A DNA stretch of 64,000 nucleotides from Terriglobia bacterium (lineage in GTDB: Bacteria > Acidobacteriota > Terriglobia > Terriglobales > Acidobacteriaceae). The position numbers and the translations under genes were made by a program. Below the pieces are notes generated by a model that saw nothing but the letters and a program-made list of their open reading frames with translations, had not been told where the DNA came from and searched no databases. Every line of letters starts with the position of its first letter. Within the stretch, counting starts at the first letter, position 1. The DNA is taken from contig JAIQGK010000013.1 in NCBI GenBank assembly GCA_020072645.1, positions 89,809 to 153,808 of the forward strand, given 5' to 3'. Below, piece after piece: positions 1-64,000 of this stretch.

Positions 1-565
1 TGACCAGCAAAATTGTAGTGCCGCCGGAGCGCATGTCCGCCAGCAGTTTGGCAATCTGCAATGCTGAGTCAGGATCCACGTTGGAAAAAGGCTCATCGAG
101 CAAGAGGAGCCGCGGCTCGTGAAAAATCGCCCGCGCCAGAGAAAGCCGCTGGCGCATTCCCTGTGAATACTGGCCGATTCGGCGGTCCAGCTTGTCATCC
201 AGGCCGACACGCTGCATCGCCTGGGCCAGAGGCTCATCAGAGTTCACGCCGTAAAGCTGGCCAAAGAAGCGCAGGTTCTCCATGCCGGAAAGCTCGTCAT
301 AGAGCAGCGGCGCGTGGGCCATATAGCCCATGCGATTGAGCGCCTGCTTGTTGTGAATGCCATAAATCTGGATGCTGCCTTCCGTCGGCTCATTGAGTCC
401 GGCAATCATGCGCAGCAACGTGGATTTGCCTGCGCCGTTTTCTCCGCGCAGTACATAAAACCGCCCCGGCTCCAGCGCAAGCGAGACTTTTCTTACCGCG
501 GCGGTGCGGCCATAAATCTTGGAGACGTTTTCAGTGCGGACAGGAGGAGCGTCGGGAGTCGTCAG
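1..565 (-). CDS. ccmA: ABC transporter ATP-binding protein, probable heme exporter CcmA (3' end runs off the window)
   Basis: My own minus-strand translation from ~565 to 1 gives VRTENVSKIYGRTAAVRKVSLALEPGRFYVLRGENGAGKSTLL (Walker A), YSQGMRQRLSLARAI (signature-like) and LLLLDEP (Walker B). It is absent from the ORF track because there is no stop inside the window. It lies directly 3' of ccmE. The start is uncertain: only CTG at 565-563 is available. Confidence 0.8.
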   Translation of the reverse strand, partial: MTTPDAPPVRTENVSKIYGRTAAVRKVSLALEPGRFYVLRGENGAGKSTLLRMIAGLNEPTEGSIQIYGIHNKQALNRMGYMAHAPLLYDELSGMENLRFFGQLYGVNSDEPLAQAMQRVGLDDKLDRRIGQYSQGMRQRLSLARAIFHEPRLLLLDEPFSNVDPDSALQIAKLLADMRSGGTTILLV

Positions 566-574
566 CGGCGGACC

Positions 575-1021
575 TCAGTATCCTTTCGACGGCTGCTGTG
601 CGGCCGGCGCTCCGGGCTGTTGCTGCTGCGGAGCGTATTTTGAGGCGCATTTAGCCTGTAGCTCATTGGCGTAAAAAACGCCATCGTGCTTATAAACACC
701 CATGGCCAGCGCCTGGGCGTTGTCCTTGAAAGTGTCCGGCGGCGGCTCTGAGCCTTTATAGACCACACGCAGCGTCTCGCCGTTTTCCACCAACTGGAAA
801 TCGGCATGCGGGCCGCTCATCTTGATGGATCCGGGAAGTACATTGCCGGCAACGCGCAGGTTCTTCTTGTAAACATCATCACCCATCGCGTGCAGCTCTT
901 TAATGGTGACGTAATAGCTCTTGCTTTCCTGCGCGCCCAGATAGGCCAGATAAGCCACGGTCAACACGATCAGCATGATCGCGGCCCCAAACTTAAGGTA
1001 TTTATTGCGTTCTTGTGACAT
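575..1021 (-). CDS. ccmE: cytochrome c-type biogenesis heme chaperone CcmE (CxxxY variant)
   Basis: 148 aa with an N-terminal TM anchor (FGAAIMLIVLTVAYLAYLGA) and an OB-fold-like body (YYVTIKEL...LRVAGNV...FQL...LRVVYKG..PD.F). The C-terminal AKCASKY aligns with the AKHDENY heme-binding region of classical CcmE. Confidence 0.85.
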   Translation of the reverse strand: MSQERNKYLKFGAAIMLIVLTVAYLAYLGAQESKSYYVTIKELHAMGDDVYKKNLRVAGNVLPGSIKMSGPHADFQLVENGETLRVVYKGSEPPPDTFKDNAQALAMGVYKHDGVFYANELQAKCASKYAPQQQQPGAPAAQQPSKGY

Positions 1022-1136
1022 GACTTCTCAAAGGTTATCCCCGCTTGGGGCGCGGGTCAAGCGTCTTAATGGAGATGCGTGATACAGATCACAAGGGCTT
1101 TCTATGGCGCGTATAATAAAGGGTTTCCGATCATAA

Positions 1137-2606
<1,470 letters not shown>

Positions 2607-2669
2607 ATTCAGCCCGCGTATTGGCTGCTTGTGCCAAGAGGCGCAGTGCGAATGCCTGGAGCAAAGTGA

Positions 2670-3704
2670 ATGGCGCTTTGTACGTCGTGCGGCAATCAGG
2701 TAGAGGACGCGGCAAGTTTCTGTACGTCGTGTGGCAAGCCAATGCCCGTTGCGGCACGGCCTTCCTCGGCGGTAACGGTTGCGCGGCCAATTTGCGCTTC
2801 CTGCGGCGCGCAGGCCGATCCTGATTCTGTTTTCTGCACGGAATGCGGCAAACCGCTGAACGCTGAGCCAGCACTGATTGGCGAAGCTGCTCCTGCTGTC
2901 GCGGCCATTGCTCCGCCCGAAGCAAAGAACACTGCGCCCACAGCTTCACGTAATCCTTTTTGCACATCGTGTGGAACCAAGCTGGAACCCGGAACCGGCT
3001 TTTGTACGAATTGCGGACAGCCGATAGCGGACGAATCAACCAACGTTCCGCACCAAGAGAAAAACGCTGCGATCCCGACTCCGGCGGTTGAAGCTACGCA
3101 GCCGGTTCGCGTCGAACCGGTCATTGCGAACCCAGCCAGTGACGAGCAAACAAAATATCCAAACAAGGCGGAGCCGGTTGTCGCTGCACCTGTGGCTTCG
3201 AGAGTGGAATCAACGCAATCCGCAGTCGCAGCAAAGCCTTTGGTGGAAGCTCGGCCCATTGCAGCTGTTCCGATCCAACCAACTCTAGTTGAACCCGCTC
3301 CAGTCGAACCAACTCCGCACGTTGCTGCGCCGCTTTACGCCACGCCCAGTGACTATCCGCCCGCGCAGCCCGGAGGAAACGGATTTCGCATAATTGTTCT
3401 GGTCCTGCTGCTGTTAATCGTGATTGGTGGTTTTGGCGGCTGGTATTTTATGGGCGTGGAAACCGTGATTGTCTGCAGCCCGCCGGACGTAACGGTCTTT
3501 CTTGACGGCAAAGAACTGCCTCCAACATCCTACGGCAGGTATGTGATTCCGCACCTGTCACGCCAGGCGCATTTACTCAGAGTCGAGAGTCCCGGATTTG
3601 CCGACACGATTGAGCGCCTGGATTTTCCAATGACGTCACTGCATGAGTGGGTCAACATAAAACTGGTTCCGCGCAGAGCGATCCGGCCTTCATCCTCGCG
3701 CTAA
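2670..3704 (+). CDS. membrane protein with three N-terminal zinc-ribbon repeats, one TM helix and a C-terminal PEGA-like domain
   Basis: Three CxxCG-N11-14-CxxCG units (CTSCG..CTSCG, CASCG..CTECG, CTSCG..CTNCG), a Pro/Ala/Val-rich linker, the TM segment FRIIVLVLLLLIVIGGFGGWYF, then VFLDGKEL...LLRVESPGFAD (PEGA-type). Confidence 0.75.
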   Translation: MALCTSCGNQVEDAASFCTSCGKPMPVAARPSSAVTVARPICASCGAQADPDSVFCTECGKPLNAEPALIGEAAPAVAAIAPPEAKNTAPTASRNPFCTSCGTKLEPGTGFCTNCGQPIADESTNVPHQEKNAAIPTPAVEATQPVRVEPVIANPASDEQTKYPNKAEPVVAAPVASRVESTQSAVAAKPLVEARPIAAVPIQPTLVEPAPVEPTPHVAAPLYATPSDYPPAQPGGNGFRIIVLVLLLLIVIGGFGGWYFMGVETVIVCSPPDVTVFLDGKELPPTSYGRYVIPHLSRQAHLLRVESPGFADTIERLDFPMTSLHEWVNIKLVPRRAIRPSSSR

Positions 3705-3714
3705 CAATCGCCAA

Positions 3715-3756
3715 TAAAAAGAAAAGCCGGCGCTCAAGCACCGGCTGATCCTTCTT
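3715..3756. terminator. bidirectional intrinsic terminator candidate between convergent genes
   Basis: Hairpin agccggcg/caccggct (3725-3746) flanked by an A-run on the left and T-rich sequence on the right. It sits between the stop at 3704 (+) and the stop at 3768 (-). Confidence 0.6.
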
Positions 3757-3767
3757 AAATCTCTGAC

Positions 3768-5471
3768 CTAATTGTCCAAATCAGAAAAATGTTTCAATCC
3801 TGCCTGCTGGCCAGCCTGTTTTGGTTTCTGCGTCGGCATCGGGCGTGAATAGTGGCGTATGACAACGTCATCGCCAATCTGCTTTTCAGACTGCTCCGCC
3901 ACCAGGTGCGCTTGTCGCACGCGCGGCGAAGGCTTTGTAACAGTTCCCGCCGATTGTGTTTGCGTGGGCCGCGCTCCTTGCCCCGGCTGCGGCTTGGCTT
4001 GTGGCAACGCCGCAATGGGCTGCGATGTCTGCTGCTTAGTCGTTCCGGTCTGGACAGTTACGCCTGCAGTTTGCCCTCCGGTTTGCACAGTCACGCCATT
4101 CGAGGGCCGAGTTGTAGTGCTGGCCAAGGGCGGGCGCGACGAATGAAACAGTCCCAGGACAATTCCCATGATGAACAGCGCGGTTACTGCGGCGGCCCCG
4201 GTCAACACAGCGCGCAACGGCGGATTGATACTGCGCCATAGCTCCATCGGCGTAGCCGTGATGGCGGCACGGGCTGGACTTACCGGCTCTGGTTTCGAGG
4301 CCGCAACAGCCGGCGCTTCGCGCCGACGTTCCTGAGCAGGCGGTCTTTGATAATAGCTCGATGAAGACTGGCTCGGCGCCGGCATGGGGGGCTCAAAAGG
4401 CATGGATTCACGCGCTCGCTCCGGAGGCAATCCGGGCTCGCGCTGGCGGACAAGTTCCATTAGCCTTGCGGCTGCCTGTTCGCGTGCCAGTTCCAGCTCC
4501 GCGGCACGTTGATGCGCTTCCGCGCGGCGCTGTTCCAGATCCAGCAGGCGAGCGGCATGTTCAGCCCGAGCTTCAGCGGAGCGCACCTGCGCCCGCTTCC
4601 TGTATTCCTCAAAATGATCGCGAACAGAAGCCTTAGTGGATGCAGCCAGAGCCAGCGCGCCTGCCCATGTCTGTGCTGCGACTCGTGCGCCATCCTGCAA
4701 AACTTTTTTGCCGCGCTCAGGGATGTGCGAATGATCCTGGCGACGGACTACAGGCGCAGCCTCTTGCTGTTTCTCTTCATCCGTGCGGTTTGTCCGACCG
4801 CTAAAAGGTGTTAGTTGTGCCAAGTAAGGCATGGGATCGGCGGCCCGGGGCGGCTCAGGAAAGATGATGGGAGCAGCAGCATGCTCTTCCGTGCGCCGTT
4901 CGGCCATCGGTGCAGCCGCCATAGGTTCCACGGCGGGCGAATCTTCCAGGAACGCCACGGGCGGCATTGGTTCCTGTTCCATTACAGGTACATCAATCAC
5001 TTCATTGCTGACCTGCGCTGCCGGCATTTCAATCACGGGAGCAAAAGCAGCTTCAAAATCGCGCTCTGGATCGCGCTCAGCCGCAGGCTGCGACTCCAGA
5101 TGCATCACTTTTTCAGCCACCGGTTCAGCCATGACTTTCTGGAATATCGCAGGCTCGGGCGCTCTCATCTCGGATTCAATCGGCTGTGGCGCGGTCGATC
5201 CATACATAATCGGCTCTGCTGCAGGCTTTGGCGTCATCTGCAAAACGCCGGGAGCCACGGCCACGTCAGCCCCAAGCTCGGTCGCCAGGTCAGCGGCGCG
5301 GTCCAGCACGTCTGCCCTTTCGCAGACCTCAAACTCTATTTCCAGATCAGCCGGGGTCAGATTGATTTGGTCCGGACGCGCCACTTCAACGCTATAACCC
5401 TGTTGCTTGAGTTGGCTGGAAAGGTCCGCTGTCCGTTCCGGATTGCGCGTAAGTATGCGAGCCAGTGGCAT
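3768..5471 (-). CDS. hypothetical Pro/Ala-rich membrane-anchored protein
   Basis: 567-aa ORF with a compact N-terminal domain (MPLARILTRNPERTADLSSQLKQQGYSVEV), a charged coiled-coil-like stretch (EARAEHAARLLDLEQRRAEAHQRAAELELAREQAAARL), one TM helix (AVLTGAAAVTALFIMGIVLGLF) and a Thr/Gln-rich tail with GVTVQTG repeats. The antisense ORF 4815..5858 has junk-like R/H/C-rich composition. Confidence 0.6.
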   Translation of the reverse strand: MPLARILTRNPERTADLSSQLKQQGYSVEVARPDQINLTPADLEIEFEVCERADVLDRAADLATELGADVAVAPGVLQMTPKPAAEPIMYGSTAPQPIESEMRAPEPAIFQKVMAEPVAEKVMHLESQPAAERDPERDFEAAFAPVIEMPAAQVSNEVIDVPVMEQEPMPPVAFLEDSPAVEPMAAAPMAERRTEEHAAAPIIFPEPPRAADPMPYLAQLTPFSGRTNRTDEEKQQEAAPVVRRQDHSHIPERGKKVLQDGARVAAQTWAGALALAASTKASVRDHFEEYRKRAQVRSAEARAEHAARLLDLEQRRAEAHQRAAELELAREQAAARLMELVRQREPGLPPERARESMPFEPPMPAPSQSSSSYYQRPPAQERRREAPAVAASKPEPVSPARAAITATPMELWRSINPPLRAVLTGAAAVTALFIMGIVLGLFHSSRPPLASTTTRPSNGVTVQTGGQTAGVTVQTGTTKQQTSQPIAALPQAKPQPGQGARPTQTQSAGTVTKPSPRVRQAHLVAEQSEKQIGDDVVIRHYSRPMPTQKPKQAGQQAGLKHFSDLDN

Positions 5472-5652
5472 GGGGGAGCCACCTCCCAGGAGATTTTACA
5501 GAGGCCGGAATCTTTCAGGAATCCAGCCGCACGTGTACATAGTACAGCAGTGGCGTGGATAATTAGACGCAAATTGCGAGGCGAGGGGTGTCTGGGGGGC
5601 GACCTTTTCAGTCACTTCAGCAAACTTAACAACCCATCCGGGGAACGGGCCT

Positions 5653-5856
5653 TTAGTTCACTTCAGCAAAGTCCATGCCGTCGGCAAACTGCAGCCCGGC
5701 AATCTGCTTTGCGTGGTGCTGAACTTCCAGGTACGCCGTCATCAGCGCAATATGCACTGATTCGCGCTGCGCGGGGCTGGTGCATTCCGTACGAATGCGG
5801 TCGAGTTCCAAATACCGGTCATGGGCTTGCACGAATTTGTTTACGACTCTGTTCAT
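5653..5856 (-). CDS. hypothetical small protein (67 aa)
   Basis: An intact ORF with protein-like composition and no recognised domain. A perfect palindrome lies ~80 nt upstream. Confidence 0.4.
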   Translation of the reverse strand: MNRVVNKFVQAHDRYLELDRIRTECTSPAQRESVHIALMTAYLEVQHHAKQIAGLQFADGMDFAEVN

Positions 5857-5935
5857 AGCTTCACCATTGTTCTAGGAGTGAACGCAACCGCGAATCACTC
5901 AAAGACCTTAGAACCCTGCCTACTATCCACTAGCT

Positions 5936-5963
5936 AAGTAACGTTACCTGCATAACGTTACTT
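5936..5963. promoter_or_regulatory. perfect 11-6-11 inverted repeat (operator-like)
   Basis: aagtaacgtta cctgca taacgttactt. The arms are exact reverse complements, and each arm contains the sub-palindrome taacgtta. Confidence 0.5.
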
Positions 5964-6153
5964 GGCAGGATCGAGCAACAGTTTGCGCCTAAAGACCGCC
6001 CATTTCTGTGAGGGTAATCACACAAGTTGCCGGTTTTTCTGAACAGAATTCAGCGCTGCGTAAAAAGCTGGAACACCTTAAACTGCGCGATTTCAGCCAT
6101 GCTTTTTCAGCTCATGCACTAATCATTGTGCGGTGCAATTTCAGCTCGATTGA

Positions 6154-6606
6154 CTACTCTCGGGGTTCTGAAAACACCGTTTCCTCTGGGACGTCAGTAA
6201 AGCTTTCGAAGTCGAGTTTGTAGCCGTCGGGATCTTCCACGGACGTTACCCACATCGCGTTCCCGACGAACGGCCTTTTCGCTTCAATCCCGCGGGACTT
6301 GAAATCTTTGTAAAGAGCCGGCGCGTCTTTGCATTGGAAGCAGATGGAAACGCCCACGCCAACCTTGCTTTCCGCCGTCCAGGCATTTGGACCTTCTTTA
6401 CGGAACTCCTGCAGCATGATCGCGGCATTACCAAGTTCCAGCCAGCACCAGCGTATTTTGCCGTCGCCATCCGGAGTCCATTTTTTGGTCATCTCAAAGC
6501 CGAGTCCGTCGACATAAAAACGCAGCGACGCTTCCATGCTGCTGACACGAAAGAACGGTACGGCCTGTTCGACGTTGACTTCGGTTCTGGTTTGAGTTGC
6601 CATCAA
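6154..6606 (-). CDS. VOC (glyoxalase/bleomycin-resistance) family protein
   Basis: 150 aa with FFRVSSMEASLRFYVDGLGFEM...WCWLELG...VEDPDGYKL, typical of the VOC beta-alpha-beta-beta-beta fold. Confidence 0.8.
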   Translation of the reverse strand: MMATQTRTEVNVEQAVPFFRVSSMEASLRFYVDGLGFEMTKKWTPDGDGKIRWCWLELGNAAIMLQEFRKEGPNAWTAESKVGVGVSICFQCKDAPALYKDFKSRGIEAKRPFVGNAMWVTSVEDPDGYKLDFESFTDVPEETVFSEPRE

Positions 6607-6648
6607 GTCTTCCTGAACCCGGCACGATCTTCATTTGCTGCTTCCAAA

Positions 6649-6742
6649 TTGGCTCTTGGCTTTTGGCTTTGGCTCTTAGCCTCTACCTCAGGCTGCTTGC
6701 ACATCTCGCCTTGGCTGATTGCCAATTGCTAGCTGCTAGCTG
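6649..6742. repeat. low-complexity post-stop element (TTGGCT/GCTAGC-type), family F
   Basis: ttggctcttggcttttggctttggctcttagcc ... cgccttggctgattgccaattgctagctgctagctgcta lies immediately 3' of the glcF stop. Related tails occur at 27238-27278, 29825-29880, 40186-40218 and 55675-55707. Confidence 0.7.
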
Positions 6743-8074
6743 CTAATTGCTCGAGTACGCCTCATCCAGCAGTTCCATCACATGCTTCACCGGCGTATGC
6801 AGCCCACGCTGCTGCACTCCGGCGCGTAACTGGATCATGCACCCCACGTTCGCCGTAGCCAGCATGTCAGAAGAAACGGAGGTCACGTCTTCCATCTTCT
6901 TCTCCAGGATTTTCATCGAGAGCTCATTCTGCGCCACGTTATACACTCCGGCGCTGCCGCAGCACTGGTCAGAGTGCGGCAATTCCACCAGTTCGCATCC
7001 AATGGCTGCCAGCAGTTCGCGTGGCTGCGTGCGGATGCGCTGCGCATTGGCCAGATGGCACGGATCCTGATAAGCCACCTTCTGCCCGATTTTTCTTTTC
7101 GGCGCAACCAAACCGATTCCCGCCAGATATTCCGTCACGTCTTTCATCTTGGCCTTGAATTCTTTCGCGCGGCCCAGGTATGCCGGATCGTTTTCCAGCA
7201 GGTCGTCATATTCCTTCATATTCGATCCACAACCAGCTGCGTTGGTCACAATCGCGTCATAGTCGGCGCCCAGAAAGATATTGATGTTATGCCGCGCCAG
7301 CTCGCGCGCTTCTTCCCGCAGTCCGGCGTGAGCATGCAACGCGCCGCAGCAGCCCTGCCCATCGGGAATGTGGACTTCAATTCCGTTCTGCGTGAGCACG
7401 TTTACCGTGGCATGGTTGAGGTGTGAGAACGCGACGTTGTTGATGCATCCTGCCACGAAAGCCACTTTGCCGCGCTTCGCGCCGACTGCCGGAAAGACCT
7501 TGCCAATCTCGCCGAAGAAAAACTCCTTGTCGATCTGTGGAGAAAGTTTGTCCAGGTCAGCTACGCCCAGCAGCTTCAGCAGGCCAGACTTCCGCACCAG
7601 CGTCTGCAAACCTGACCTTTGATAGAAACGCATGAGCTTGGCCACGAGACTTAAGGTACGGAAATTCGGAATCACCTTGTTATAAAAAAAGCTCCGGAGC
7701 ACGCGCTGAATAAACGGACGCTTATAGCCCTGTTCAATCTGCGCCCGCGCCCGCTCCACAATGCGCCCATATTTCACGCCGGAGGGGCACGCGATCTCGC
7801 AGGCCACGCAGCCCAGGCAGCGGTCAATGTGCTGGACAAACGTATCCCCCAGCGGCATCTTGCCTTCATTCACCTGCAATGTCTGGTAGATGCGGCCGCG
7901 CGGCGAATCCATCTCCATGCCCAGAACTTTGTACGTGGGACAATGGTTCAGGCACAGCCCGCAATGGACGCACGTGGAAAGCAGCTCCCAGCTCGGAGCA
8001 TCCTTTGCAAGGTTTGCAGGCGGCTGCAAATGAGGATCGTGCACATGCGGCTTGAACGCGGTGGTCTCAGACAA
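6743..8074 (-). CDS. glcF: glycolate oxidase iron-sulfur subunit GlcF
   Basis: 443 aa with two 4Fe-4S ferredoxin motifs (CVHCGLCLNHCP, CLGCVACEIACP) and two CCG-type Cys-rich domains (GCCG, QCCGSAG). Its start overlaps the glcE stop. Confidence 0.9.
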   Translation of the reverse strand: MSETTAFKPHVHDPHLQPPANLAKDAPSWELLSTCVHCGLCLNHCPTYKVLGMEMDSPRGRIYQTLQVNEGKMPLGDTFVQHIDRCLGCVACEIACPSGVKYGRIVERARAQIEQGYKRPFIQRVLRSFFYNKVIPNFRTLSLVAKLMRFYQRSGLQTLVRKSGLLKLLGVADLDKLSPQIDKEFFFGEIGKVFPAVGAKRGKVAFVAGCINNVAFSHLNHATVNVLTQNGIEVHIPDGQGCCGALHAHAGLREEARELARHNINIFLGADYDAIVTNAAGCGSNMKEYDDLLENDPAYLGRAKEFKAKMKDVTEYLAGIGLVAPKRKIGQKVAYQDPCHLANAQRIRTQPRELLAAIGCELVELPHSDQCCGSAGVYNVAQNELSMKILEKKMEDVTSVSSDMLATANVGCMIQLRAGVQQRGLHTPVKHVMELLDEAYSSN

Positions 8075-9434
8075 TGAATCTTCCCCTGTTCAAAATGTTT
8101 TTCGGATCAATGGCCCGCTTCACCGCGCGCATCATCTTCACGTCCGTCGGCGTCGTGCCCCAAACGTCAAAGTGAGGCTTGGCTTCTTTGGGGCAGTGCG
8201 CCACTTCAGCCGACGAGCCAGGCGGCAGCATCCCGCGCAACGCGGAAACGCAGTTGGCATACTGCATGGCCGATGGCGGATCGACCGAGAGCGGCATGAG
8301 CGCCAGCACCAGGTTACCAGTGGCGGCGCGGCCCACGGCGGCAGGAATAAGGTTGTAATCCGGAGCCACGCGTTGCAGCGCCTGCAATGCCGGGCCAACA
8401 TTCTGGATGGCCAGATGCGTGTACAGCACCATGGCGTTTCTGTGCCGTGCCAGCACGCTTTCCTCAAAGTGGGAAATCCATCCCCAGAACTCTTCTTCAG
8501 CCGCGCCTTCCAGCGTGCGAGTGACAGCCGAACCAAGTTCGCGGGCATAGCGGCCCAGGATGTTGTCGCTTCCCGTTGCGCGCAGCACAATCTGCCACTC
8601 CACGGCTGGCAGTGAAACGGGCTGCTCCGGCGAGTAATGGTCTGGATCGCGCACCGTTCCCTGGTTGCGCAGATACTCTGAAGCTCCCGGAGAAATAATT
8701 TCCATGCACATGGGCGTCAGCGGAGACTGAAAGAGCCGCGTGCGGAATTGCAGCGCTTCATCGAGTGAATGGAATGAGCAGGCAAACGTCCGCGTCTGCC
8801 GCGGCCGGGGAAAGACTTTGAAGTTGGCCCGCGTGATTACCGCCAGCGATCCGTAGCTGCCGGTAAGCAGCTTCATCAGATCATAACCCGCGACGTTCTT
8901 CACCACGCGTCCGCCGCCTTTTACCACTTTGCCATCGGCCGTCACGAACTGGACTCCAATGCAGAAGTCGCGCATGTGGCCGAACGTGGATTTGAGCGGC
9001 CCTGCCGCGCCCGTAGCGAGCAGCCCGCCAATCGTCGCGTGCTCCAAACTGGACGCATCGCACGGGACCCACTGCTGATGTTCACCCAACTGCCGCTGCA
9101 TTTCCGCAAACGGCATGCCGGCCTGCACTGCAATCGTCAGGTCGCCCGGATCATATTCTTCAACCTTGTTCAGGCGCGTGGTGCTCAGCAGAATGTCGAT
9201 TCGCTCCGGCACGCAGCCAATCTGCTGCTTGGTGAGTCCGCCCGCAGGGGCCACGATCAAATCGCGGTTATTCGCCAAATGCAGAATCGCGCCAACCTCA
9301 TCGGCTGAGCCGGGAGAGACCACAACGGAAGGAACAATGCCGTTAATCTCAAAGTCTGTGCGCTTGACGTTGGCGTTGCCCACAATCGCGGCCAGTTCAC
9401 GATCAACCGAAGCTGGTGATGTTACGGTGCTCAT
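8067..9434 (-). CDS. glcE: glycolate oxidase FAD-binding subunit GlcE
   Basis: 455 aa with an FAD-binding PCMH-type N-terminus (VVSPGSADEVGAILHLANNRDLIVAPAGGLTK). It is sandwiched between glcD and glcF with overlapping stops and starts. Confidence 0.8.
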   Translation of the reverse strand: MSTVTSPASVDRELAAIVGNANVKRTDFEINGIVPSVVVSPGSADEVGAILHLANNRDLIVAPAGGLTKQQIGCVPERIDILLSTTRLNKVEEYDPGDLTIAVQAGMPFAEMQRQLGEHQQWVPCDASSLEHATIGGLLATGAAGPLKSTFGHMRDFCIGVQFVTADGKVVKGGGRVVKNVAGYDLMKLLTGSYGSLAVITRANFKVFPRPRQTRTFACSFHSLDEALQFRTRLFQSPLTPMCMEIISPGASEYLRNQGTVRDPDHYSPEQPVSLPAVEWQIVLRATGSDNILGRYARELGSAVTRTLEGAAEEEFWGWISHFEESVLARHRNAMVLYTHLAIQNVGPALQALQRVAPDYNLIPAAVGRAATGNLVLALMPLSVDPPSAMQYANCVSALRGMLPPGSSAEVAHCPKEAKPHFDVWGTTPTDVKMMRAVKRAIDPKNILNRGRFIV

Positions 9435-10936
9435 ACCGGCAATCCTGCCACGGGCTCAAATTTGGCTTTGGGCAGCGGCCCGGTAATTTCGCGGCAGAAG
9501 TGCAGATCAGGGATCATCTTCTGCGGGTTCAGGATCGACTCCGGATTGAAGGCATTGCGCAGCCGCACCATGACCTCAAGATCGTCCTCGGTAAACATCG
9601 CCGTCATCAAACTCATTTTTTCCAGACCCACGCCGTGCTCGCCAGTAATCGATCCGCCAAACTTCAGGCAGCACGCCATGATTTCCTTAGCGGCCTTGCG
9701 GCTGTTTTCCGTCTGCCTGGGATCGCGGCTATCAAACAGGATCAGCGGATGAAGGTTGCCGTCGCCCGCATGAAACACGTTTCCGATAACCAGCCCGTAA
9801 TGTTTGCTGATGCGTTCGATCTCGGCCAGCGTGTACGGGACCTTGGTGCGGGGAATCACGCCATCCTGCGTGTAATAAGAAGGTGAAACGCGACCCACGG
9901 CGCCAAACGCGGTTTTGCGTCCCAGCCATAAGAGCTGGCGCTGTTTCTCGTCTTTGGCGTGGCGCACTTCGCGGGCCTTCTGCTGCATGCAAACAGCGCT
10001 TACCGCCTCGGCTTGCTCGTTCACTGTTTCGCGCATGCCCTCAAGCTCAATCAGCAACACCGCCGCTGCGTCCTCCGGATATCCGGCGTGGACGTTGGCT
10101 TCAACGCAACGCACCATCCAGCCATCCAGCATTTCCAGCGCCGCCGGTGTTACTCCGCTTTGCGTGATCGCGACAACCGTATTAGCGGCGTCTTCCACAG
10201 TGTTATAAATCGCCAGCAGCGTCGTCACGTGCTCCGGCAGCTTGGTCAGCTTCACGGTGATTCGGGTAACCACGCCCATGGTGCCTTCCGAGCCCACAAA
10301 AAATCCTGTGAGGTCGAGCCCCGTAGAGTCCTGTGCTTTGCCACCCAGCTCAATCACTTTTCCGTCCGGGAGCACCACTTCGAGTCCCGTGACGTGATTC
10401 ACCGTCACGCCCAGCGCCAAGGTATGCGGGCCGCCGGAATTTTCCGCCACGTTGCCGCCGATGGTGCATGCTTTCTGGCTGGAAGGATCAGGCGCATAGT
10501 AATAGCCGAATTTTGTGGTCGCGTTGCTCAGTTCCAGGTTCACCACGCCCGGCTGGACCACGGCGCGCTGGTTCGGAACGTCAATTTCCAGGATCTTGTT
10601 CATCCGCGCCAGTGAAAGCACAATCGCCTCGCGCCGCGCGATGGCGCCGCCGCTTAGTCCCGTGCCCGCGCCTCGCGGAACCACGGGAATCTTCTTGTCG
10701 CTCGCCAGCTTCATCACCTGCGACACCTGCTGCGTGGTTTGGGCAAACACCACCGCGCCGGGCCGGTGCTTGTCCACGCCCGCGTCATACTCATAGAGCA
10801 TCAGCTCTTCCGGGCGGTCCAATACCGCATCTTTGCCTGCAATTTTCCTGAGTTGGCGGATGATCGAGGAGTCCATAGATTCGTTGGCCTCTGCTGGTTC
10901 TGTGCTGCTGGTTCTCGCCTTTGCCTGATTGCTCAA
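9431..10936 (-). CDS. glcD: glycolate oxidase subunit GlcD (FAD-linked oxidase)
   Basis: 501 aa, FAD-linked oxidase: AVVFAQTTQQVSQVMKLASDKKIPVVPRGAGTGLSGG ... GGSITGEHGVGLEK. Confidence 0.9.
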   Translation of the reverse strand: MSNQAKARTSSTEPAEANESMDSSIIRQLRKIAGKDAVLDRPEELMLYEYDAGVDKHRPGAVVFAQTTQQVSQVMKLASDKKIPVVPRGAGTGLSGGAIARREAIVLSLARMNKILEIDVPNQRAVVQPGVVNLELSNATTKFGYYYAPDPSSQKACTIGGNVAENSGGPHTLALGVTVNHVTGLEVVLPDGKVIELGGKAQDSTGLDLTGFFVGSEGTMGVVTRITVKLTKLPEHVTTLLAIYNTVEDAANTVVAITQSGVTPAALEMLDGWMVRCVEANVHAGYPEDAAAVLLIELEGMRETVNEQAEAVSAVCMQQKAREVRHAKDEKQRQLLWLGRKTAFGAVGRVSPSYYTQDGVIPRTKVPYTLAEIERISKHYGLVIGNVFHAGDGNLHPLILFDSRDPRQTENSRKAAKEIMACCLKFGGSITGEHGVGLEKMSLMTAMFTEDDLEVMVRLRNAFNPESILNPQKMIPDLHFCREITGPLPKAKFEPVAGLPV

Positions 10937-11082
10937 ATTGTAAACCTTCTCGAGCTTCTTGGCCTTGCCACGGGCAAGCGCTGCCCGTCTTCGGGACCTT
11001 CGCGTAAATAGTACGAAGGCGAACCAAACAGAAGCGAATTCTCCATTCTTGAATCAGTGTTATCAGTGGTAAGTCTTCTTTC

Positions 11083-11281
11083 CGATCCGTGAAAATCCGC
11101 GCTCATCCGCGGTAAGTCCTTTCTTTTCCGATCCCGGCGATGTCGGCGATTACGTGCGATTCCGTCGATTAGGCGCGCTACGCACGCCCACCCTCCCCCT
11201 ATGTACACTCAATTCCACCCAAGAATCGGCAGAGGGTCGCACCCCAAAATGACAAAACGCAACGGCGGTTACCGTTGCGTC
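11083..11281. repeat. composite intergenic repeat, family A, copy 1
   Basis: Shares blocks with 30696-31000: ttttccgatc(c/a)cg..gatgtcggcgat(t/c)acg, a ccctcccc C-tract block, and ggcagagggtc.ca.ccc...acaaaacgcaacgg-loop-ccgttgcg. It starts with a triplet of 10-nt phased atccg(t/c)g units (11085, 11095, 11105). Confidence 0.8.
11250..11279 (-). terminator. terminator-like hairpin inside repeat A copy 1
   Basis: On the minus strand, cgcaacgg-taaccg-ccgttgcg is followed by ttttgtca. The identical 8-bp stem recurs at 30978-30998. Confidence 0.55.
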
Positions 11282-11360
11282 TTGTCACTGGAGTTCGCGG
11301 ATATACCGCTAGAGCACTTTCGATTATAGCAAAATAAATACGAAAGTCGAGATCTTTAAT

Positions 11361-11585
11361 TTAGAGTCCCAGCGTCACGTACTGTGCCCGCTGCCATAGC
11401 CTGTGGCCGGCATGGTGCCACTTCGCCTGAAAAAGCGCGCTCAGTGCGTGAAAGAAGTGATGGGCCGCTGTCTGCGTCTTGTTCAGCGCCAGCCTGGGAG
11501 ATTTGGAATCCGCGCACATCCATGAATCATGCGTTGCCGGATCAAGTCCAAGTTTCTCGATGGTTTTGCAGATTTCGCATTTCAT
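11361..11585 (-). CDS. hypothetical small protein (74 aa)
   Basis: An ORF with moderately protein-like composition (MKCEICKTIEKLGLDPATHDSWMC...), followed on the same strand by the hairpin at 11250-11279. No recognisable domain. Confidence 0.35.
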   Translation of the reverse strand: MKCEICKTIEKLGLDPATHDSWMCADSKSPRLALNKTQTAAHHFFHALSALFQAKWHHAGHRLWQRAQYVTLGL

Positions 11586-11775
11586 GGCTTTTGCTCTCCT
11601 AGGTAGGAACCCTTAAGGCCCAAAAGAGTTGTGCAGCTCTGGATTTTTTCTCCCTCTGCTTTACGTAAGATTCTCTACTTCACAAAAAGTTACAGACGAG
11701 GCTCCAGTAGCCTTAACCCCCTGCGTCAGTTGCATGAGGGTATTGTTTCGAGAGAAAAGACAGCCTCAAGGAGTT

Positions 11776-11808
11776 CTTATCAGCGGGTCTGCAGCGGACC
11801 TGCTCCGC
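11776..11808. repeat. short repeat family G, copy 1
   Basis: ttatcagcgggtctgcagcggacctgctccgc resembles ttatcagctttaccgcaggtctaaagacctgctccac at 57729-57768. Confidence 0.55.
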
Positions 11809-11823
11809 ATCTTTACTGCAATC

Positions 11824-11892
11824 CATTCGCGTTGATTCGCGTGATCGCGGCTAACTTTGTTTTTTATCTGCGTGCATTTGCGCAGATCTGCG
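11824..11892. repeat. phased-heptamer array (family B): two triplets
   Basis: attcgcg at 11825 and 11835 plus at-cgcg at 11844, then a T-rich spacer, then atctgcg/atttgcg/atctgcg at 11866, 11876 and 11886. Periods are 9-10 nt. The array begins ~10 nt 3' of the MBL gene stop. Confidence 0.8.
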
Positions 11893-11902
11893 GCGAAATG
11901 TT

Positions 11903-12655
11903 TTACCCGCACTGCATCTCTTCACCATCATCAGGGATGATCACCCGCACGCCCGCGCTCTCCGCCTTCTTGGCCAGTTCTTCCCGCGTGAGCAAGCAGT
12001 GATTGATGGCTTCCATGTGGACTGCGATCACCTGCGCACGCGGCGCTGCCCGGCAGACGCGGACAACGTCTCCGGCTGTCATGGTAATGGGATCGCCATG
12101 CAGAAACTGCGCTGCGCCGGCATTCGCCACAATCACCTGGGGGCTGAATTGTTTGATCGTCTCTGCCACCTGGTCATACCAGATGGTGTCGCCGGTGATG
12201 TAAAGCGTAGGCTCGCCTGCGCTGGTGAGCACGTATCCACTGGAAGGCGCCATGGCACGCGCAATCTCTCCCGATCCATGCTGCGCCGGCGTGCGCGTAA
12301 TGCAGATGTGGCTCCAGTGCTTCATATCATGCACCGGCGAGGCATTCACAAAATGCACTGCTTCCATCTTGTGCATGTCCTCCGGCTGGCACAGCAGCGG
12401 CAGGTCTTTGGGCACAAGCTGGATCGCCGCATCGTCCCAGTGGTCGCGATGCGTATGCGTTACCAGCACCAGTTGCACGCCATCAAGGACTTGTTCGACG
12501 GGAAACGGCAGCGGCACCAGCGGATTCGGCCGCGGCTGCGGCGAATTCTGAATGGCCGCCATGGCTCCCGCTTCGCTCAGCATCGGATCAACCAGGACCT
12601 TCATCCCCGCATAATCCAGCAATAGCGTGGCATGGCGGACGAGTTGCAACTTCAT
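11903..12655 (-). CDS. MBL-fold metallo-hydrolase
   Basis: 250 aa with an HxHxDH motif (LVTHTHRDHWDD) and downstream His/Asp ligand positions. Confidence 0.85.
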   Translation of the reverse strand: MKLQLVRHATLLLDYAGMKVLVDPMLSEAGAMAAIQNSPQPRPNPLVPLPFPVEQVLDGVQLVLVTHTHRDHWDDAAIQLVPKDLPLLCQPEDMHKMEAVHFVNASPVHDMKHWSHICITRTPAQHGSGEIARAMAPSSGYVLTSAGEPTLYITGDTIWYDQVAETIKQFSPQVIVANAGAAQFLHGDPITMTAGDVVRVCRAAPRAQVIAVHMEAINHCLLTREELAKKAESAGVRVIIPDDGEEMQCG

Positions 12656-13603
12656 CTAATTCACCGCCTGATTGCTGAAGCGCTTGCCGTAGCCGCTCAG
12701 CTCATAAATTTTCTGCGGATCGCGCATTTCAATAATCATTCTCAGGGCCGTGCTCTTGTCTTTAGCTGACTCATACAGCGCCTGGGAAATCTTATATCCC
12801 ACGTAATAGCCCAGGTCGGGCGGGAACTTGAGGCCTTCTTTTCCGCCGTTGTAGAGCCAATCATCCAGATTCTCATTCCGGCTGATGTCCCGCTGAAACT
12901 TGATCCAGAGCTGTTCCTCGTGCGAATCTCCGTAAACCTTGATGCGCGCGTCGAGGTTGTGGCCGCTCACCAGTTCGGCCACAAAATCAGCTGTGCCCTC
13001 GCGCATGCATTTGGCCAACAGGTCGTTATCGGGATGCTTCTGCTGATAATGCGCGAGTTCGTGCATCACCAACCCCACGCCATCGAGTTCGATGGAATAT
13101 GGATTTTCGCCGGACAACATCTCCGCCCCGATGATCAGTCCATGCCTGCTCTGCGTCCCTCCTGTACTCAGGGCCCCGATTACGAAATAAACCGGCGGAA
13201 AGATGGCATCCGGATAAAGCTGCTTCAGCTTGACAAAGTTCCCTCGGATCTCCGGCAGCAGGCCTTGGATCTTGGCATTGTTGCGCCGCGCACTTTCGTA
13301 AGCGGGCTGGTATTTCAGCACGACCGCGCTCAAGTGCTTAGCGTTTTCGATCCTCCCAGCCATAAAGTCCTTCACGCCTTGTGAACCTTTATCGAGGTAT
13401 CCCGTCTGCAGCGCTTCGGGGAGCTTTGCTGGATCGCCTTTCAAATCATTTTTCCAATGGTCATAGGCTTTCCAGAAAAGCGTCACATCGTCGTCCGTGA
13501 TCAGGGTTTTCTCAGGATCGTGATTTTGGAAAGGGTTTGTGTCCGCGGGCGTCTGGGCGCACGCAACCGCACATGACAGAACTACAAAGCACAGCCAACG
13601 CAT
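12656..13603 (-). CDS. secreted putative Zn-dependent protease (DUF2268-like)
   Basis: 315 aa with a signal peptide (MRWLCFVVLSCAVACAQ) and an HExxH motif (MHELAHYQQ). The length and layout match DUF2268-type predicted metalloproteases (from memory). Confidence 0.7.
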   Translation of the reverse strand: MRWLCFVVLSCAVACAQTPADTNPFQNHDPEKTLITDDDVTLFWKAYDHWKNDLKGDPAKLPEALQTGYLDKGSQGVKDFMAGRIENAKHLSAVVLKYQPAYESARRNNAKIQGLLPEIRGNFVKLKQLYPDAIFPPVYFVIGALSTGGTQSRHGLIIGAEMLSGENPYSIELDGVGLVMHELAHYQQKHPDNDLLAKCMREGTADFVAELVSGHNLDARIKVYGDSHEEQLWIKFQRDISRNENLDDWLYNGGKEGLKFPPDLGYYVGYKISQALYESAKDKSTALRMIIEMRDPQKIYELSGYGKRFSNQAVN

Positions 13604-13629
13604 AGGATGTGTCTCCCTCCAGCCCAGGT

Positions 13630-14631
13630 CTACGTTGTAAAAATCTCCTTCGCCGCCAGTACGGTGTTGCAGTGGATCGTCACCGTATCTTCCACGTGCC
13701 GCGCATATCCGCCGGCATACGTCACCATCACCGGGACGTTATGCTCTTTGGCCACGCGCATCACCAACTCATCGCGCTTCTTCAACCCGTCGATGGTCAT
13801 TGCCAGCCCGCCAAGCTGATCTTCTTTATATGGATCTGCGCCGGCCATGTAGCAGAGCAGCTCCGGCGAAAAATGCCGGAACGCCGAGCTTAGCGACTGA
13901 TCGAGCCAGCCCAGATATTCGTCATCGTTCGTCCCATCGGGCAAATTAATGTCAATCGACGACGGCGGCTTCACCACCGGATAGTTGTGCGCCTGGTGCA
14001 GCGAGATCGTAAACACATCCAGCTCGCCCACGGGATGAGCAAAGTGGTCTTCGTGCTTTGTATGAATGTCGCGGCTGCTTGCGCTGGCGCTCGGCAGCGG
14101 ATGGCCGGGCCTGATCTTGGGGGGAAAAATTACCGCCGTGCCATTGCCGTTATGCACGTCGCAATCGACGGTCATCGCGCGATCGATCTTGCCTTCCTGG
14201 TGCATGCGCTTGATGGCGACAGCCACATCGTGGATCACGCAGAAGCCCTCGCCGTGGTCCGGCATGGCGTGATGAAATCCTCCGCCAATGTTGCACGCGA
14301 CGCCGTCGCGCAGCGCCATGTCCGCCGCCAGGATCGATCCGCCCGCGGCCAGCCAGAACGCCTTCACCAGCTCCGGCGAGTACGGCACCTCCATCTGCAA
14401 CTCTTCCTGGGCTGAGAGCGTGCCGGTCTTCAGCTTGTGCACGTATTCTCGCGTATGCACCAGCAGAATATCTTCATCATGCGCCGGCTTGGGCGTGATG
14501 AAATCTCCCGGCTCGGCCACGCCGCTCTCCAGCAGCCGCTTATGGATCATCCGGTATTTTTCCGCCGGGAAAACATGCGCGCCGATGGGCAGATAGTAGT
14601 CGTCGGTATAAATCAGTTTGAAAGGAAGCAT
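13630..14631 (-). CDS. histone deacetylase-family (acetoin utilisation/deacetylase) protein
   Basis: 333 aa with GGGFHHAMPDHGEGFCVIHDVAVAI and later DVHNGNGT and GADPY, the canonical HDAC/arginase-fold catalytic strings. Confidence 0.85.
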   Translation of the reverse strand: MLPFKLIYTDDYYLPIGAHVFPAEKYRMIHKRLLESGVAEPGDFITPKPAHDEDILLVHTREYVHKLKTGTLSAQEELQMEVPYSPELVKAFWLAAGGSILAADMALRDGVACNIGGGFHHAMPDHGEGFCVIHDVAVAIKRMHQEGKIDRAMTVDCDVHNGNGTAVIFPPKIRPGHPLPSASASSRDIHTKHEDHFAHPVGELDVFTISLHQAHNYPVVKPPSSIDINLPDGTNDDEYLGWLDQSLSSAFRHFSPELLCYMAGADPYKEDQLGGLAMTIDGLKKRDELVMRVAKEHNVPVMVTYAGGYARHVEDTVTIHCNTVLAAKEIFTT

Positions 14632-14758
14632 CGCCGATAAGGGTATCCTTTCGCACCTTCGCTATGCAAAGCCCGCATGCGCACGGCCCGTCTCTGGTGG
14701 CAATTTGCTGCGCGGAGTCGTACCATTTCAGATCGCAATTTTGCGAGGGGAGGTTCCC

Positions 14759-15271
14759 ATGGTCTTCGGCATGTCTCTGGCAACCTACACGTTGATCCAC
14801 GTCGTCATCAGCCTGATTGGCATCGTCTCCGGCCTGATTGTTTTGTTCGGGATGTTCGGCGCCAAGCGGCTTGACGGCATGACCGCGCTCTTTCTTGCGA
14901 CCACTGCCCTGACCAGCCTGACCGGCTTCGGATTTCCGTTTGAACACGTGACGCCCGGCATCATCCTTGGGATTCTGTCCCTGATAGTCCTTGCTATCAC
15001 GATCCCTGCGCGTTATTCATTTCACATGGCGGGTAAATGGCGGGCGCTCTACGTGATCACCGCTGTGATCGCTCTGTACTTTAATTGCTTCGTGCTGATC
15101 GCGCAGAGCTTCCTGAAGATCCCGTCACTCCACGCGCTCGCGCCAAATGGAAATGAGCCTCCGTTTGCGATTGCCCAGGGCATTCTGCTGGTGCTCTTCA
15201 TTGTGGCGGGAACTCTGGCGGTTAAGAAGTTTCGTCTTGGCACGGCGGCGAGCGTAGCCCGCGCGGCCTAG
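14759..15271 (+). CDS. hypothetical integral membrane protein (about 5 TM)
   Basis: The track ORF 14618..15271 is trimmed to the ATG at 14759, which is preceded by gaggggagg. The hydrophobic helices begin immediately (MVFGMSLATYTLIHVVISLIGIVSGLIVLFGMF...). Confidence 0.65.
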   Translation: MVFGMSLATYTLIHVVISLIGIVSGLIVLFGMFGAKRLDGMTALFLATTALTSLTGFGFPFEHVTPGIILGILSLIVLAITIPARYSFHMAGKWRALYVITAVIALYFNCFVLIAQSFLKIPSLHALAPNGNEPPFAIAQGILLVLFIVAGTLAVKKFRLGTAASVARAA

Positions 15272-15391
15272 GGCATGAAATCGTGAGCCGGTAGGCGGCT
15301 CCATCGAATCTAAATTAAAGTGCGCGAACATTAGGACAATCATGTTCGTGCCCGGCCAACGGCCGCAAGCCAAATCCCTAAGGATTGAGAG

Positions 15392-15661
15392 ATGTGCAGA
15401 AACATCAAAACGCTTTTTAACTTTGATCCGCCAGTGACTAAGGAAGAAGTGCAGGCAGCTTCGCTTCAGTTCGTAAGAAAGATCACCGGCTTTAACAAGC
15501 CGTCCAAGGCCAATGAGGCGGCGTTTCAAACAGCGATTGATGAAATCGCCGCTATCTCAAACCGGCTGCTGCGCTCTTTGGAAACCACCGCGCCGCCCAA
15601 GAACCGGGAAGAAGAGGCCGCTAAAGCACGCGCGCGTGCGGCCGAAAGATTCGGCACGTAA
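15392..15661 (+). CDS. DUF2277-like small protein
   Basis: 89 aa. MCRNIKTLFNFDPPVTKEEVQAASLQFVRKITGFNKPSKANEAAF matches my memory of the conserved DUF2277 N-terminus. Confidence 0.7.
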   Translation: MCRNIKTLFNFDPPVTKEEVQAASLQFVRKITGFNKPSKANEAAFQTAIDEIAAISNRLLRSLETTAPPKNREEEAAKARARAAERFGT

Positions 15662-15772
15662 ATCCCAGAACTGTCACTTTTGCTGCTGGGACGCGTAACA
15701 ATTCGCCCTGCCACAGGCGCTCGCGCGCATGAACAAATGCAAACCCAGCAGATGCAAAACTGTTCCTGCCGT

Positions 15773-16948
15773 TTATTTTTTAGCTATTACCACAATGTCC
15801 GTGGGCGCATTCAAGTTTCCAGAAAAGGGCGAGCCGCTCAGTGGAGAAAGCATGCCGGTTGAAGAATTCACGGCGTAGGCAGACACGGTGTTATCAGCTT
15901 TGTTGACCGCAAACAAAAACTGCCCTGCGGGATCAAGCGCCACGCCAAATGGATGCTGGCCGGCCGGAACATCTGCAATCGAAGAGAGCGCGCCATTTGT
16001 TATTTTGAACGCGGACACGGTTCCGGCCTGCACGTTCGTCGCGTAAACGAACTGATCATTGGGATGGACCGCCAGCCGCAACGGATTATTGTGGCAGGAA
16101 ACAGAGCAAGCGGGCGCGGCAGCGGGCAGCGCGGAAACCGGCGTCAAAGCCCCTGTGGCAGTGATGTTGAATGGGACAATGGATTGGGCCATGTGATCGC
16201 CAACAAACAGGAATTTTCCCGCGGGATCGGCGGCGAGTCCGATTGCAGACGCAAAGCCTGCGGTGCTTGAGGTCGGAAATGGAGAGCCGGCAACGGAGGT
16301 TAAAGCGCCGTTGGCTCCAATCTGGAACGCGGAGACAGTGTTGAGATCAGAGATTGAAGAATCAGGGAAATTGTTGGCGAACAATACCGTCCCCGCTACA
16401 TTCACAGCCAGTCCATAGGGATTGCCGACGGTGAACGGTGATCCTGCAACAGGAGCCAGCGAGCCGTTTGCACCGATGCTGAAAGCGGAAATGCTGTCCG
16501 CCGCCTGGTTCGCTACAAAAACAAATTTTCCCGCTGGATCAACGGCAATCCCAATGGGTCGTGCGCCGGTGGCAAACGGAGAGCCGGGCACAGCGGTAAG
16601 CTGGCCAGTGCCGGTACTTACTGAAAATGCTGAGACTGTGTTCGCATTCTGGTTGCTCACAAAGAGAAACTTATGCACTGAATCAAATGTGAGGAACTCT
16701 GCGCCGGCGCCCGCCGGAAACGGAGAACCGGCAATGAGTGAAAGAGCGCCGGAACTATCCATGGCCAATGCAGAAACAGAGCCGGAACCTGAATTGGTTA
16801 CAAAGGCAAAGCCGGCTGTGGCCATTGGCGGCGGATTTTTGCTGCCCATGCCGCATCCATTCAACAGCAGGACAATCGCAAGCAGATAGGGAAAGATCAA
16901 CCGTTGAGCAGGCTGGAAGGTGCGGGAACGGTGTTGCGATGAGAGCAT
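15773..16948 (-). CDS. lipoprotein, beta-propeller lactonase-family (YVTN/6-phosphogluconolactonase-like repeats)
   Basis: The track ORF is trimmed to the ATG at 16948, giving a lipobox-type signal (LLAIVLLLNGCG). Repeated blades of the type F(V/A)xNxxxxxVSAF....G.L follow. Confidence 0.75.
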   Translation of the reverse strand: MLSSQHRSRTFQPAQRLIFPYLLAIVLLLNGCGMGSKNPPPMATAGFAFVTNSGSGSVSALAMDSSGALSLIAGSPFPAGAGAEFLTFDSVHKFLFVSNQNANTVSAFSVSTGTGQLTAVPGSPFATGARPIGIAVDPAGKFVFVANQAADSISAFSIGANGSLAPVAGSPFTVGNPYGLAVNVAGTVLFANNFPDSSISDLNTVSAFQIGANGALTSVAGSPFPTSSTAGFASAIGLAADPAGKFLFVGDHMAQSIVPFNITATGALTPVSALPAAAPACSVSCHNNPLRLAVHPNDQFVYATNVQAGTVSAFKITNGALSSIADVPAGQHPFGVALDPAGQFLFAVNKADNTVSAYAVNSSTGMLSPLSGSPFSGNLNAPTDIVVIAKK

Positions 16949-17116
16949 GGCTTTCAGTCTCCCACCTGCAAGTATACGCGAAGCAAATTCAAGCAACGCG
17001 GCTTGCTGTTGTGTGGAGGACTGTAGCTGCGCGAAAATCGACCGTGTGCCCTTATCCCGCTGCGGAGTTAGTGTTGCCAACAACATAATTCATTTCGTCA
17101 GTCATTAAAACTAAAA

Positions 17117-17536
17117 ATGGAGTGGACCATGAAGGAAATCAGCGCATATCTCATCTTTAATGGAAACTGTCGCGAGGCAATGACGTTTTACCAGAAATGC
17201 CTTGGCTCTGAACTGCAACTGATAACGTTCGGCGATATGGGCGGCAATGTGCCACCGGATGCCAAAGACCGGATTGCCCACGCCAGAATCAGCAAGGGCG
17301 CCGCGGTTTTGCTGGCCTCAGACAATATGCCGGGAATGGCGTTCAACGCCGGCGATAACTATTTTGTTTGCATACAGTGTGAATCTGTACAGGAGGCAGA
17401 TAAATTGTTTGCTGCGCTCAGCGAAAAAGGCAAAACCATACAGCCGCCGCAGGAAACTCCCTGGGCCAAACGTTTTGCCATGTTCACGGACCAATTCGGG
17501 ACCAAGTGGATGTTGAATTGTGCGAAGGCACAATAA
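17117..17536 (+). CDS. VOC/PhnB-like (3-demethylubiquinone methyltransferase-fold) protein
   Basis: AYLIFNGNCREAMTFYQKCLG ... FGTKWML is typical of PhnB/YjdN-type VOC proteins. An alternative start is the ATG at 17129. Confidence 0.75.
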   Translation: MEWTMKEISAYLIFNGNCREAMTFYQKCLGSELQLITFGDMGGNVPPDAKDRIAHARISKGAAVLLASDNMPGMAFNAGDNYFVCIQCESVQEADKLFAALSEKGKTIQPPQETPWAKRFAMFTDQFGTKWMLNCAKAQ

Positions 17537-17605
17537 TGCTTCTTTGGAATCGCGTCCAATTAGGGCGCGATTCCGTGTTTCGCAGCGCGCAATGGCTTTT
17601 ACTGC

Positions 17606-18094
17606 TTACGGATTTGGGCGCGAAACGCTCAACGGATAAGAAGCAATTAGATACTCGGCCTGATCACTATCGATGGGGTCAAAATCGAAGATCCATTGGT
17701 CCGTATTAAAAGCCCGGACGCGGAAGTAATAGACCTTTCCTGCTTCAGCAGTGAAATGCGCAAGCGCTATTACTGATCCTGTGTTCGCGCACATATGGTG
17801 CTCGCCCGGTTCCACGGAGATTGAGAAATAGGAGTTGCGCTGATTGGCGCCAACCCAGGTTCCGTTCACCCCAATTTTTGTTTTAAAGCAACCTCCCAGG
17901 CAGCTTATCCGGCCAACATCCTGAATGAAGTAAACCCGCGCTTTTCCGGGTTCGGCTTGCGCGATCGCGTGTCTGGACTCATCCAGCTTAACTTTGAAGT
18001 TTGTATCTTTACGGCCGCAAGCTGCCGGGACAGGAGGCTCGTCCTGGACAAATGCGGATACGGCCAAAAACATCATGATGAGAGCGATTCTCAT
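17606..18094 (-). CDS. secreted hypothetical protein (DUF2846-like)
   Basis: 162 aa with a signal peptide (MRIALIMMFLAVSAFVQ). The pattern ARVYFIQD...KIGVNGTWVG...SYFSISVEPGEHHM...AGKVYYFRV resembles DUF2846. Confidence 0.55.
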   Translation of the reverse strand: MRIALIMMFLAVSAFVQDEPPVPAACGRKDTNFKVKLDESRHAIAQAEPGKARVYFIQDVGRISCLGGCFKTKIGVNGTWVGANQRNSYFSISVEPGEHHMCANTGSVIALAHFTAEAGKVYYFRVRAFNTDQWIFDFDPIDSDQAEYLIASYPLSVSRPNP

Positions 18095-18386
18095 AACTCC
18101 TCCGATCCGACGTTTTCAATTCAACTGCGAACAGGTCCCCTGAGCCTTTATAGTCAGGCTGATATGGAAGATGATAGAAGAGCAGGCACTCTGAAAGAAC
18201 CAAAGTTTTACAAAGTACGGCAAAGATTAGTCAACGCGACGATGAAAGAGGCCATGATTCCACATCTGCGAATACGAGGCTTCTCTGTTAAAATCTATAA
18301 GTAACAGAAACTTTCCCGTCTAGATTTCCCAGGATCATTTTTTTAGTCTGTGAAAAATTGTTACGGGCGAGGAGTGTGCATTTCCA

Positions 18387-19739
18387 GTGAAGCGCGGCAG
18401 GACAGCAGTGATCGTAGGCGCCCAGTGGGGCGACGAAGGCAAAGGCAAAATTGTCGACGTACTGTCGCACAATTTCTCCGTGGTGGCCCGTTATGCCGGA
18501 GGGCATAACGCCGGGCACACCGTCATTATCAAGGGCAAAAAATTTGTGCTGCAGCTTGTTCCCTGTGGCGTGCTGCGCAAAGGCTGCCGCTCGGTCATCG
18601 GCAACGGCGTAGTGCTTGACCCGCTGGCCTTCCTGAAGGAAGTAAAGATGCTGCGCGAAGCTGGCGTGCAAGTGGATGGCAACCTATTCGTTTCTAACCG
18701 CGCCCACGTGATCCTGCCCTACCACCGCATGATTGAGATGGGAGCGGAGAATGCCCCGGGACGCGTGAAGATTGGCACCACATCGCGCGGAATCGGTCCG
18801 GCGTATGAAGACAAGATGGGACGCCGCGGGCTGCGTGTGGCCGACCTGCTGGACTCCACGCTGCTCAAGTCAACGATTGAAAACGCCTGCCGCGAGAAAA
18901 ACATGATCGCGCACGCGCTCTTCAATTCCGACCCGCTCGACGCCGACAGCATGTACGCCGAATACGCAGAAGCCGCCAAACAGATTGCGCCCTTCGTGGC
19001 CGATACTGCTGTGCTGCTGAACCAGGCGCTGGCGGAAGGCGGGTCGGTGATGTTTGAGGGCGCGCAAGCTACCATGCTTGATATCGACCACGGAACGTAT
19101 CCTTTTGTTACGTCATCAAGCTGCACCGCGGGCGGCGCGGCCACCGGCACCGGCGTACCTCCAAACGCGATTCAAAATGTGATCGGCGTGACCAAGGCGT
19201 ACTGCACCCGCGTGGGCGGCGGTCCCTTCCCTAGTGAGGTTGAAGGACCGGTTGCCGATCAGCTTCGCGCGCGTGGCAATGAATACGGCGCGGTCACCGG
19301 ACGCCCCCGCCGTTGCGGCTGGATTGACCTGCCGCTTCTCCGCTATGCGCAAATGATCAACGGCGTGAACTGGTGGGTGGTGACAAAGCTGGACGTGCTG
19401 GACGTGCTCGATGAAGTCCCCGTCTGCGTGGGCTACAAGGTCAAGGGCAAGAAAATGGATTCCATCCCTGCGCTGGCCACCGGCTTTGAGCAGGTGCAAC
19501 CCATCTATGAAAAAATGCCGGGCTGGAAGAAATCTACTGAAGGCGCGGCCAGCTTTGACGATCTGCCGAAGAAAGCGCAGGAATACCTGCGATTCATTGA
19601 GCGCGAGAGCGGAGCTAAGATCGGGATGGTTTCCACCGGTCCTGAGCGCGATCAGACCATGCTTCTGCCGGAATTCGAAGCCGCGATCATTGGCCCGGCT
19701 GAGAAAGCTGCTCCGGTAAAAGGCGCAAAAGCGAAATAA
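18387..19739 (+). CDS. purA: adenylosuccinate synthase
   Basis: 450 aa with GAQWGDEGKGKIVD, TTSRGIGPAYEDK and GNEYGAVTGRPRRCGW. Confidence 0.95.
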   Translation: MKRGRTAVIVGAQWGDEGKGKIVDVLSHNFSVVARYAGGHNAGHTVIIKGKKFVLQLVPCGVLRKGCRSVIGNGVVLDPLAFLKEVKMLREAGVQVDGNLFVSNRAHVILPYHRMIEMGAENAPGRVKIGTTSRGIGPAYEDKMGRRGLRVADLLDSTLLKSTIENACREKNMIAHALFNSDPLDADSMYAEYAEAAKQIAPFVADTAVLLNQALAEGGSVMFEGAQATMLDIDHGTYPFVTSSSCTAGGAATGTGVPPNAIQNVIGVTKAYCTRVGGGPFPSEVEGPVADQLRARGNEYGAVTGRPRRCGWIDLPLLRYAQMINGVNWWVVTKLDVLDVLDEVPVCVGYKVKGKKMDSIPALATGFEQVQPIYEKMPGWKKSTEGAASFDDLPKKAQEYLRFIERESGAKIGMVSTGPERDQTMLLPEFEAAIIGPAEKAAPVKGAKAK

Positions 19740-19775
19740 TGGACCCAAATGGCTTTGCACAAAAACCCCAAACCT

Positions 19776-19868
19776 CACCACAGATGACACTGATTTACAC
19801 GGATCAAAAAAAGTTCGATAAAACCATTTGAATTAATAAATCCGTGTCATCCGTGTTCATCCGTGGTG
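19776..19868. repeat. family B inverted-repeat element (two opposed heptamer triplets, ~35-nt AT-rich loop)
   Basis: The left arm has cacagat/cactgat/cacggat at 19779, 19788 and 19798. The right arm has atccgtg x3 at 19840, 19849 and 19859. The arms are about 85% complementary. The element lies 3' of the purA stop. Confidence 0.8.
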
Positions 19869-19927
19869 GGACTTGCTTTTTTGTACAAAACAGACCCAAA
19901 TTTAAAATAGTTTAAGAGGAGAACGCC

Positions 19928-20566
19928 ATGACGGCCTCGGCCCCTCCCTTTGTGGAATGCGATCAAGTCCATGCGGTACTGGCAGTCAGCGACATCCCCG
20001 CCGCCATAGACTTTTACACAAAAAAGTTAGGCTTCAAACTGACGTTCACATGGGGTGGTGATCCGCCGACTTTCGCGGGCGTGAACCTTGGCAAGGTGCA
20101 GATGTTCTTGCAGAAGGGAACGCCCAGTCCCAAGGGATGTTCCGTGACCTTTCTCGTCGGCGACGCGGACCAGCTCTACGCATTCCATCGCGCTAAGGGC
20201 GTTGAAGTCACAGCGGAGATTACCGACAGGGATTATGGAATCAGAGACTACGGCGTGCGCGATCTGAATGGATACCATCTCTCGTTCGGGCACCATATCT
20301 TCAACGCTGGGCCGCCGATCAAGATTGAGCGGGTGGACGTGCCGGTGCGACTGGAGAAACGCCTTGCCGCCCTGCTCCAGGACCTGGCAAAGCACAAACG
20401 CATGAGCGTGACCAGTTGCCTGGAAGAGATGCTGCTGCATACAAATGATGGTGTTGGGCCGCACGCGCAAACCACGCTCCACTACATTCAGGAATTAAAG
20501 AAAGAACATGGCATTGATTATGACTGCCATGCCAGCTACCGGTTTGTGGAAGGTGATTCAAAATGA
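19928..20566 (+). CDS. VOC-domain protein with a C-terminal ribbon-helix-helix-like extension
   Basis: Residues 1-125 have a VOC pattern (VLAVSDIPAAIDFYTKKLGFKL...VRDLNGYHLSFG). The C-terminus VPVRLEKRLAALLQDLAKHKRMSVTSCLEEMLL looks like a beta-strand plus two helices (RHH-like; inference). Confidence 0.65.
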   Translation: MTASAPPFVECDQVHAVLAVSDIPAAIDFYTKKLGFKLTFTWGGDPPTFAGVNLGKVQMFLQKGTPSPKGCSVTFLVGDADQLYAFHRAKGVEVTAEITDRDYGIRDYGVRDLNGYHLSFGHHIFNAGPPIKIERVDVPVRLEKRLAALLQDLAKHKRMSVTSCLEEMLLHTNDGVGPHAQTTLHYIQELKKEHGIDYDCHASYRFVEGDSK

Positions 20567-20850
20567 TCGTTCTAAAAGTTGACATGCTGCTGAAGCCCGG
20601 CACAGAAGCGAAGTGCCGTGAGTACATCCAAATCCTGCAGGAACATTCGCGCAAGGAGCCTGGTTGCCTGCTGTACATCGGACACCAGTCCACAGAAGAC
20701 CCGCGCAAGTTCCTTTTCTATGAGCAATATAAGGATGCTGCGGCGCTGGAAGCCCATCGCAATGCGCCATACTTCAAGCAATATGTCATCGACGGGCTGG
20801 ATACGATCATGGAGCACCGCAGCAGAGATCTGTTTGAGCCTGTTGACTGA
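20563..20850 (+). CDS. antibiotic-biosynthesis-monooxygenase (ABM) family protein / putative quinol monooxygenase
   Basis: 95 aa with EPGCLLY...FYEQYKDAAALEAHRNAPYFKQY, typical of ABM/YgiN-like proteins. Its ATG overlaps the upstream TGA (ATGA). Confidence 0.8.
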   Translation: MIVLKVDMLLKPGTEAKCREYIQILQEHSRKEPGCLLYIGHQSTEDPRKFLFYEQYKDAAALEAHRNAPYFKQYVIDGLDTIMEHRSRDLFEPVD

Positions 20851-20884
20851 CGGTCGTCCGCCGCTCTGCTAAAATCCTCACGCC

Positions 20885-22225
20885 GTGCCGAATGATGCAG
20901 CGCTCTTTCCGCGTAATTTCAAAAAGCAATACCCCATTGCTGTGCGTGGAGAAGGCTGCTGGATTACCGCCGCTGACGGCAGAAGATATCTGGACGCAGT
21001 GGGTCAGGCTGCGGTCGTAAACATCGGGCATGGCCTGGCTTCTGTCGCAAGGGCGATGGCCGAACAGGCTTCACAGCTTGCTTTTGCGCACAGCTCCCAG
21101 TTTCATACCGCAACAGCCGAAAGACTTGCTGCGCGTCTGCTTGCACTAGCTCCTGAAGCTATGCGCCGCGGAGGCCGCATCTATTTCTGTTCGGGTGGGT
21201 CTGAGGCCAATGAGACCGCCATCAAGCTGGCACGCCAGCATTTTCTGGAGCGAGGCCAGCCGCAACGCTTTCGCGTGGTCAGCCGGCGGCAGAGTTATCA
21301 CGGCAGCACGCTCGGCGCCATGGCCATGAGCGGCAACATGGCCCGGCGTGAGCCCTACCAGCCGCTGCTCCTGGAGTGGGGACACGTTGATCCGTGCTTT
21401 TGCCGGCATTGCCCCCTGGGATTGCGGTTCCCTGAATGCAGGCTGGCCTGCGCCGAAGAACTGGAAATCCTGCTGCGCGAGGATCGCGAAAAATCTATCG
21501 CGGCATTTATCTTCGAGCCCGTAGTCGGCGCGACACTGGGCGCAGCCGTTCCGCCCGATGGCTATGTTCAGCGGATTGCCGAAATCTGTGGTCAGCACGA
21601 TGTGCTTCTCATCGCCGATGAGGCAATGACCGGCATAGGCCGAACCGGCAAGCCCTTCGCGGTGGATCACTGGCGCGTTGAGCCGGACATGATTACGTTC
21701 GGCAAGGGCGCGGCCAGTGGCTATGCTCCACTGGGTGGAGTGATTGTCGCGCCGCGCGTGGTGGAAGCCATCGAAAGCGGCTCCGGCGCTTTTCAGCATG
21801 GCTTCACCTACCAGAACCATCCGGTCTCGATGGCGGCAGGCAATGCGGTGCTCGATATCCTGCAAGAGCAGAAGCTATTTACGCGAGTGCCGGCAGCGAG
21901 TCGCGAACTTTTTGCCGCGCTTGAGCCCCTCAAACAACACCGTCACGTGGGCGATGTTCGCGGCCTCGGTTTGCTGGCAGGTATCGAGTTCGTAAAAGAT
22001 AAGAACGCCCGCGCGCAGTTCCCGCGCGAAGAGAACATTGCCGGCAAAATTTTTCAGGCTGCCATAGACCAGGGTGTGCTCACCTATCCAACGCAAGGCT
22101 GGGTGGACGGAGTGCACGGCGATCACATCCTGCTCGCTCCGCCGTTTATTATCACGGCAGAAGAATGCAACATCACGGCGCGGGGCATTGCAGTCGCGAT
22201 GGAAAAAGTTTTTCCTGGCTCGTAA
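20885..22225 (+). CDS. class-III (omega) aminotransferase, PLP-dependent
   Basis: 446 aa with SGGSEANETAIKLAR, LLIADEAMTGIGRTGKPFA and the Schiff-base region TFGKGAASGY. Confidence 0.9.
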   Translation: MPNDAALFPRNFKKQYPIAVRGEGCWITAADGRRYLDAVGQAAVVNIGHGLASVARAMAEQASQLAFAHSSQFHTATAERLAARLLALAPEAMRRGGRIYFCSGGSEANETAIKLARQHFLERGQPQRFRVVSRRQSYHGSTLGAMAMSGNMARREPYQPLLLEWGHVDPCFCRHCPLGLRFPECRLACAEELEILLREDREKSIAAFIFEPVVGATLGAAVPPDGYVQRIAEICGQHDVLLIADEAMTGIGRTGKPFAVDHWRVEPDMITFGKGAASGYAPLGGVIVAPRVVEAIESGSGAFQHGFTYQNHPVSMAAGNAVLDILQEQKLFTRVPAASRELFAALEPLKQHRHVGDVRGLGLLAGIEFVKDKNARAQFPREENIAGKIFQAAIDQGVLTYPTQGWVDGVHGDHILLAPPFIITAEECNITARGIAVAMEKVFPGS

Positions 22226-22596
22226 CACGAATCGTCGCGCTAACGACTCTGATATCCAAAAGCCTTTGTAGTGACAGAGCCGCCACGCTAAGCCGACAGA
22301 AACACTCCTACATTGACTTTAGACTCGCGCGCCACGGCAACGTTAGATGGTTATAACTGCGAAAGCCAGATAAAGGCCAAAAACATCTGCAAAGAGGCAT
22401 AAAATATGCCGCCTGCGCTGGTATGATTATGCGCAGCACCCCTTGAAGCCCGACAATCTTTGCTACGCTTTTTTCTCTCACACATGTTTTTGGAGAGAGC
22501 TGCGTCAGCGGGGAGCCAGACCTTTTGTGGGATTTTTGAAACCAATCGCGCCGGCATGATTGCCGCCGCAGGTCCAACTTATCTCTGTTATTCAAC

Positions 22597-25458
22597 ATGG
22601 TTATTCAACATGGAGGCACCTTGAGAAGCAAGTTCATGCATACAATCGCCGGCCTGTACCTGGTAGTTGTCCTGATCGGCACCAGTTCTTTCAGCCAGAG
22701 CGCTCCGACCAAGCCAGCGGCGGATCCTGCGCCAAAGGCAGCCGCGCACTCCGCGGCAAAATCCCCGCAAATCCCCATACCTGACATTAAGTACACAAAG
22801 TTTGTTTTGAAGAACGGACTGACGGTCCTGGTGCATGAGGACCATAAAGCGCCGATCGTGGCCGTGAACACCTGGTATCACGTGGGATCCAAGAATGAGA
22901 AGCCGGGCAAGACCGGCTTTGCTCACTTGTTTGAACACCTGATGTTCAGCGGAAGTGAGAACTTTAATACTACTTTTCTCAATGCGCTGGAACGCATCGG
23001 CGCCACCAACCTGAATGGCACTACCAATAACGATCGCACCAATTATTTTGAGAACGTGCCTACTTCCATGCTGGACTATGCGCTTTTTGCCGAAAGCGAC
23101 CGCATGGGCCACCTGCTGCCGGTGCTCGACCAGAAGAAGCTCGACCTGCAGCGCGGCGTGGTGCAGAACGAAAAGCGCCAGGGTGAAAACCAACCCTATG
23201 GTGTAGTTGAAGAGTTGGTTACTAAGAATACCTATCCGGCGGGCCATCCTTATTCATGGACTGTTATTGGCGAAATGAAGGACCTTGACGACGCCGCCAT
23301 GACTGACGTGCAGGAGTGGTTCAAGACTTATTATGGGCCCAACAACACTACGCTGGTGATCGCCGGCGATATCACTCCTGAAGTTGCGCGCCAGAAAGTT
23401 GAAAAATATTACGGTGAGATTCCTCCCGGCCCTCCGATTGCCAAGCAGGAAACGTGGGTTGCCAAGCGTACCGGCACGCATCGTGGCTGGGTGCAGGACC
23501 GCGTCCCGCAAGCGCGGCTTTACCGCATATGGAATGTTCCGCAATATGGCTCCCCGGAAGAAGCGCAGCTTGATCTGGCGGCGCAGGTGCTGGGCCGCGG
23601 AAAAACTTCCCGGCTTTACAAGCGCCTTGTCTATAAAGACCAGACTGCCACCAGCGCCACCGCTTCTGACGACACAAACGAGATCGGCGGCCAGTTTGAT
23701 TTCACCATCACGGCCAAGCCCGATCAGGACCTGCAAAAAGCCCAGGCAAACTTCCGCAACTCTGAGAAAGCCGCTGATGAAGAACTGAAAAACTTCCTGA
23801 AGAATGGTCCTACAGAAGCTGAACTACAATTGGCCAAGACACAGATCTTTGGCAACTATGCGCGCATTGTGGAGCGCATTGGTGGCTTTGGCGGAAAGAG
23901 TGATCTTCTGGCCCGCTGCCAGACCTTTACCGGCAATCCTGACTGCTACAAGGACTATCTCAAGTGGATACAAGCCGCCACCCCTGCCACAGTAAAAAAA
24001 GCGGCTAACGACTGGCTTAGCGACGGCGACTATGTTCTTGAAGTGCAGCCCTATCCTTCTAACCTGAAAACTGACGCCAAACTAGATCGCTCCAAGCCGC
24101 CGGCCACGGGTGAACCTATGTCACTCAAGCTGCCGCCCATGCAGAAAGCAACGCTTTCCAATGGGCTGAAGATTGTGCTGGCAGAGCGGCACACAGCGCC
24201 AGTCGTAAACTTCTCACTGCTGGTGGATAGCGGATATGCCGCCGATCCATCCAGCGCTCCCGGCACAGCCAGCTTCTCACAGCGCATGCTGGAAGAAGGC
24301 ACGCCCACGCGCGACTCACTCAAGATAGGTGAAGAACTGGAATCGCTCAGCGCAAACTTTGGCGCCGGAGCGAACCTTGACTGGGCCTTCGTCAACCTGA
24401 ACACGCTGGCGCTCACCATGGATAAAGCGCTTGATATCTATGCCGACCTCATTCTGCATCCGGCGTTTCCACAGAAGGAGTTTGCGCGGCTGCAACAGGA
24501 CCGCATTGCCATTATCCGGCGTGAAAAAGTTCAGCCGCAGACGATGGCCCTGCGCGTGGTGCCGCAGCTTCTTTATGGCAAAGGGCATCCTTATTCATTG
24601 CCTTTTACCGGTAGCGGAACTGAAGCCAGCGTAAGCAAGCTCACGCGTGAAGACCTGGCCAAGTGGCATGACACATGGTTCAAGCCCAACAACGCTACGC
24701 TGCTGATTGTGGGGGATACCACTCTGGACGCCATCAAACCCAAGTTGGAGAAACTTTTTGCCGGATGGAAGCCGGGCGACGTGCCAAAGAAGAACGTCAC
24801 AAAAGTGCCGGAGCCGGAAAAGAATGTCGTTTACCTGATCGACCGTCCTGATTCCAAGCAAAGCATCATCTTTGGCGCGCAACTGGCCCCGCCGCGCAAC
24901 GATCCTGACGCGGTCGCACTGCAACTGGTGAATGACGTTTTCGGCGGCAGCTTCGGCTCGCGCATTAACATGAACCTGCGTGAAGACAAGCACTGGTCAT
25001 ACGGTGTCTTCAGCGCGATCCCTGCGGCGCGCGGCCAGCGCCCTTACCTGAGCATCTCGCCTGTGGAAACTGACAAGACTAAGGAATCCCTGGCAGAACT
25101 GGTCAAGGAATACAAGGACATCGCCGGCGGCAAGCCTATCGTGGAAAAGGAACTGAAAGACGAGCAGGACAATGCCACGCTCGGCCTGCCCGGTAGTTTT
25201 GAAACCGTGCAGCAACTTGCCGGAGCTTATAGTCAGATCCTGCAATACGGCTTGCCGGAGGACTACTTCAATACGTTTACCCAAAAGGCGATGTCGCTGA
25301 CGCCGGAGTCCGCAAATGAGATCGCCAAGAAATTCATCCTGCCCGATCACTTGATTTGGGTGGTCGTTGGCGATATGAGCAAGGTGGAAGCTGGCATCCG
25401 CGAGCTGAACCTAGGCGAGATCCACAAGATAGATGCGGATGGAAACCCGGTGCAGTAG
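22597..25458 (+). CDS. M16 (pitrilysin/insulinase) family zinc peptidase, fused double-unit form
   Basis: 953 aa with the inverted zinc motif HLFEHLMFSG, a second inactive M16 unit, and an N-terminal signal-like segment. An alternative start is the ATG at 22636. Confidence 0.9.
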   Translation: MVIQHGGTLRSKFMHTIAGLYLVVVLIGTSSFSQSAPTKPAADPAPKAAAHSAAKSPQIPIPDIKYTKFVLKNGLTVLVHEDHKAPIVAVNTWYHVGSKNEKPGKTGFAHLFEHLMFSGSENFNTTFLNALERIGATNLNGTTNNDRTNYFENVPTSMLDYALFAESDRMGHLLPVLDQKKLDLQRGVVQNEKRQGENQPYGVVEELVTKNTYPAGHPYSWTVIGEMKDLDDAAMTDVQEWFKTYYGPNNTTLVIAGDITPEVARQKVEKYYGEIPPGPPIAKQETWVAKRTGTHRGWVQDRVPQARLYRIWNVPQYGSPEEAQLDLAAQVLGRGKTSRLYKRLVYKDQTATSATASDDTNEIGGQFDFTITAKPDQDLQKAQANFRNSEKAADEELKNFLKNGPTEAELQLAKTQIFGNYARIVERIGGFGGKSDLLARCQTFTGNPDCYKDYLKWIQAATPATVKKAANDWLSDGDYVLEVQPYPSNLKTDAKLDRSKPPATGEPMSLKLPPMQKATLSNGLKIVLAERHTAPVVNFSLLVDSGYAADPSSAPGTASFSQRMLEEGTPTRDSLKIGEELESLSANFGAGANLDWAFVNLNTLALTMDKALDIYADLILHPAFPQKEFARLQQDRIAIIRREKVQPQTMALRVVPQLLYGKGHPYSLPFTGSGTEASVSKLTREDLAKWHDTWFKPNNATLLIVGDTTLDAIKPKLEKLFAGWKPGDVPKKNVTKVPEPEKNVVYLIDRPDSKQSIIFGAQLAPPRNDPDAVALQLVNDVFGGSFGSRINMNLREDKHWSYGVFSAIPAARGQRPYLSISPVETDKTKESLAELVKEYKDIAGGKPIVEKELKDEQDNATLGLPGSFETVQQLAGAYSQILQYGLPEDYFNTFTQKAMSLTPESANEIAKKFILPDHLIWVVVGDMSKVEAGIRELNLGEIHKIDADGNPVQ

Positions 25459-25482
25459 ATGGATTATAGTTTGGTTACTAAA

Positions 25483-25506
25483 GCCCGCCGAAAGGCGGGC
25501 TTTTTC
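25483..25506 (+). terminator. intrinsic terminator of the M16 peptidase gene
   Basis: gcccgcc-gaaa-ggcgggc followed by ttttt, 25 nt after the stop. Confidence 0.85.
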
Positions 25507-25762
25507 TGCCTCGCGCGATCCGATGAAGTCAATGTCCATCAATTCGCTCGCTGTGAAATGTGAGTGGCACTCGCATACTTACCCTTGTGCTCTTCCTGCC
25601 ATTAGAAGATATTCATCTTTATCTACCAATAAGAGAAATAACACGCGAACCTACTGCTTCAAATGATCCGTATTATGCGCGAAATTCCCGGCTATATTTT
25701 TTTATCGAATCTGGCAATTTCGCGATGGCAGCGTCCCCTCGCCTTGATGGGGTTGCAAAAGC

Positions 25763-27007
25763 TCATTCGTAATGCAGAGCTTCCACCGGATCCAACTGTG
25801 CTGCTCGCGTAGCCGGCAGCGTTCCAAAGATGACCCCCACCAGTACCGCAACAATAATAGCGATGATGGCGGAGAGTCCGGAAATCGGAATTCGATATTC
25901 AGTAAGAAAGCGCACAGAGAAAGGAAGTGCCAGCCCGAGGATCGTGCCTACGACGCCGCCGGTCAGTGAGATCAGGACCGCTTCGGTCAAAAATTGCAGG
26001 CGGATTTCACGGCTCGTTGCGCCAATCGCCTTGCGTATGCCGATTTCGCGAATGCGTGTCCGGACGTTGGCCAGCATGATATTCATGATTCCCACGCCGC
26101 TCACAATCAGCACCAGCAAAGAAATTGCCAGCAGCATCAGCGTAAGTCCATTGGCTGCCCTGGAAGCCACCGCAAGCAACTGCGTGAGGTTTTCCACGCG
26201 ATAAACTGACTGCGGCCGGTGCCGCGACTGCAGCACTTGCTTGATCATTTCTGTGGCGTGCGTGACCTCGCCTGCGTCAGAGACGGAAAAGAAGACCTGT
26301 TTCACCGCGTCATTGCCAGTGAAATATCGCGCCACGTTATAAGGAATGAGCACGGTGTCGCCGGAGATTTCCGATTGACCAAAGGTCTCAACTCGCTCAC
26401 GGAAGGTGCCAATGATCACGAAAGGAAGGCCGTTGATCTTGATGTCTTTTCCCACGGCCGCGCTCTGGCTCTGGTAGACCCGCTGCGCAAACTGCTGCGT
26501 CACGGCCGCCACATGCGCTCGCGACATCGAATCTTCTTCATCAAAGAAACGTCCCGCCAGGATCTCAAGATTCCGCACCGTGGAGTATTGGGTAGAAACG
26601 CCCAGCACCTGTATGTCGCGTTCCCTCCCGGCGCCTACGCTCACGCGATCATGGATTTCAACCATCGGCGAAGCCGCCTGGATTCCCGGCACCTCCTGCT
26701 GCACTGCCCTCAGGTCTTCCATGGTCAAATCGTCTCTGGTACCGGTGCTGATGGAAGAATTGCTGCCGCCTTCGTAATATGCGTAAACCATGTTCGCGCC
26801 AATTCCCTGAATCTGGTTCATGACGTATTGCTTGCCGGTAAGGCCAATCGTCACGACGACAATCAGCGAAGCCGTGCCGATCACCATGCCCAGAGCCGTC
26901 AGCGCGAAGCGCCACTTGCTGGTGCGGAAAGAATCCACGGCAAGCGTAACGATCTCACTAAAGAGCATCGTGTTGCGTGCGGTTTCCACCAGCGGACGTC
27001 CGGTCAT
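25763..27007 (-). CDS. ABC transporter permease, MacB/FtsX-type (no partner ATPase in the window)
   Basis: 414 aa with an N-terminal TM, a large periplasmic domain and a C-terminal FtsX-type 3-TM bundle (IMNIMLANVRTRIREIGIRKAIGAT). Confidence 0.85.
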   Translation of the reverse strand: MTGRPLVETARNTMLFSEIVTLAVDSFRTSKWRFALTALGMVIGTASLIVVVTIGLTGKQYVMNQIQGIGANMVYAYYEGGSNSSISTGTRDDLTMEDLRAVQQEVPGIQAASPMVEIHDRVSVGAGRERDIQVLGVSTQYSTVRNLEILAGRFFDEEDSMSRAHVAAVTQQFAQRVYQSQSAAVGKDIKINGLPFVIIGTFRERVETFGQSEISGDTVLIPYNVARYFTGNDAVKQVFFSVSDAGEVTHATEMIKQVLQSRHRPQSVYRVENLTQLLAVASRAANGLTLMLLAISLLVLIVSGVGIMNIMLANVRTRIREIGIRKAIGATSREIRLQFLTEAVLISLTGGVVGTILGLALPFSVRFLTEYRIPISGLSAIIAIIVAVLVGVIFGTLPATRAAQLDPVEALHYE

Positions 27008-27198
27008 GTTGTTATTGTACGTCTCCTGTTCGTTAGACGCTGGTTACTGAAGTCTGTTTTATTTCCCGAGCGCAGCGAGGGATCCCTATCGCAACCAGGA
27101 ACTCCAAGGGCAAACAAATCTTTCTAACATTAATTGGTATTCTTTCGCGTGAATTCGCGGCCAAAATCTTTTTTGATCTGCCCGTCGCCATTCAATAA

Positions 27199-27235
27199 CA
27201 AAAAAGCAAAAGGCGATCACCTTTCAGCGATCGCC
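27199..27235 (-). terminator. intrinsic terminator of tsf
   Basis: On the minus strand, ggcgatc-loop-gatcgcc is followed by ttttgctttttt. Confidence 0.75.
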
Positions 27236-27278
27236 ATGGTTAAAAGTTAAAAAGCTAAAAGCCAGCAGCTAGAAGCTC

Positions 27279-27941
27279 TTATTCCGCTTTCTGGTCCTGC
27301 TGCGGCTTAGTGATGGCGATCGTCTCTCCCACATCGCCGACCTTAAAGCGAGCAAAGCGCCGGACAGAGATGTTCTCACCCAGCTTGCCAATCTTGCTGG
27401 CGATCAACTGATGGATGGTGATGCCGGGTTCTTTCACGAAAGGCTGATCGAGCAAACAGACCTCTTCGTAGAACTTTGACATCTTGCCTTCCACGATCTT
27501 CTCCACCACGTTGGCCGGCTTGCCGGTTGCGGCAGCCTGTGCGCGATAGATTTCTTTTTCCTTCTCATAGGCATCAGGCGTGACATCTTCTTTGCGGACA
27601 AACTTGGGGTCCGCCGCCGCAATGTGCATCGCAATGTCTTTGATCAGGTCTTTGAAATCGTCCGTGCGCGCCACAAAATCGCTCTCGCAATTGATCTCCA
27701 CCAGCACGCCAATCTTGCCTCCGGCATGGATGTAGCTGGCCACGGATCCTTCGCTCGTCATGCGGGCCGCTTTCTTGGCCGCCGTGGCAATGCCCTTTTT
27801 GCGCAGCCATACCAGCGCGCCTTCAATATCGCCCTTGGCTTCAGACAGCGCGTTCTTGCAGTCCATCATGGGTGCGCCGCTGCGCTCGCGCAGTTCTTTT
27901 ACCTGTGCCGCTGTGATGTTGGTGGTCGTTTCTGTACTCAT
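27279..27941 (-). CDS. tsf: translation elongation factor Ts
   Basis: 220 aa with ITAAQVKELRERSGAPMMDCKNALSEAKGDIEGALVWLRKKG. It follows rpsB. Confidence 0.95.
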   Translation of the reverse strand: MSTETTTNITAAQVKELRERSGAPMMDCKNALSEAKGDIEGALVWLRKKGIATAAKKAARMTSEGSVASYIHAGGKIGVLVEINCESDFVARTDDFKDLIKDIAMHIAAADPKFVRKEDVTPDAYEKEKEIYRAQAAATGKPANVVEKIVEGKMSKFYEEVCLLDQPFVKEPGITIHQLIASKIGKLGENISVRRFARFKVGDVGETIAITKPQQDQKAE

Positions 27942-28040
27942 TTTGTTTCCTTCTATAAAAACTTTTCGATCTATAACATTTTGACCCGCGTGGCTCTTCG
28001 CCTGACGCGGGCCATAAATCTTGCTGTCTCAAGCTGACGT

Positions 28041-28137
28041 TTGCGGCGAGTCCGACTTGCGCGCCGAGCCGCCTGCTACAGGTGCCAGAAGATTCTTCGG
28101 CTAAGAACACTCTCTAGCGGTTTGGAGCGAAGCGACA
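28041..28137 (-). repeat. family D element (~95 nt), single inverted copy in the rpsB-tsf spacer
   Basis: The reverse complement reads tgtcgcttcgctccaaaccgct...gcacctgtagcaggcggctcggcgcgcaagtcggactcgccgc. This matches both ends of the 99-bp tandem units at 55478-55675. Confidence 0.8.
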
Positions 28138-28146
28138 AGGAAGGTC

Positions 28147-29052
28147 CTAAACGGTCTTGGCCACGTCCGCTTCCGGAACATCGACCGGCGTTGCCGTCTC
28201 AGACTCCGGTGCTTTCCGCACCTTGCCGCCCAGGACCTCTTCCATGTTCAGCTGCTCTTCTTCCGCCAGATCGGCAGAAGTGGGAGCAGACTGGCCCTGA
28301 TTGGCAGCGGCAGCGCGCGCTTCACCGGCAGCGGCAGCATCGGCAATTTCCGCGCCCTGCTTGTCCGTAGCGGCCTGTACGCCTTCAGCAATGGAGTCGG
28401 CGACCTTCGACGCAAACAAGCGGATCGCTCTCAGCGCGTCGTCGTTGCCCGGGATGACCCAGTCAACTTCCGTGGGATCGCAATTCGTATCAACCACGGC
28501 AACCACTGGAATACCCAGCTTGCGGGCTTCCTTCACCGCAATGGCTTCCTTATTGGAGTCGATCACAAAGACCACGTCAGGCAGGCGCGTCATGCTCTTG
28601 ATGCCGGCCAGGTTGGCCTGCAGGTGCTTGCGTTCGCGTTCCAGCTTAATGACTTCTTTTTTCGGCAGCAGCTCGTAGCGACCATCCGTGGCCATCTCAT
28701 CGAGCTCTTTCAGCCGTTTTACTGATTTCTGTACGGTGACCCAGTTGGTCAGCAATCCGCCCAGCCAGCGGTTGTTCACATAGAACATTCCGCATCGTCC
28801 GGCTTCTTCTGCGATTGCGTCCTGGGCTTGCCGTTTGGTGCCGACGAACAGCACAGTCCGGCCGTCCGCGGCGGCGTCCTGCACAAACTTGCTCGCGTCC
28901 TTGAACATCTTGAGCGTCTTCTGCAGGTCGATGATGTAAATCCCGTTGCGTTCCCCAAAGATGTATTCCTTCATCTTGGGGTTCCAGCGCTTGGTCTGGT
29001 GGCCAAAGTGGACACCCGCCTCAAGCAGCTCTTTCATGGTGATGTTAGCCAA
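28147..29052 (-). CDS. rpsB: 30S ribosomal protein S2 (with an acidic/Ala-rich C-terminal extension)
   Basis: [22 protein letters not shown]... 301 aa, so the C-terminal ~50 aa go beyond a typical S2. Confidence 0.95.
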
Positions 29053-29261
29053 AATACCTCCTTATTGAATTGCATCCTCTGCGGCTCGCTTGCCCGCTCG
29101 GGATTTATTCCCTGCTCCGCTCCCGTTGGTGCGGGAGGGAAGATTTTTGATCCCGGTGATCAAACGCTCAGTTCCGCCCCTCGGGATCCCAGGACGGTTG
29201 AGCAAAAGCAAACTTGGTCAGACAAAAGCAGAGCACGGCCAATGCCGTCCTGCTCAAAAAA

Positions 29262-29657
29262 TTATCGCTTGCTGAACTGGAACCTCTTGCGGGCTCCCTT
29301 TTGTCCATACTTTTTGCGCTCTTTGCCGCGAGCATCGCGGGAAAGGAAGCCTTCAGCCTTCAGCTTCTTGCGCAGTTCCAGGTTGAACTCCAGCAGCGCG
29401 CGGGCAATGCCCATCTTTAAAGCGCCGGCCTGGCCGTTGATTCCGCCGCCTGAAACGGTTGCGGTAATGTTGAAGGTGGAGCTGGTCTCGCTCGTGACGA
29501 GTGGCTGTTTCACTTCAACGCGCTGCGCGCCGGTCAGGAAATATTTGTCAAATTCGCGCCCGTTCACCACAAACTTGCCGTCGCCGGGACGCAGGAAAAC
29601 CCGGGCCACGCTCGACTTGCGGCGTCCGGTACCGTAATACTGAACTTGTTCAGCCAT
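29262..29657 (-). CDS. rpsI: 30S ribosomal protein S9
   Basis: 131 aa with [19 protein letters not shown] ... [10 protein letters not shown]. Confidence 0.95.
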
Positions 29658-29681
29658 CTTTTCTCAATCGCTCCAAATAAT

Positions 29682-29770
29682 CTTGTAAACCAAATCTTGT
29701 GGACCGCAGCCACTCTCCGCTGCGATTTTCCGAAACCAAAACTTGTAAACCGCAGACGCCCTCGGCTGCG
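29682..29770. repeat. family C hairpin repeats, two adjacent copies in the rplM-rpsI spacer
   Basis: cttgtaaaccaaatcttgtggaccgcagccactctccgctgcg (29682-29724) and cttgtaaaccgcagacgccctcggctgcg (29742-29770). A third copy is at 30627-30668. Confidence 0.8.
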
Positions 29771-29880
29771 AATCGAACTCTCTCGGTATTTGGCGTCAAG
29801 CCACGAACAGCGTTGCCCGATTCCAACTTGCTCGCATCGCCTACGCCTTGCCAAATACCAACTACTAAATACCGGTTTTC

Positions 29881-30327
29881 TTACGCCTGCTTGCGACCCG
29901 CCAGCTCCAGAGCCTGTGGCTTCTGCGCCTGATGATCATGCTTGTCGCCGACGTAAACTTTCAGCTTCTTGCCCATGGCCTTGCCCATCTTGTTCTTGGG
30001 CAGCATGCCCAGAATCGCCTCTTGCACCACGCGGTCCGGCCTGCGATCAAACAGCTTGCGGAACTGCTCTTCGCGCAGTCCGCCGGGAAAGCCCGTGTAA
30101 TGCCGATACATCTTCTGTTCGGTCTTCATGCCGGTCACGCGGATCTTGCCCGCGTTGATTACGATCACATGATCGCCAGCGTCAATAAACGGTGTGTAAA
30201 GAGGCGACTCTTTACCAGCCAGAATGCTGGCCACACGCGAGGCCAGCCGCCCCAGCGTCTGCCCTGAAGCATCCACCACAAACCATTTGCGCGCAATGTC
30301 CTGCCCGCCTGGAAAACGGGTTACCAT
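29881..30327 (-). CDS. rplM: 50S ribosomal protein L13
   Basis: The track ORF is trimmed to the ATG at 30327 ([30 protein letters not shown]...). The upstream extension has no L13 counterpart. Confidence 0.93.
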
Positions 30328-30573
30328 TTCCAAACTCCTGAGAATAAAAGCACTAAGAAAGACCGCTCGATGACGCCACTTACTTCCTGACGGGGAAGAC
30401 ACAAGGCGGGCCAACTGCAGAGCAGTGAAGGTTTAAGAATACCCAACTTGCCCCAAATATGTCAACGCCAGCACCCAGGAAAGCAACCCGGGCATTCGGC
30501 CAGCAGCCCTTATTCTAACCGATTACGGCATTGTTTGGGCATGTGACCTTTATTCTTAGGCCTTGTGATTTTT

Positions 30574-30600
30574 GTGGCACAGGCACTCTTGCCTGTGTCC
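30574..30600. repeat. family E palindromic hairpin, copy 1
   Basis: gtggcacaggca-ctct-tgcctgtgtcc. Near-identical to tgtggcacagaca-ctc-ctgtctgtgc at 38201-38226. Confidence 0.75.
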
Positions 30601-30626
30601 GATCCTTGCTGTTCCGCCGCGTTATT

Positions 30627-30668
30627 CTTGTAACTCGAACTGTGGACCGCAGTCGCCCTCGCCTGCGC
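30627..30668. repeat. family C hairpin repeat, third copy (upstream of rplM)
   Basis: cttgtaactcgaactgtggaccgcagtcgccctcgcctgcg. Confidence 0.75.
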
Positions 30669-30695
30669 TGTAGAATTCTGTCGTACAGGACTGCA

Positions 30696-31000
30696 TTCCG
30701 ATCCTGTTCTTCTCCGCGTCCCCGCGCCTCCGCGGTGAGCTTTTGTTTTTCCGATCACGCGCGATGTCGGCGATCACGGCAATTTCTTGTGCAGCTGGGG
30801 ATCCATGAATACCCTACCCCTCCCCTGGTCCCCATTTCTAAAGGACTTACACGATTCCTCCCCACGTGTCCCCATCCGTCCTTGTTGCAAACAAAGCCCT
30901 TTGTCTAAATCCTCCCCATTTGATCCCCATTTTGGCTGAGAGATCAGGCAGAGGGTCACAACCCATAAAGCACAAAACGCAACGGAATCTCCGTTGCGCG
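30696..31000. repeat. composite intergenic repeat, family A, copy 2 (expanded)
   Basis: Same block order as 11083-11281, with an extra ~110-nt C-tract/TCCCCA-box segment (30812-30930). It ends in the identical cgcaacgg/ccgttgcg hairpin (30978-30998), followed on the minus strand by ttttgtgc. Confidence 0.8.
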
Positions 31001-31089
31001 TGGCGATTGCTCGTGTGGCATCCCCACTATGCTCCTCGCTTGGGTCGGGAAGCATAATCCTAAAAAGCGGATCAGGGCTTTCTTTTCAC

Positions 31090-31356
31090 CTAATGTCGAG
31101 CAGCATACACCAATGCTGTGCATGACAGGATCACGATGGCTACCACGATTCCCGCCAAAAGCAAGTCGCTGGGCTCCCATGTTTTTCCTTGTGGGGTAGA
31201 AGCGGTTGGCGACGGCGCGTCTTTCTCGTTTTTGTTGACGCTTGAAGTTAACGCCTCTTTCTTGCCATCCTTTTCCCCGGTTCCAGCCTCAAGCTTGCTT
31301 TCGATTTCATCGAATACACAGGTTGCCATATTCGCCTTCGTCCTTTCTTCACACAT
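31090..31356 (-). CDS. hypothetical small single-pass membrane protein (88 aa; alternative start 31329)
   Basis: An acidic/Lys-rich N-terminal half, then a C-terminal TM helix (LLLAGIVVAIVILSCTALVYAA). It lies 56 nt downstream of the HEPN-like gene on the same strand and is lower in GC than its surroundings by eye. Confidence 0.5.
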   Translation of the reverse strand: MCEERTKANMATCVFDEIESKLEAGTGEKDGKKEALTSSVNKNEKDAPSPTASTPQGKTWEPSDLLLAGIVVAIVILSCTALVYAARH

Positions 31357-31412
31357 TCCTGAAGAAATGATGCCATAATCGAAGACAAACGGGAAGTCTA
31401 ATCAATTAGGCA

Positions 31413-32291
31413 TTACTCGTGGAGTTTCGTCGCCAAATGACGCATAAATGATCTGACCGCCATAAATATTTCCTCTGCTGTTTCATCTATGTAGGTACGG
31501 TCTACATGCATGGTTGGATTGCGCCATGCAGTTTTTATGTGCCCGATCTGTGCCGCCATTTCAGAAAAAAACAACTCATCCGGTGTTCTTGCGCCGGACG
31601 CCTTATAACGATCCGTCAACGCTTTGTCTATGTCGGCTAGATTCCTTCCCCAGTCGGGACGCGCAGGCAATCCGAGTTCTTTAACTAGAGCCTTGAGACC
31701 GGTTTCGATCACACGGCTGAGATGCATTACACAGGCTGTGGCCCGGCCAAGCGCCAAGCACTTCCCGGCTTCTTCGAGATCAAAAGCGGTTGATGGAAAT
31801 GCGTCCTGTACGCCTTTTCCCCACAGCTTTTCTTTCCGGTCACGTAATGACGAGGTCCCGACCAATGTGGCGGATGCTTTTTCGTCTTCCGTTTCTTGAA
31901 GATAGAACTCTGCGTGAGCGGGTGCTACAAATAAAAATAAGCGTGCATCCATCTCATCGCGAATACGGGAATCCAGCTCGTTTATTCCAGTGACGACATC
32001 TTGGTTGGTTACATCCTGGCTCAACTCGCTGCTTAACCGCTCAACATGAATTACAGATAGTTGTAGGCCGATCTTTTCACAATGATCTTTGATGGCGGCG
32101 TAAAACAGTGCCAATCCCTCTTTGTCGCCACTACTTAGCGTCGCATCTGGGGCACTCGTATAAAGCTTGACCCCTTCGAGCCGTAGAGTTTTTGAGATAT
32201 TGAGAGTATGCGCGGTCTTGACCTGCTCTAAGAGTCGGCCAATTTGATAGAAAGCACGGGCGGCAAACCTCTCCATTTTTTCACTCACCAA
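31413..32291 (-). CDS. hypothetical protein with a C-terminal HEPN-like (Rx4H) domain; candidate RNase toxin/abortive-infection effector
   Basis: 292 aa (TTG at 32291, ATG at 32276). The C-terminal ~125 aa look like a helical bundle: EEAGKCLALGRATACVMHLSRVIETGLKAL ... IGHIKTAWRNPTMHVD ... AEEIFMAVRSFMRHLATKL. The RNPTMH codons are at 31506-31523. The N-terminal ~160 aa are unrecognised. Lower GC by eye. Confidence 0.6.
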   Translation of the reverse strand: MVSEKMERFAARAFYQIGRLLEQVKTAHTLNISKTLRLEGVKLYTSAPDATLSSGDKEGLALFYAAIKDHCEKIGLQLSVIHVERLSSELSQDVTNQDVVTGINELDSRIRDEMDARLFLFVAPAHAEFYLQETEDEKASATLVGTSSLRDRKEKLWGKGVQDAFPSTAFDLEEAGKCLALGRATACVMHLSRVIETGLKALVKELGLPARPDWGRNLADIDKALTDRYKASGARTPDELFFSEMAAQIGHIKTAWRNPTMHVDRTYIDETAEEIFMAVRSFMRHLATKLHE

Positions 32292-32663
32292 GAAGCTGAT
32301 ACGGATGCTCGACCCAAAGGGAGGAGGATATCAAAAATCAGCTGTTCATTAGGACCGTTGCGCAGTGATTTCTCTCACCAGCAATAAAACACGGGGTATA
32401 TTATTTCAAAAATCTAGCCAACATAGTGAGGGTAAGCGGCTTCACCATCGATAAGAACCTCTCACACATCCGAAAATGCCTCCAAACGAGAAGAAATGTC
32501 AGGGAGTGTCACAGCACAACTTGAGCGGCGGCCTGCGAAGTCGTGCCGAAAGACGCCCTTTCCACAAACTCCTTACTGCCGTAGGCCCGCGCGCAGGCGA
32601 AGCCGGAGCGCCAAAGAAAAACCACCCAAACTTTACGCATCCTGTTTTACACTTCTTCCCGCC

Positions 32664-33485
32664 ATGAATCGCAAAGCAGCTTTCCTCTTACTGGCCGCTT
32701 CTCTCCTCCAAACCGCTATCGCACATGCCGACAGCCTCAAGGACGCCCTCAACGACAAATACAAGGACCAGATTCTGGCGCTCCGCTCTCCGCTCACCAA
32801 GGGCGACCAGAAATTTGATTCCGCCGGCCACTCTCTCAGTATCGCCAAGAGTTCGGGCTGGCTTCTTTACGGTGGAATCTCCGTTAAAAGAATAGACCTC
32901 TCGTCGGACACCTTGCGGGTGGAGGGGGATGGTGCCACATCCTACCTGGAGAAAAGGATTGGCAAGGTCATTGTGATGCCCTTTGGCAAGGCCCGGCACA
33001 TAGAAATCCATCTCGACCAACCTCTCAACTCCGTGGACGAGGCGGATGCCATCATGGACCGGATTTTCTTTCTCGGTCCCGACGCTGTTGACCACATCAG
33101 GCCTGAGTTCCGCCGGGCCAATGACAACACTCCAGACTCTGAGATCTCTAAAGTTTCACAGCGTGAGTTCAAACCCGCGAGTGCGAACACGGCGGGTTCC
33201 AACGATAACAATGACAAGGTACTTCCTCCCCGGCCAACATATACCCCTGAGCCGGAGTATTCCGCGCAAGCTAGCCACGCGAAGTATCAGGGGACCGTGG
33301 TTCTGGGCATTGTTATTGACAAAGCCGGAAAGATTTCCCGGATCAGGTTAGATAGACCTCTGGGCATGGGCCTTGATGAAAACGCGATGGAAACCGTTAA
33401 GCAGTGGCGCTTTAGTCCGGCAATGCGCAACGGTGAAGCCGTCGCTGTGGCCATGAGCATCGAGGTAAGTTTCAATCTTCATTGA
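32664..33485 (+). CDS. secreted TonB C-terminal-domain protein
   Basis: The track ORF is trimmed to the ATG at 32664 (signal MNRKAAFLLLAASLLQTAIAHA). The C-terminus YTPEPEYSAQASHAKYQGTVVLGIVIDKAGKISRIRLDRPLGMGLDENAMETVKQWRFSPAMRNGEAV is TonB_C-like. Confidence 0.75.
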   Translation: MNRKAAFLLLAASLLQTAIAHADSLKDALNDKYKDQILALRSPLTKGDQKFDSAGHSLSIAKSSGWLLYGGISVKRIDLSSDTLRVEGDGATSYLEKRIGKVIVMPFGKARHIEIHLDQPLNSVDEADAIMDRIFFLGPDAVDHIRPEFRRANDNTPDSEISKVSQREFKPASANTAGSNDNNDKVLPPRPTYTPEPEYSAQASHAKYQGTVVLGIVIDKAGKISRIRLDRPLGMGLDENAMETVKQWRFSPAMRNGEAVAVAMSIEVSFNLH

Positions 33486-33630
33486 GTGGGTAAACACGTC
33501 AAAAAACAGCGCCTTTACTGCTGAAAGCCTCCGCACCATTACGCAAGCCCAATCAAGCTCCGCGACCATCGCCTATTCAAAGCTCTTGCCTTTGCTAATG
33601 GTTAGTGCATAATCCGCCACAGGAGAATCC

Positions 33631-34776
33631 ATGGCCTGGGAAAAGGACCTTGAGCGCTGGGTGGACGCGCGCCTGATTGATCCGCTCACCGCCACCCGCA
33701 TCCGCGATTTTGAAAACGCCGCTGACAAGAAAGGTTTGCGCTGGCCCGCCATTCTCGCCATCAGCTTTGGCGCGCTCATGCTCTGCGCCGGCATCCTGCT
33801 CTTCGTTGCTTCACACTGGGACGACCTTGCGCCCTCTCAGCGCTTCCTTCTTGTGCTGGCCATGGTCGGCATTTTTCACGTTGCAGCCGCCGCTCTCGGC
33901 CAAAAAGTGCCGTCCATCGGCATCGCCCTGCACCTGGCCGGGACCGCTTCTCTTGGCGCCGGAATTTACATGGCGGGCCAAATCTTCAATCTGCAGGAGC
34001 ATTGGCCCGGCGGCCTGCTGCTGTGGTCTCTGGGTGCTGCCGTAGGATGGTTGCTGCTGCGCCAGTGGCCTCAGGCCCTGCTTGCTGCCGTGCTAGTGCC
34101 GTGGTGGCTTGCTGGCGAGTGGTCGTTGGCCACGGAAGGTTACCGCGCCGCATGGAATATCGCTGCCCAGGGCCTTCTCCTGCTCGCAATTCTCTACTTC
34201 ACCGCTGCTCCCAAAGAACCCAACCGGCTTTTGCGTCTCGGCATGGTTTGGGTCGGAGCTTTATCGCTGATTCCCATGATTGCTGACGTAATCTTTACCG
34301 CGGAAGAGACGGCCTACGACTGGCGCTGGCATTCGCGGTCTTTGAACTTTCCAATTGGATTGAAAATTCTCGGCTATGCAGGCGCATACCTGCCAGTCCT
34401 GTTGCTGGCGGCATTCAAGCGAGGGCAACGTTCCATTCCCATGTTCGGCGCAGCGGTCTGGGTCTTCCTCCTCGCGATCCTGAGCAGCAAAAAGGAAGTT
34501 GAATCAAGCCCCTGGATCTATCTCTGGGTGGCCTTGGGTGCCTGCGCGCTTTGCTATTGGGGCGTACACGAAAACCGCAAACTCTTTATCAACTACGGAA
34601 CTGCTGTGTTCGCCATTGACTTGATTGCCTTCTACTTCTCCAACGTCCTGGATAAACTTGGCCGCTCCATGGGCCTGATTTTGCTCGGAGTAATTTTCCT
34701 TGCCGGAGGTTGGGTCCTCAACCGGCTGCGCGGTGATTTGATTGCCCGCGCCGCGGCAGCAGGAGCAAGCCGATGA
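33631..34776 (+). CDS. polytopic membrane protein (DUF2157-like)
   Basis: 381 aa with a soluble N-terminus (WVDARLIDPLTATRIRDFE) followed by about 10 TM helices. It is translationally coupled (ATGA) to the next gene. Confidence 0.7.
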   Translation: MAWEKDLERWVDARLIDPLTATRIRDFENAADKKGLRWPAILAISFGALMLCAGILLFVASHWDDLAPSQRFLLVLAMVGIFHVAAAALGQKVPSIGIALHLAGTASLGAGIYMAGQIFNLQEHWPGGLLLWSLGAAVGWLLLRQWPQALLAAVLVPWWLAGEWSLATEGYRAAWNIAAQGLLLLAILYFTAAPKEPNRLLRLGMVWVGALSLIPMIADVIFTAEETAYDWRWHSRSLNFPIGLKILGYAGAYLPVLLLAAFKRGQRSIPMFGAAVWVFLLAILSSKKEVESSPWIYLWVALGACALCYWGVHENRKLFINYGTAVFAIDLIAFYFSNVLDKLGRSMGLILLGVIFLAGGWVLNRLRGDLIARAAAAGASR

Positions 34777-35297
34777 AAACTCTTCAAAAAGGATTGGCGG
34801 TTGCCGTCATCCAAATCCTGATCGTTCTGAGCGTGGGCGGAAAACTGCTTTATGACCGCGCTACCAGGCCCCGCGTCTGGGTGCGCACCGCCTCTCTTGA
34901 TCCCGACCTCCCGATCCGCGGGCGATACCTCACGCTCAACCTCGAAGTCCACAACGCAGAACCCGTGCAGCCCCCGGACCCTAAGAATCCGGGCCTGTAT
35001 AACGGCGGCTACTATGTGGACCTGGCGGTGGAGAACGGCCGGCTTGTGGCTCACAAAACTGACCGGCCCACCGGGATGACGATCAATTCCTGGGGCTGGC
35101 AGCGCAATCGCGGCGGTGATATTTCTGTGCTGTCCTCTCCAGTCGTATTTTTTCTTCCCGAGCACGCTGACGCTCCGCGGGTGGGCAGAGATGGCGAACT
35201 TTGGGCAGAGGTCACGGTACCCAAAAAAGGTCCGCCTCGCCCCATTCAACTCGCCATCAAACGCGGCAGCGAATGGACGCCGCTCACTTATCGGTGA
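34773..35297 (+). CDS. GDYXXLXY-domain-like membrane-anchored protein
   Basis: 174 aa with an N-terminal TM. PIRGRYLTLNL occupies the place of the GDYxxLxY motif. Pairing with a DUF2157-type gene is typical for this family (from memory). Confidence 0.6.
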   Translation: MKTLQKGLAVAVIQILIVLSVGGKLLYDRATRPRVWVRTASLDPDLPIRGRYLTLNLEVHNAEPVQPPDPKNPGLYNGGYYVDLAVENGRLVAHKTDRPTGMTINSWGWQRNRGGDISVLSSPVVFFLPEHADAPRVGRDGELWAEVTVPKKGPPRPIQLAIKRGSEWTPLTYR

Positions 35298-35314
35298 TTT
35301 GAAAGCGCGGTGCG

Positions 35315-36100
35315 TTATCTTCCCCCAAACCGCGCTTTCCGTTTCTCTACAAAAGCTCTGATCCCTTCCTGTCCATCCGCAGTCCCGCCCGCTTCTGCGA
35401 TGGCGCGGCTTTCCAGTTCCATCTGCGTTTCCAATGTCTGGTTCCATCCGCCGTGCAAAAGACGCTTGGTCGATCCAAATGCGCCCGTCGGACCTTGCGC
35501 CAGAGAGCGAGCCAGCTCTTCTGCTCGCGACTCTAAATGTTCCGGCGCAACAACCTCCGTCACGATTCCACAGTCGCAAGCTTCCCGCGCCGACAGCGCG
35601 CGATTCGTCAGCGCCAGCTCCATCGCTCGCTTGAGTCCCACCAGTCTGGGCAGAAAATATGTCGAGCCGCCATCGGGCGCCATGCCGATCTTCGAATAGG
35701 CCATCAGAAAATTCGCCGATTCGGCGGCAATCACCAGATCGCAGGAAATCGCCAGGCTGAAACCGCCGCCTGCCGCCGATCCTTGCACCGCCGCGATCAC
35801 CGGCGCATCCAGCCGCGCAAAGCGTGAGATGGCCAGATGCAGATACGAAGTGATTTCGCGCAGATAAGCCGGCAACTCTTTTTGCGCCACAAAGACTTTC
35901 ACGTCACCGCCCGCACAAAAACTCTTGCCTGCGCCTTTCAGCAAGACCGCGCGCACGTTCGCATCGCCTTCACAGCGTAAGGCCACCGCCATCAACTGCT
36001 TCGCCATTTCCAGATCAAGCGCATTGCCGGCCTGCGGGCGGTTAAGGGTGACGTGAGCAACTTGATCGCGAACTTCAAAAAGGACGGGATCGTTAGACAT
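35315..36100 (-). CDS. enoyl-CoA hydratase/isomerase (crotonase) family protein
   Basis: 261 aa with LLKGAGKSFCAGGDVK and AAVQGSAAGGGFSLAISCDL, the crotonase oxyanion-hole segments. Confidence 0.9.
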   Translation of the reverse strand: MSNDPVLFEVRDQVAHVTLNRPQAGNALDLEMAKQLMAVALRCEGDANVRAVLLKGAGKSFCAGGDVKVFVAQKELPAYLREITSYLHLAISRFARLDAPVIAAVQGSAAGGGFSLAISCDLVIAAESANFLMAYSKIGMAPDGGSTYFLPRLVGLKRAMELALTNRALSAREACDCGIVTEVVAPEHLESRAEELARSLAQGPTGAFGSTKRLLHGGWNQTLETQMELESRAIAEAGGTADGQEGIRAFVEKRKARFGGR

Positions 36101-36197
36101 GTTTACTCCTTGACCGCTTCTGCAGCGAATTCAATTGTGTGGATTGACCACTTGTTTCAGGTTGATTAATGTTGCTGTCATTCACTCATTTCAAGGT

Positions 36198-37085
36198 ATG
36201 CGCTCGAAGACGAAGATGAATTATAAGGCGATGTTTTTGCTTCTTGCCCTCGGCGCTACCACTTCATGTACCAAACATGAACAACCGGCTCCGCCAGATC
36301 ATCCCCGCCTCACTTCCGGCGTAAGGATGATCGACGTGACATTTCACTCTGCCGCGCTCAACCGAGACATGCCGTACCGAGTAATCGTGTCGGCAAACAT
36401 CCCCGCTAACCAGAGGCTCCCCGTGTTTTACCTGCTTCATGGCGGTGGCGGTGGCTTTCATGACTGGTCAAACTATTCTGACGTTGCTGGCTATGCTGAG
36501 CGCGGCCTGATCCTGGTCATGCCGGAAGGCAACAGCTCTTACTACACAAACTCAGCCGATAGACGGCAGGATCGCTATGAAGACTACATCGTGCATGACC
36601 TCATCGCTGATGTGGAGAGCCGGTTTCCTGCCGCGTCTGATCGCGAACACCGAGCAATAGCAGGTGTCTCCATGGGAGGTTTTGGGGCAATCGTGCTTGC
36701 TCTCAAGCATCCTGACCTGTTTGTTTTTGCCGGCGGACTAAGTTCAGCGCTCGATGTTCCCAGCCGCCCTTTCTCTATCAAACGTGTCGGACAATACCGT
36801 CAGCACAGCTCTATCTTTGGCTCGTGGGGAAGTCAGAGCCGCCGGGCCAGTGATCCCTTTGTCCTTATCCGCTCCGTTGATCCACCTACTGCCCCGTATC
36901 TGTTTCTTACCTGTGGCGACCAGGAAGGCCTGTTGCCCACCAACCGCAGATTCGCTGCCATGCTGCAAACAAGGCATTTCAGCTATGAGTTCCACACCGT
37001 CGTCGGAGGACACGACTGGAACCAGTGGAACCGCAACATTCCTGATCTGATGAAAAGCGCAATCAACCACCTGAGTCCAGAGTGA
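36198..37085 (+). CDS. secreted/lipoprotein esterase (esterase D / putative esterase family, alpha/beta hydrolase)
   Basis: Trimmed to the ATG at 36198. Signal plus lipobox-like LALGATTSC, then LHGGGGGFHDW and the nucleophile elbow GVSMGG. Confidence 0.8.
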   Translation: MRSKTKMNYKAMFLLLALGATTSCTKHEQPAPPDHPRLTSGVRMIDVTFHSAALNRDMPYRVIVSANIPANQRLPVFYLLHGGGGGFHDWSNYSDVAGYAERGLILVMPEGNSSYYTNSADRRQDRYEDYIVHDLIADVESRFPAASDREHRAIAGVSMGGFGAIVLALKHPDLFVFAGGLSSALDVPSRPFSIKRVGQYRQHSSIFGSWGSQSRRASDPFVLIRSVDPPTAPYLFLTCGDQEGLLPTNRRFAAMLQTRHFSYEFHTVVGGHDWNQWNRNIPDLMKSAINHLSPE

Positions 37086-37166
37086 TCGAAACATATCTGC
37101 CCCTGCTTGCCTTTCTGCCGCCTGCGGGTGTCCAATATCAGAAGCGAATCGAAAGAGGTGACTCCG

Positions 37167-38171
37167 ATGAATCGCAGACAGTTCCTCAAAGATGCCTCCA
37201 CCACACTGGGCGCCGTGATGTTCGCGCCTTCTCTGCTGCACGGATTTGACTCTGCTCCTTCTGTCTCTCACGTTGCTTTCGTCAAGACCACGGACCGCGC
37301 TGCTGGAGTAAAGCGCGCCATCGAACTGCTAGGCATGGATAAATTCCACGGCAAAGATCTGTTCATCAAGCCCAACTTCAACAGCTCTGATCCCACTCCG
37401 GGCTCGACCAGTGAAGAAACATTGGCCGCGTTGCTGCGCCAGCTCAAAGCCATGGGCGCTGGGCCGCTCACGCTGGGCGACCGCAGCGGCATGGGCGATA
37501 CGCGCGAGGTCATGGGCAAGAAGAGCGCATTCCAGATGGGAAAGGAACTCGGCGCACAGGTTGTGGTTTTTGATGAACTCGCTTCAAACGATTGGGAGCT
37601 GCTCAAGCCGCAAGACAGCCACTGGGAGCAGGGCTTTGCTCTGCCGCGCGTTGTCCGCAAGGCCGGCGGCGTGGTCCAAACCTGCTGCCTCAAGACGCAT
37701 CGCTTCGGCGGCCACTTTACGCTGTCGCTCAAGAATTCTGTCGGGTTTGCGGCCAAGCAGGTTCCCGGGAATTCTTACAATTTCATGCGAGAGCTGCATT
37801 CCTCGCCGAACCAACGCCGCATGATCGCCGAGATCAATACCGCCTATAAACCTGACTTGATTCTGCTCGATGGCGTTCAGGCATTTACCAATGGCGGTCC
37901 GGACCACGGAAAGATGGTTGAGTCCAACGTGATTCTTGCCGGGACAGACCGCGTGGCCATTGATGCGGTTGGCGTGGCCCTGCTGCGGCACTTTGGCACC
38001 ACGCCGGAAGTAAGCCAGGGCGCAATCTTTGATCAGGAGCAGATTGCGCGCGCTGTGCAGTTGAAGATCGGCGTGAGCAGCCCAAAGCAGATTGAACTGG
38101 TTACCGGCGACCGCGAGAGCGCGGAGTTCGCAAAGCAGATTCGCGCGGTATTGGACGACGGCAAGGCTTAG
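37167..38171 (+). CDS. DUF362-domain protein with a twin-arginine signal
   Basis: Trimmed to the ATG at 37167 (MNRRQFLKDASTTLGAVMFAPSLL, Tat-type RRxFLK). The body matches DUF362 by memory (FIKPNFNS..., CLKTHRFGG). Confidence 0.7.
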   Translation: MNRRQFLKDASTTLGAVMFAPSLLHGFDSAPSVSHVAFVKTTDRAAGVKRAIELLGMDKFHGKDLFIKPNFNSSDPTPGSTSEETLAALLRQLKAMGAGPLTLGDRSGMGDTREVMGKKSAFQMGKELGAQVVVFDELASNDWELLKPQDSHWEQGFALPRVVRKAGGVVQTCCLKTHRFGGHFTLSLKNSVGFAAKQVPGNSYNFMRELHSSPNQRRMIAEINTAYKPDLILLDGVQAFTNGGPDHGKMVESNVILAGTDRVAIDAVGVALLRHFGTTPEVSQGAIFDQEQIARAVQLKIGVSSPKQIELVTGDRESAEFAKQIRAVLDDGKA

Positions 38172-38172
38172 G

Positions 38173-38241
38173 CAGTTTCGGAGCCGGTCTGGAACAGAAA
38201 TGTGGCACAGACACTCCTGTCTGTGCAAGCCTCCGAAACTG
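38173..38241. repeat. nested hairpin filling the convergent spacer; its core is family E, copy 2
   Basis: An outer 11-bp stem cagtttcggag (38173-38183) / ctccgaaactg (38231-38241) encloses the inner hairpin gcacagaca-ctcc-tgtctgtgc (38205-38226). Confidence 0.8.
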
Positions 38242-38243
38242 GT

Positions 38244-39254
38244 CTAGTTGTCCGCGACCTTGAGCACCAGCTTGCCAAAATTCTCGCCGGTGAAGAGCTT
38301 GAGCAGGGTCTCTGGGAAAGTCTCCAGTCCGGAGACAACGTCTTCGCGCGATTTCAGCTTGCCCGCAGCGCGCCAGCCCGCCATTTCACGCAATGCTTCC
38401 GCATAGCGCGCTGCATAGTTGAAAACCACAAAGCCCTCCATGCGCGCGCTGTTCACCAGCAGTGAAAGATAGTTCTGTGGGCCTTTCACGCCGGTGGTGG
38501 AGTTGTACTGTGAGATCGCGCCGCAAATCACCACACGCGCGCCACGCGCCAATTGGGCCAGGGCAGCGTCCAGGATCTCGCCGCCCACGTTGTCAAAATA
38601 CACGTTGATGCCGTTGGGGCAGTGCTGCCGCAGTGCGGCTTTCACGTCTTCAGTCTTGTAGTTGATGCAGGCATCAAAGCCCAGCTCTTTCACCACGTAG
38701 TCGCATTTTTCCTTGCTGCCAGCCAACCCGATCGCGCGCGCTCCTTTGATCTTTGCAATCTGTCCCACAGGCATACCCACAGCGCCCGCCGCTCCGGAAA
38801 CCACCACAGTGTCTCCGGCTTTGAGCGCTCCAACTTCCAGCAAACCAAAGTACGCGGTAAGACCGGGCATGCCCAGCGTTCCCAGAAAGACCGGCAGCGG
38901 CGCCAGCTTGGGATCGACTTTGGTCACGCCTTTGCCGTCTGAAAGCGCGTACTCCTGCATGCCAAACATTCCCACCACGTGGTCGCCCACAGCGAAGCCG
39001 GGATTCTGTGACGCGATCACGCGGCCTACAGCGCCCGCGCGCATCACTTCGCCAATACCAACCGGCGGGATATACGATTTGCCTTCATTCATCCAGCCGC
39101 GCATTGCCGGATCCAGTGAGACGTAAAGAATCTTGACCAGGATCTCGCCGGCGCCCGGATTGCGCACCGGTTCTTCCGCGTAATTGAAGTCGCTGCGCTT
39201 GGGCAGGCCCACGGGACGGGTTGCAAGACGAAATTGATGATTAGTTGCAGGCAT
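38244..39254 (-). CDS. NADP-dependent oxidoreductase (MDR superfamily, YncB/alkenal reductase-like)
   Basis: 336 aa with VVSGAAGAVGMPVGQIAKIKGARAIG (Rossmann motif) and N-terminal MPATNHQFRLATRPVGLPKRSDF, typical of this subfamily. Confidence 0.88.
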   Translation of the reverse strand: MPATNHQFRLATRPVGLPKRSDFNYAEEPVRNPGAGEILVKILYVSLDPAMRGWMNEGKSYIPPVGIGEVMRAGAVGRVIASQNPGFAVGDHVVGMFGMQEYALSDGKGVTKVDPKLAPLPVFLGTLGMPGLTAYFGLLEVGALKAGDTVVVSGAAGAVGMPVGQIAKIKGARAIGLAGSKEKCDYVVKELGFDACINYKTEDVKAALRQHCPNGINVYFDNVGGEILDAALAQLARGARVVICGAISQYNSTTGVKGPQNYLSLLVNSARMEGFVVFNYAARYAEALREMAGWRAAGKLKSREDVVSGLETFPETLLKLFTGENFGKLVLKVADN

Positions 39255-39510
39255 AGTGGATGATTGTAATCACAAAATTTCAAGTTTGAAATTCGTTGGG
39301 CCGTCACGCGTCGCTGCCGACTTTGCAGAGCTGCTGTATGCGCCTGCAGCTTGGGGTTGCCTGAAAACAAAATCGCAAAACTTCTTGTCTAAACCTGAAC
39401 GCTCCAACTTGTGGCTACCCTCAACGCATCCCATTTTTGATTGGCCGAGTTGCTCCCATTGTGATCGCGCCTTTGGGGCGGAAGGAAGGACACAGAAAAA
39501 AGAAATCATC

Positions 39511-39894
39511 ATGGAATTGAATGACACTAAGATAGAAACATATGATCAGAGTGATTGCACGCTGGCTCCTGGAGAGCTGATCGAGCAATCGGGGATTTAC
39601 GAGATATGCCATCACGACGAGCCACGCGCCAGCGTGATCCTGATGCGCAACTCTATCTTTCCTTTTTGCCGGCGTTGCGGAGAAATGGTCCGCTACAGAA
39701 TTCTGGAACTCGTTCCCCACATTTCTGAAGATCCAGACTTCCAGGAAGATCCGCCGGGAACGGACAACCCTTCCTACAAGATGCAGATTCCAACTTCTAC
39801 GTTCCCCATGCAACTCGGTCGAGCGCATGGCTTCCGATTCCAGCAAGACTGTTTACAAACCTGGGCAGGTAGTCCCCAAGGCGGGGATATATAG
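39511..39894 (+). CDS. hypothetical small Cys-containing protein, paralog 1
   Basis: The track ORF is trimmed to the ATG at 39511. Its core PGELIEQSGIYEICHHDEPRASVILMRNSIFPFCRRCGEMVRYRIL is paralogous to the next ORF. Confidence 0.5.
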   Translation: MELNDTKIETYDQSDCTLAPGELIEQSGIYEICHHDEPRASVILMRNSIFPFCRRCGEMVRYRILELVPHISEDPDFQEDPPGTDNPSYKMQIPTSTFPMQLGRAHGFRFQQDCLQTWAGSPQGGDI

Positions 39895-40036
39895 AGTCTC
39901 GCACGCCGAACACCGCTTGCCTCACCGGGCCAGCTTCAAGGCGGGAGACCACTTCCCGCCTTGCGCAAAGTGCGCTGGTGAAGTGCGCTTTGAATTGTTG
40001 GTGGCTGCGGACGTGGACAACGGCAAAGGCGGCTAG
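39827..40036 (+). CDS. hypothetical small Cys-containing protein, paralog 2
   Basis: 69 aa. PGQVVPKAGIYRVSHAEHRLPHRASFKAGDHFPPCAKCAGEVRFELL carries the same PG..GIY..H....FP.C..C.GEVR..L pattern as paralog 1. Confidence 0.55.
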   Translation: MASDSSKTVYKPGQVVPKAGIYRVSHAEHRLPHRASFKAGDHFPPCAKCAGEVRFELLVAADVDNGKGG

Positions 40037-40218
40037 CGGCCAACCTGAATGGCAGGAAATTTCTGCTGGATGTTCCGGATCAGCTCTTCCAGCGACAGCT
40101 TAGAATAGTCGCGACTGGACGCTGATTCCACGAATTTATTCTGTGCCGTCAATTCGTGTTCCTTCGCGCACTCGCGGCCCGTTTTCAATTACCAACTTAC
40201 CCAATTACCAAATCATTC

Positions 40219-42330
40219 TTACTCTTCCACTTCCACCAGTTCGCCGCGCTCTGCTTTATAGTTCGCAATGATCTTTTCCTGGAACACTGCCGGCACGTAG
40301 TCATAGTGCGACATTTCCATGTTGAAGCTGCCGCGGCCCTGCGTCATGGAAGTCAGGTCAGCGCCATAGGTCAGCATTTCCGCCATTGGGCACTCGGCTT
40401 TCACCACGGTCTTGCCGGCCTTGTTGTCCATGCCCTGGATGCGTCCCCGGCGCGAGTTCAAATCGCCCATGATGCTGCCTGCGAACTCGTCTGGAATCGT
40501 GATCTCCACTTTCATGATCGGTTCCAGCAGCGTGGGTTTGGCCTGCTCCATGGCTTTCTTGAAAGCGATGCGGCCCGCTGTCTTGAAGGACATTTCGTTT
40601 GAGTCGACGTCGTGATAGCTGCCGTCATACAGGATCACACGGAAATCCACCACGGGAAATCCGGCCAGATATCCGCGCGCCGCCGCTTCCACAATTCCTT
40701 TTTCCACCGCGGGAATGTAGTTCTTGGGAATGGCTCCGCCAAAAATGTCATTCACAAACTCAAAGTTTTTGCCGCGCTCCAGCGGTTCCATCTTGATCTT
40801 GCAGTCACCGTATTGGCCGTGACCGCCGCTCTGCTTCTTGTGGCGGCCCTGCACATCCGCCTTGCCGCGGATGGTTTCACGATACGGGACCTTCGGCGCT
40901 TTCAAAATAACTTCAGTGTGATAGCGGCGCTTCAGCTTCGAGACCATCACCTCAATGTGCTGCTGTCCGGTACCGGCGATCAGGAATTCCTTGGTCTGCT
41001 CATCGCGGAAGAAGCGCACCATGGGATCTTCTTCCATGAGCTTGTGCAGGCCGTTGGAAAGCTTGTCTTCATCATTGCGGCTCTTAGGCTCAATAGCGAA
41101 CGTAATCGCCGGTTCCGGCAGCGTGACGCCGGCAAAGCGAATGGGATTGGCCTTGTCTCCCATCGTGTCACCGGTAAGAGTGTCACGTAGCTTGGCTACC
41201 GCGCCCACGTCGCCGGCATGCAGTTCCGTCACCGGGACAAGGTTCTTGCCCTGCGGGATGGAGAGATGCGCAAGTTTTTCTGACGTGCTGCGCGTAAAGT
41301 TCTGCAGCGTGGCATCATTCTTTACCACGCCGGAAAACACCTTGAAGAATGTAATGCGTCCGGCAAACGGATCGTTGGCGGTCTTAAAGACATAGAGCGA
41401 AGTAGGGGCCTTATCACTCACCTGAAGGTCAATTCCATGACCATTGCCGGAAGCTGTGGCTGGATCGGCGTGTACTGCGGCGTGCTCCGCGGCGGTAGGA
41501 AAATAATCGACGACAAAATCCAGCAAGTGGTCGGTACCAATGTTTCCCAATCCGGAGGCAAACAGCACCGGGAAAATTCTGTCTTCCTTGATGGCTTCAT
41601 GCAGCGCCGGAATCAGGTGCTCTTCGGCGATGGTGCCTTTATCAAAGAACTCCTCCATCAGCTCGTCTTTTCCTTCCGCAACAATCTCTACCAGCTTTTC
41701 ATGCGCTTCCTTGGCGGCCGCTTCCAGTTCGGCAGGAATTGGGCCTTCTTTGCCTTTGCCGCTGCCGCCCATCTCGTAGGTGTAAGCCTTCATCGTCACC
41801 AAGTCCACTACGCCCTTCAGGCTCTTCTCGCTGCCGATGGGAATCTGCACTGGAACCACCAACCGGCCGAAAGCATTCACCAGGCTTTCCAGCGCCGTTT
41901 CCCAATTGGCGCGTTCGCGGTCCATGCGGCTCACGCAGATCACGCGCGGCAGGTTGATCTCGTCGGCATACTGCCAGACTTTTTCCGTCACTACCTCAAC
42001 GCCGGAAACGCCATCCACCACAACGAGCGCCGCTTCAGCCGCGGACATGGCAATCTTGGCCTCATGCGCAAACATGGTGAAGCCCGGCGAATCAAACAGG
42101 TTAATCTTGGTGTTGTGCCACTCCACGGAGGCAATGGCCGTGGAGATGGTCATCTGGCGCGAAATCTCTTCTTCATCGTGGTCGGTAACCGTGGAACCGT
42201 CGTCCACGCGGCCCAGCTTGGGCGTGGCGCCGCCCGTGTACAGCATCGCGGAAACCAGGGAAGTCTTGCCGGAGTGAGAGTGACCGATAACGACGAGATT
42301 GCGGATGTCCTTGCCTTCGTAAACCTTCAA
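40219..42330 (-). CDS. elongation factor G family GTPase (stand-alone paralog, outside the str operon)
   Basis: 703 aa with G1 GHSHSGKTS, G3 DSPG, and domains II-V recognisable (e.g. HGQYGDCKIKMEPL, GRGSFNMEMSHYD). Confidence 0.9.
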   Translation of the reverse strand: MKVYEGKDIRNLVVIGHSHSGKTSLVSAMLYTGGATPKLGRVDDGSTVTDHDEEEISRQMTISTAIASVEWHNTKINLFDSPGFTMFAHEAKIAMSAAEAALVVVDGVSGVEVVTEKVWQYADEINLPRVICVSRMDRERANWETALESLVNAFGRLVVPVQIPIGSEKSLKGVVDLVTMKAYTYEMGGSGKGKEGPIPAELEAAAKEAHEKLVEIVAEGKDELMEEFFDKGTIAEEHLIPALHEAIKEDRIFPVLFASGLGNIGTDHLLDFVVDYFPTAAEHAAVHADPATASGNGHGIDLQVSDKAPTSLYVFKTANDPFAGRITFFKVFSGVVKNDATLQNFTRSTSEKLAHLSIPQGKNLVPVTELHAGDVGAVAKLRDTLTGDTMGDKANPIRFAGVTLPEPAITFAIEPKSRNDEDKLSNGLHKLMEEDPMVRFFRDEQTKEFLIAGTGQQHIEVMVSKLKRRYHTEVILKAPKVPYRETIRGKADVQGRHKKQSGGHGQYGDCKIKMEPLERGKNFEFVNDIFGGAIPKNYIPAVEKGIVEAAARGYLAGFPVVDFRVILYDGSYHDVDSNEMSFKTAGRIAFKKAMEQAKPTLLEPIMKVEITIPDEFAGSIMGDLNSRRGRIQGMDNKAGKTVVKAECPMAEMLTYGADLTSMTQGRGSFNMEMSHYDYVPAVFQEKIIANYKAERGELVEVEE

Positions 42331-42719
42331 AGTGCCTCCTTCAACAAACGGGGCCCGGCCAGATTAGCAGGCAATTCGAAATCTGAAGAGTTCTACTTGG
42401 ACTGCTAGCTGTTGGTCAAGAGGGTCCGGGGCTCCAGCGGGACAAGATAAGTGCCTGTTAAACAGATATTATCCCGCTGGACGCGGGTTTTGGGAAGGGG
42501 AGGCGCGAAAGCGCCGAAAATGCCAGCACTGCCAAAAATCGCCGGGATTGAAGGAACTCTGAACGTCTTTCTCCGTACTGTTATCAGGGAATCTCGCCCC
42601 TATGCCGCGTAGGTTAAGGCCCATTATTACTAGACAGCAATCCCCTTATGCGCTCACAATTCTCTGTACCCGCTTCTCACTGCCGTAAGCTCTCTTCTGA
42701 GAGAAAGGAATTTCCTGCC

Positions 42720-45418
42720 ATGAATAAGTTGTTTAAAAGCCTGTTGTGCCTTGTGCTTTTCGTCGCCGCTGTAGGAGCGAAAGATAAAGACAAAAAGGCC
42801 CCCGCCGCGAGCGGATTGCCGCCCATCATTGACCGCGAGCTGATCTTTGGCAATCCAGAGATTGCCAATGCGGAGCTTTCGCCGGACGGCAAGTATGTCG
42901 CTTTTCTGAAGCCCTGGAAAGACACGCGCAATGTCTACGTGAAGGGCGTGGATGAGCCATTCAGCGCGGCCCGTCTGCTGACCACGGAAACCAAGCGTCC
43001 GGTCGCAGGCTTCTTCTGGACGTGGGACAGCAAATTCGTCCTTTACGTAAAAGACAATGCCGGGGACGAGAACTTCAATGTCTATGCCGTTGATCCCGCG
43101 GCCAAGCCCGCCGCCGGAGCTGACGCGCCTGCTTCCCGTGATCTTACCGGTCTCAAGGGCGTCCGGGTGGCGCTTTATGACCTGCCTAAGTCCGATCCCG
43201 ATATCGTTTACATCGGCCTCAATGACCGCGACAAAGCGTGGCATGATCTCTACAAGCTGAAGATCTCCACCGGTGAAAAAACGCTGGTGCGCAAGAACAC
43301 TGATCGCATCACCGGCTGGAATTTTGACCTGAAGGGCAATCTGCGCCTGGCCAGCCGCGCCGCTGAGAACGGCGACACCGAGATTCTCCGCGTGGACCCT
43401 GACAAGTTCACCAAGATCTACTCTTGCGACGTTTTTGAAACCTGCGGGGCCATCCGGTTCAATAAGGACGCCAAGCATGTGTACTTTGAGACCAATAAGG
43501 TGCTGATATCGATCTGGTGTCGCTGGTGCTCCTGGATCCAGAGACCGGCAAGACAGAGCTGGTTGAATCCGATCCGCTCAAGCGTGTGGATTTTGGCGGA
43601 GCGCGTTTCTCTCAGGCTACTGACGAGTTGGCTCTGACCGTTTACGTGGATGAGCATCGCCGCCTCTACTACCGCGACAAGGGATTTGAAGCCGATCTGA
43701 AATGGCTGGAAGCCAAGTTTCCTGGCAAAGAAATCAACCTTGTCTCCGACACGCGCGACGAGCAGACCTGGCTAATCAACGCCAGCAGTGATACCGAGCC
43801 GGGAGAGACGTATCTCTTTCAGCGCAAAAAGCACAAGCTGGCGCTGCAATACAAGAGTCGCGAAAAGCTCCCGCGTGAAGCGCTGGCCACCATGACGCCG
43901 GTGAAATACAAGTCTTCTGATGGGCTCGAGATTCCTGCTTACCTCACGTTGCCCAAGGGCGTTCCCGCCAAGAACCTTCCTACGGTCATCTTCCCTCACG
44001 GCGGCCCGTGGGCGCGCGACTTCTGGGGCTACAACGGTTACGCGCAGTTTCTGGCCAATCGCGGATATGCCGTGCTGAGCCCCAACTTCCGCGGCTCTAC
44101 CGGTTACGGCAAGAAATTCCTGAATGCCGGCAACAAAGAGTGGGGCAAGAAGATGCAGGATGACGTTACCTGGGGCGTGAAATACCTGATCGATCAAGGT
44201 ATCAGCGATCCCAAGCGCGTTGGCATTTTTGGCGGATCGTATGGCGGTTACGCCACGCTGGCAGGCGTCGCTTTTACTCCGGATGTTTATGCTGCTGCGG
44301 TCGATCTGTTTGGGCCTTCCAACCTGATCACGCTGCTGGAGTCGATTCCGCCGTACTGGGAGCCTATCCGAAAAGTGTTCCATGAACGCATGGGCGATCC
44401 CACCACTCCGGAAGGCAAAGCGCTTCTGGTAGAGCGCTCTCCGCTTACTTCCGCCGCCAAGATCAAGACGCCGCTGATGATCGCGCAGGGAGCCAATGAT
44501 CCACGCGTAAACCATGCTGAATCGGAACAGATCGTGGTCGCGCTGCGTGACCGCGGCTTTCCGGTGGAATATCTATTGATACCCGACGAAGGCCATGGCT
44601 TTGCCCGGCCGGTGAATAACATGGCCAGCTTAATGGCCACGGAAAACTTCCTCGCCAAATACCTGGGCGGACGCGCGCAGGAAGGCGGAACTCCGGAGGT
44701 TGTTGCGCGACTGAAGGAAGTCACGGTCGATCCCAAGACCGTAGTGCTGGCCAAAAAAGTAGACGCGGGCACTGTAACTTCTCCCAAGCCGGCCACGGAC
44801 TTGCAGCCTGGCTCTTACAAATACAAGGCCATGATTGAAGTGAGCGGCCAGCAGATTCCACTCAGCGTCTCCACCACCATCGCGGAAGCAGCGGGCGCAT
44901 GGACCGCCACGGACGTGATGACCACGCCCAACGGCGACGTGACCACAACTTCCACGCTGGAAAAAGGAACGCTAATCAACCGCAACCTGACGTTGAAAAG
45001 TGGGCAAGCATCCATGGACCTCAACTTTGCCGGCGACAAAGCCGCGGGCAACGTAAACATGGGCGGACAGGACAAGCCAGTTTCAGTCGATCTTGGCGGG
45101 CCGCTGTTTGCGAACGCCGCCGGGGCCAAGCAAGCAATCTCATGCCTGCCTCTGGCTGAAGGCTATAGCACCACCTTCCGGAACTTTGACGTGCAAAAGC
45201 AGACCGTGAAGCTGATGCAGTTGAAAGTTACGGGCGTGGAAAAAGTAACCGTGCCTGCCGGGACGTTTGATGCTTACAAGGTCGAAATCACGTCGACCGA
45301 TGGCGGCCCGGACAAGGAAACACTGTGGGTGGCGCGCGATTCCCATAAACCAGTCAAAGAAACCATGGTGCTTCCTGCCATGGGAGGAGCAGTGCTTACG
45401 CAGGAGCTGACGCAGTAG
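42720..45418 (+). pseudogene. S9 (prolyl oligopeptidase/DPP) family serine peptidase, interrupted by a 1-nt frameshift near 43497-43501
   Basis: The N-terminal beta-propeller part (frame of 42720, signal MNKLFKSLLCLVLFVAAVGA) reads ...HVYFETNK and then goes to nonsense. The continuation GADIDLVSLVLLDPETGK... is in the -1 frame from 43499 and carries GGSYGG (nucleophile elbow), the Asp region and the His region DEGHGF. Confidence 0.85.
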
Positions 45419-45456
45419 TCGTCGCCGATCAGTTGTTCTTCAACCAACCAGGAAAC

Positions 45457-45481
45457 GGCCCGCCGCGAAGCGGGCCTTTTC
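45457..45481 (+). terminator. intrinsic terminator after the S9 peptidase gene
   Basis: ggcccgc-cgcgaa-gcgggcc followed by tttt. Confidence 0.85.
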
Positions 45482-45503
45482 TGTGTTTGGGTAAACTGCA
45501 TTC

Positions 45504-45794
45504 ATGAATCAAGGTCGCGGAAGCATCATTGCTGGCATGGCGATTTGCTGGCTGCTCAACGTGGCGCAACTCGGCGTGGGCTGGCTGCTGCTGGTCGCCG
45601 ATGTGCGCTTGCTTCCGGCCTATTACGTATTAGTCGGCGCGATTGGTCTGGTACAAGTGGGTTACGTCGTCCCGCTCTGGCGACTGCTGCGACGTAAAGG
45701 CAAGCCCAGAACGGCCAAGGGTCTTATGATCGCCGCGATTTTGACCTTTATCGCCGATGCCTCTTTCGTGATGCTGGCATATAAGCGGCATTAG
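45504..45794 (+). CDS. hypothetical small membrane protein (3 TM)
   Basis: 96 aa, almost entirely hydrophobic helices (IIAGMAICWLLNVAQLGVGWLLLV..., YYVLVGAIGLVQVGYVV, LMIAAILTFIADASFVMLAY). Confidence 0.6.
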   Translation: MNQGRGSIIAGMAICWLLNVAQLGVGWLLLVADVRLLPAYYVLVGAIGLVQVGYVVPLWRLLRRKGKPRTAKGLMIAAILTFIADASFVMLAYKRH

Positions 45795-45864
45795 CGCATG
45801 GCGGCCCAATGCCAGTAAGGTGCCGTGGGATTCAGCCTTCCATCCCTTATACTGGAGTGCTTTT

Positions 45865-47154
45865 ATGTCGTCTTCCGGTATTCCGCAAGAACCCAGTAAA
45901 TTTCGGTTCAAGCTGTTGCCCACGCTCAAGCGCGGAGAGATGTGGCGGTACTTCGGCCCCGCGTTCGTCGCCAGCGTCGCGTACATCGATCCTGGAAATT
46001 TCGCCAGCAACTTTGAAGGCGGGGCCAGGTTTGGTTACACCCTGTTGTGGGTGCTGCTCTGGTCGAATGCCATGGCCATTCTGATCCAGTATCTTTCCGC
46101 CAAGCTGGGCATTGCTACGGGCAAAACGCTGCCGCAAAACTGCCGTGCATATTTTTCCAAAAAGATTAATTTCGGGCTGTGGGTTGCGGCGGAACTGGCC
46201 GCTCTGGCCACGGATCTGGCTGAATTTCTTGGCGCAGCCTTGGGGTTCTACCTGCTTCTCCACATCCCGCTTTTTCCGGCGGCTCTGATCACTGCGGTTG
46301 TGGTTTTCCTGATGCTGGCGGTTGAACTCTATGGCTTCCGTCGGCTGGAACAACTGATCATGGTTTTCGTGTTCGCCATCGCCGCGTGCTATGCGTTTGA
46401 GATGTTTCTGGTGCATCCAGACTGGGGCGCGGTGGCCCACGGCGTTATCGTGCCAAAAATCAATTCAGAGAGCATCTACGTTGCCGTAAGCATGCTGGGT
46501 GCAACGGTGATGCCGCACGTAATTTATTTGCATTCGGCGCTGGTGCAACACCGGGTGAAGGAAGACGCAGCCAGCGACCATCCTGAGAAATGGCTGCTCA
46601 CCATGCGGCACCTGCGGTATGAGCTGTGGGACGTGCTGGCCGCGATGAACGGCGCATGGCTGATCAACTCCGCCATGATCGTGATGGCCGCTGCGGTGTT
46701 CTACAACAAGGGAGTAAACTTCACATTCGACGAGGCGCATCTTACGCTGCATCCTCTGTTACCCGCGGTTTCAGGGACTGCGTTTGCTTTGGCGCTGCTG
46801 TTTTCCGGCTTGTCATCTTCCACGGTGGGCACCATGGCAGGCCAGGTGATCATCGAAGGATTTTTAGATATCAAGTTCAGCGTCTTTCTGCGCCGCCTTT
46901 TGACGATCATTCCCGCGCTCATAGTAATCGCGCTCCGCCTCGACGCCCTTAAAATTTTGTTACTATCACAGGTTGTGCTTAGCTTCGCGATTCCATTTGC
47001 TCTGGTGCCGCTGGTCGTGCTGACCCGCTCCAAGGCCGTGATGTCTGACCTGGTGAATAGCCCGCGCACCAACTACATGGCATATGCCGTTACAGCCATC
47101 ATTGTTGGTCTGAATCTTCTGCTGGTTTACAGAATGGTGGGCGGTCAGTTCTAG
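45865..47154 (+). CDS. mntH: Nramp-family divalent metal (Mn2+/Fe2+) transporter
   Basis: GPAFVASVAYIDPGNFASN (DPGN motif) and MPHVIYLHS. The start is trimmed to the ATG at 45865. Confidence 0.92.
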   Translation: MSSSGIPQEPSKFRFKLLPTLKRGEMWRYFGPAFVASVAYIDPGNFASNFEGGARFGYTLLWVLLWSNAMAILIQYLSAKLGIATGKTLPQNCRAYFSKKINFGLWVAAELAALATDLAEFLGAALGFYLLLHIPLFPAALITAVVVFLMLAVELYGFRRLEQLIMVFVFAIAACYAFEMFLVHPDWGAVAHGVIVPKINSESIYVAVSMLGATVMPHVIYLHSALVQHRVKEDAASDHPEKWLLTMRHLRYELWDVLAAMNGAWLINSAMIVMAAAVFYNKGVNFTFDEAHLTLHPLLPAVSGTAFALALLFSGLSSSTVGTMAGQVIIEGFLDIKFSVFLRRLLTIIPALIVIALRLDALKILLLSQVVLSFAIPFALVPLVVLTRSKAVMSDLVNSPRTNYMAYAVTAIIVGLNLLLVYRMVGGQF

Positions 47155-47211
47155 CGGTGAGATTGTGAAACGTTCGCCGAGGCAAATGAATCCAAATAAG
47201 AAGGTGAACTC

Positions 47212-50013
47212 ATGAATAGTTTCGGCAGCCGCTCAAAATTGCGCGCCGGCAATCAGGAATATGAAATCTACCGTTTAGACGCGCTGGAAAAGCATGATTG
47301 TGCCCCGCAGCGCCTCCCCTTCTCATTGAAAATCCTTCTGGAAAATCTTTTGCGTGCCGAAAATGGCCGCAGCGTCACCGCGAACGACGTGCGTTTTCTC
47401 GCCGGATGGAAGCCGCAGGCCGTGCCCGACAAAGAAATTGCATTCACCCCGGCGCGCGTGCTCATGCAGGATTTTACCGGCGTGCCAGCCGTTGTCGATC
47501 TAGGGGCCATGCGCGATGCCATGAAGAAGATGGGCGGCGATCCCACACTGATCAATCCGCTGCAGCCCGCGGAACTGGTAATTGACCATTCTGTGCAAGT
47601 AGATGAATTTGCCACAATCGGCGCATTCGCCGTGAACGCGCAGCTGGAGTTTGAGCGCAACAAAGAGCGCTATGCCTTTCTGCGCTGGGGCCAATCGGCG
47701 TTCCGTAATTTCAAAGTGGTTCCGCCGGACATGGGAATCGTCCACCAGGTGAACCTGGAATATCTGGCGCGCGTGGTCTTCTCTGAAAAACGCGACGGCA
47801 CTACCGTGGCGTATCCTGACACGCTGGTAGGCACAGACTCGCACACTACCATGATCAACGGTCTGGGCGTTCTGGGCTGGGGCGTTGGCGGCATTGAAGC
47901 CGAGGCCGCCATGCTGGGCCAGCCTGTTTCCATGCTGCTGCCTCAGGTTGTGGGATTCAAGTTGAAAGGCCAGTTGCGTGAAGGATCCACGGCCACCGAT
48001 CTTGTCCTCACTGTCACGGAGATGCTGCGCAAGACCGCCGTGGTAGGAAAGTTTGTGGAGTTCTTTGGCCCCGGCCTGTCGTCATTGCCGCTGGCTGATC
48101 GCGCCACCATTGCCAACATGGCTCCGGAATATGGCGCTACCTGCGGCATCTTCCCTGTGGACGAAACAACGCTTGGTTATCTGCGCACCACGGGACGTCC
48201 CGCCGACCAGATTGCGCTGGTGGAAACCTATTGCAAAGAACAAGGCTTGTTCCACACGGCGCAAACACCGGACGCCGAGTATTCGCAGGTCGTGGAACTC
48301 GACTTGAGCACTGTGGAACCGAGCGTTGCCGGGCCACGGCGGCCGCAGGACCGCGTTCTGCTTTCCAAGACCAAAGAATCGTTTGAAGCGGCGTTGCCTA
48401 CTTTGATCGGTCCGCGTCCCGCGCAACCAGCGCGCAAAGTTGCTCCACAGCAGGTAGAACGGTTTGAAGGTGAAGGCGGCACGCCGGTAGCCTTGGCGGA
48501 AGATCCCAACGCTCCTGCGGCACATAAAGATGTGGGAGACAATGTTTTTGAGTACCTGCATGATGGCTCCGTGGTGATTGCTGCCATTACAAGCTGCACC
48601 AACACGTCAAATCCTTCAGTCATGATGGCCGCTGGGCTCTTGGCAAAAAAGGCCGTGGAAAAAGGCCTGAAGCGCAAACCCTGGGTAAAGACTTCCCTTG
48701 CTCCCGGCTCGCGCGTGGTTACGGAGTACTACCGCAATGCGGGACTCATTCCTTATCTGGAAAAGCTTGGCTTCCACGTTGTGGGCTATGGCTGCACAAC
48801 GTGCATCGGAAATTCCGGCCCGCTGCCGCAGGATGTTTCCTACGCCATCGCGGAAAAACAACTGGTCGCCGTTTCGGTGCTTTCCGGCAACCGCAACTTT
48901 GAAGGCCGCATTAATTCTGAAGTTCGCGCAAATTACCTGATGTCACCACCACTGGTGGTGGCGTATGCGCTGGCTGGGCGGATTGATCTTGATCTCACCA
49001 ATGATCCAATAGGCACTGGCACCGGGGACAAGCCGGTTTATCTGCGCGATATATGGCCTACGCAAAAAGAAGTGCAGGACGCGGTGAGCCACTCCATCAA
49101 TTCCGGCATGTTCACCACGAATTACCAGACGATTTTTGATGGCGACCAGGAATGGAAACGGCTGTCTGTCCCCGAAGGCGAAACCTATGTCTGGGACAAC
49201 GATTCCACTTACATCAAACGCGCGCCGTATTTTGACGACATGCCGGCACGTCCTGCGCCAGTGAAGGAAATCAAAGGCGCGCGTGTGCTGGCGAAGCTGG
49301 GCAATAGCGTAACCACCGACCATATTTCTCCCGCAGGATCAATCAAAGCAAACAGCCCGGCGGGAAAATATCTTCAGGAACATGGCGTGCCGCCGAGCGA
49401 CTTCAACTCTTACGGCTCGCGCCGCGGCAACCATGAGGTGATGGTGCGAGGCACATTTGCCAACGTGCGCCTGCGCAACCAGCTCGCGCCGGGCTCGGAA
49501 GGCGGCATCACCAAGCACTTCCCCAGCGGCGAGATCATGTCGATCTTTGACGCTTCTGTAAAGTACATCGCCGCGGGCGTGCCGACGATTGTGCTGGCGG
49601 GCAAGGAATATGGATCGGGATCGTCACGCGACTGGGCGGCCAAAGGTCCGCTGCTGCTGGGCATCCGTGCCGTCATCGCCGAAAGCTATGAGCGCATACA
49701 TCGGTCGAACCTCGTGGGCATGGGCATTCTGCCGCTGCAGTTCCTTGCGGAAGAAAACGCAGAGTCACTGGGGCTGCAAGGCGATGAAGTTTTTGAGATC
49801 GTTGGTTTGCCCACGCTGCTGGCCAGCAAGTTTGCCAATGGAAAGCAGGTGCAAGTCAGGGCAACCAGTGCTGACGGCAACGTGAATGAATTCAGTGCGC
49901 TGGTGCGTATCGATACGCCGCAGGAGATTCTTTACTATGAGCACGGCGGCATTCTGCAATATGTGCTGCGGCAGCTGCTGGCGACAAAAGGAAAGAGCTC
50001 GGCCGCAGATTAG
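47212..50013 (+). CDS. acnA: aconitate hydratase A
   Basis: 933 aa with [51 protein letters not shown] and SGNRNFEGR. Confidence 0.96.
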
Positions 50014-50070
50014 CGCAGATGGACGCAGATCAGGCTTGGCCGCGAATCAACGCGAAAGAACGCGAATCAG
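50004..50070. repeat. phased-heptamer array (family B): two triplets starting at the acnA stop codon
   Basis: cgcagat at 50004, 50014 and 50024, and cgcgaat/cgcgaaa/cgcgaat at 50041, 50051 and 50061. The period is exactly 10 nt within each triplet. This is the reverse-complement arrangement of 11824-11892. Confidence 0.85.
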
Positions 50071-50128
50071 GACTTAAGGTGAAGGAGGATTTTTGCGGTG
50101 ATGGCAAGTCGGCATATTGCTGCGTTCT

Positions 50129-50311
50129 TTATTCCTTAGTCGATTCTTGATTCGCCTCTGACAGGATCTGCCATAAGGCCTTGCCGTAATCGACAATTTG
50201 TTTGCGGCCGCATTTGGGGCACTGATATTCGCGCATGTCGCGGCCTGTGAACGTGGTCCTTTCGATCTGATCCATTTCAACAGCGCAGTCAGGGCAGGTA
50301 GTGTCAGACAT
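50129..50311 (-). CDS. small zinc-ribbon protein (60 aa)
   Basis: CPDC...N25...CPKC pairs (MSDTTCPDCAVEM...YQCPKCGRKQ). Confidence 0.55.
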   Translation of the reverse strand: MSDTTCPDCAVEMDQIERTTFTGRDMREYQCPKCGRKQIVDYGKALWQILSEANQESTKE

Positions 50312-50429
50312 GGCTTAAGTCTAAAATATTTGCAGGATGATTCGCTGCGTGTGCTGACGAACAGCGGTTAAATGCTATATCCTCACTGTCTGGCTTTTTA
50401 AGCTCTTCTGGTAATACTCTTTCTTATCT

Positions 50430-51707
50430 ATGAAGGTCCTGGTAATTGGCGGTGGAGGCAGGGAGCACGCGCTGGTGTGGAAGCTGCGCCAGTCGCCGCG
50501 CGTGTCGCAGGTGTATTGCCTGCCCGGCAATGGCGGCATTTGTGATGAAGCCACCTGCATGCCGGGCGACCCCAAGAGTCTGGCCAGCCTGCTTTCTGTC
50601 GCGCACCAAATCCAGCCGGACTTAACTGTGGTCGGGCCGGAGATTGCGTTGTCCATTGGCGTGGTGGATGAATTCAAGCGCCGCGGCCTGAGGATTTTTG
50701 GTCCCACGCAACGCGCGGCGCAACTGGAAACAAGCAAGAGCTTTGCCAAGGAATTCATGCAGCGGCACAAGGTGCCAACCGCGCACTTTGCCGTGTGCAC
50801 TTCAGAAGAAGATTTGCGCAAGTCTTTGGGTCTGTTTTCCACGCCTGTAGTAGTCAAGGCCGATGGTCTTGCCGCCGGCAAAGGCGTGGTGATTGCCGCA
50901 ACCAAGGAAGAAGCTGCCGTCGCAGGCGTCTCCATGTTCAACGGCAAACTACTGGGAATGCCGGTGGCCAACGTGGTGCTGGAAGAATTTCTTGAAGGCG
51001 AGGAAGTTTCCTTCCTGGTGTTGAGCGATGGCGAGCGCATGGCCGCGCTGGTGCCGGCGCAGGACCATAAACGCATAGGCGACGGCGATAAAGGCGCAAA
51101 CACCGGAGGCATGGGAGCTTACTCCACGGGCGCGCTGCTCGAAGAAGGCATGAGCGACTGGCTGCTGAATCATATTGCCCGGCCCGTGATCGACGGCATG
51201 AAATCAGAGGGAGCGGAGTATCGCGGCATTTTGTATTGCGGCCTCATGATGACCGCGCGCGGGCCCATGGTGCTGGAATTCAACTGCCGCTTTGGCGATC
51301 CGGAAACACAGGCCGTGCTGATGCGGCTGGATAGTGACCTGTTGGACGCGATTGAGGCCGCGGTGGAAGGGCGCGTGAGCCCCGGCGAATTCAAATGGTC
51401 CAGTGATGCCTCGTGTTGCGTAGTCGTCGCTTCAGGCGGATACCCGGGAAGCTATATGACGGGGAAACAGATTTCCGGCCTGGACCGCGCGGGTACTTTG
51501 ACCAATGTGAAGGTCTTCCATGCGGGTACCAGCAAGCGCGATGGAGTTTTCTATACCAGCGGCGGACGTGTGCTGGGCGTAACGGCGCGAGCGCCGCGTT
51601 TGGAAGATGCGATCACCCGCGCGTATGAAGCCGTGCGGCTGATCAGCTTTGAAGAAATGTACTACCGCAAAGATATCGGCGCACGAGCGTTGAAAGCGCC
51701 GAAATAA
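50430..51707 (+). CDS. purD: phosphoribosylamine-glycine ligase
   Basis: MKVLVIGGGGREHALVWKL..., an ATP-grasp core and GYPGSY. Confidence 0.95.
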   Translation: MKVLVIGGGGREHALVWKLRQSPRVSQVYCLPGNGGICDEATCMPGDPKSLASLLSVAHQIQPDLTVVGPEIALSIGVVDEFKRRGLRIFGPTQRAAQLETSKSFAKEFMQRHKVPTAHFAVCTSEEDLRKSLGLFSTPVVVKADGLAAGKGVVIAATKEEAAVAGVSMFNGKLLGMPVANVVLEEFLEGEEVSFLVLSDGERMAALVPAQDHKRIGDGDKGANTGGMGAYSTGALLEEGMSDWLLNHIARPVIDGMKSEGAEYRGILYCGLMMTARGPMVLEFNCRFGDPETQAVLMRLDSDLLDAIEAAVEGRVSPGEFKWSSDASCCVVVASGGYPGSYMTGKQISGLDRAGTLTNVKVFHAGTSKRDGVFYTSGGRVLGVTARAPRLEDAITRAYEAVRLISFEEMYYRKDIGARALKAPK

Positions 51708-51730
51708 AACTCACAGGAAAAATAACTTTT

Positions 51731-52243
51731 ATGGCAGAGAGCCCTCTTGTATCGATAGTGATGGGATCGGATTCCGACCTTGAGATCATGAATGAAACCG
51801 CCAAAGCGCTGGATGACTTTGGCATTGCCTATGAAATCGACGTAACCTCGGCGCATCGTTCGCCCGCGCGGACTTCAGAATTTGCGCGCAACGCCGCCGG
51901 ACGCGGCGTTAAGGTCATCATCGCCGGAGCAGGCGGCGCGGCCCATCTGGCGGGCGTGATTGCCGCCGAAACAACCTTGCCTGTAATCGGCGTGCCCATC
52001 CCTTCTACACCGCTGAATGGCATGGACTCACTGCTGGCCATCGTTCAGATGCCTGCGGGCATTCCGGTTGCGACCACCGCAATCGGCAAGGCTGGCGCGA
52101 CGAATGCGGGAATCCTGGCCGCGCAGATTATAGGGCTCAGCAATGCCACCATTGCCGGCAAGCTGAAAGAGATGAAGGGCAAACTGGTGAAGAGCGTGGA
52201 AGAGAAATCACAGAAGCTGCAGCAGATGAGGAAGCGTGGCTAG
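51731..52243 (+). CDS. purE: 5-(carboxyamino)imidazole ribonucleotide mutase
   Basis: VSIVMGSDSDLEIM...VTSAHRSP...IIAGAGGAAHLAG. Confidence 0.95.
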   Translation: MAESPLVSIVMGSDSDLEIMNETAKALDDFGIAYEIDVTSAHRSPARTSEFARNAAGRGVKVIIAGAGGAAHLAGVIAAETTLPVIGVPIPSTPLNGMDSLLAIVQMPAGIPVATTAIGKAGATNAGILAAQIIGLSNATIAGKLKEMKGKLVKSVEEKSQKLQQMRKRG

Positions 52244-52710
52244 TGGGCCATTGGGTTGAATGCCTAGTCTACAAAGGCGGGGATCGTAATCCGTTGCTGC
52301 CTTCCTTGAAGGCAGCACGATTGGTCCACCTGAAGCATGGTTTTGTAGCCGTTCCGATAGATCAAAAACTATTGGATGAATTTCGCGCTTCATACAAAAC
52401 GGTCGGAACTCAGGAAGACGCGATTTGGGGCGAAATTGAACCTGATCCCGTACCCACTTCTTTGCTGGAAGCGATCGCTCAGCATCATTCGATTGCCTAT
52501 ATTCGAACAAGATATTTTGGCGGGGATGGCGAGCAAGTAGCTGGTATTTGGGAAAATGGACAAATAGCAATGGGGCCTTTGATAAGTGCAACTCCGGGAC
52601 CGATCAACGCGGTCCTCAAGAAAATGGGAGTTCCTCTGGATGCTGGCGCCGTAGATGAGTTTGATTCCCTTGGCCTTGGCAGATATCGAAGCGTTGAAGA
52701 CTTCAAATGA
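52243..52710 (+). CDS. hypothetical protein (155 aa), translationally coupled to purE
   Basis: The GTG start shares a nucleotide with the purE TAG (TAGTG). Lower GC by eye. No domain recognised (contains RTRYFGGDGEQVAGIWENG). Confidence 0.5.
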   Translation: MGHWVECLVYKGGDRNPLLPSLKAARLVHLKHGFVAVPIDQKLLDEFRASYKTVGTQEDAIWGEIEPDPVPTSLLEAIAQHHSIAYIRTRYFGGDGEQVAGIWENGQIAMGPLISATPGPINAVLKKMGVPLDAGAVDEFDSLGLGRYRSVEDFK

Positions 52711-52749
52711 AGAATTTGGACTTAAATTCTGAGGAATAGGTCATCATCG

Positions 52750-53487
52750 ATGCCAGATGCCTTTAGCGCCGTCGCCATTATTCCTGCACGACTGGCTTCC
52801 ACGCGGCTGCCGCGCAAAGTGCTGCGCGAAATCGCCGGGCAGCCGATGATTGCGCGCGTGTATGAAGCGGCCAAGCAATCTCCTTTGCTGCAAGACGTGA
52901 TTATCGCTACGGATTCAGAAGAGGTGATGCGATTTGCGCAGGCGCGGGGATGGAAGGCGCAAATGACATCGGACAAGCATCGCAGTGGCACTGACCGTGT
53001 CTATGAGGTGGCGCAGCGCATTCCCGCCGACGTGTATGTAAATATCCAAGGCGATGAACCTCTGGCTCGCCCTGAGCATCTGGGCGCGTTGTTACAGCCA
53101 ATGCAGGATCCCAAGGTGATGGTCTCTACTATCAAGACGCCGTGCCCGCCGCAGGATGTTGATAATCCCAACGCGGTTAAGGTTGTGACGGACTTGAATG
53201 GCCGCGCGCTTTATTTTTCGCGATCGACGATTCCTTTTGATCGCGACAAGACCGGCGGCATCAGCTACTTCAAGCATCTGGGCTTTTATGCCTACCGGCG
53301 TGCCGCGTTGGATCGGTTCTGTAACTTGCCGGAGTCGAAGCTGGAAGCGGCGGAGCGGCTGGAGCAATTGCGATTTCTGGACAACGGAATCGACATTTAT
53401 GTGGCCGAGACGCCGTTCAATACAGTGGGCGTGGATACAGAAGAAGACTTGCGCAGAGTGGAAGAGATGCTGCGGAGTGGACAGTAG
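52750..53487 (+). CDS. kdsB: 3-deoxy-manno-octulosonate cytidylyltransferase
   Basis: AIIPARLASTRLPRKVL..., VNIQGDEP and GVDTEEDL. Confidence 0.93.
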   Translation: MPDAFSAVAIIPARLASTRLPRKVLREIAGQPMIARVYEAAKQSPLLQDVIIATDSEEVMRFAQARGWKAQMTSDKHRSGTDRVYEVAQRIPADVYVNIQGDEPLARPEHLGALLQPMQDPKVMVSTIKTPCPPQDVDNPNAVKVVTDLNGRALYFSRSTIPFDRDKTGGISYFKHLGFYAYRRAALDRFCNLPESKLEAAERLEQLRFLDNGIDIYVAETPFNTVGVDTEEDLRRVEEMLRSGQ

Positions 53488-53488
53488 A

Positions 53489-53544
53489 AAATCCAGCCGC
53501 GAATCAACGCGAAATACGCGAATCATTTCATCTGATTCGTGTTC
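53489..53544. repeat. family B inverted-repeat element directly after the kdsB stop
   Basis: cgcgaat/cgcgaaa/cgcgaat at 53490, 53500 and 53509, opposed by attcgtg/attcgcg at 53527 and 53537. It can fold into an imperfect hairpin. Confidence 0.8.
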
Positions 53545-53575
53545 ATTCGCGGCAAGTTTTCCTGCGGAAGTTGAA

Positions 53576-54730
53576 CTATGTAGCCAAACTGGGCCGATGG
53601 CTCTTGGCCCAGGCTTCAGCCGCCGCAATGCGTTTGGAAACAGGCGGGTGGGAATGGAACAGCAATTCCACCAGCCGCGAAGGATGGCTTTCACTCAGGT
53701 TCTGGCGCGCCAGCTTTTCCATGGCGCTAATGTACGGCGTAACGTCAGAGACGCATTTCCAGCAATAAAGGTCGGCCTGGCGCTCAGTGAAGCGCGAGTA
53801 GGCGTTGAGGGCCGGCATCAGCAGCAACGAAAGTCCGCTGGCGACAAGCGCGAGCAGCGGCAGGTTGGCAAAGTCTGCCAGATGCTGGAACATGTGCTGC
53901 TCGTCAATGGCATAACGCAGCACGTAATTCGCCGCCCAGAAACCTGCCAGCGTGACCAGCGCCTGCACCACGATCATCTTTACCATGTGGCCGTGCACGT
54001 GATGTCCTAGTTCGTGGGCCAGCACGGCTTCAATTTCATCGTCGCTGTAGTTTTGCAGCAGCGTGTCCGCCAGGATGATGCGGCGGGTATTGCCGAGCCC
54101 CGTGAGCGCGGCATTGGCTTTTTTACTCTTTTCCGAAAGCTTCCATTCGTAGACGCCGCGCACGCGCGTGCCGGCACGCTCACCCAGCCGCATGAGGCGG
54201 GCTTTGAGTTCGTCATTCTGCAAGGGAGCAAATTTGTAAAACAGCGGGAACAGGACCACCGGCGCAATCTGCGCGAAAAAGACAAACAAGCCCATGAAGA
54301 TCAGCCAGCCGATAATCCACCAGTACTGCGGCGACGTGCGGATAAGAGCGTAGACGATCTCAGCCAGCACGGTTGCCATGATCAATCCCAGGAACCAGCC
54401 TTTGAATTCGTCCTTAAGCCATGAGAACAAGCGCTGGCTGGAAAGGTTGAAGCGGTGCTCCAGACGGAAGCCGTAGAAATCCAGCGCAAAGCCAAGTGCC
54501 TTGCTGATCACGCTTAGAAACATCACGTAGTAAAACAAGTCCAGCCAGTAGCGATCGGGGGCCATACGGGTGGCTAAGCCGCTGAGCGTTTTCGTCCAAC
54601 CCGTGGCAAGCAGCACGATGAGGAATCCAAAGCTGACGCCCAGATCGCCAAGCTCAAGCCAGCGGCGCTGGCTGTTATATTCGCGGACCTCGGGCGTATC
54701 AGGTTGTGTATTGCCGCCGGCGAGGGTCAT
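53576..54730 (-). CDS. M48 family (Ste24/HtpX-like) membrane zinc metalloprotease
   Basis: 384 aa, multi-TM, with an HExxH motif (LAHELGHHVHGH) and a downstream glutamate region. Confidence 0.88.
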   Translation of the reverse strand: MTLAGGNTQPDTPEVREYNSQRRWLELGDLGVSFGFLIVLLATGWTKTLSGLATRMAPDRYWLDLFYYVMFLSVISKALGFALDFYGFRLEHRFNLSSQRLFSWLKDEFKGWFLGLIMATVLAEIVYALIRTSPQYWWIIGWLIFMGLFVFFAQIAPVVLFPLFYKFAPLQNDELKARLMRLGERAGTRVRGVYEWKLSEKSKKANAALTGLGNTRRIILADTLLQNYSDDEIEAVLAHELGHHVHGHMVKMIVVQALVTLAGFWAANYVLRYAIDEQHMFQHLADFANLPLLALVASGLSLLLMPALNAYSRFTERQADLYCWKCVSDVTPYISAMEKLARQNLSESHPSRLVELLFHSHPPVSKRIAAAEAWAKSHRPSLAT

Positions 54731-55431
54731 GGCTTTTGTTGCTCCTGCTTAAACTCCAGGGTAACGAATTGTGCTGGTCCCTTGCCGCTGCTTAGGGCCA
54801 CATATGGAGTACCGGCGGGGATCCATGTGATATCGCCGACTGCTCGGTGAGTGGTTTTGGCGGCGCCACCACCCAGCAGGCTAAGATCCATATCCGAGAC
54901 AGCCACGAAGAGAAGCGGTGAAGAACTCGCTGGCTCTTCCATTCGGCCTGAAGAGGGCACGCGATCCAATGACGCGCGCCACTGGTTTGAAGAATAGCGC
55001 AGGGTAGTTGAAGGGCCCGCCTTGGGACCAGACAAACAATCGATCTGGCACGGGGCGACGCCGCTTGACGGCTTCAGCAACTCAATGGTGATGTTGTGAA
55101 ACGGACTCTCGCTCTGGTTGATGGCTGCATGAGCGAAGTTTCCGGGTGTAAATCGGACTTCTCCATCCTTGAGTTTCAACGCTACCGGCTTCTCGCCCGG
55201 ACGCACGCTCACCACGTCTGAGTCGCCCAGCGTCACAAAAAGATAGTCATAATTGTGCTTATGGACCAGCGTTGTTGCATGAGGTGCAACCGTCACATCG
55301 AACACGCGCACGTATTCGTTTTGAAAAACCAGGTGATGGCTGGGCTCAGATGTGATCTCCACGGACTGTTGATGCTGGGCCAAAGCGGCTGAAGCCAGAA
55401 ACAACAGGCCCGCGACGCGGGACTTTCTCAT
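54727..55431 (-). CDS. secreted bicupin-like protein, paralog 2
   Basis: The track ORF (to 55686) is trimmed to the ATG at 55431, because the upstream part translates the 99-bp repeats. Signal MRKSRVAGLLFLASAALA, then VEITSEPSHHLVFQNEYVRVFDV..H.H..DYL.VTLGDS, shared with 55708..56496. Confidence 0.75.
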   Translation of the reverse strand: MRKSRVAGLLFLASAALAQHQQSVEITSEPSHHLVFQNEYVRVFDVTVAPHATTLVHKHNYDYLFVTLGDSDVVSVRPGEKPVALKLKDGEVRFTPGNFAHAAINQSESPFHNITIELLKPSSGVAPCQIDCLSGPKAGPSTTLRYSSNQWRASLDRVPSSGRMEEPASSSPLLFVAVSDMDLSLLGGGAAKTTHRAVGDITWIPAGTPYVALSSGKGPAQFVTLEFKQEQQKP

Positions 55432-55477
55432 ATAAAGATTGTAAAAACAACGGGATTTACCCGCAAGGCTTTGTTTC

Positions 55478-55675
55478 TGTCGCTTCGCTCCAAACCGCTC
55501 AAGTTCCTTCTCGCCTTGAGTTCGTGCTGCACCCGTTGCACGCAGCTCGCCGCCACTCGGGGCTCGCTGCTTTTTTTGTCGCTGCGCTCCAAACCGCTTT
55601 AAGTCCTTCTTGCCCTTTAGCTTGCACTGCACCTGCCGCGGGCCGCTCGCCGCGCAAGTCGGGCTCGCGGTTTTT
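55478..55675 (+). repeat. family D element, two tandem ~99-bp units between the cupin paralogs
   Basis: Unit 1 starts tgtcgcttcgctccaaaccgct at 55478. Unit 2 starts tgtcgctgcgctccaaaccgct at 55577. Each ends in a GC-rich segment followed by a T-run. Confidence 0.85.
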
Positions 55676-55707
55676 GCTAGTAGCAAGCAGCCAGCGGCTA
55701 GCAGCTC

Positions 55708-56496
55708 TTAGTGGTGGTCGTGCGGTTTCGGCGCATCCTTGGACTGCGGCCCCATTGATTCTGATCCTTCTCCGGCAGGGCGGCCGCGGAATTCCAGCAC
55801 AATCGTCTTCGCGGTAGTTTTCCCGGAATTCGTTACCGTGTGGACCACGGGATTATTCCACGTGAGCTCACCTGTCTTGGAGTGGACTGGAGCATCTGGC
55901 TGGTCCTGGTTTTTCATGGTTACATCCGCGTCAGTGAGCGGAATGGTAAGGAAATTCGCCAGATGCGTGTGCTGCGGATATTTTGCGCCCGGGGGCAGCG
56001 TGATCTGAGTGACCGACCATTGATCGGCGGTAATGAGCTTTGTCACAGTCACGCATTTGGTTTTGTCCGCGGAGTCGCAGGGCACAGGAATTTCGCAGGA
56101 TTCGGTACAAGCTTTCTGGTTCGTGGTGGGCTGCAACAATTCAATCGTCCGATTATGGAACGGAGCGCTGGCGTTATTGGTGATTGCATGCACCAGACCG
56201 GCCGGCGTGAAGCGGGTATCGCCGTCTTTCAAAGTGACCTGCGCTGGCTGCGCGCCCGGTTTCGTATTCGTGATCTGGGAGTCACCCAGCGTAACGCCTA
56301 GATAGTCATGGCCATGGTGGTGCATCAAGGTCGATTTTCCGGGATCGACAGCGACGGCAAAGACGCGAACAAACATGTTCTCAAACACAAGGTGATGGCT
56401 GGGTTCAGAAGTGATTTCCACGGGCGCTTGCGCCTGCTGCGTCCAGGCGGTCAACGCAAGAACGGCAAACAGAGTCACGATTGAAAGTTTTCGCAT
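55708..56496 (-). CDS. secreted bicupin-like protein, paralog 1
   Basis: 262 aa with a signal peptide, VEITSEPSHHLVFENMFVRVFAV...HHHGHDYLGVTLGDS, a second cupin-like half, and a His-rich tail (PKPHDHH). Confidence 0.8.
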   Translation of the reverse strand: MRKLSIVTLFAVLALTAWTQQAQAPVEITSEPSHHLVFENMFVRVFAVAVDPGKSTLMHHHGHDYLGVTLGDSQITNTKPGAQPAQVTLKDGDTRFTPAGLVHAITNNASAPFHNRTIELLQPTTNQKACTESCEIPVPCDSADKTKCVTVTKLITADQWSVTQITLPPGAKYPQHTHLANFLTIPLTDADVTMKNQDQPDAPVHSKTGELTWNNPVVHTVTNSGKTTAKTIVLEFRGRPAGEGSESMGPQSKDAPKPHDHH

Positions 56497-56580
56497 AGAA
56501 AAGCATTCTAGACGCGGGTCGCACGAATGCCAATGGAAACCATCGAGCCGCTAAAAAATCAAAGGCCAGAGTTAAGACGA

Positions 56581-56949
56581 CTAAGGAATGCGTGGAAGCC
56601 CGCGGCGCAAGTCCCTGCCAATGCGGCGCTGGTGCCACAGACGCAACGGACGGGAATAATTGATGATGCCGAAAGCGGCGATGGCCGCCATGAGCAAGAC
56701 ACTGCTGATGATCAGGAAGACGCGCGCGGCGCCGGTCTGCGCCACCTGCAGGATGACGAGCGCATTGCGCGGCGTCAACAGCATGGATGCCGCAAGAGCC
56801 AGCATGCCGACCCCAGCCAGCAAGCCAGTCACATTTTTCGCCCAGCGGCCTGTGGCGTGATACTCCGCAAAGAGGTTGAATCCGTAGGAGATCAGAAGTG
56901 CTATGACGATGAAATTCGCCACAATCGCTATCCAAGATTTTGCGTCCAT
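56581..56949 (-). CDS. hypothetical small membrane protein (about 4 TM)
   Basis: 122 aa of clean TM helices. The two overlapping alternative ORFs (56405..56968 minus, 56527..57069 plus) are R/H/Q-rich junk. Confidence 0.6.
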   Translation of the reverse strand: MDAKSWIAIVANFIVIALLISYGFNLFAEYHATGRWAKNVTGLLAGVGMLALAASMLLTPRNALVILQVAQTGAARVFLIISSVLLMAAIAAFGIINYSRPLRLWHQRRIGRDLRRGLPRIP

Positions 56950-57135
56950 AACTTTTGGTTGGAAGCATTGGGCATGGCGGGGGTTGTGAAGCTCTGGATT
57001 AAGACGGCTTCTGTATCTCCGAGGCGAGCTTCTCGCTTTAAATCACTCAGCTGCTGCCTCATAATCTAAAGCGTCCGCTTCACAATATTCATTTCTTCAA
57101 TCCTTCGTTTCTTTTTCGTTGCATCCCTCACCAAG

Positions 57136-57561
57136 ATGCATTACACACAGAACGGGCCGCGCCCGTGTTTGAGGCACGAACGCAGCCCTAACCACAAATC
57201 CCCTTCTCTCGAAAGGCGACCTTTGGCTGCAATTGATGTTACCCAAAAGGCTGAAGTTTACGAAACATTGTCCAGCCTCAACCTTGCCTTTGCTGGAATC
57301 ATCCAGCATCTTCAAACCCTTCAACAAACCGGACTGTTCAACTCCAAAGCCAGCAAACTGTTTCCCGCTTTCACTCAAGAACTGCAAGCCGAATTTAACC
57401 AGGAATTTCTGGAACACCTGCACCAGCTTGAGCTTGACGATTGGGGCCGTTACGGAAAAGTGCGACAACGCTGGGAAAAGTATTTGCGCGATCCTGACGA
57501 CGTTTTCATTCACGCCAAAGAACGCAGAAAGCAACTTGCGAAACAGCGCAAGAAACGCTGA
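57136..57561 (+). CDS. hypothetical protein (141 aa), helical with a basic C-terminus
   Basis: An ORF followed 28 nt later by a strong + strand terminator. The start is uncertain and no domain is recognised. Confidence 0.45.
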   Translation: MHYTQNGPRPCLRHERSPNHKSPSLERRPLAAIDVTQKAEVYETLSSLNLAFAGIIQHLQTLQQTGLFNSKASKLFPAFTQELQAEFNQEFLEHLHQLELDDWGRYGKVRQRWEKYLRDPDDVFIHAKERRKQLAKQRKKR

Positions 57562-57589
57562 TTCGCGCTTACAAATTGAAACCAGACAG

Positions 57590-57617
57590 ACCCGCCGCGG
57601 CAAGGCGGGTTCTTTCT
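57590..57617 (+). terminator. intrinsic terminator
   Basis: acccgcc-gcggcaa-ggcgggt followed by tctttct. Confidence 0.8.
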
Positions 57618-57707
57618 ATAGTGAGCGACGGCGGCTAGCTGTTGCGAATATCGCATTGATTCACAGCTGCTTCTCGTTTTATCTGATGCGGCCCGGACAA
57701 AAAGTAC

Positions 57708-57768
57708 CTCGGCGGCTGAAGCCGGAGAGTTTATCAGCTTTACCGCAGGTCTAAAGACCTGCTCCACC
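57708..57768. repeat. double-hairpin repeat (family G, copy 2)
   Basis: ctcggc-ggctgaa-gccggag, then gcaggtc-taaa-gacctgc followed by tccac. The second half matches 11776-11808. Confidence 0.6.
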
Positions 57769-57809
57769 CCGCCGTGGGACACAGTAAAACATAAAAGCCA
57801 TAAACAAGA

Positions 57810-58952
57810 TCAGAAGACCAGGAATTTCTTCTTTTTCTTGGACGACTTGCCCGGACGGCTGCCGCCTTCACCGTTGGCAGCAACGATTGTTGGTTTGTTG
57901 CTTTGGTTGGGGCTGGCTCCGGTATCCGTATAGCCGGGCTTGATGTCGATAAAAGCCTGCTCGCGCAGCTTAGTTAGATAGACGCGCGCCGCCGGCTCCA
58001 GGCGCTCTGAGTAAATGGCCTCGCGGATACGATCAGAGATATCCTTCAGCGGCGGAATACCGGCAGGACGATGGCCTGTAACTTTCAGGATAATGAAGCC
58101 CTGCCGCGTACGAATTACACCGGTGTTTTCTCCTGCCTTGAGTGAGAATGTTTTTTCTTCCAGGTCTTTGGCCAGCTCGCCGCGCTTGAAGGTGCCCAGC
58201 GATCCGCCCTGGGCGGCTGTGGGGCCGTCAGAGCTCTTCTTGGCCAGATCGTCAAATTTCGCGCCCTTTTTTAACTGGTCCAGCAGTTGGTTCGCTTTGG
58301 CCTCTGCTTCCGCTACTTTGGCAGGATCTTCCGGCAGGTTCTTGTCCTGCTCAGCGGCCGGATTGTCTTTGCTTTCAATGTCTTGTTTTGCCGGCTGGGT
58401 TGAAACCATGATCTCACTCAAGTTAATTTCTTCCGGGCCCTCAAGTTCCTTCTGGTGCTTGTTGTACCAGTCCTGAATATCTTCATTGGAAATGTGCAGT
58501 TTGCCGCCCACTTCCTGGCCAATTACCTGTTGTGTAACCACGCTGATACGTATCTGCTCCTTGAAATCCTCGTAAGAGACACCCTGTTTCTTGGCTTCCG
58601 CTTCCAGATCATCAATGCTGGCCAGCCCCATCTGTTGCCGCATCTGGTTGAGCCGTTTCACCAGTTCCGTTTCGCCGGTGATGCCCAGGTCTTTGCCGCG
58701 TTCCAGCAGGAGCTGCTGGTCAATCAGGTCACGCAAGGTATCTGATTGCGCTTTAGCCACGTGGCTCTGCCAGTCAGAGGGAAATCTCTGTTTCAACTCT
58801 TCCAGCGTGGTCGCCTTGGCCTTTTCCATGTCAGACCGGGTAATGATCTGGTCATTCACGCGAGCGATGATTTCATCAACAATGTCATCCGCGCGCAGGG
58901 CGATTGCCGCAAGCAGCAGCACAGACGCAATCAGAACGAGTTTCCTGGGCAT
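57810..58952 (-). CDS. SurA-like periplasmic chaperone / parvulin-type peptidyl-prolyl isomerase
   Basis: 380 aa with a signal peptide, a SurA-N-like helical region (IIARVNDQIITRSD) and a PpiC domain (GGSLGTFKRGELAKDLEEKTFSLKAGE..GVIRTRQGFIILKV). Confidence 0.85.
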   Translation of the reverse strand: MPRKLVLIASVLLLAAIALRADDIVDEIIARVNDQIITRSDMEKAKATTLEELKQRFPSDWQSHVAKAQSDTLRDLIDQQLLLERGKDLGITGETELVKRLNQMRQQMGLASIDDLEAEAKKQGVSYEDFKEQIRISVVTQQVIGQEVGGKLHISNEDIQDWYNKHQKELEGPEEINLSEIMVSTQPAKQDIESKDNPAAEQDKNLPEDPAKVAEAEAKANQLLDQLKKGAKFDDLAKKSSDGPTAAQGGSLGTFKRGELAKDLEEKTFSLKAGENTGVIRTRQGFIILKVTGHRPAGIPPLKDISDRIREAIYSERLEPAARVYLTKLREQAFIDIKPGYTDTGASPNQSNKPTIVAANGEGGSRPGKSSKKKKKFLVF

Positions 58953-59043
58953 AATTGAAAGACCTTTTCCAGAGAAAGGGATATTATCCCTATTTTAGCA
59001 GCGAGGGAAATGAAGCATCCAATTTCTAGAACGCTATAGGCCG

Positions 59044-60717
59044 CTATTGTTGCGGTTTTTTCTTCTTACCCAAGAGACCGCCCAGCGCATCTTGCAGGTT
59101 CGGTTTCTGCTGCTGGCTATCCGTCTTGTTTCCCTTATTGCCCTGGACTGCCTGGAGCAGGGAGTTCTGAATATCCCCAGCCACAGCGCCTCCAATTGCC
59201 GGACGGAACACAGGGTTCGAGGTCTTGCCTGTAATCAGGAATGGGAGGCCTTTGCTTTGGGCTGAGGCAGAGGCCCCGGTCAGGCTACCCAGAAGATTAT
59301 TGGCCGTTCCGGAGAGCTTCACCAGCATTTTGAAGTCGAGCGAGTTATCGCCGGAAATTACGCCATTGCCGGTCACGATGCCCAGCGACGGCACATCCAG
59401 AACAATGTTGTCAGCCTTTATGCCTTCCGGCGCAACGCGCAAAGCCGAGCTGAAGGTCTGGATCAGCGTATCCGTACCGGACTTGTTGCCGGTAAAAGCG
59501 GCAATGGCGCCGAGCTTGGAGCCCAGGTTATAGCCGGAAAGATGTGTACCTTCAATTTTTAGCGGGCCATCAATTACCAGGCGGTCCAGCGGCCCTGTTG
59601 CATTGAGATCCATGTTGATGTTGCCGCCCTGCAATGACGCGCCTGAAGGCAGCACCACGCCAAACGCCGGGAGCAGGCCTTCAACGTCATTCACAGCCAT
59701 GTTCTTGCCAACGATCTTGAGATTGGCCAGCGTGTCTTCACCCTTGGCGCTCAGCGTTCCGCTGGCGTTGGTCAGGCTGTTGCCGGTATGCAGGTTGGCA
59801 TTGATTGTGCCCGTATCGGAGTCCAGCGCATAATCGGATTTGTAATCCAGCGCGACCGGCTGCTTGGCTGGCTGGCCGCCTTTTACCACGCGCAGTTCAG
59901 CGGCTTTGGCCTTGCCTTCAGAATGCAGCTTGTGACCATCTGATTTCACCTGGCCATCAAAATCCAGAATGCCGCCAACGCCGGAACTGGGATCAACAAA
60001 GCCGGTAGCTGCAAGATCGGCATGTTTGAGCGTGATCTTGGCGTCCAGAGGACTCTTGGCTGAGTCAGCGGGATTCAGCGGACCGGCCTGGCCTTCAAGA
60101 TCCAGTGTGCCGCCGCCCGGCATGTCCGCGGACAGAGTAAAAGGCATTGCGCTGGTGGCGGAAATGTTGTGCGCCACCAGGTTTACATTCTGGTAATCAC
60201 TTTCCTTGCCCGCGGAGTGGCCGCTGCTGTGGCCCACACGGACGGTCCCGCCAGCGATCTCAAATTTATCGACGGATATATCTGGCGCTTTGCCTGAAGG
60301 CTCCGGTTTGGTCTTTTGTGTCTGCGCTGTAGCGCCGAGCGTGGAATAGTTCCATTTGCCGGCAGCGTTCTTCAGCAGCGTGATGTCCGGCTTCTGAATT
60401 GTCAGTGACGTGACTTTGAGCTGTTTGGAAAAGATGAGCGGCATCAACTGCACGCCCACTTTCACTGAAGCCGCTTTCAGGAATGGGCCTTTGTTGAAGG
60501 CCGGATCATCGGCAATGGTAATGTCACTGGCGCTTGCGCCTCCGCTCAGCAATGAAGCATCCAGCTTGCCGATATGCACCTGACGGTTGAGCGCGGCGGA
60601 AAGCTTCTTTTCCAGATCGGGACGGAAGCTATCAACATTGATGAACAGCGGAACGGCGATGATGACAAGCAGAAGTACGCCGACGATAATCCCGGAGATG
60701 ATGAGCAAACGCTTCAT
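59044..60717 (-). CDS. AsmA-family outer-membrane biogenesis protein
   Basis: 557 aa. N-terminal anchor MKRLLIISGIIVGVLLLVIIAVPLFINVDSFRPDLEKKLSAALNRQVHIGKL, then a long beta-rich body, typical of AsmA. Confidence 0.8.
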   Translation of the reverse strand: MKRLLIISGIIVGVLLLVIIAVPLFINVDSFRPDLEKKLSAALNRQVHIGKLDASLLSGGASASDITIADDPAFNKGPFLKAASVKVGVQLMPLIFSKQLKVTSLTIQKPDITLLKNAAGKWNYSTLGATAQTQKTKPEPSGKAPDISVDKFEIAGGTVRVGHSSGHSAGKESDYQNVNLVAHNISATSAMPFTLSADMPGGGTLDLEGQAGPLNPADSAKSPLDAKITLKHADLAATGFVDPSSGVGGILDFDGQVKSDGHKLHSEGKAKAAELRVVKGGQPAKQPVALDYKSDYALDSDTGTINANLHTGNSLTNASGTLSAKGEDTLANLKIVGKNMAVNDVEGLLPAFGVVLPSGASLQGGNINMDLNATGPLDRLVIDGPLKIEGTHLSGYNLGSKLGAIAAFTGNKSGTDTLIQTFSSALRVAPEGIKADNIVLDVPSLGIVTGNGVISGDNSLDFKMLVKLSGTANNLLGSLTGASASAQSKGLPFLITGKTSNPVFRPAIGGAVAGDIQNSLLQAVQGNKGNKTDSQQQKPNLQDALGGLLGKKKKPQQ

Positions 60718-60791
60718 GGAGAAATGCTATCAGAAAGACAACTATATAGATGTTATTGACATGACGGGTGGTTTGCCGGAGCATACTGTAT

Positions 60792-61505
60792 ATGACCCCG
60801 AGGAAAGTTCTGATATTGCTGGCATACGTGTTTCTGGCGGTATTTGCAGTCTCCCAAAGAGGGTCGGCAACAAACCTTCGAAGCGCGGCATCCGCGCTCC
60901 AGGGAGCACCAGCCCAGTCTCAAGTTCGCCTGGAAAATGGCTCCATCCTCTACGCGGAATTGACGAAGACCGTGGACGCCAAGAAGGCTAAAGCGGGCGA
61001 CCCGGTAAATGCGGTGCTTCTTTCCGATGTTGTGGCCCGCGGAAAAATTGTGGTCCGGCACGAAGCGAAATTGCTGGGGCACGTTACTGAAGCCCAAGTC
61101 CACAGCAAGGAGACTCCTGAGTCGCGGCTGGGAATCGTTTTTGATAAGGTCATTACCAAAGAGGGCGAGGTTCCATTTGAATCAAAGCTTCTCGCGATTC
61201 GTCCGGCCGAGCACCCCGCCTTTGATGTGCCACAGGCGCCTTCTCCCGGGAGCAATGCCGCTCAGCAATCAATGCAAAGGCAATATCCATCACCGCAGGG
61301 ATCCAATGTTCCACGCCGGCCCAATCCTTCACTGAGTGATCAGATGAAGTCGCGAGATCGGGAAATTGCACAAACCGGACCGACGGATATTGATGGACTG
61401 AGTCTGAGTTCGCCGAAAGACGGAGCACAGGCAGTCGTCTCCACGCAGCGCACGGTAAAACTGGAAAGCGGCGTGAAAATTGAATTACGCGTCACCAGCC
61501 AATAA
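60792..61505 (+). CDS. secreted hypothetical protein
   Basis: Trimmed to the ATG at 60792 (MTPRKVLILLAYVFLAVFAVS signal). No recognised domain. Confidence 0.55.
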   Translation: MTPRKVLILLAYVFLAVFAVSQRGSATNLRSAASALQGAPAQSQVRLENGSILYAELTKTVDAKKAKAGDPVNAVLLSDVVARGKIVVRHEAKLLGHVTEAQVHSKETPESRLGIVFDKVITKEGEVPFESKLLAIRPAEHPAFDVPQAPSPGSNAAQQSMQRQYPSPQGSNVPRRPNPSLSDQMKSRDREIAQTGPTDIDGLSLSSPKDGAQAVVSTQRTVKLESGVKIELRVTSQ

Positions 61506-61514
61506 ATCAGCCGA

Positions 61515-62918
61515 CTAGGTGCCGTAATTTTTCCTGAGATAGTTTGTGATTTCAGTTTCCAGCTCCGCATAACCGCCGTGGACGGTGCTGCGCAACGCTG
61601 ATTCCACGCTCTGTCCTTCTCCCAGGCGCTGCAGCAGCCGCGCCAGATCACTCAGTCCATAGGTGGCGCGGATGTATTCCACGGCAGCCAGACTTTCAGC
61701 ATAGGCAACCGAAGCTTCCGCCGAGCTGTAATCGTTGAAACCGCCTTCCAACTGATTGAGCGGAATCTGCCTGCCTGAGGCATAAAGCGCAGCCAGCCGC
61801 GGGCCGATAGCGCCGGTAGTGGATCCCTGTTCCAGTTGCGCCACACCTTCATTCAGCCAGACCGGAGCGTGGTTGTGCGTGATCTGCGCGACAAAGGAAT
61901 GCGTCAGCTCATGGCGCAGCACGCTGGCCATCTCCGGAGTAACGGCTTTAATGCCTGAGATTGGAATGCGGATCTTGCCGTCATTCAGCGCTGCTGTCCA
62001 GGCTGCGGCGTGTGTTACGTCGAAGAAAGCTTGGTCTGTATAGAGCGAGACGAAGATATTTCTGGGCGACGATCCCAGATCATTGCTTAGATCGTGGTAA
62101 TCGGACTCAAGAGCGTCGAGCACCTGCGTGCGCAGGGAATCGGGCGCTTGCGAGCCTTCATAACGGAGCGTGAAGTGGCTGCTCTCCTGCTGGCGGAAAT
62201 CGGCTTCTGTGCGGGATTCTCGCTCAACGCGCTCCAGCAGGTCGCGCGTTTTGTCGTCAGGACGAAGCTCCAGGGATTTTTTCAATGCGGCGATGGCTTC
62301 ACGGTTGTGATCGTTCTTGTAGTAGGCATATCCGAGCAGCAGAAATGCGTCCGCCGACTGCGGACTGGCTCGCGCTGCCTGTTGCGCGCGAAGCAACGCT
62401 TCAGCGGGCTGGCCCAGCTTGAGCAAGATGGAAGCGTAGTTCTCCAGCAGGACACCGTGATCGGGCAGGAAGGCAATGGCAGCCTGGAGATAGCGCGCGG
62501 CAGCGGAATAGTTCAGCCGTTTTTCTTCAAAGTTTGCGGCAATGGAATTGGCGGCGGCAGCGCGCAGAGAATCGCCTTCTTCTTCGATGGCCTTTATGGC
62601 CGAGCCGTCAATTGCGCCGTTGCGGATCACGCGCGAGACCATGTCCCCTGAACTGGCCATTTCTTCATGCGCCGGTGGCGTTTCCGGCGCGGCTGCGGCG
62701 CGCGATGGCGACGGCCCGTAAACCGGACCTTTTTCAATGCGGACCACGATGGACTTGGGAATCGTCATCGTGTTGTCGCCCAGCGTGTATTCCACGCGGC
62801 CGTTTCGTTCCTGCGCGGAATCGGCCTGGATACGGTCGCCGTTTTTCAACACAATTGTGTCCGCGCCGGCTCGGGCGAAAAGAAGTGCGAAGGCGCAAAA
62901 TGTAATAATCGATTTCAA
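61515..62918 (-). CDS. secreted TPR-repeat protein with a C-terminal MA-clan (HExxH) peptidase-like domain
   Basis: 467 aa with a signal peptide, TPR-like repeats (AARYLQAAIAFLPDH.., AFLLLGYAYYKNDHNREAIAALKKSLELRPDD), and LRHELTHSF...NEGVAQ (HExxH plus a downstream E). Confidence 0.75.
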   Translation of the reverse strand: MKSIITFCAFALLFARAGADTIVLKNGDRIQADSAQERNGRVEYTLGDNTMTIPKSIVVRIEKGPVYGPSPSRAAAAPETPPAHEEMASSGDMVSRVIRNGAIDGSAIKAIEEEGDSLRAAAANSIAANFEEKRLNYSAAARYLQAAIAFLPDHGVLLENYASILLKLGQPAEALLRAQQAARASPQSADAFLLLGYAYYKNDHNREAIAALKKSLELRPDDKTRDLLERVERESRTEADFRQQESSHFTLRYEGSQAPDSLRTQVLDALESDYHDLSNDLGSSPRNIFVSLYTDQAFFDVTHAAAWTAALNDGKIRIPISGIKAVTPEMASVLRHELTHSFVAQITHNHAPVWLNEGVAQLEQGSTTGAIGPRLAALYASGRQIPLNQLEGGFNDYSSAEASVAYAESLAAVEYIRATYGLSDLARLLQRLGEGQSVESALRSTVHGGYAELETEITNYLRKNYGT

Positions 62919-62944
62919 GTTAGAAAAGTCTAAGCGATTATGGC

Positions 62945-64000
62945 ATGTCTATGAAGCGTGTCTTCATCCTGAAAGTAACGAAGGTACTAGTTCTGGTCCT
63001 TGCCCTTGCTCTGGGGAATATTCCCGCTTTGGGGCAGGCCGCGCCGGCGCAATCGAGCGCCGTGGCGCTTTACCGTGAACTGCTGAATCCGACTTTTGAC
63101 GCGCAAGACGTTTACCAGGTGCGCGAGGTTTCCATCATCATGGAAGACCTGCACATCTCCATCAGCGATGGAACCATCGGATTTGTGCGTGAAGTCAATG
63201 GCCATATTACAGGCGCCATGTTTGAAGGCGTGGGAGAAATCCTGCTGGTCCCGCCGAACCGCGCCGAACGCACTTCACTGGCGCTGTTTACCGGCTCAGC
63301 GGTGCTGGAGCAGCGTTTCCAGTCCGCTTATCTGAGGTTCGCCGACGACAAAATAGCGAATGAGCTGAAAAGCGGCCTGCGTGGCCACGCCGAAAATGCG
63401 CAGGAATTTGTCACTCGCTGGCAACAACCCGCGCTGCTTTTGGCCCGGGGAGACGCTTTGCCCATTCTGCAGGTAATGACCAGCGTGCCGACGCAATCCG
63501 CTGCAAGCTTCCTGCACTTGCGCATTGGGGGAACGACGGCGGGCATTATCGATGTGTTTTTCGACAGCAATGGCTCGGAGCAGATCAGCGTGGCCCAGGC
63601 CAACGTCGTCAACAACACAGCTTACTATGACACGTGGACTTCCTTTCCCATGCGCTCTGTACGGGAAGCCTCGGGCCAGGAGGATCCCGCTACGCGAGCC
63701 TCCTTTGAAGTTTCAGACTACAAGCTGCACGTGAATGTGCAGCCGCCCACCGACCTTAGCGCTGAAGCCGAATTTACCCTCACGGCTGAGCGCTCCGGCC
63801 AGCGGACGTTGATCCTTGAGCTCTCGCGCTACCTCAAGCTTAGTGAGGTGCAGGTCGATGGCGCTCCGGCGGAGTTCATCCAAAATGAGGCGATTTCCGG
63901 CAGCGATCTCTCGCGAAGAGGCGATGACCTGATCGGCGTGGTGATGCCCGCGCCGCTGGAAAAAGGCCGTCCGGTAAAACTGCAATTCAAGTATTCCGGG
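62945..64000 (+). CDS. secreted protein, possibly an M1 aminopeptidase-like N-terminal domain (3' end off the window)
   Basis: My own translation from the ATG at 62945 is open to the window end: MSMKRVFILKVTKVLVLVLALALGNIPALGQA (signal) ... DYKLHVNVQPPTDLSAEAEFTLTAERSGQRTLILELSRYLKLSEVQVDG. The last part resembles the N-terminal beta-domain of M1-type peptidases (weak, from memory). Confidence 0.6.
   Translation, partial: MSMKRVFILKVTKVLVLVLALALGNIPALGQAAPAQSSAVALYRELLNPTFDAQDVYQVREVSIIMEDLHISISDGTIGFVREVNGHITGAMFEGVGEILLVPPNRAERTSLALFTGSAVLEQRFQSAYLRFADDKIANELKSGLRGHAENAQEFVTRWQQPALLLARGDALPILQVMTSVPTQSAASFLHLRIGGTTAGIIDVFFDSNGSEQISVAQANVVNNTAYYDTWTSFPMRSVREASGQEDPATRASFEVSDYKLHVNVQPPTDLSAEAEFTLTAERSGQRTLILELSRYLKLSEVQVDGAPAEFIQNEAISGSDLSRRGDDLIGVVMPAPLEKGRPVKLQFKYSG

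Follow-up and report, generated by a model that had tools for sequence, protein, structure and literature searches.

A Compositionally Foreign Gene Pair beside Ribosomal Protein Genes

A pair of AT-rich genes next to ribosomal protein genes in a Terriglobia bacterium raises the question of what the pair encodes and how it came to stand there. The pair lies in a 64-kb stretch of contig JAIQGK010000013.1 (64,000 nucleotides; here called the window) and consists of two co-oriented minus-strand open reading frames (ORFs), at 31413 to 32291 (292 aa, TTG start) and at 31090 to 31356 (88 aa), lying 56 nt apart. The two-gene cassette described in the first-pass annotation is present in this form, and the lengths and spacing given there hold for the maximal frames, whereas the conserved starts give 287 aa, 79 aa, and 83 nt. 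In the large gene, Met6 (ATG 32276) is nearly invariant in homologs and the database cluster (P0001) is 287 aa long; counted from this ATG, the gene occupies 31413 to 32276, stop included. In the small gene, the start conserved in all homologs is Met10 (ATG 31329) rather than 31356, so that the gene spans 31090 to 31329 with its stop and the spacer measures 83 nt; NCBI annotates the same 79-aa form (LAO76_20270). Residue numbering throughout follows the 292-aa maximal ORF.

The reported AT-richness is borne out. The cassette has a GC content of 0.491, whereas the window averages 0.558 (55.7% is also quoted); this puts it in the lowest 0.6% of 1202-nt windows, and the GC3 of the large gene is 0.49, compared with about 0.70 in rpsB, rpsI, and rplM. 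Low values of both GC and GC3 mark the cassette as compositionally foreign. It is flanked downstream by the ribosomal genes for L13, S9, and S2 and upstream, on the opposite strand, by genes for a TonB_C protein and a DUF2157 membrane protein. In the noncoding stretch upstream of the large gene (32277 to 32660; GC 0.50), a promoter scan found no sigma-70-like promoter, and a position-weight scan found no insertion sequence (IS) end. A consensus scan located the terminator-like hairpin that had been noted at the other side of the cassette (30977 to 30999, minus strand), which has 10 pairs with a T-run and lies 91 nt past the small gene, within a 125-nt 3' region whose fold z score is −4.1. The “repeat element A” said to adjoin it is present as short stretches only: 30719 to 30778 and 30947 to 30985 resemble 11096 to 11154 and 11228 to 11265 at 80 to 87% identity, and no longer repeat was found.

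A Predicted HEPN-Type RNase

The large protein falls into two parts. Its N-terminal domain (residues 6 to 149; 31845 to 32276, minus strand) is poorly conserved and all-helical in the AF2 model, with helices at residues 11 to 33, 54 to 73, 77 to 89, and 96 to 115. It has no profile match, and the family profile found only insignificant centrin matches among PDB sequences, all in this N-terminal region. That this domain might be a duplicate of the C-terminal one, in a tandem-HEPN arrangement, was rejected on an hhalign probability of 0.1% between the two profiles. The C-terminal domain (residues 150 to 292; 31416 to 31844, minus strand) is likewise all-helical, with a domain-model pLDDT of 91.5, and it is here that the first-pass annotation had placed a HEPN-like domain on the strength of the sequence WRNPTMH, which indeed occupies residues 256 to 262, C-terminal to a EEAGKCLALGRATACVMHLSRVIETGLKAL stretch.

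Three features define HEPN domains according to a published survey: an Rx4H motif at the end of helix 3; a polar N, D, or H directly after the conserved R; and a helix-2 acidic residue, typically in Ex3[K/R]. All three are found in the large protein. The predicted catalytic Rx4H motif, R257-N-P-T-M-H262 (codons at 31506 to 31523, minus strand), follows the modeled helix at residues 237 to 255, which is helix 3, and stands at the start of the loop before the helix at residues 269 to 286; N258 is the polar residue; and E196, in E196-x3-K200 (codons at 31692 to 31706, minus strand), lies within the helix at residues 184 to 205, which is helix 2. R257, N258, H262, and E196 are present in 62/62 homologs, position 200 is K or R in 48/62, and the residue after the conserved R is also N in the divergent partners at loci L081, L094, and L095.

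The top natural Foldseek matches of the C-terminal domain are the HEPN crystal structures 2q00, 2hsb, 1ufb, 1o3u, and 1wol, with TM-scores of 0.48 to 0.68 (target-length normalized), although the E values are weak (0.2 to 1.3) and generic four-helix bundles score comparably. The full-length fold search yielded only helical-repeat noise; RnlA (6y2p_B) was a weak full-length match (probability, 0.60), and a fold search of a viral structure library gave no match. One family member, P0109, which is 39% identical to the window protein, scores 25.6 bits against the HEPN profile PF05168 (cut-off, 22) over profile positions 5 to 112 of 117, and other members score 14 to 19 bits over the same span. The tie of the window protein to PF05168 is transitive, via P0109, as the window protein itself has no PF05168 match at E ≤ 10. 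Below threshold, HEPN is matched by 22/62 members and Hypoth_Ymh by 34/62; by these scores, the profiles closest to the family appear to be PF05168 and, below threshold, Hypoth_Ymh. The affinity with DUF4145 or Abi-type domains that had been suggested was not seen: neither ranks among the 25 profiles matched most often by the 62 members, and the window protein has no Pfam or PADLOC match. Taken together, the invariant residues, the position of the motif, the P0109 score, and the statistically weak fold matches support the HEPN-like assignment, and the large protein is a predicted HEPN-type RNase.

A Rare Partner, Predicted to Be Tail Anchored

As had been proposed, the small gene (31090 to 31329, minus strand) encodes a predicted single-transmembrane protein, with charged residues in its N-terminal half and a hydrophobic helix at its C terminus. 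Its 79-aa product would be tail anchored, and the predicted transmembrane tail LLLAGIVVAIVILSCTALVYAARH (codons at 31093 to 31164, minus strand) is almost invariant, even among homologs only 47% identical overall. Changes in the tail codons are mostly silent (14 synonymous versus 3 nonsynonymous in comparison with L095; 11 versus 2 with L081), and conservation of the tail acts on the peptide level. With a dN/dS of 0.059 for the large gene (window versus L085) and 0.12 to 0.26 for the small gene, both cassette genes are shown to be under purifying selection. The spacer (31330 to 31412, minus strand) contains a Shine-Dalgarno-like purine block (31335 to 31350), GAAGAAAGGACGAAGG, just 5' of the conserved ATG of the small gene, and, in an alignment of spacers from five lineages, a conserved TATGGCATNAT motif. 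An RNA element in the spacer or membrane-tail region was ruled out, as an Rfam search gave no match, the spacer has no conserved RNA structure (fold z scores of −1.9, +0.96, and −1.5), and the tail is conserved as a peptide.

In databases of billions of proteins, the small protein is known from only about 10 to 12 clusters. It has no match in Pfam, NCBIfam, PADLOC, or PDB sequences. In every instance in which the upstream region is visible, the small gene lies 24 to 83 nt downstream of a member of the large-protein family. The pairing is seen in five or more contexts, and its partners, as low as 32% in identity, carry RNPTMH, RNDVMH, RNFVAH, or RNHVMH motifs and have different flanks, and loci L085 and L086 match the window only over 32280 to 31082. 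The gene pair recurs as a discrete 1.2-kb unit. The conserved pairing for which a check had been advised holds in one direction, as every small gene with its upstream region in view adjoins a family member, but not in the other: a small-protein HMM found none in the 80 genome loci of the wider family. The idea that family members at large might have a small membrane-protein partner was dropped on the same HMM result and on the inconsistent downstream ORFs of these loci.

The Wider Family as Cargo of IS1595-Family Elements

The family comprises more than 365 proteins from many soil phyla, and in about half of 95 loci its gene sits within an IS1595-family insertion sequence, in convergent orientation to the transposase. 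Among the 80 genome loci, an IS1595-family transposase (recognized through Pfam PF12762 and PF12760 and, at 190 bits, NCBIfam NF033547) is convergent and downstream in 46. Plus-strand “coupled” ORFs of 300 to 400 aa downstream of the family gene were discarded as shadow frames of this opposite-strand transposase. Both IS ends were found in 31/49 transposase-bearing loci, and inverted-repeat pairs surround the cargo and transposase genes in 28 of the 35 loci with an intact transposase. Of 28 elements, 18 are bordered by perfect 8-bp target duplications; controls (n = 26) never exceeded 6 of 8 matches. The terminal repeats of the IS-borne relatives, GGCAATAATATACTTGAC, are ones that we take to be ISNwi1-like (ISNwi1 subgroup in ISfinder).

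Within these elements, the cargo gene is always convergent with the transposase and starts 7 to 30 nt from the IS end; the TTGAC box is lost selectively from the inverted repeat on the cargo side, which suggests tuned expression, and the elements also encode a third conserved gene, for an unnamed small basic protein. The dominant context of the family is cargo in IS1595-family insertion sequences, not a defense island. Cargo-carrying elements of this kind (tIS) are treated as a special, recognized class within IS1595 in a TnCentral preprint; in the literature that we searched, no IS1595 passenger genes were identified as HEPN.

About 40 copies with intact reading frames are IS free. In the family tree, IS-borne and IS-free copies are interleaved, and the clade of the window copy adjoins the IS-borne copies of L089 and L090. 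Plasmid copies are situated among IS elements and HipA, VapC, HNH, and SbcCD-like genes. A transposase relic or IS ends in the window were ruled out by tblastn and IS-end scans: tblastn with the IS1595 transposase gave no match below E = 0.5 in the 64 kb, and the best IS-end score was 9.4, far from the cassette, compared with 23.5 or more for true ends. The small basic IS protein is also absent from the window copy, which is thus shown to lack the transposase and IS ends.

Candidate Function and Alternative Explanations

Judged by profile searches, neither protein fits a named defense or toxin-antitoxin (TA) system, in agreement with the remark in the first-pass annotation that no named system was recognizable. 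PADLOC-DB 2.0 gave 0 families at E ≤ 10 for both proteins, and the large protein has no Pfam, NCBIfam, or PADLOC model match and no PDB sequence match. There is no MNT antitoxin beside the large gene, whose sole partner is the 79-aa membrane protein without a profile match, and profile searches found no other known antitoxin family in the cassette. The defense-island enrichment for which a check had been advised did not appear in a Pfam scan of 114 neighbors of IS-free copies; these are mostly housekeeping genes, with RES, TIR, HipA, SLOG, and methylase genes only scattered among them. A phage link is nearly nil, with 0 hits among 50,697 phage genomes and 9 among the 2.9 million viral contigs of IMG/VR, and a match to PHROG 32483 (E = 3.5e-6) gave no clue to function.

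The explanation we favor, for which we see the chances as evenly poised, is that horizontal transfer brought in the cassette as a copy, free of its transposase, of a widespread and unnamed HEPN-superfamily gene whose usual vehicle is a tIS, coupled in this lineage to a very rare 79-aa tail-anchored protein to form a predicted RNase module. A putative latent RNase conflict module is the best inference from the sequences, and the toxin or abortive-infection activity that had been proposed is a putative one that we only infer. We hypothesize that the large protein would be a normally latent, metal-independent endoRNase with an active site formed by R257, N258, H262, and E196 that, by analogy with other HEPN enzymes, would probably span a dimer. 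Activation may be under the control of the variable N-terminal helical domain, which would explain why most members are single genes without an antidote. The conserved N-terminal segment of the small protein might bind the RNase, and its invariant membrane helix might tether or gate the RNase at the inner membrane. The outcome would be growth arrest or RNA degradation in a genetic conflict, be it defense against phages or mobile elements or stabilization of the carrier element.

The tight linkage, the co-orientation, and the conserved spacer and ribosome-binding site would also be expected of a TA pair in which the small protein sequesters a constitutively active HEPN toxin at the membrane, and HEPN toxins are known both in TA systems and as transposon cargo (e.g., HEPN-MNT in TnSod9). 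However, more than 95% of the family lacks the small partner, and the IS-free members are single genes with no other recurrent neighbor, so that constitutive toxicity is unlikely; neither MNT nor another known antitoxin family was found, and conservation in the small protein is strongest in the membrane helix rather than in a cytoplasmic binding domain. We therefore regard a TA pair as unlikely. Mere adjacency of a functionally unconnected small ORF is very improbable, given that all small-protein homologs whose upstream region can be seen stand behind a family member, across five or more contexts, and that the small gene is under purifying selection, even though the wider family manages without it. 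We see only a slim chance that the HEPN domain is a noncatalytic sensor or scaffold that binds a nucleotide, RNA, or protein ligand. Some HEPN families are noncatalytic binding domains according to the survey, and the best fold match, 2hsb, belongs to a HEPN-T group with an atypical site, but the survey ties inactivity to motif loss, whereas R, N, H, and the helix-2 E are retained in 62/62 homologs here.

The IS context allows two further readings. The HEPN protein may serve the IS, for instance in transposase mRNA processing or regulation or in coupling transposition to host state, with the window copy a leftover without a host role. Residence inside the IS in about half of the loci, always convergent and 7 to 30 nt from the end, the third conserved small basic gene, and the selective loss of the TTGAC box would all fit. 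Yet, as far as is known, most members of the IS1595 family transpose without a gene of this kind, the reading frames of about 40 IS-free copies are intact, and the genes of the window and L085 are under strong purifying selection without a transposase; tIS are, moreover, set apart as a special class in the TnCentral preprint. We think such a purely accessory role improbable. A modest chance is left, in our estimate, for a more elaborate scenario in which the HEPN-family protein is integral to the life cycle of cargo-carrying IS1595 elements, as an element-encoded RNase that, with the small basic protein, would enforce IS retention or link the expression of the transposase to host state; on this view, the cassette in the window would be a membrane-tethered derivative that the host has domesticated and reuses for defense.

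Implications

HEPN RNases serve as core effectors in CRISPR, abortive-infection, and TA systems. The present family has no Pfam, NCBIfam, or PADLOC model, and our searches turned up no literature on it. The rare pairing with an invariant tail-anchored helix points to a means by which a HEPN enzyme might be tethered or gated at the membrane, and we found no description of such an arrangement elsewhere. Insertion sequences are normally defined as carrying transposition functions only. Regular carriage of the family gene in a minimal IS, together with a third unnamed gene, offers a tractable case for why some ISs carry cargo and invites one to ask whether a transposon or its host can gain from a lone RNase; if the protein is integral to the IS life cycle, insertion sequences would include a widespread lineage of three-gene elements that have a dedicated RNase module. 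The family and the IS ends described here could also extend defense and mobile-element annotation sets.

Comparison with Known Systems

Among known systems, the stand-alone or MNT-associated HEPN proteins of PF05168 (HEPN-T; 1o3u, 1ufb, 1wol, and 2hsb) share the four-helix bundle predicted for the window protein, the R-N-x3-H where helix 3 ends, and the helix-2 Ex3[K/R]; the window protein differs in having no MNT partner and in its additional variable domain of about 150 aa at the N terminus, and it is itself below detection by the Pfam model. Weak profile matches are most often to Ymh (PF09509, Hypoth_Ymh; 34/62 members), a HEPN family whose members occur alone, as fusions, or close to restriction-modification genes. 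These matches cover the motif and the last helix, but the best member reaches 19.4 bits against a cut-off of 25, only profile positions 69 to 118 (the last third) align, and the family context here is IS cargo rather than restriction-modification operons. The single-protein abortive-infection HEPN proteins AbiD/F, AbiJ, AbiU2, and AbiV and the RnlA/LsoA toxins resemble the large protein, whose RNase domain is a predicted one, in having a variable N terminus followed by a C-terminal HEPN RNase domain and in being encoded by mobile genes, whereas the window protein has no Abi or PADLOC profile match and no RnlB-type antitoxin.

On the side of mobile elements, the IS1595-family tIS, with their IS1595 transposase, terminal repeats, and 8-bp target duplications, carry the wider family, and the window copy differs from them in the absence of the transposase, the IS ends, and the small basic IS protein. 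TA cargo of the Tn3 family, such as the HEPN-MNT pair reported in TnSod9, belongs to another transposon family and consists of two-gene pairs with a known antitoxin, whereas the IS-borne gene of the present family travels without a recognizable one; such cargo nevertheless provides a precedent for RNase conflict modules inside transposable elements.

Cassette layout and composition

The two co-oriented minus-strand ORFs reported in the first-pass annotation are present as maximal ORFs at 31413..32291 (large gene) and 31090..31356 (small gene). Homolog comparison places the start of the large protein at a nearly invariant Met6 (ATG at 32276), giving 287 aa; the identical database cluster P0001 has this length as well. 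For the small protein, the start is Met10 (ATG at 31329), which is invariant in homologs and gives 79 aa, in agreement with the NCBI annotation (LAO76_20270, Acidobacteriia MAG); a purine-rich ribosome-binding block 5' of this ATG is conserved in five lineages. With the starts moved, the spacer lengthens from the 56 nt first proposed to 83 nt. At 31365-31376, ~40 nt 5' of the small-gene start, the spacer carries a TATGGCATNAT motif kept at equivalent positions in divergent cassettes (L087, L091, L081, and L085); this motif may act as an internal promoter element or in regulation.

In composition the cassette stands out as foreign, and the low GC reported for it is confirmed: GC is 0.491 versus 0.558 in the window, within the lowest 0.6% of equal-sized windows, and the large gene has a GC3 of 0.49, compared with ~0.70 in neighboring ribosomal-protein genes. 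The sole other patch of comparably low GC in the window (17117-18094, about 0.49) holds a 139-aa ORF (+) and a 162-aa ORF (-) whose N-terminus is hydrophobic. The cassette is flanked by rplM, rpsI, and rpsB on one side and by genes for a TonB_C protein and a DUF2157 membrane protein on the other. A terminator-like hairpin lies at 30977-30999, and no Rfam match or tRNA was found in the window. The noncoding DNA between the cassette and rplM (30697-31008) shows 89% conservation in the relative L087 and resembles 11096-11265 over two short segments, one of 60 nt (80% identity) and one of 39 nt (87%), a similarity that is probably the "repeat element A" of the first-pass annotation.

The large protein as a HEPN-superfamily member

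The window large protein has no match in Pfam, NCBIfam, PADLOC, or PDB sequences, and nearly all of its >365 homologs are unnamed. Alignment of 62 homologs shows a variable N-terminal half and strong conservation over the C-terminal ~140 residues; the invariant residues include D171, H190, R193, E196, W256, R257, N258, and H262 (292-aa numbering). The HEPN survey defines the domain by three features, which include a polar residue following R and a helix-2 acidic residue, often in Ex3[K/R] (PMC3710099). All three are found in the large protein, where R257-N-P-T-M-H262 lies after helix 237-255 and before helix 269-286 and E196-x3-K200 sits within helix 184-205. A relative 39% identical to the window protein (P0109; E = 3e-42) passes the curated PF05168 threshold with the whole domain covered; further members align to PF05168 over the same span below threshold, and weak profile matches among the 62 members included HEPN (22/62) and Hypoth_Ymh (34/62). 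Among the best natural fold matches of the confident domain model (pLDDT 91.5) are five distinct HEPN crystal structures, at TM-scores reaching 0.68; because their E-values are 0.2-1.3, the fold evidence alone is only suggestive. Judged by these motifs, the large protein is assigned to the HEPN superfamily, as had been proposed, within an unnamed family; its link to the PF05168 profile is indirect, through P0109.

The N-terminal domain is helical, and no match to anything was found for it; comparison with the C-terminal domain led us to reject the idea that it is a degenerate HEPN copy. One relative, L094 (1-900, aligned to window 31413-32276), is a mosaic with a C-terminal HEPN domain of the RNDVMH type: identity to the window protein is 73-83% over its N-terminal 60 residues and only 16-50% in the HEPN domain, which suggests recombination at the domain level inside the family.

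Linkage of the small membrane protein

Word-indexed, profile, and exhaustive HMMER searches of 1.8-5.8 billion proteins returned only 10-12 clusters of the small protein. Wherever the upstream region is visible, its gene lies 24-83 nt 3' of a family member (the window, L087/L088, L085/L086, L081-83, L091, L094, and L095), bearing out the suggested co-conservation. The linked large-gene partners range down to 32% identity, carry RNPTMH, RNDVMH, RNFVAH, or RNHVMH motifs, and have unrelated flanks; the L087/L088 cassettes lie upstream of rplM, as in the window. Between L085/L086 and the window, similarity is confined to 32280..31082, that is, to both genes and nothing else. The C-terminal membrane helix of the small protein is almost invariant and the N-terminal half drifts; codon changes in the helix relative to L095 (14 synonymous, 3 nonsynonymous) indicate conservation at the peptide level, and the small gene has a dN/dS of 0.12-0.26, as against 0.059 in the large gene. 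The two-gene pairing is genuine. As the small protein is absent from 80/80 genome loci of the wider family, the pairing represents a minority variant, amounting to about 3% of the family.

Beside the divergent L081 cassette, a 178-aa protein (317-853, minus strand) has a HEAGH (zincin-like) motif and no Pfam match. In L085 (1545-1904) and L086 (1571-1891), the next feature after the cassette is a conserved 119-aa ORF that likewise has no Pfam match, at the position of the window's repeat-containing noncoding stretch.

The family as cargo of IS1595 elements

Neighbor clustering of 80 genome loci from many phyla yielded a sole recurrent neighbor, a 300-340-aa protein encoded downstream of and convergent with the family gene at 46/80 loci. 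This protein is an IS1595-family DDE transposase with a zinc ribbon (Pfam PF12762 and PF12760; 190 bits against NCBIfam NF033547, cutoff 75). Terminal inverted repeats (consensus GGCAATAATATACTTGAC...) surround both genes at 28 of the 35 intact-transposase loci, and the family-carrying elements are mostly 1.9-3.6 kb. In a census of 95 loci, 31 of the 49 transposase-bearing loci had both IS ends, 9 had one, and 9 had none; the corresponding numbers for the 46 transposase-less loci were 0, 6, and 40. Perfect 8-bp direct repeats occur around 18/28 elements (shifted controls, 0/26 above 6/8 matches), and the whole unit therefore inserts as a single element. IS1595 insertion sequences are the main carriers of the family. 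Of the first interpretation, the HEPN assignment and the co-conserved pair stand; the dominant family biology is IS1595 carriage, and the toxin or defense role first envisaged would be a candidate one.

IS-borne and IS-free copies are interleaved on a rough tree, implying that the IS context was lost repeatedly. Most neighbors of IS-free copies are housekeeping genes, and RES, TIR, HipA, SLOG, and methylase genes turn up occasionally; five plasmid copies sit amid IS, TA, HNH, and SbcCD-like genes, and phage association of the family is negligible. On a Croceibacterium plasmid (L098, 3060-6897), a co-oriented 66-aa protein lies downstream, followed by a convergent SbcC/SbcD-like pair; on a Komagataeibacter plasmid (L096, 3219-4831), a co-oriented 245-aa protein annotated as an HNH endonuclease begins 36 nt downstream. 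In one Acidobacteriaceae genome, a repeat spanning at least 5.9 kb occurs twice at 98% identity (L025, 7146-13069; L027, 7146-13074), each time at a contig end; it includes the family gene together with a partial IS1595 transposase and exceeds a simple IS in size. In the window, no transposase or relic and no IS end was found (best score, 9.4 versus ≥23.5 for true ends). The nearest full-length relatives of the window copy are 48-52% identical and include the still IS-borne L089 and L090; another near relative, L091, has no transposase and carries a 67-aa homolog of the window small protein 82 nt downstream.

A third conserved gene in the cargo-bearing elements encodes a ~50-60-aa basic protein with a K/R-rich tail, the motif F(Q/E)RF..(I/V)(I/L)xVPK(S/A/T)E(I/L), and no match in Pfam or NCBIfam. 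Always located between the family-gene and transposase stop codons, it occurs on the plus strand in L005 (10621-10785), L016 (6843-7271), and L089 (7832-8020), on the minus strand in L030 (12118-12300), L046 (9448-9624), L059 (10859-11050), and L026 (11885-12040), and at about 25 further loci; it is restricted to loci with a transposase or its remnants and absent from the window. The IS ends are asymmetric, with a -35-like TTGAC box in 25/28 transposase-side versus 15/28 cargo-side repeats. In 10/10 discordant pairs (L015, L018, L026, L040, L045, L051, L053, L060, L077, and L080), the box is lost on the cargo side. No more than 7-30 nt separate the IS end from the start of the cargo gene; this pattern suggests selection for weaker cargo expression.

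Proposed function and relation to known systems

As the active-site residues are invariant, we infer that the large protein may be a latent HEPN endoRNase. Because most members persist as single genes lacking a recurrent partner, self-restraint of the enzyme is probable, and the variable N-terminal domain would be the likeliest regulator or sensor. In the 79-aa protein, a variable linker joins a conserved N-terminal segment to an invariant tail anchor; in the window lineage, this protein would most plausibly tether or gate the RNase at the membrane. Candidate biological roles are phage or mobile-element defense, or else carrier stabilization.

A noncatalytic HEPN protein is one rival reading; against it, inactive HEPN domains are associated with motif loss in the HEPN survey (PMC3710099), and the motif residues here are retained throughout the alignment. 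The two-gene layout would suit a toxin-antitoxin pair with the membrane protein as antitoxin, a reading that must accommodate the many members living alone. An accessory function for the IS would match the frequent carriage, and the IS-free copies, that of the window included, weigh against it. Adjacency of the two genes by chance agrees with the rarity of the pairing and is at odds with its recurrence between unrelated flanks. We favor the latent, self-restrained endoRNase.

No named system fits the architecture, in line with the first-pass annotation, which recognized none. The tIS, IS-like elements that carry passenger genes, form a recognized class, reported for the IS1595 and IS66 families only; transposases are not mentioned in the HEPN survey (PMC3710099), and we found no paper in the literature naming this IS1595 passenger as a HEPN protein. 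Set beside these known systems, the new elements are the unnamed HEPN family, its identity as IS1595 cargo, and the pairing of HEPN with a membrane anchor.
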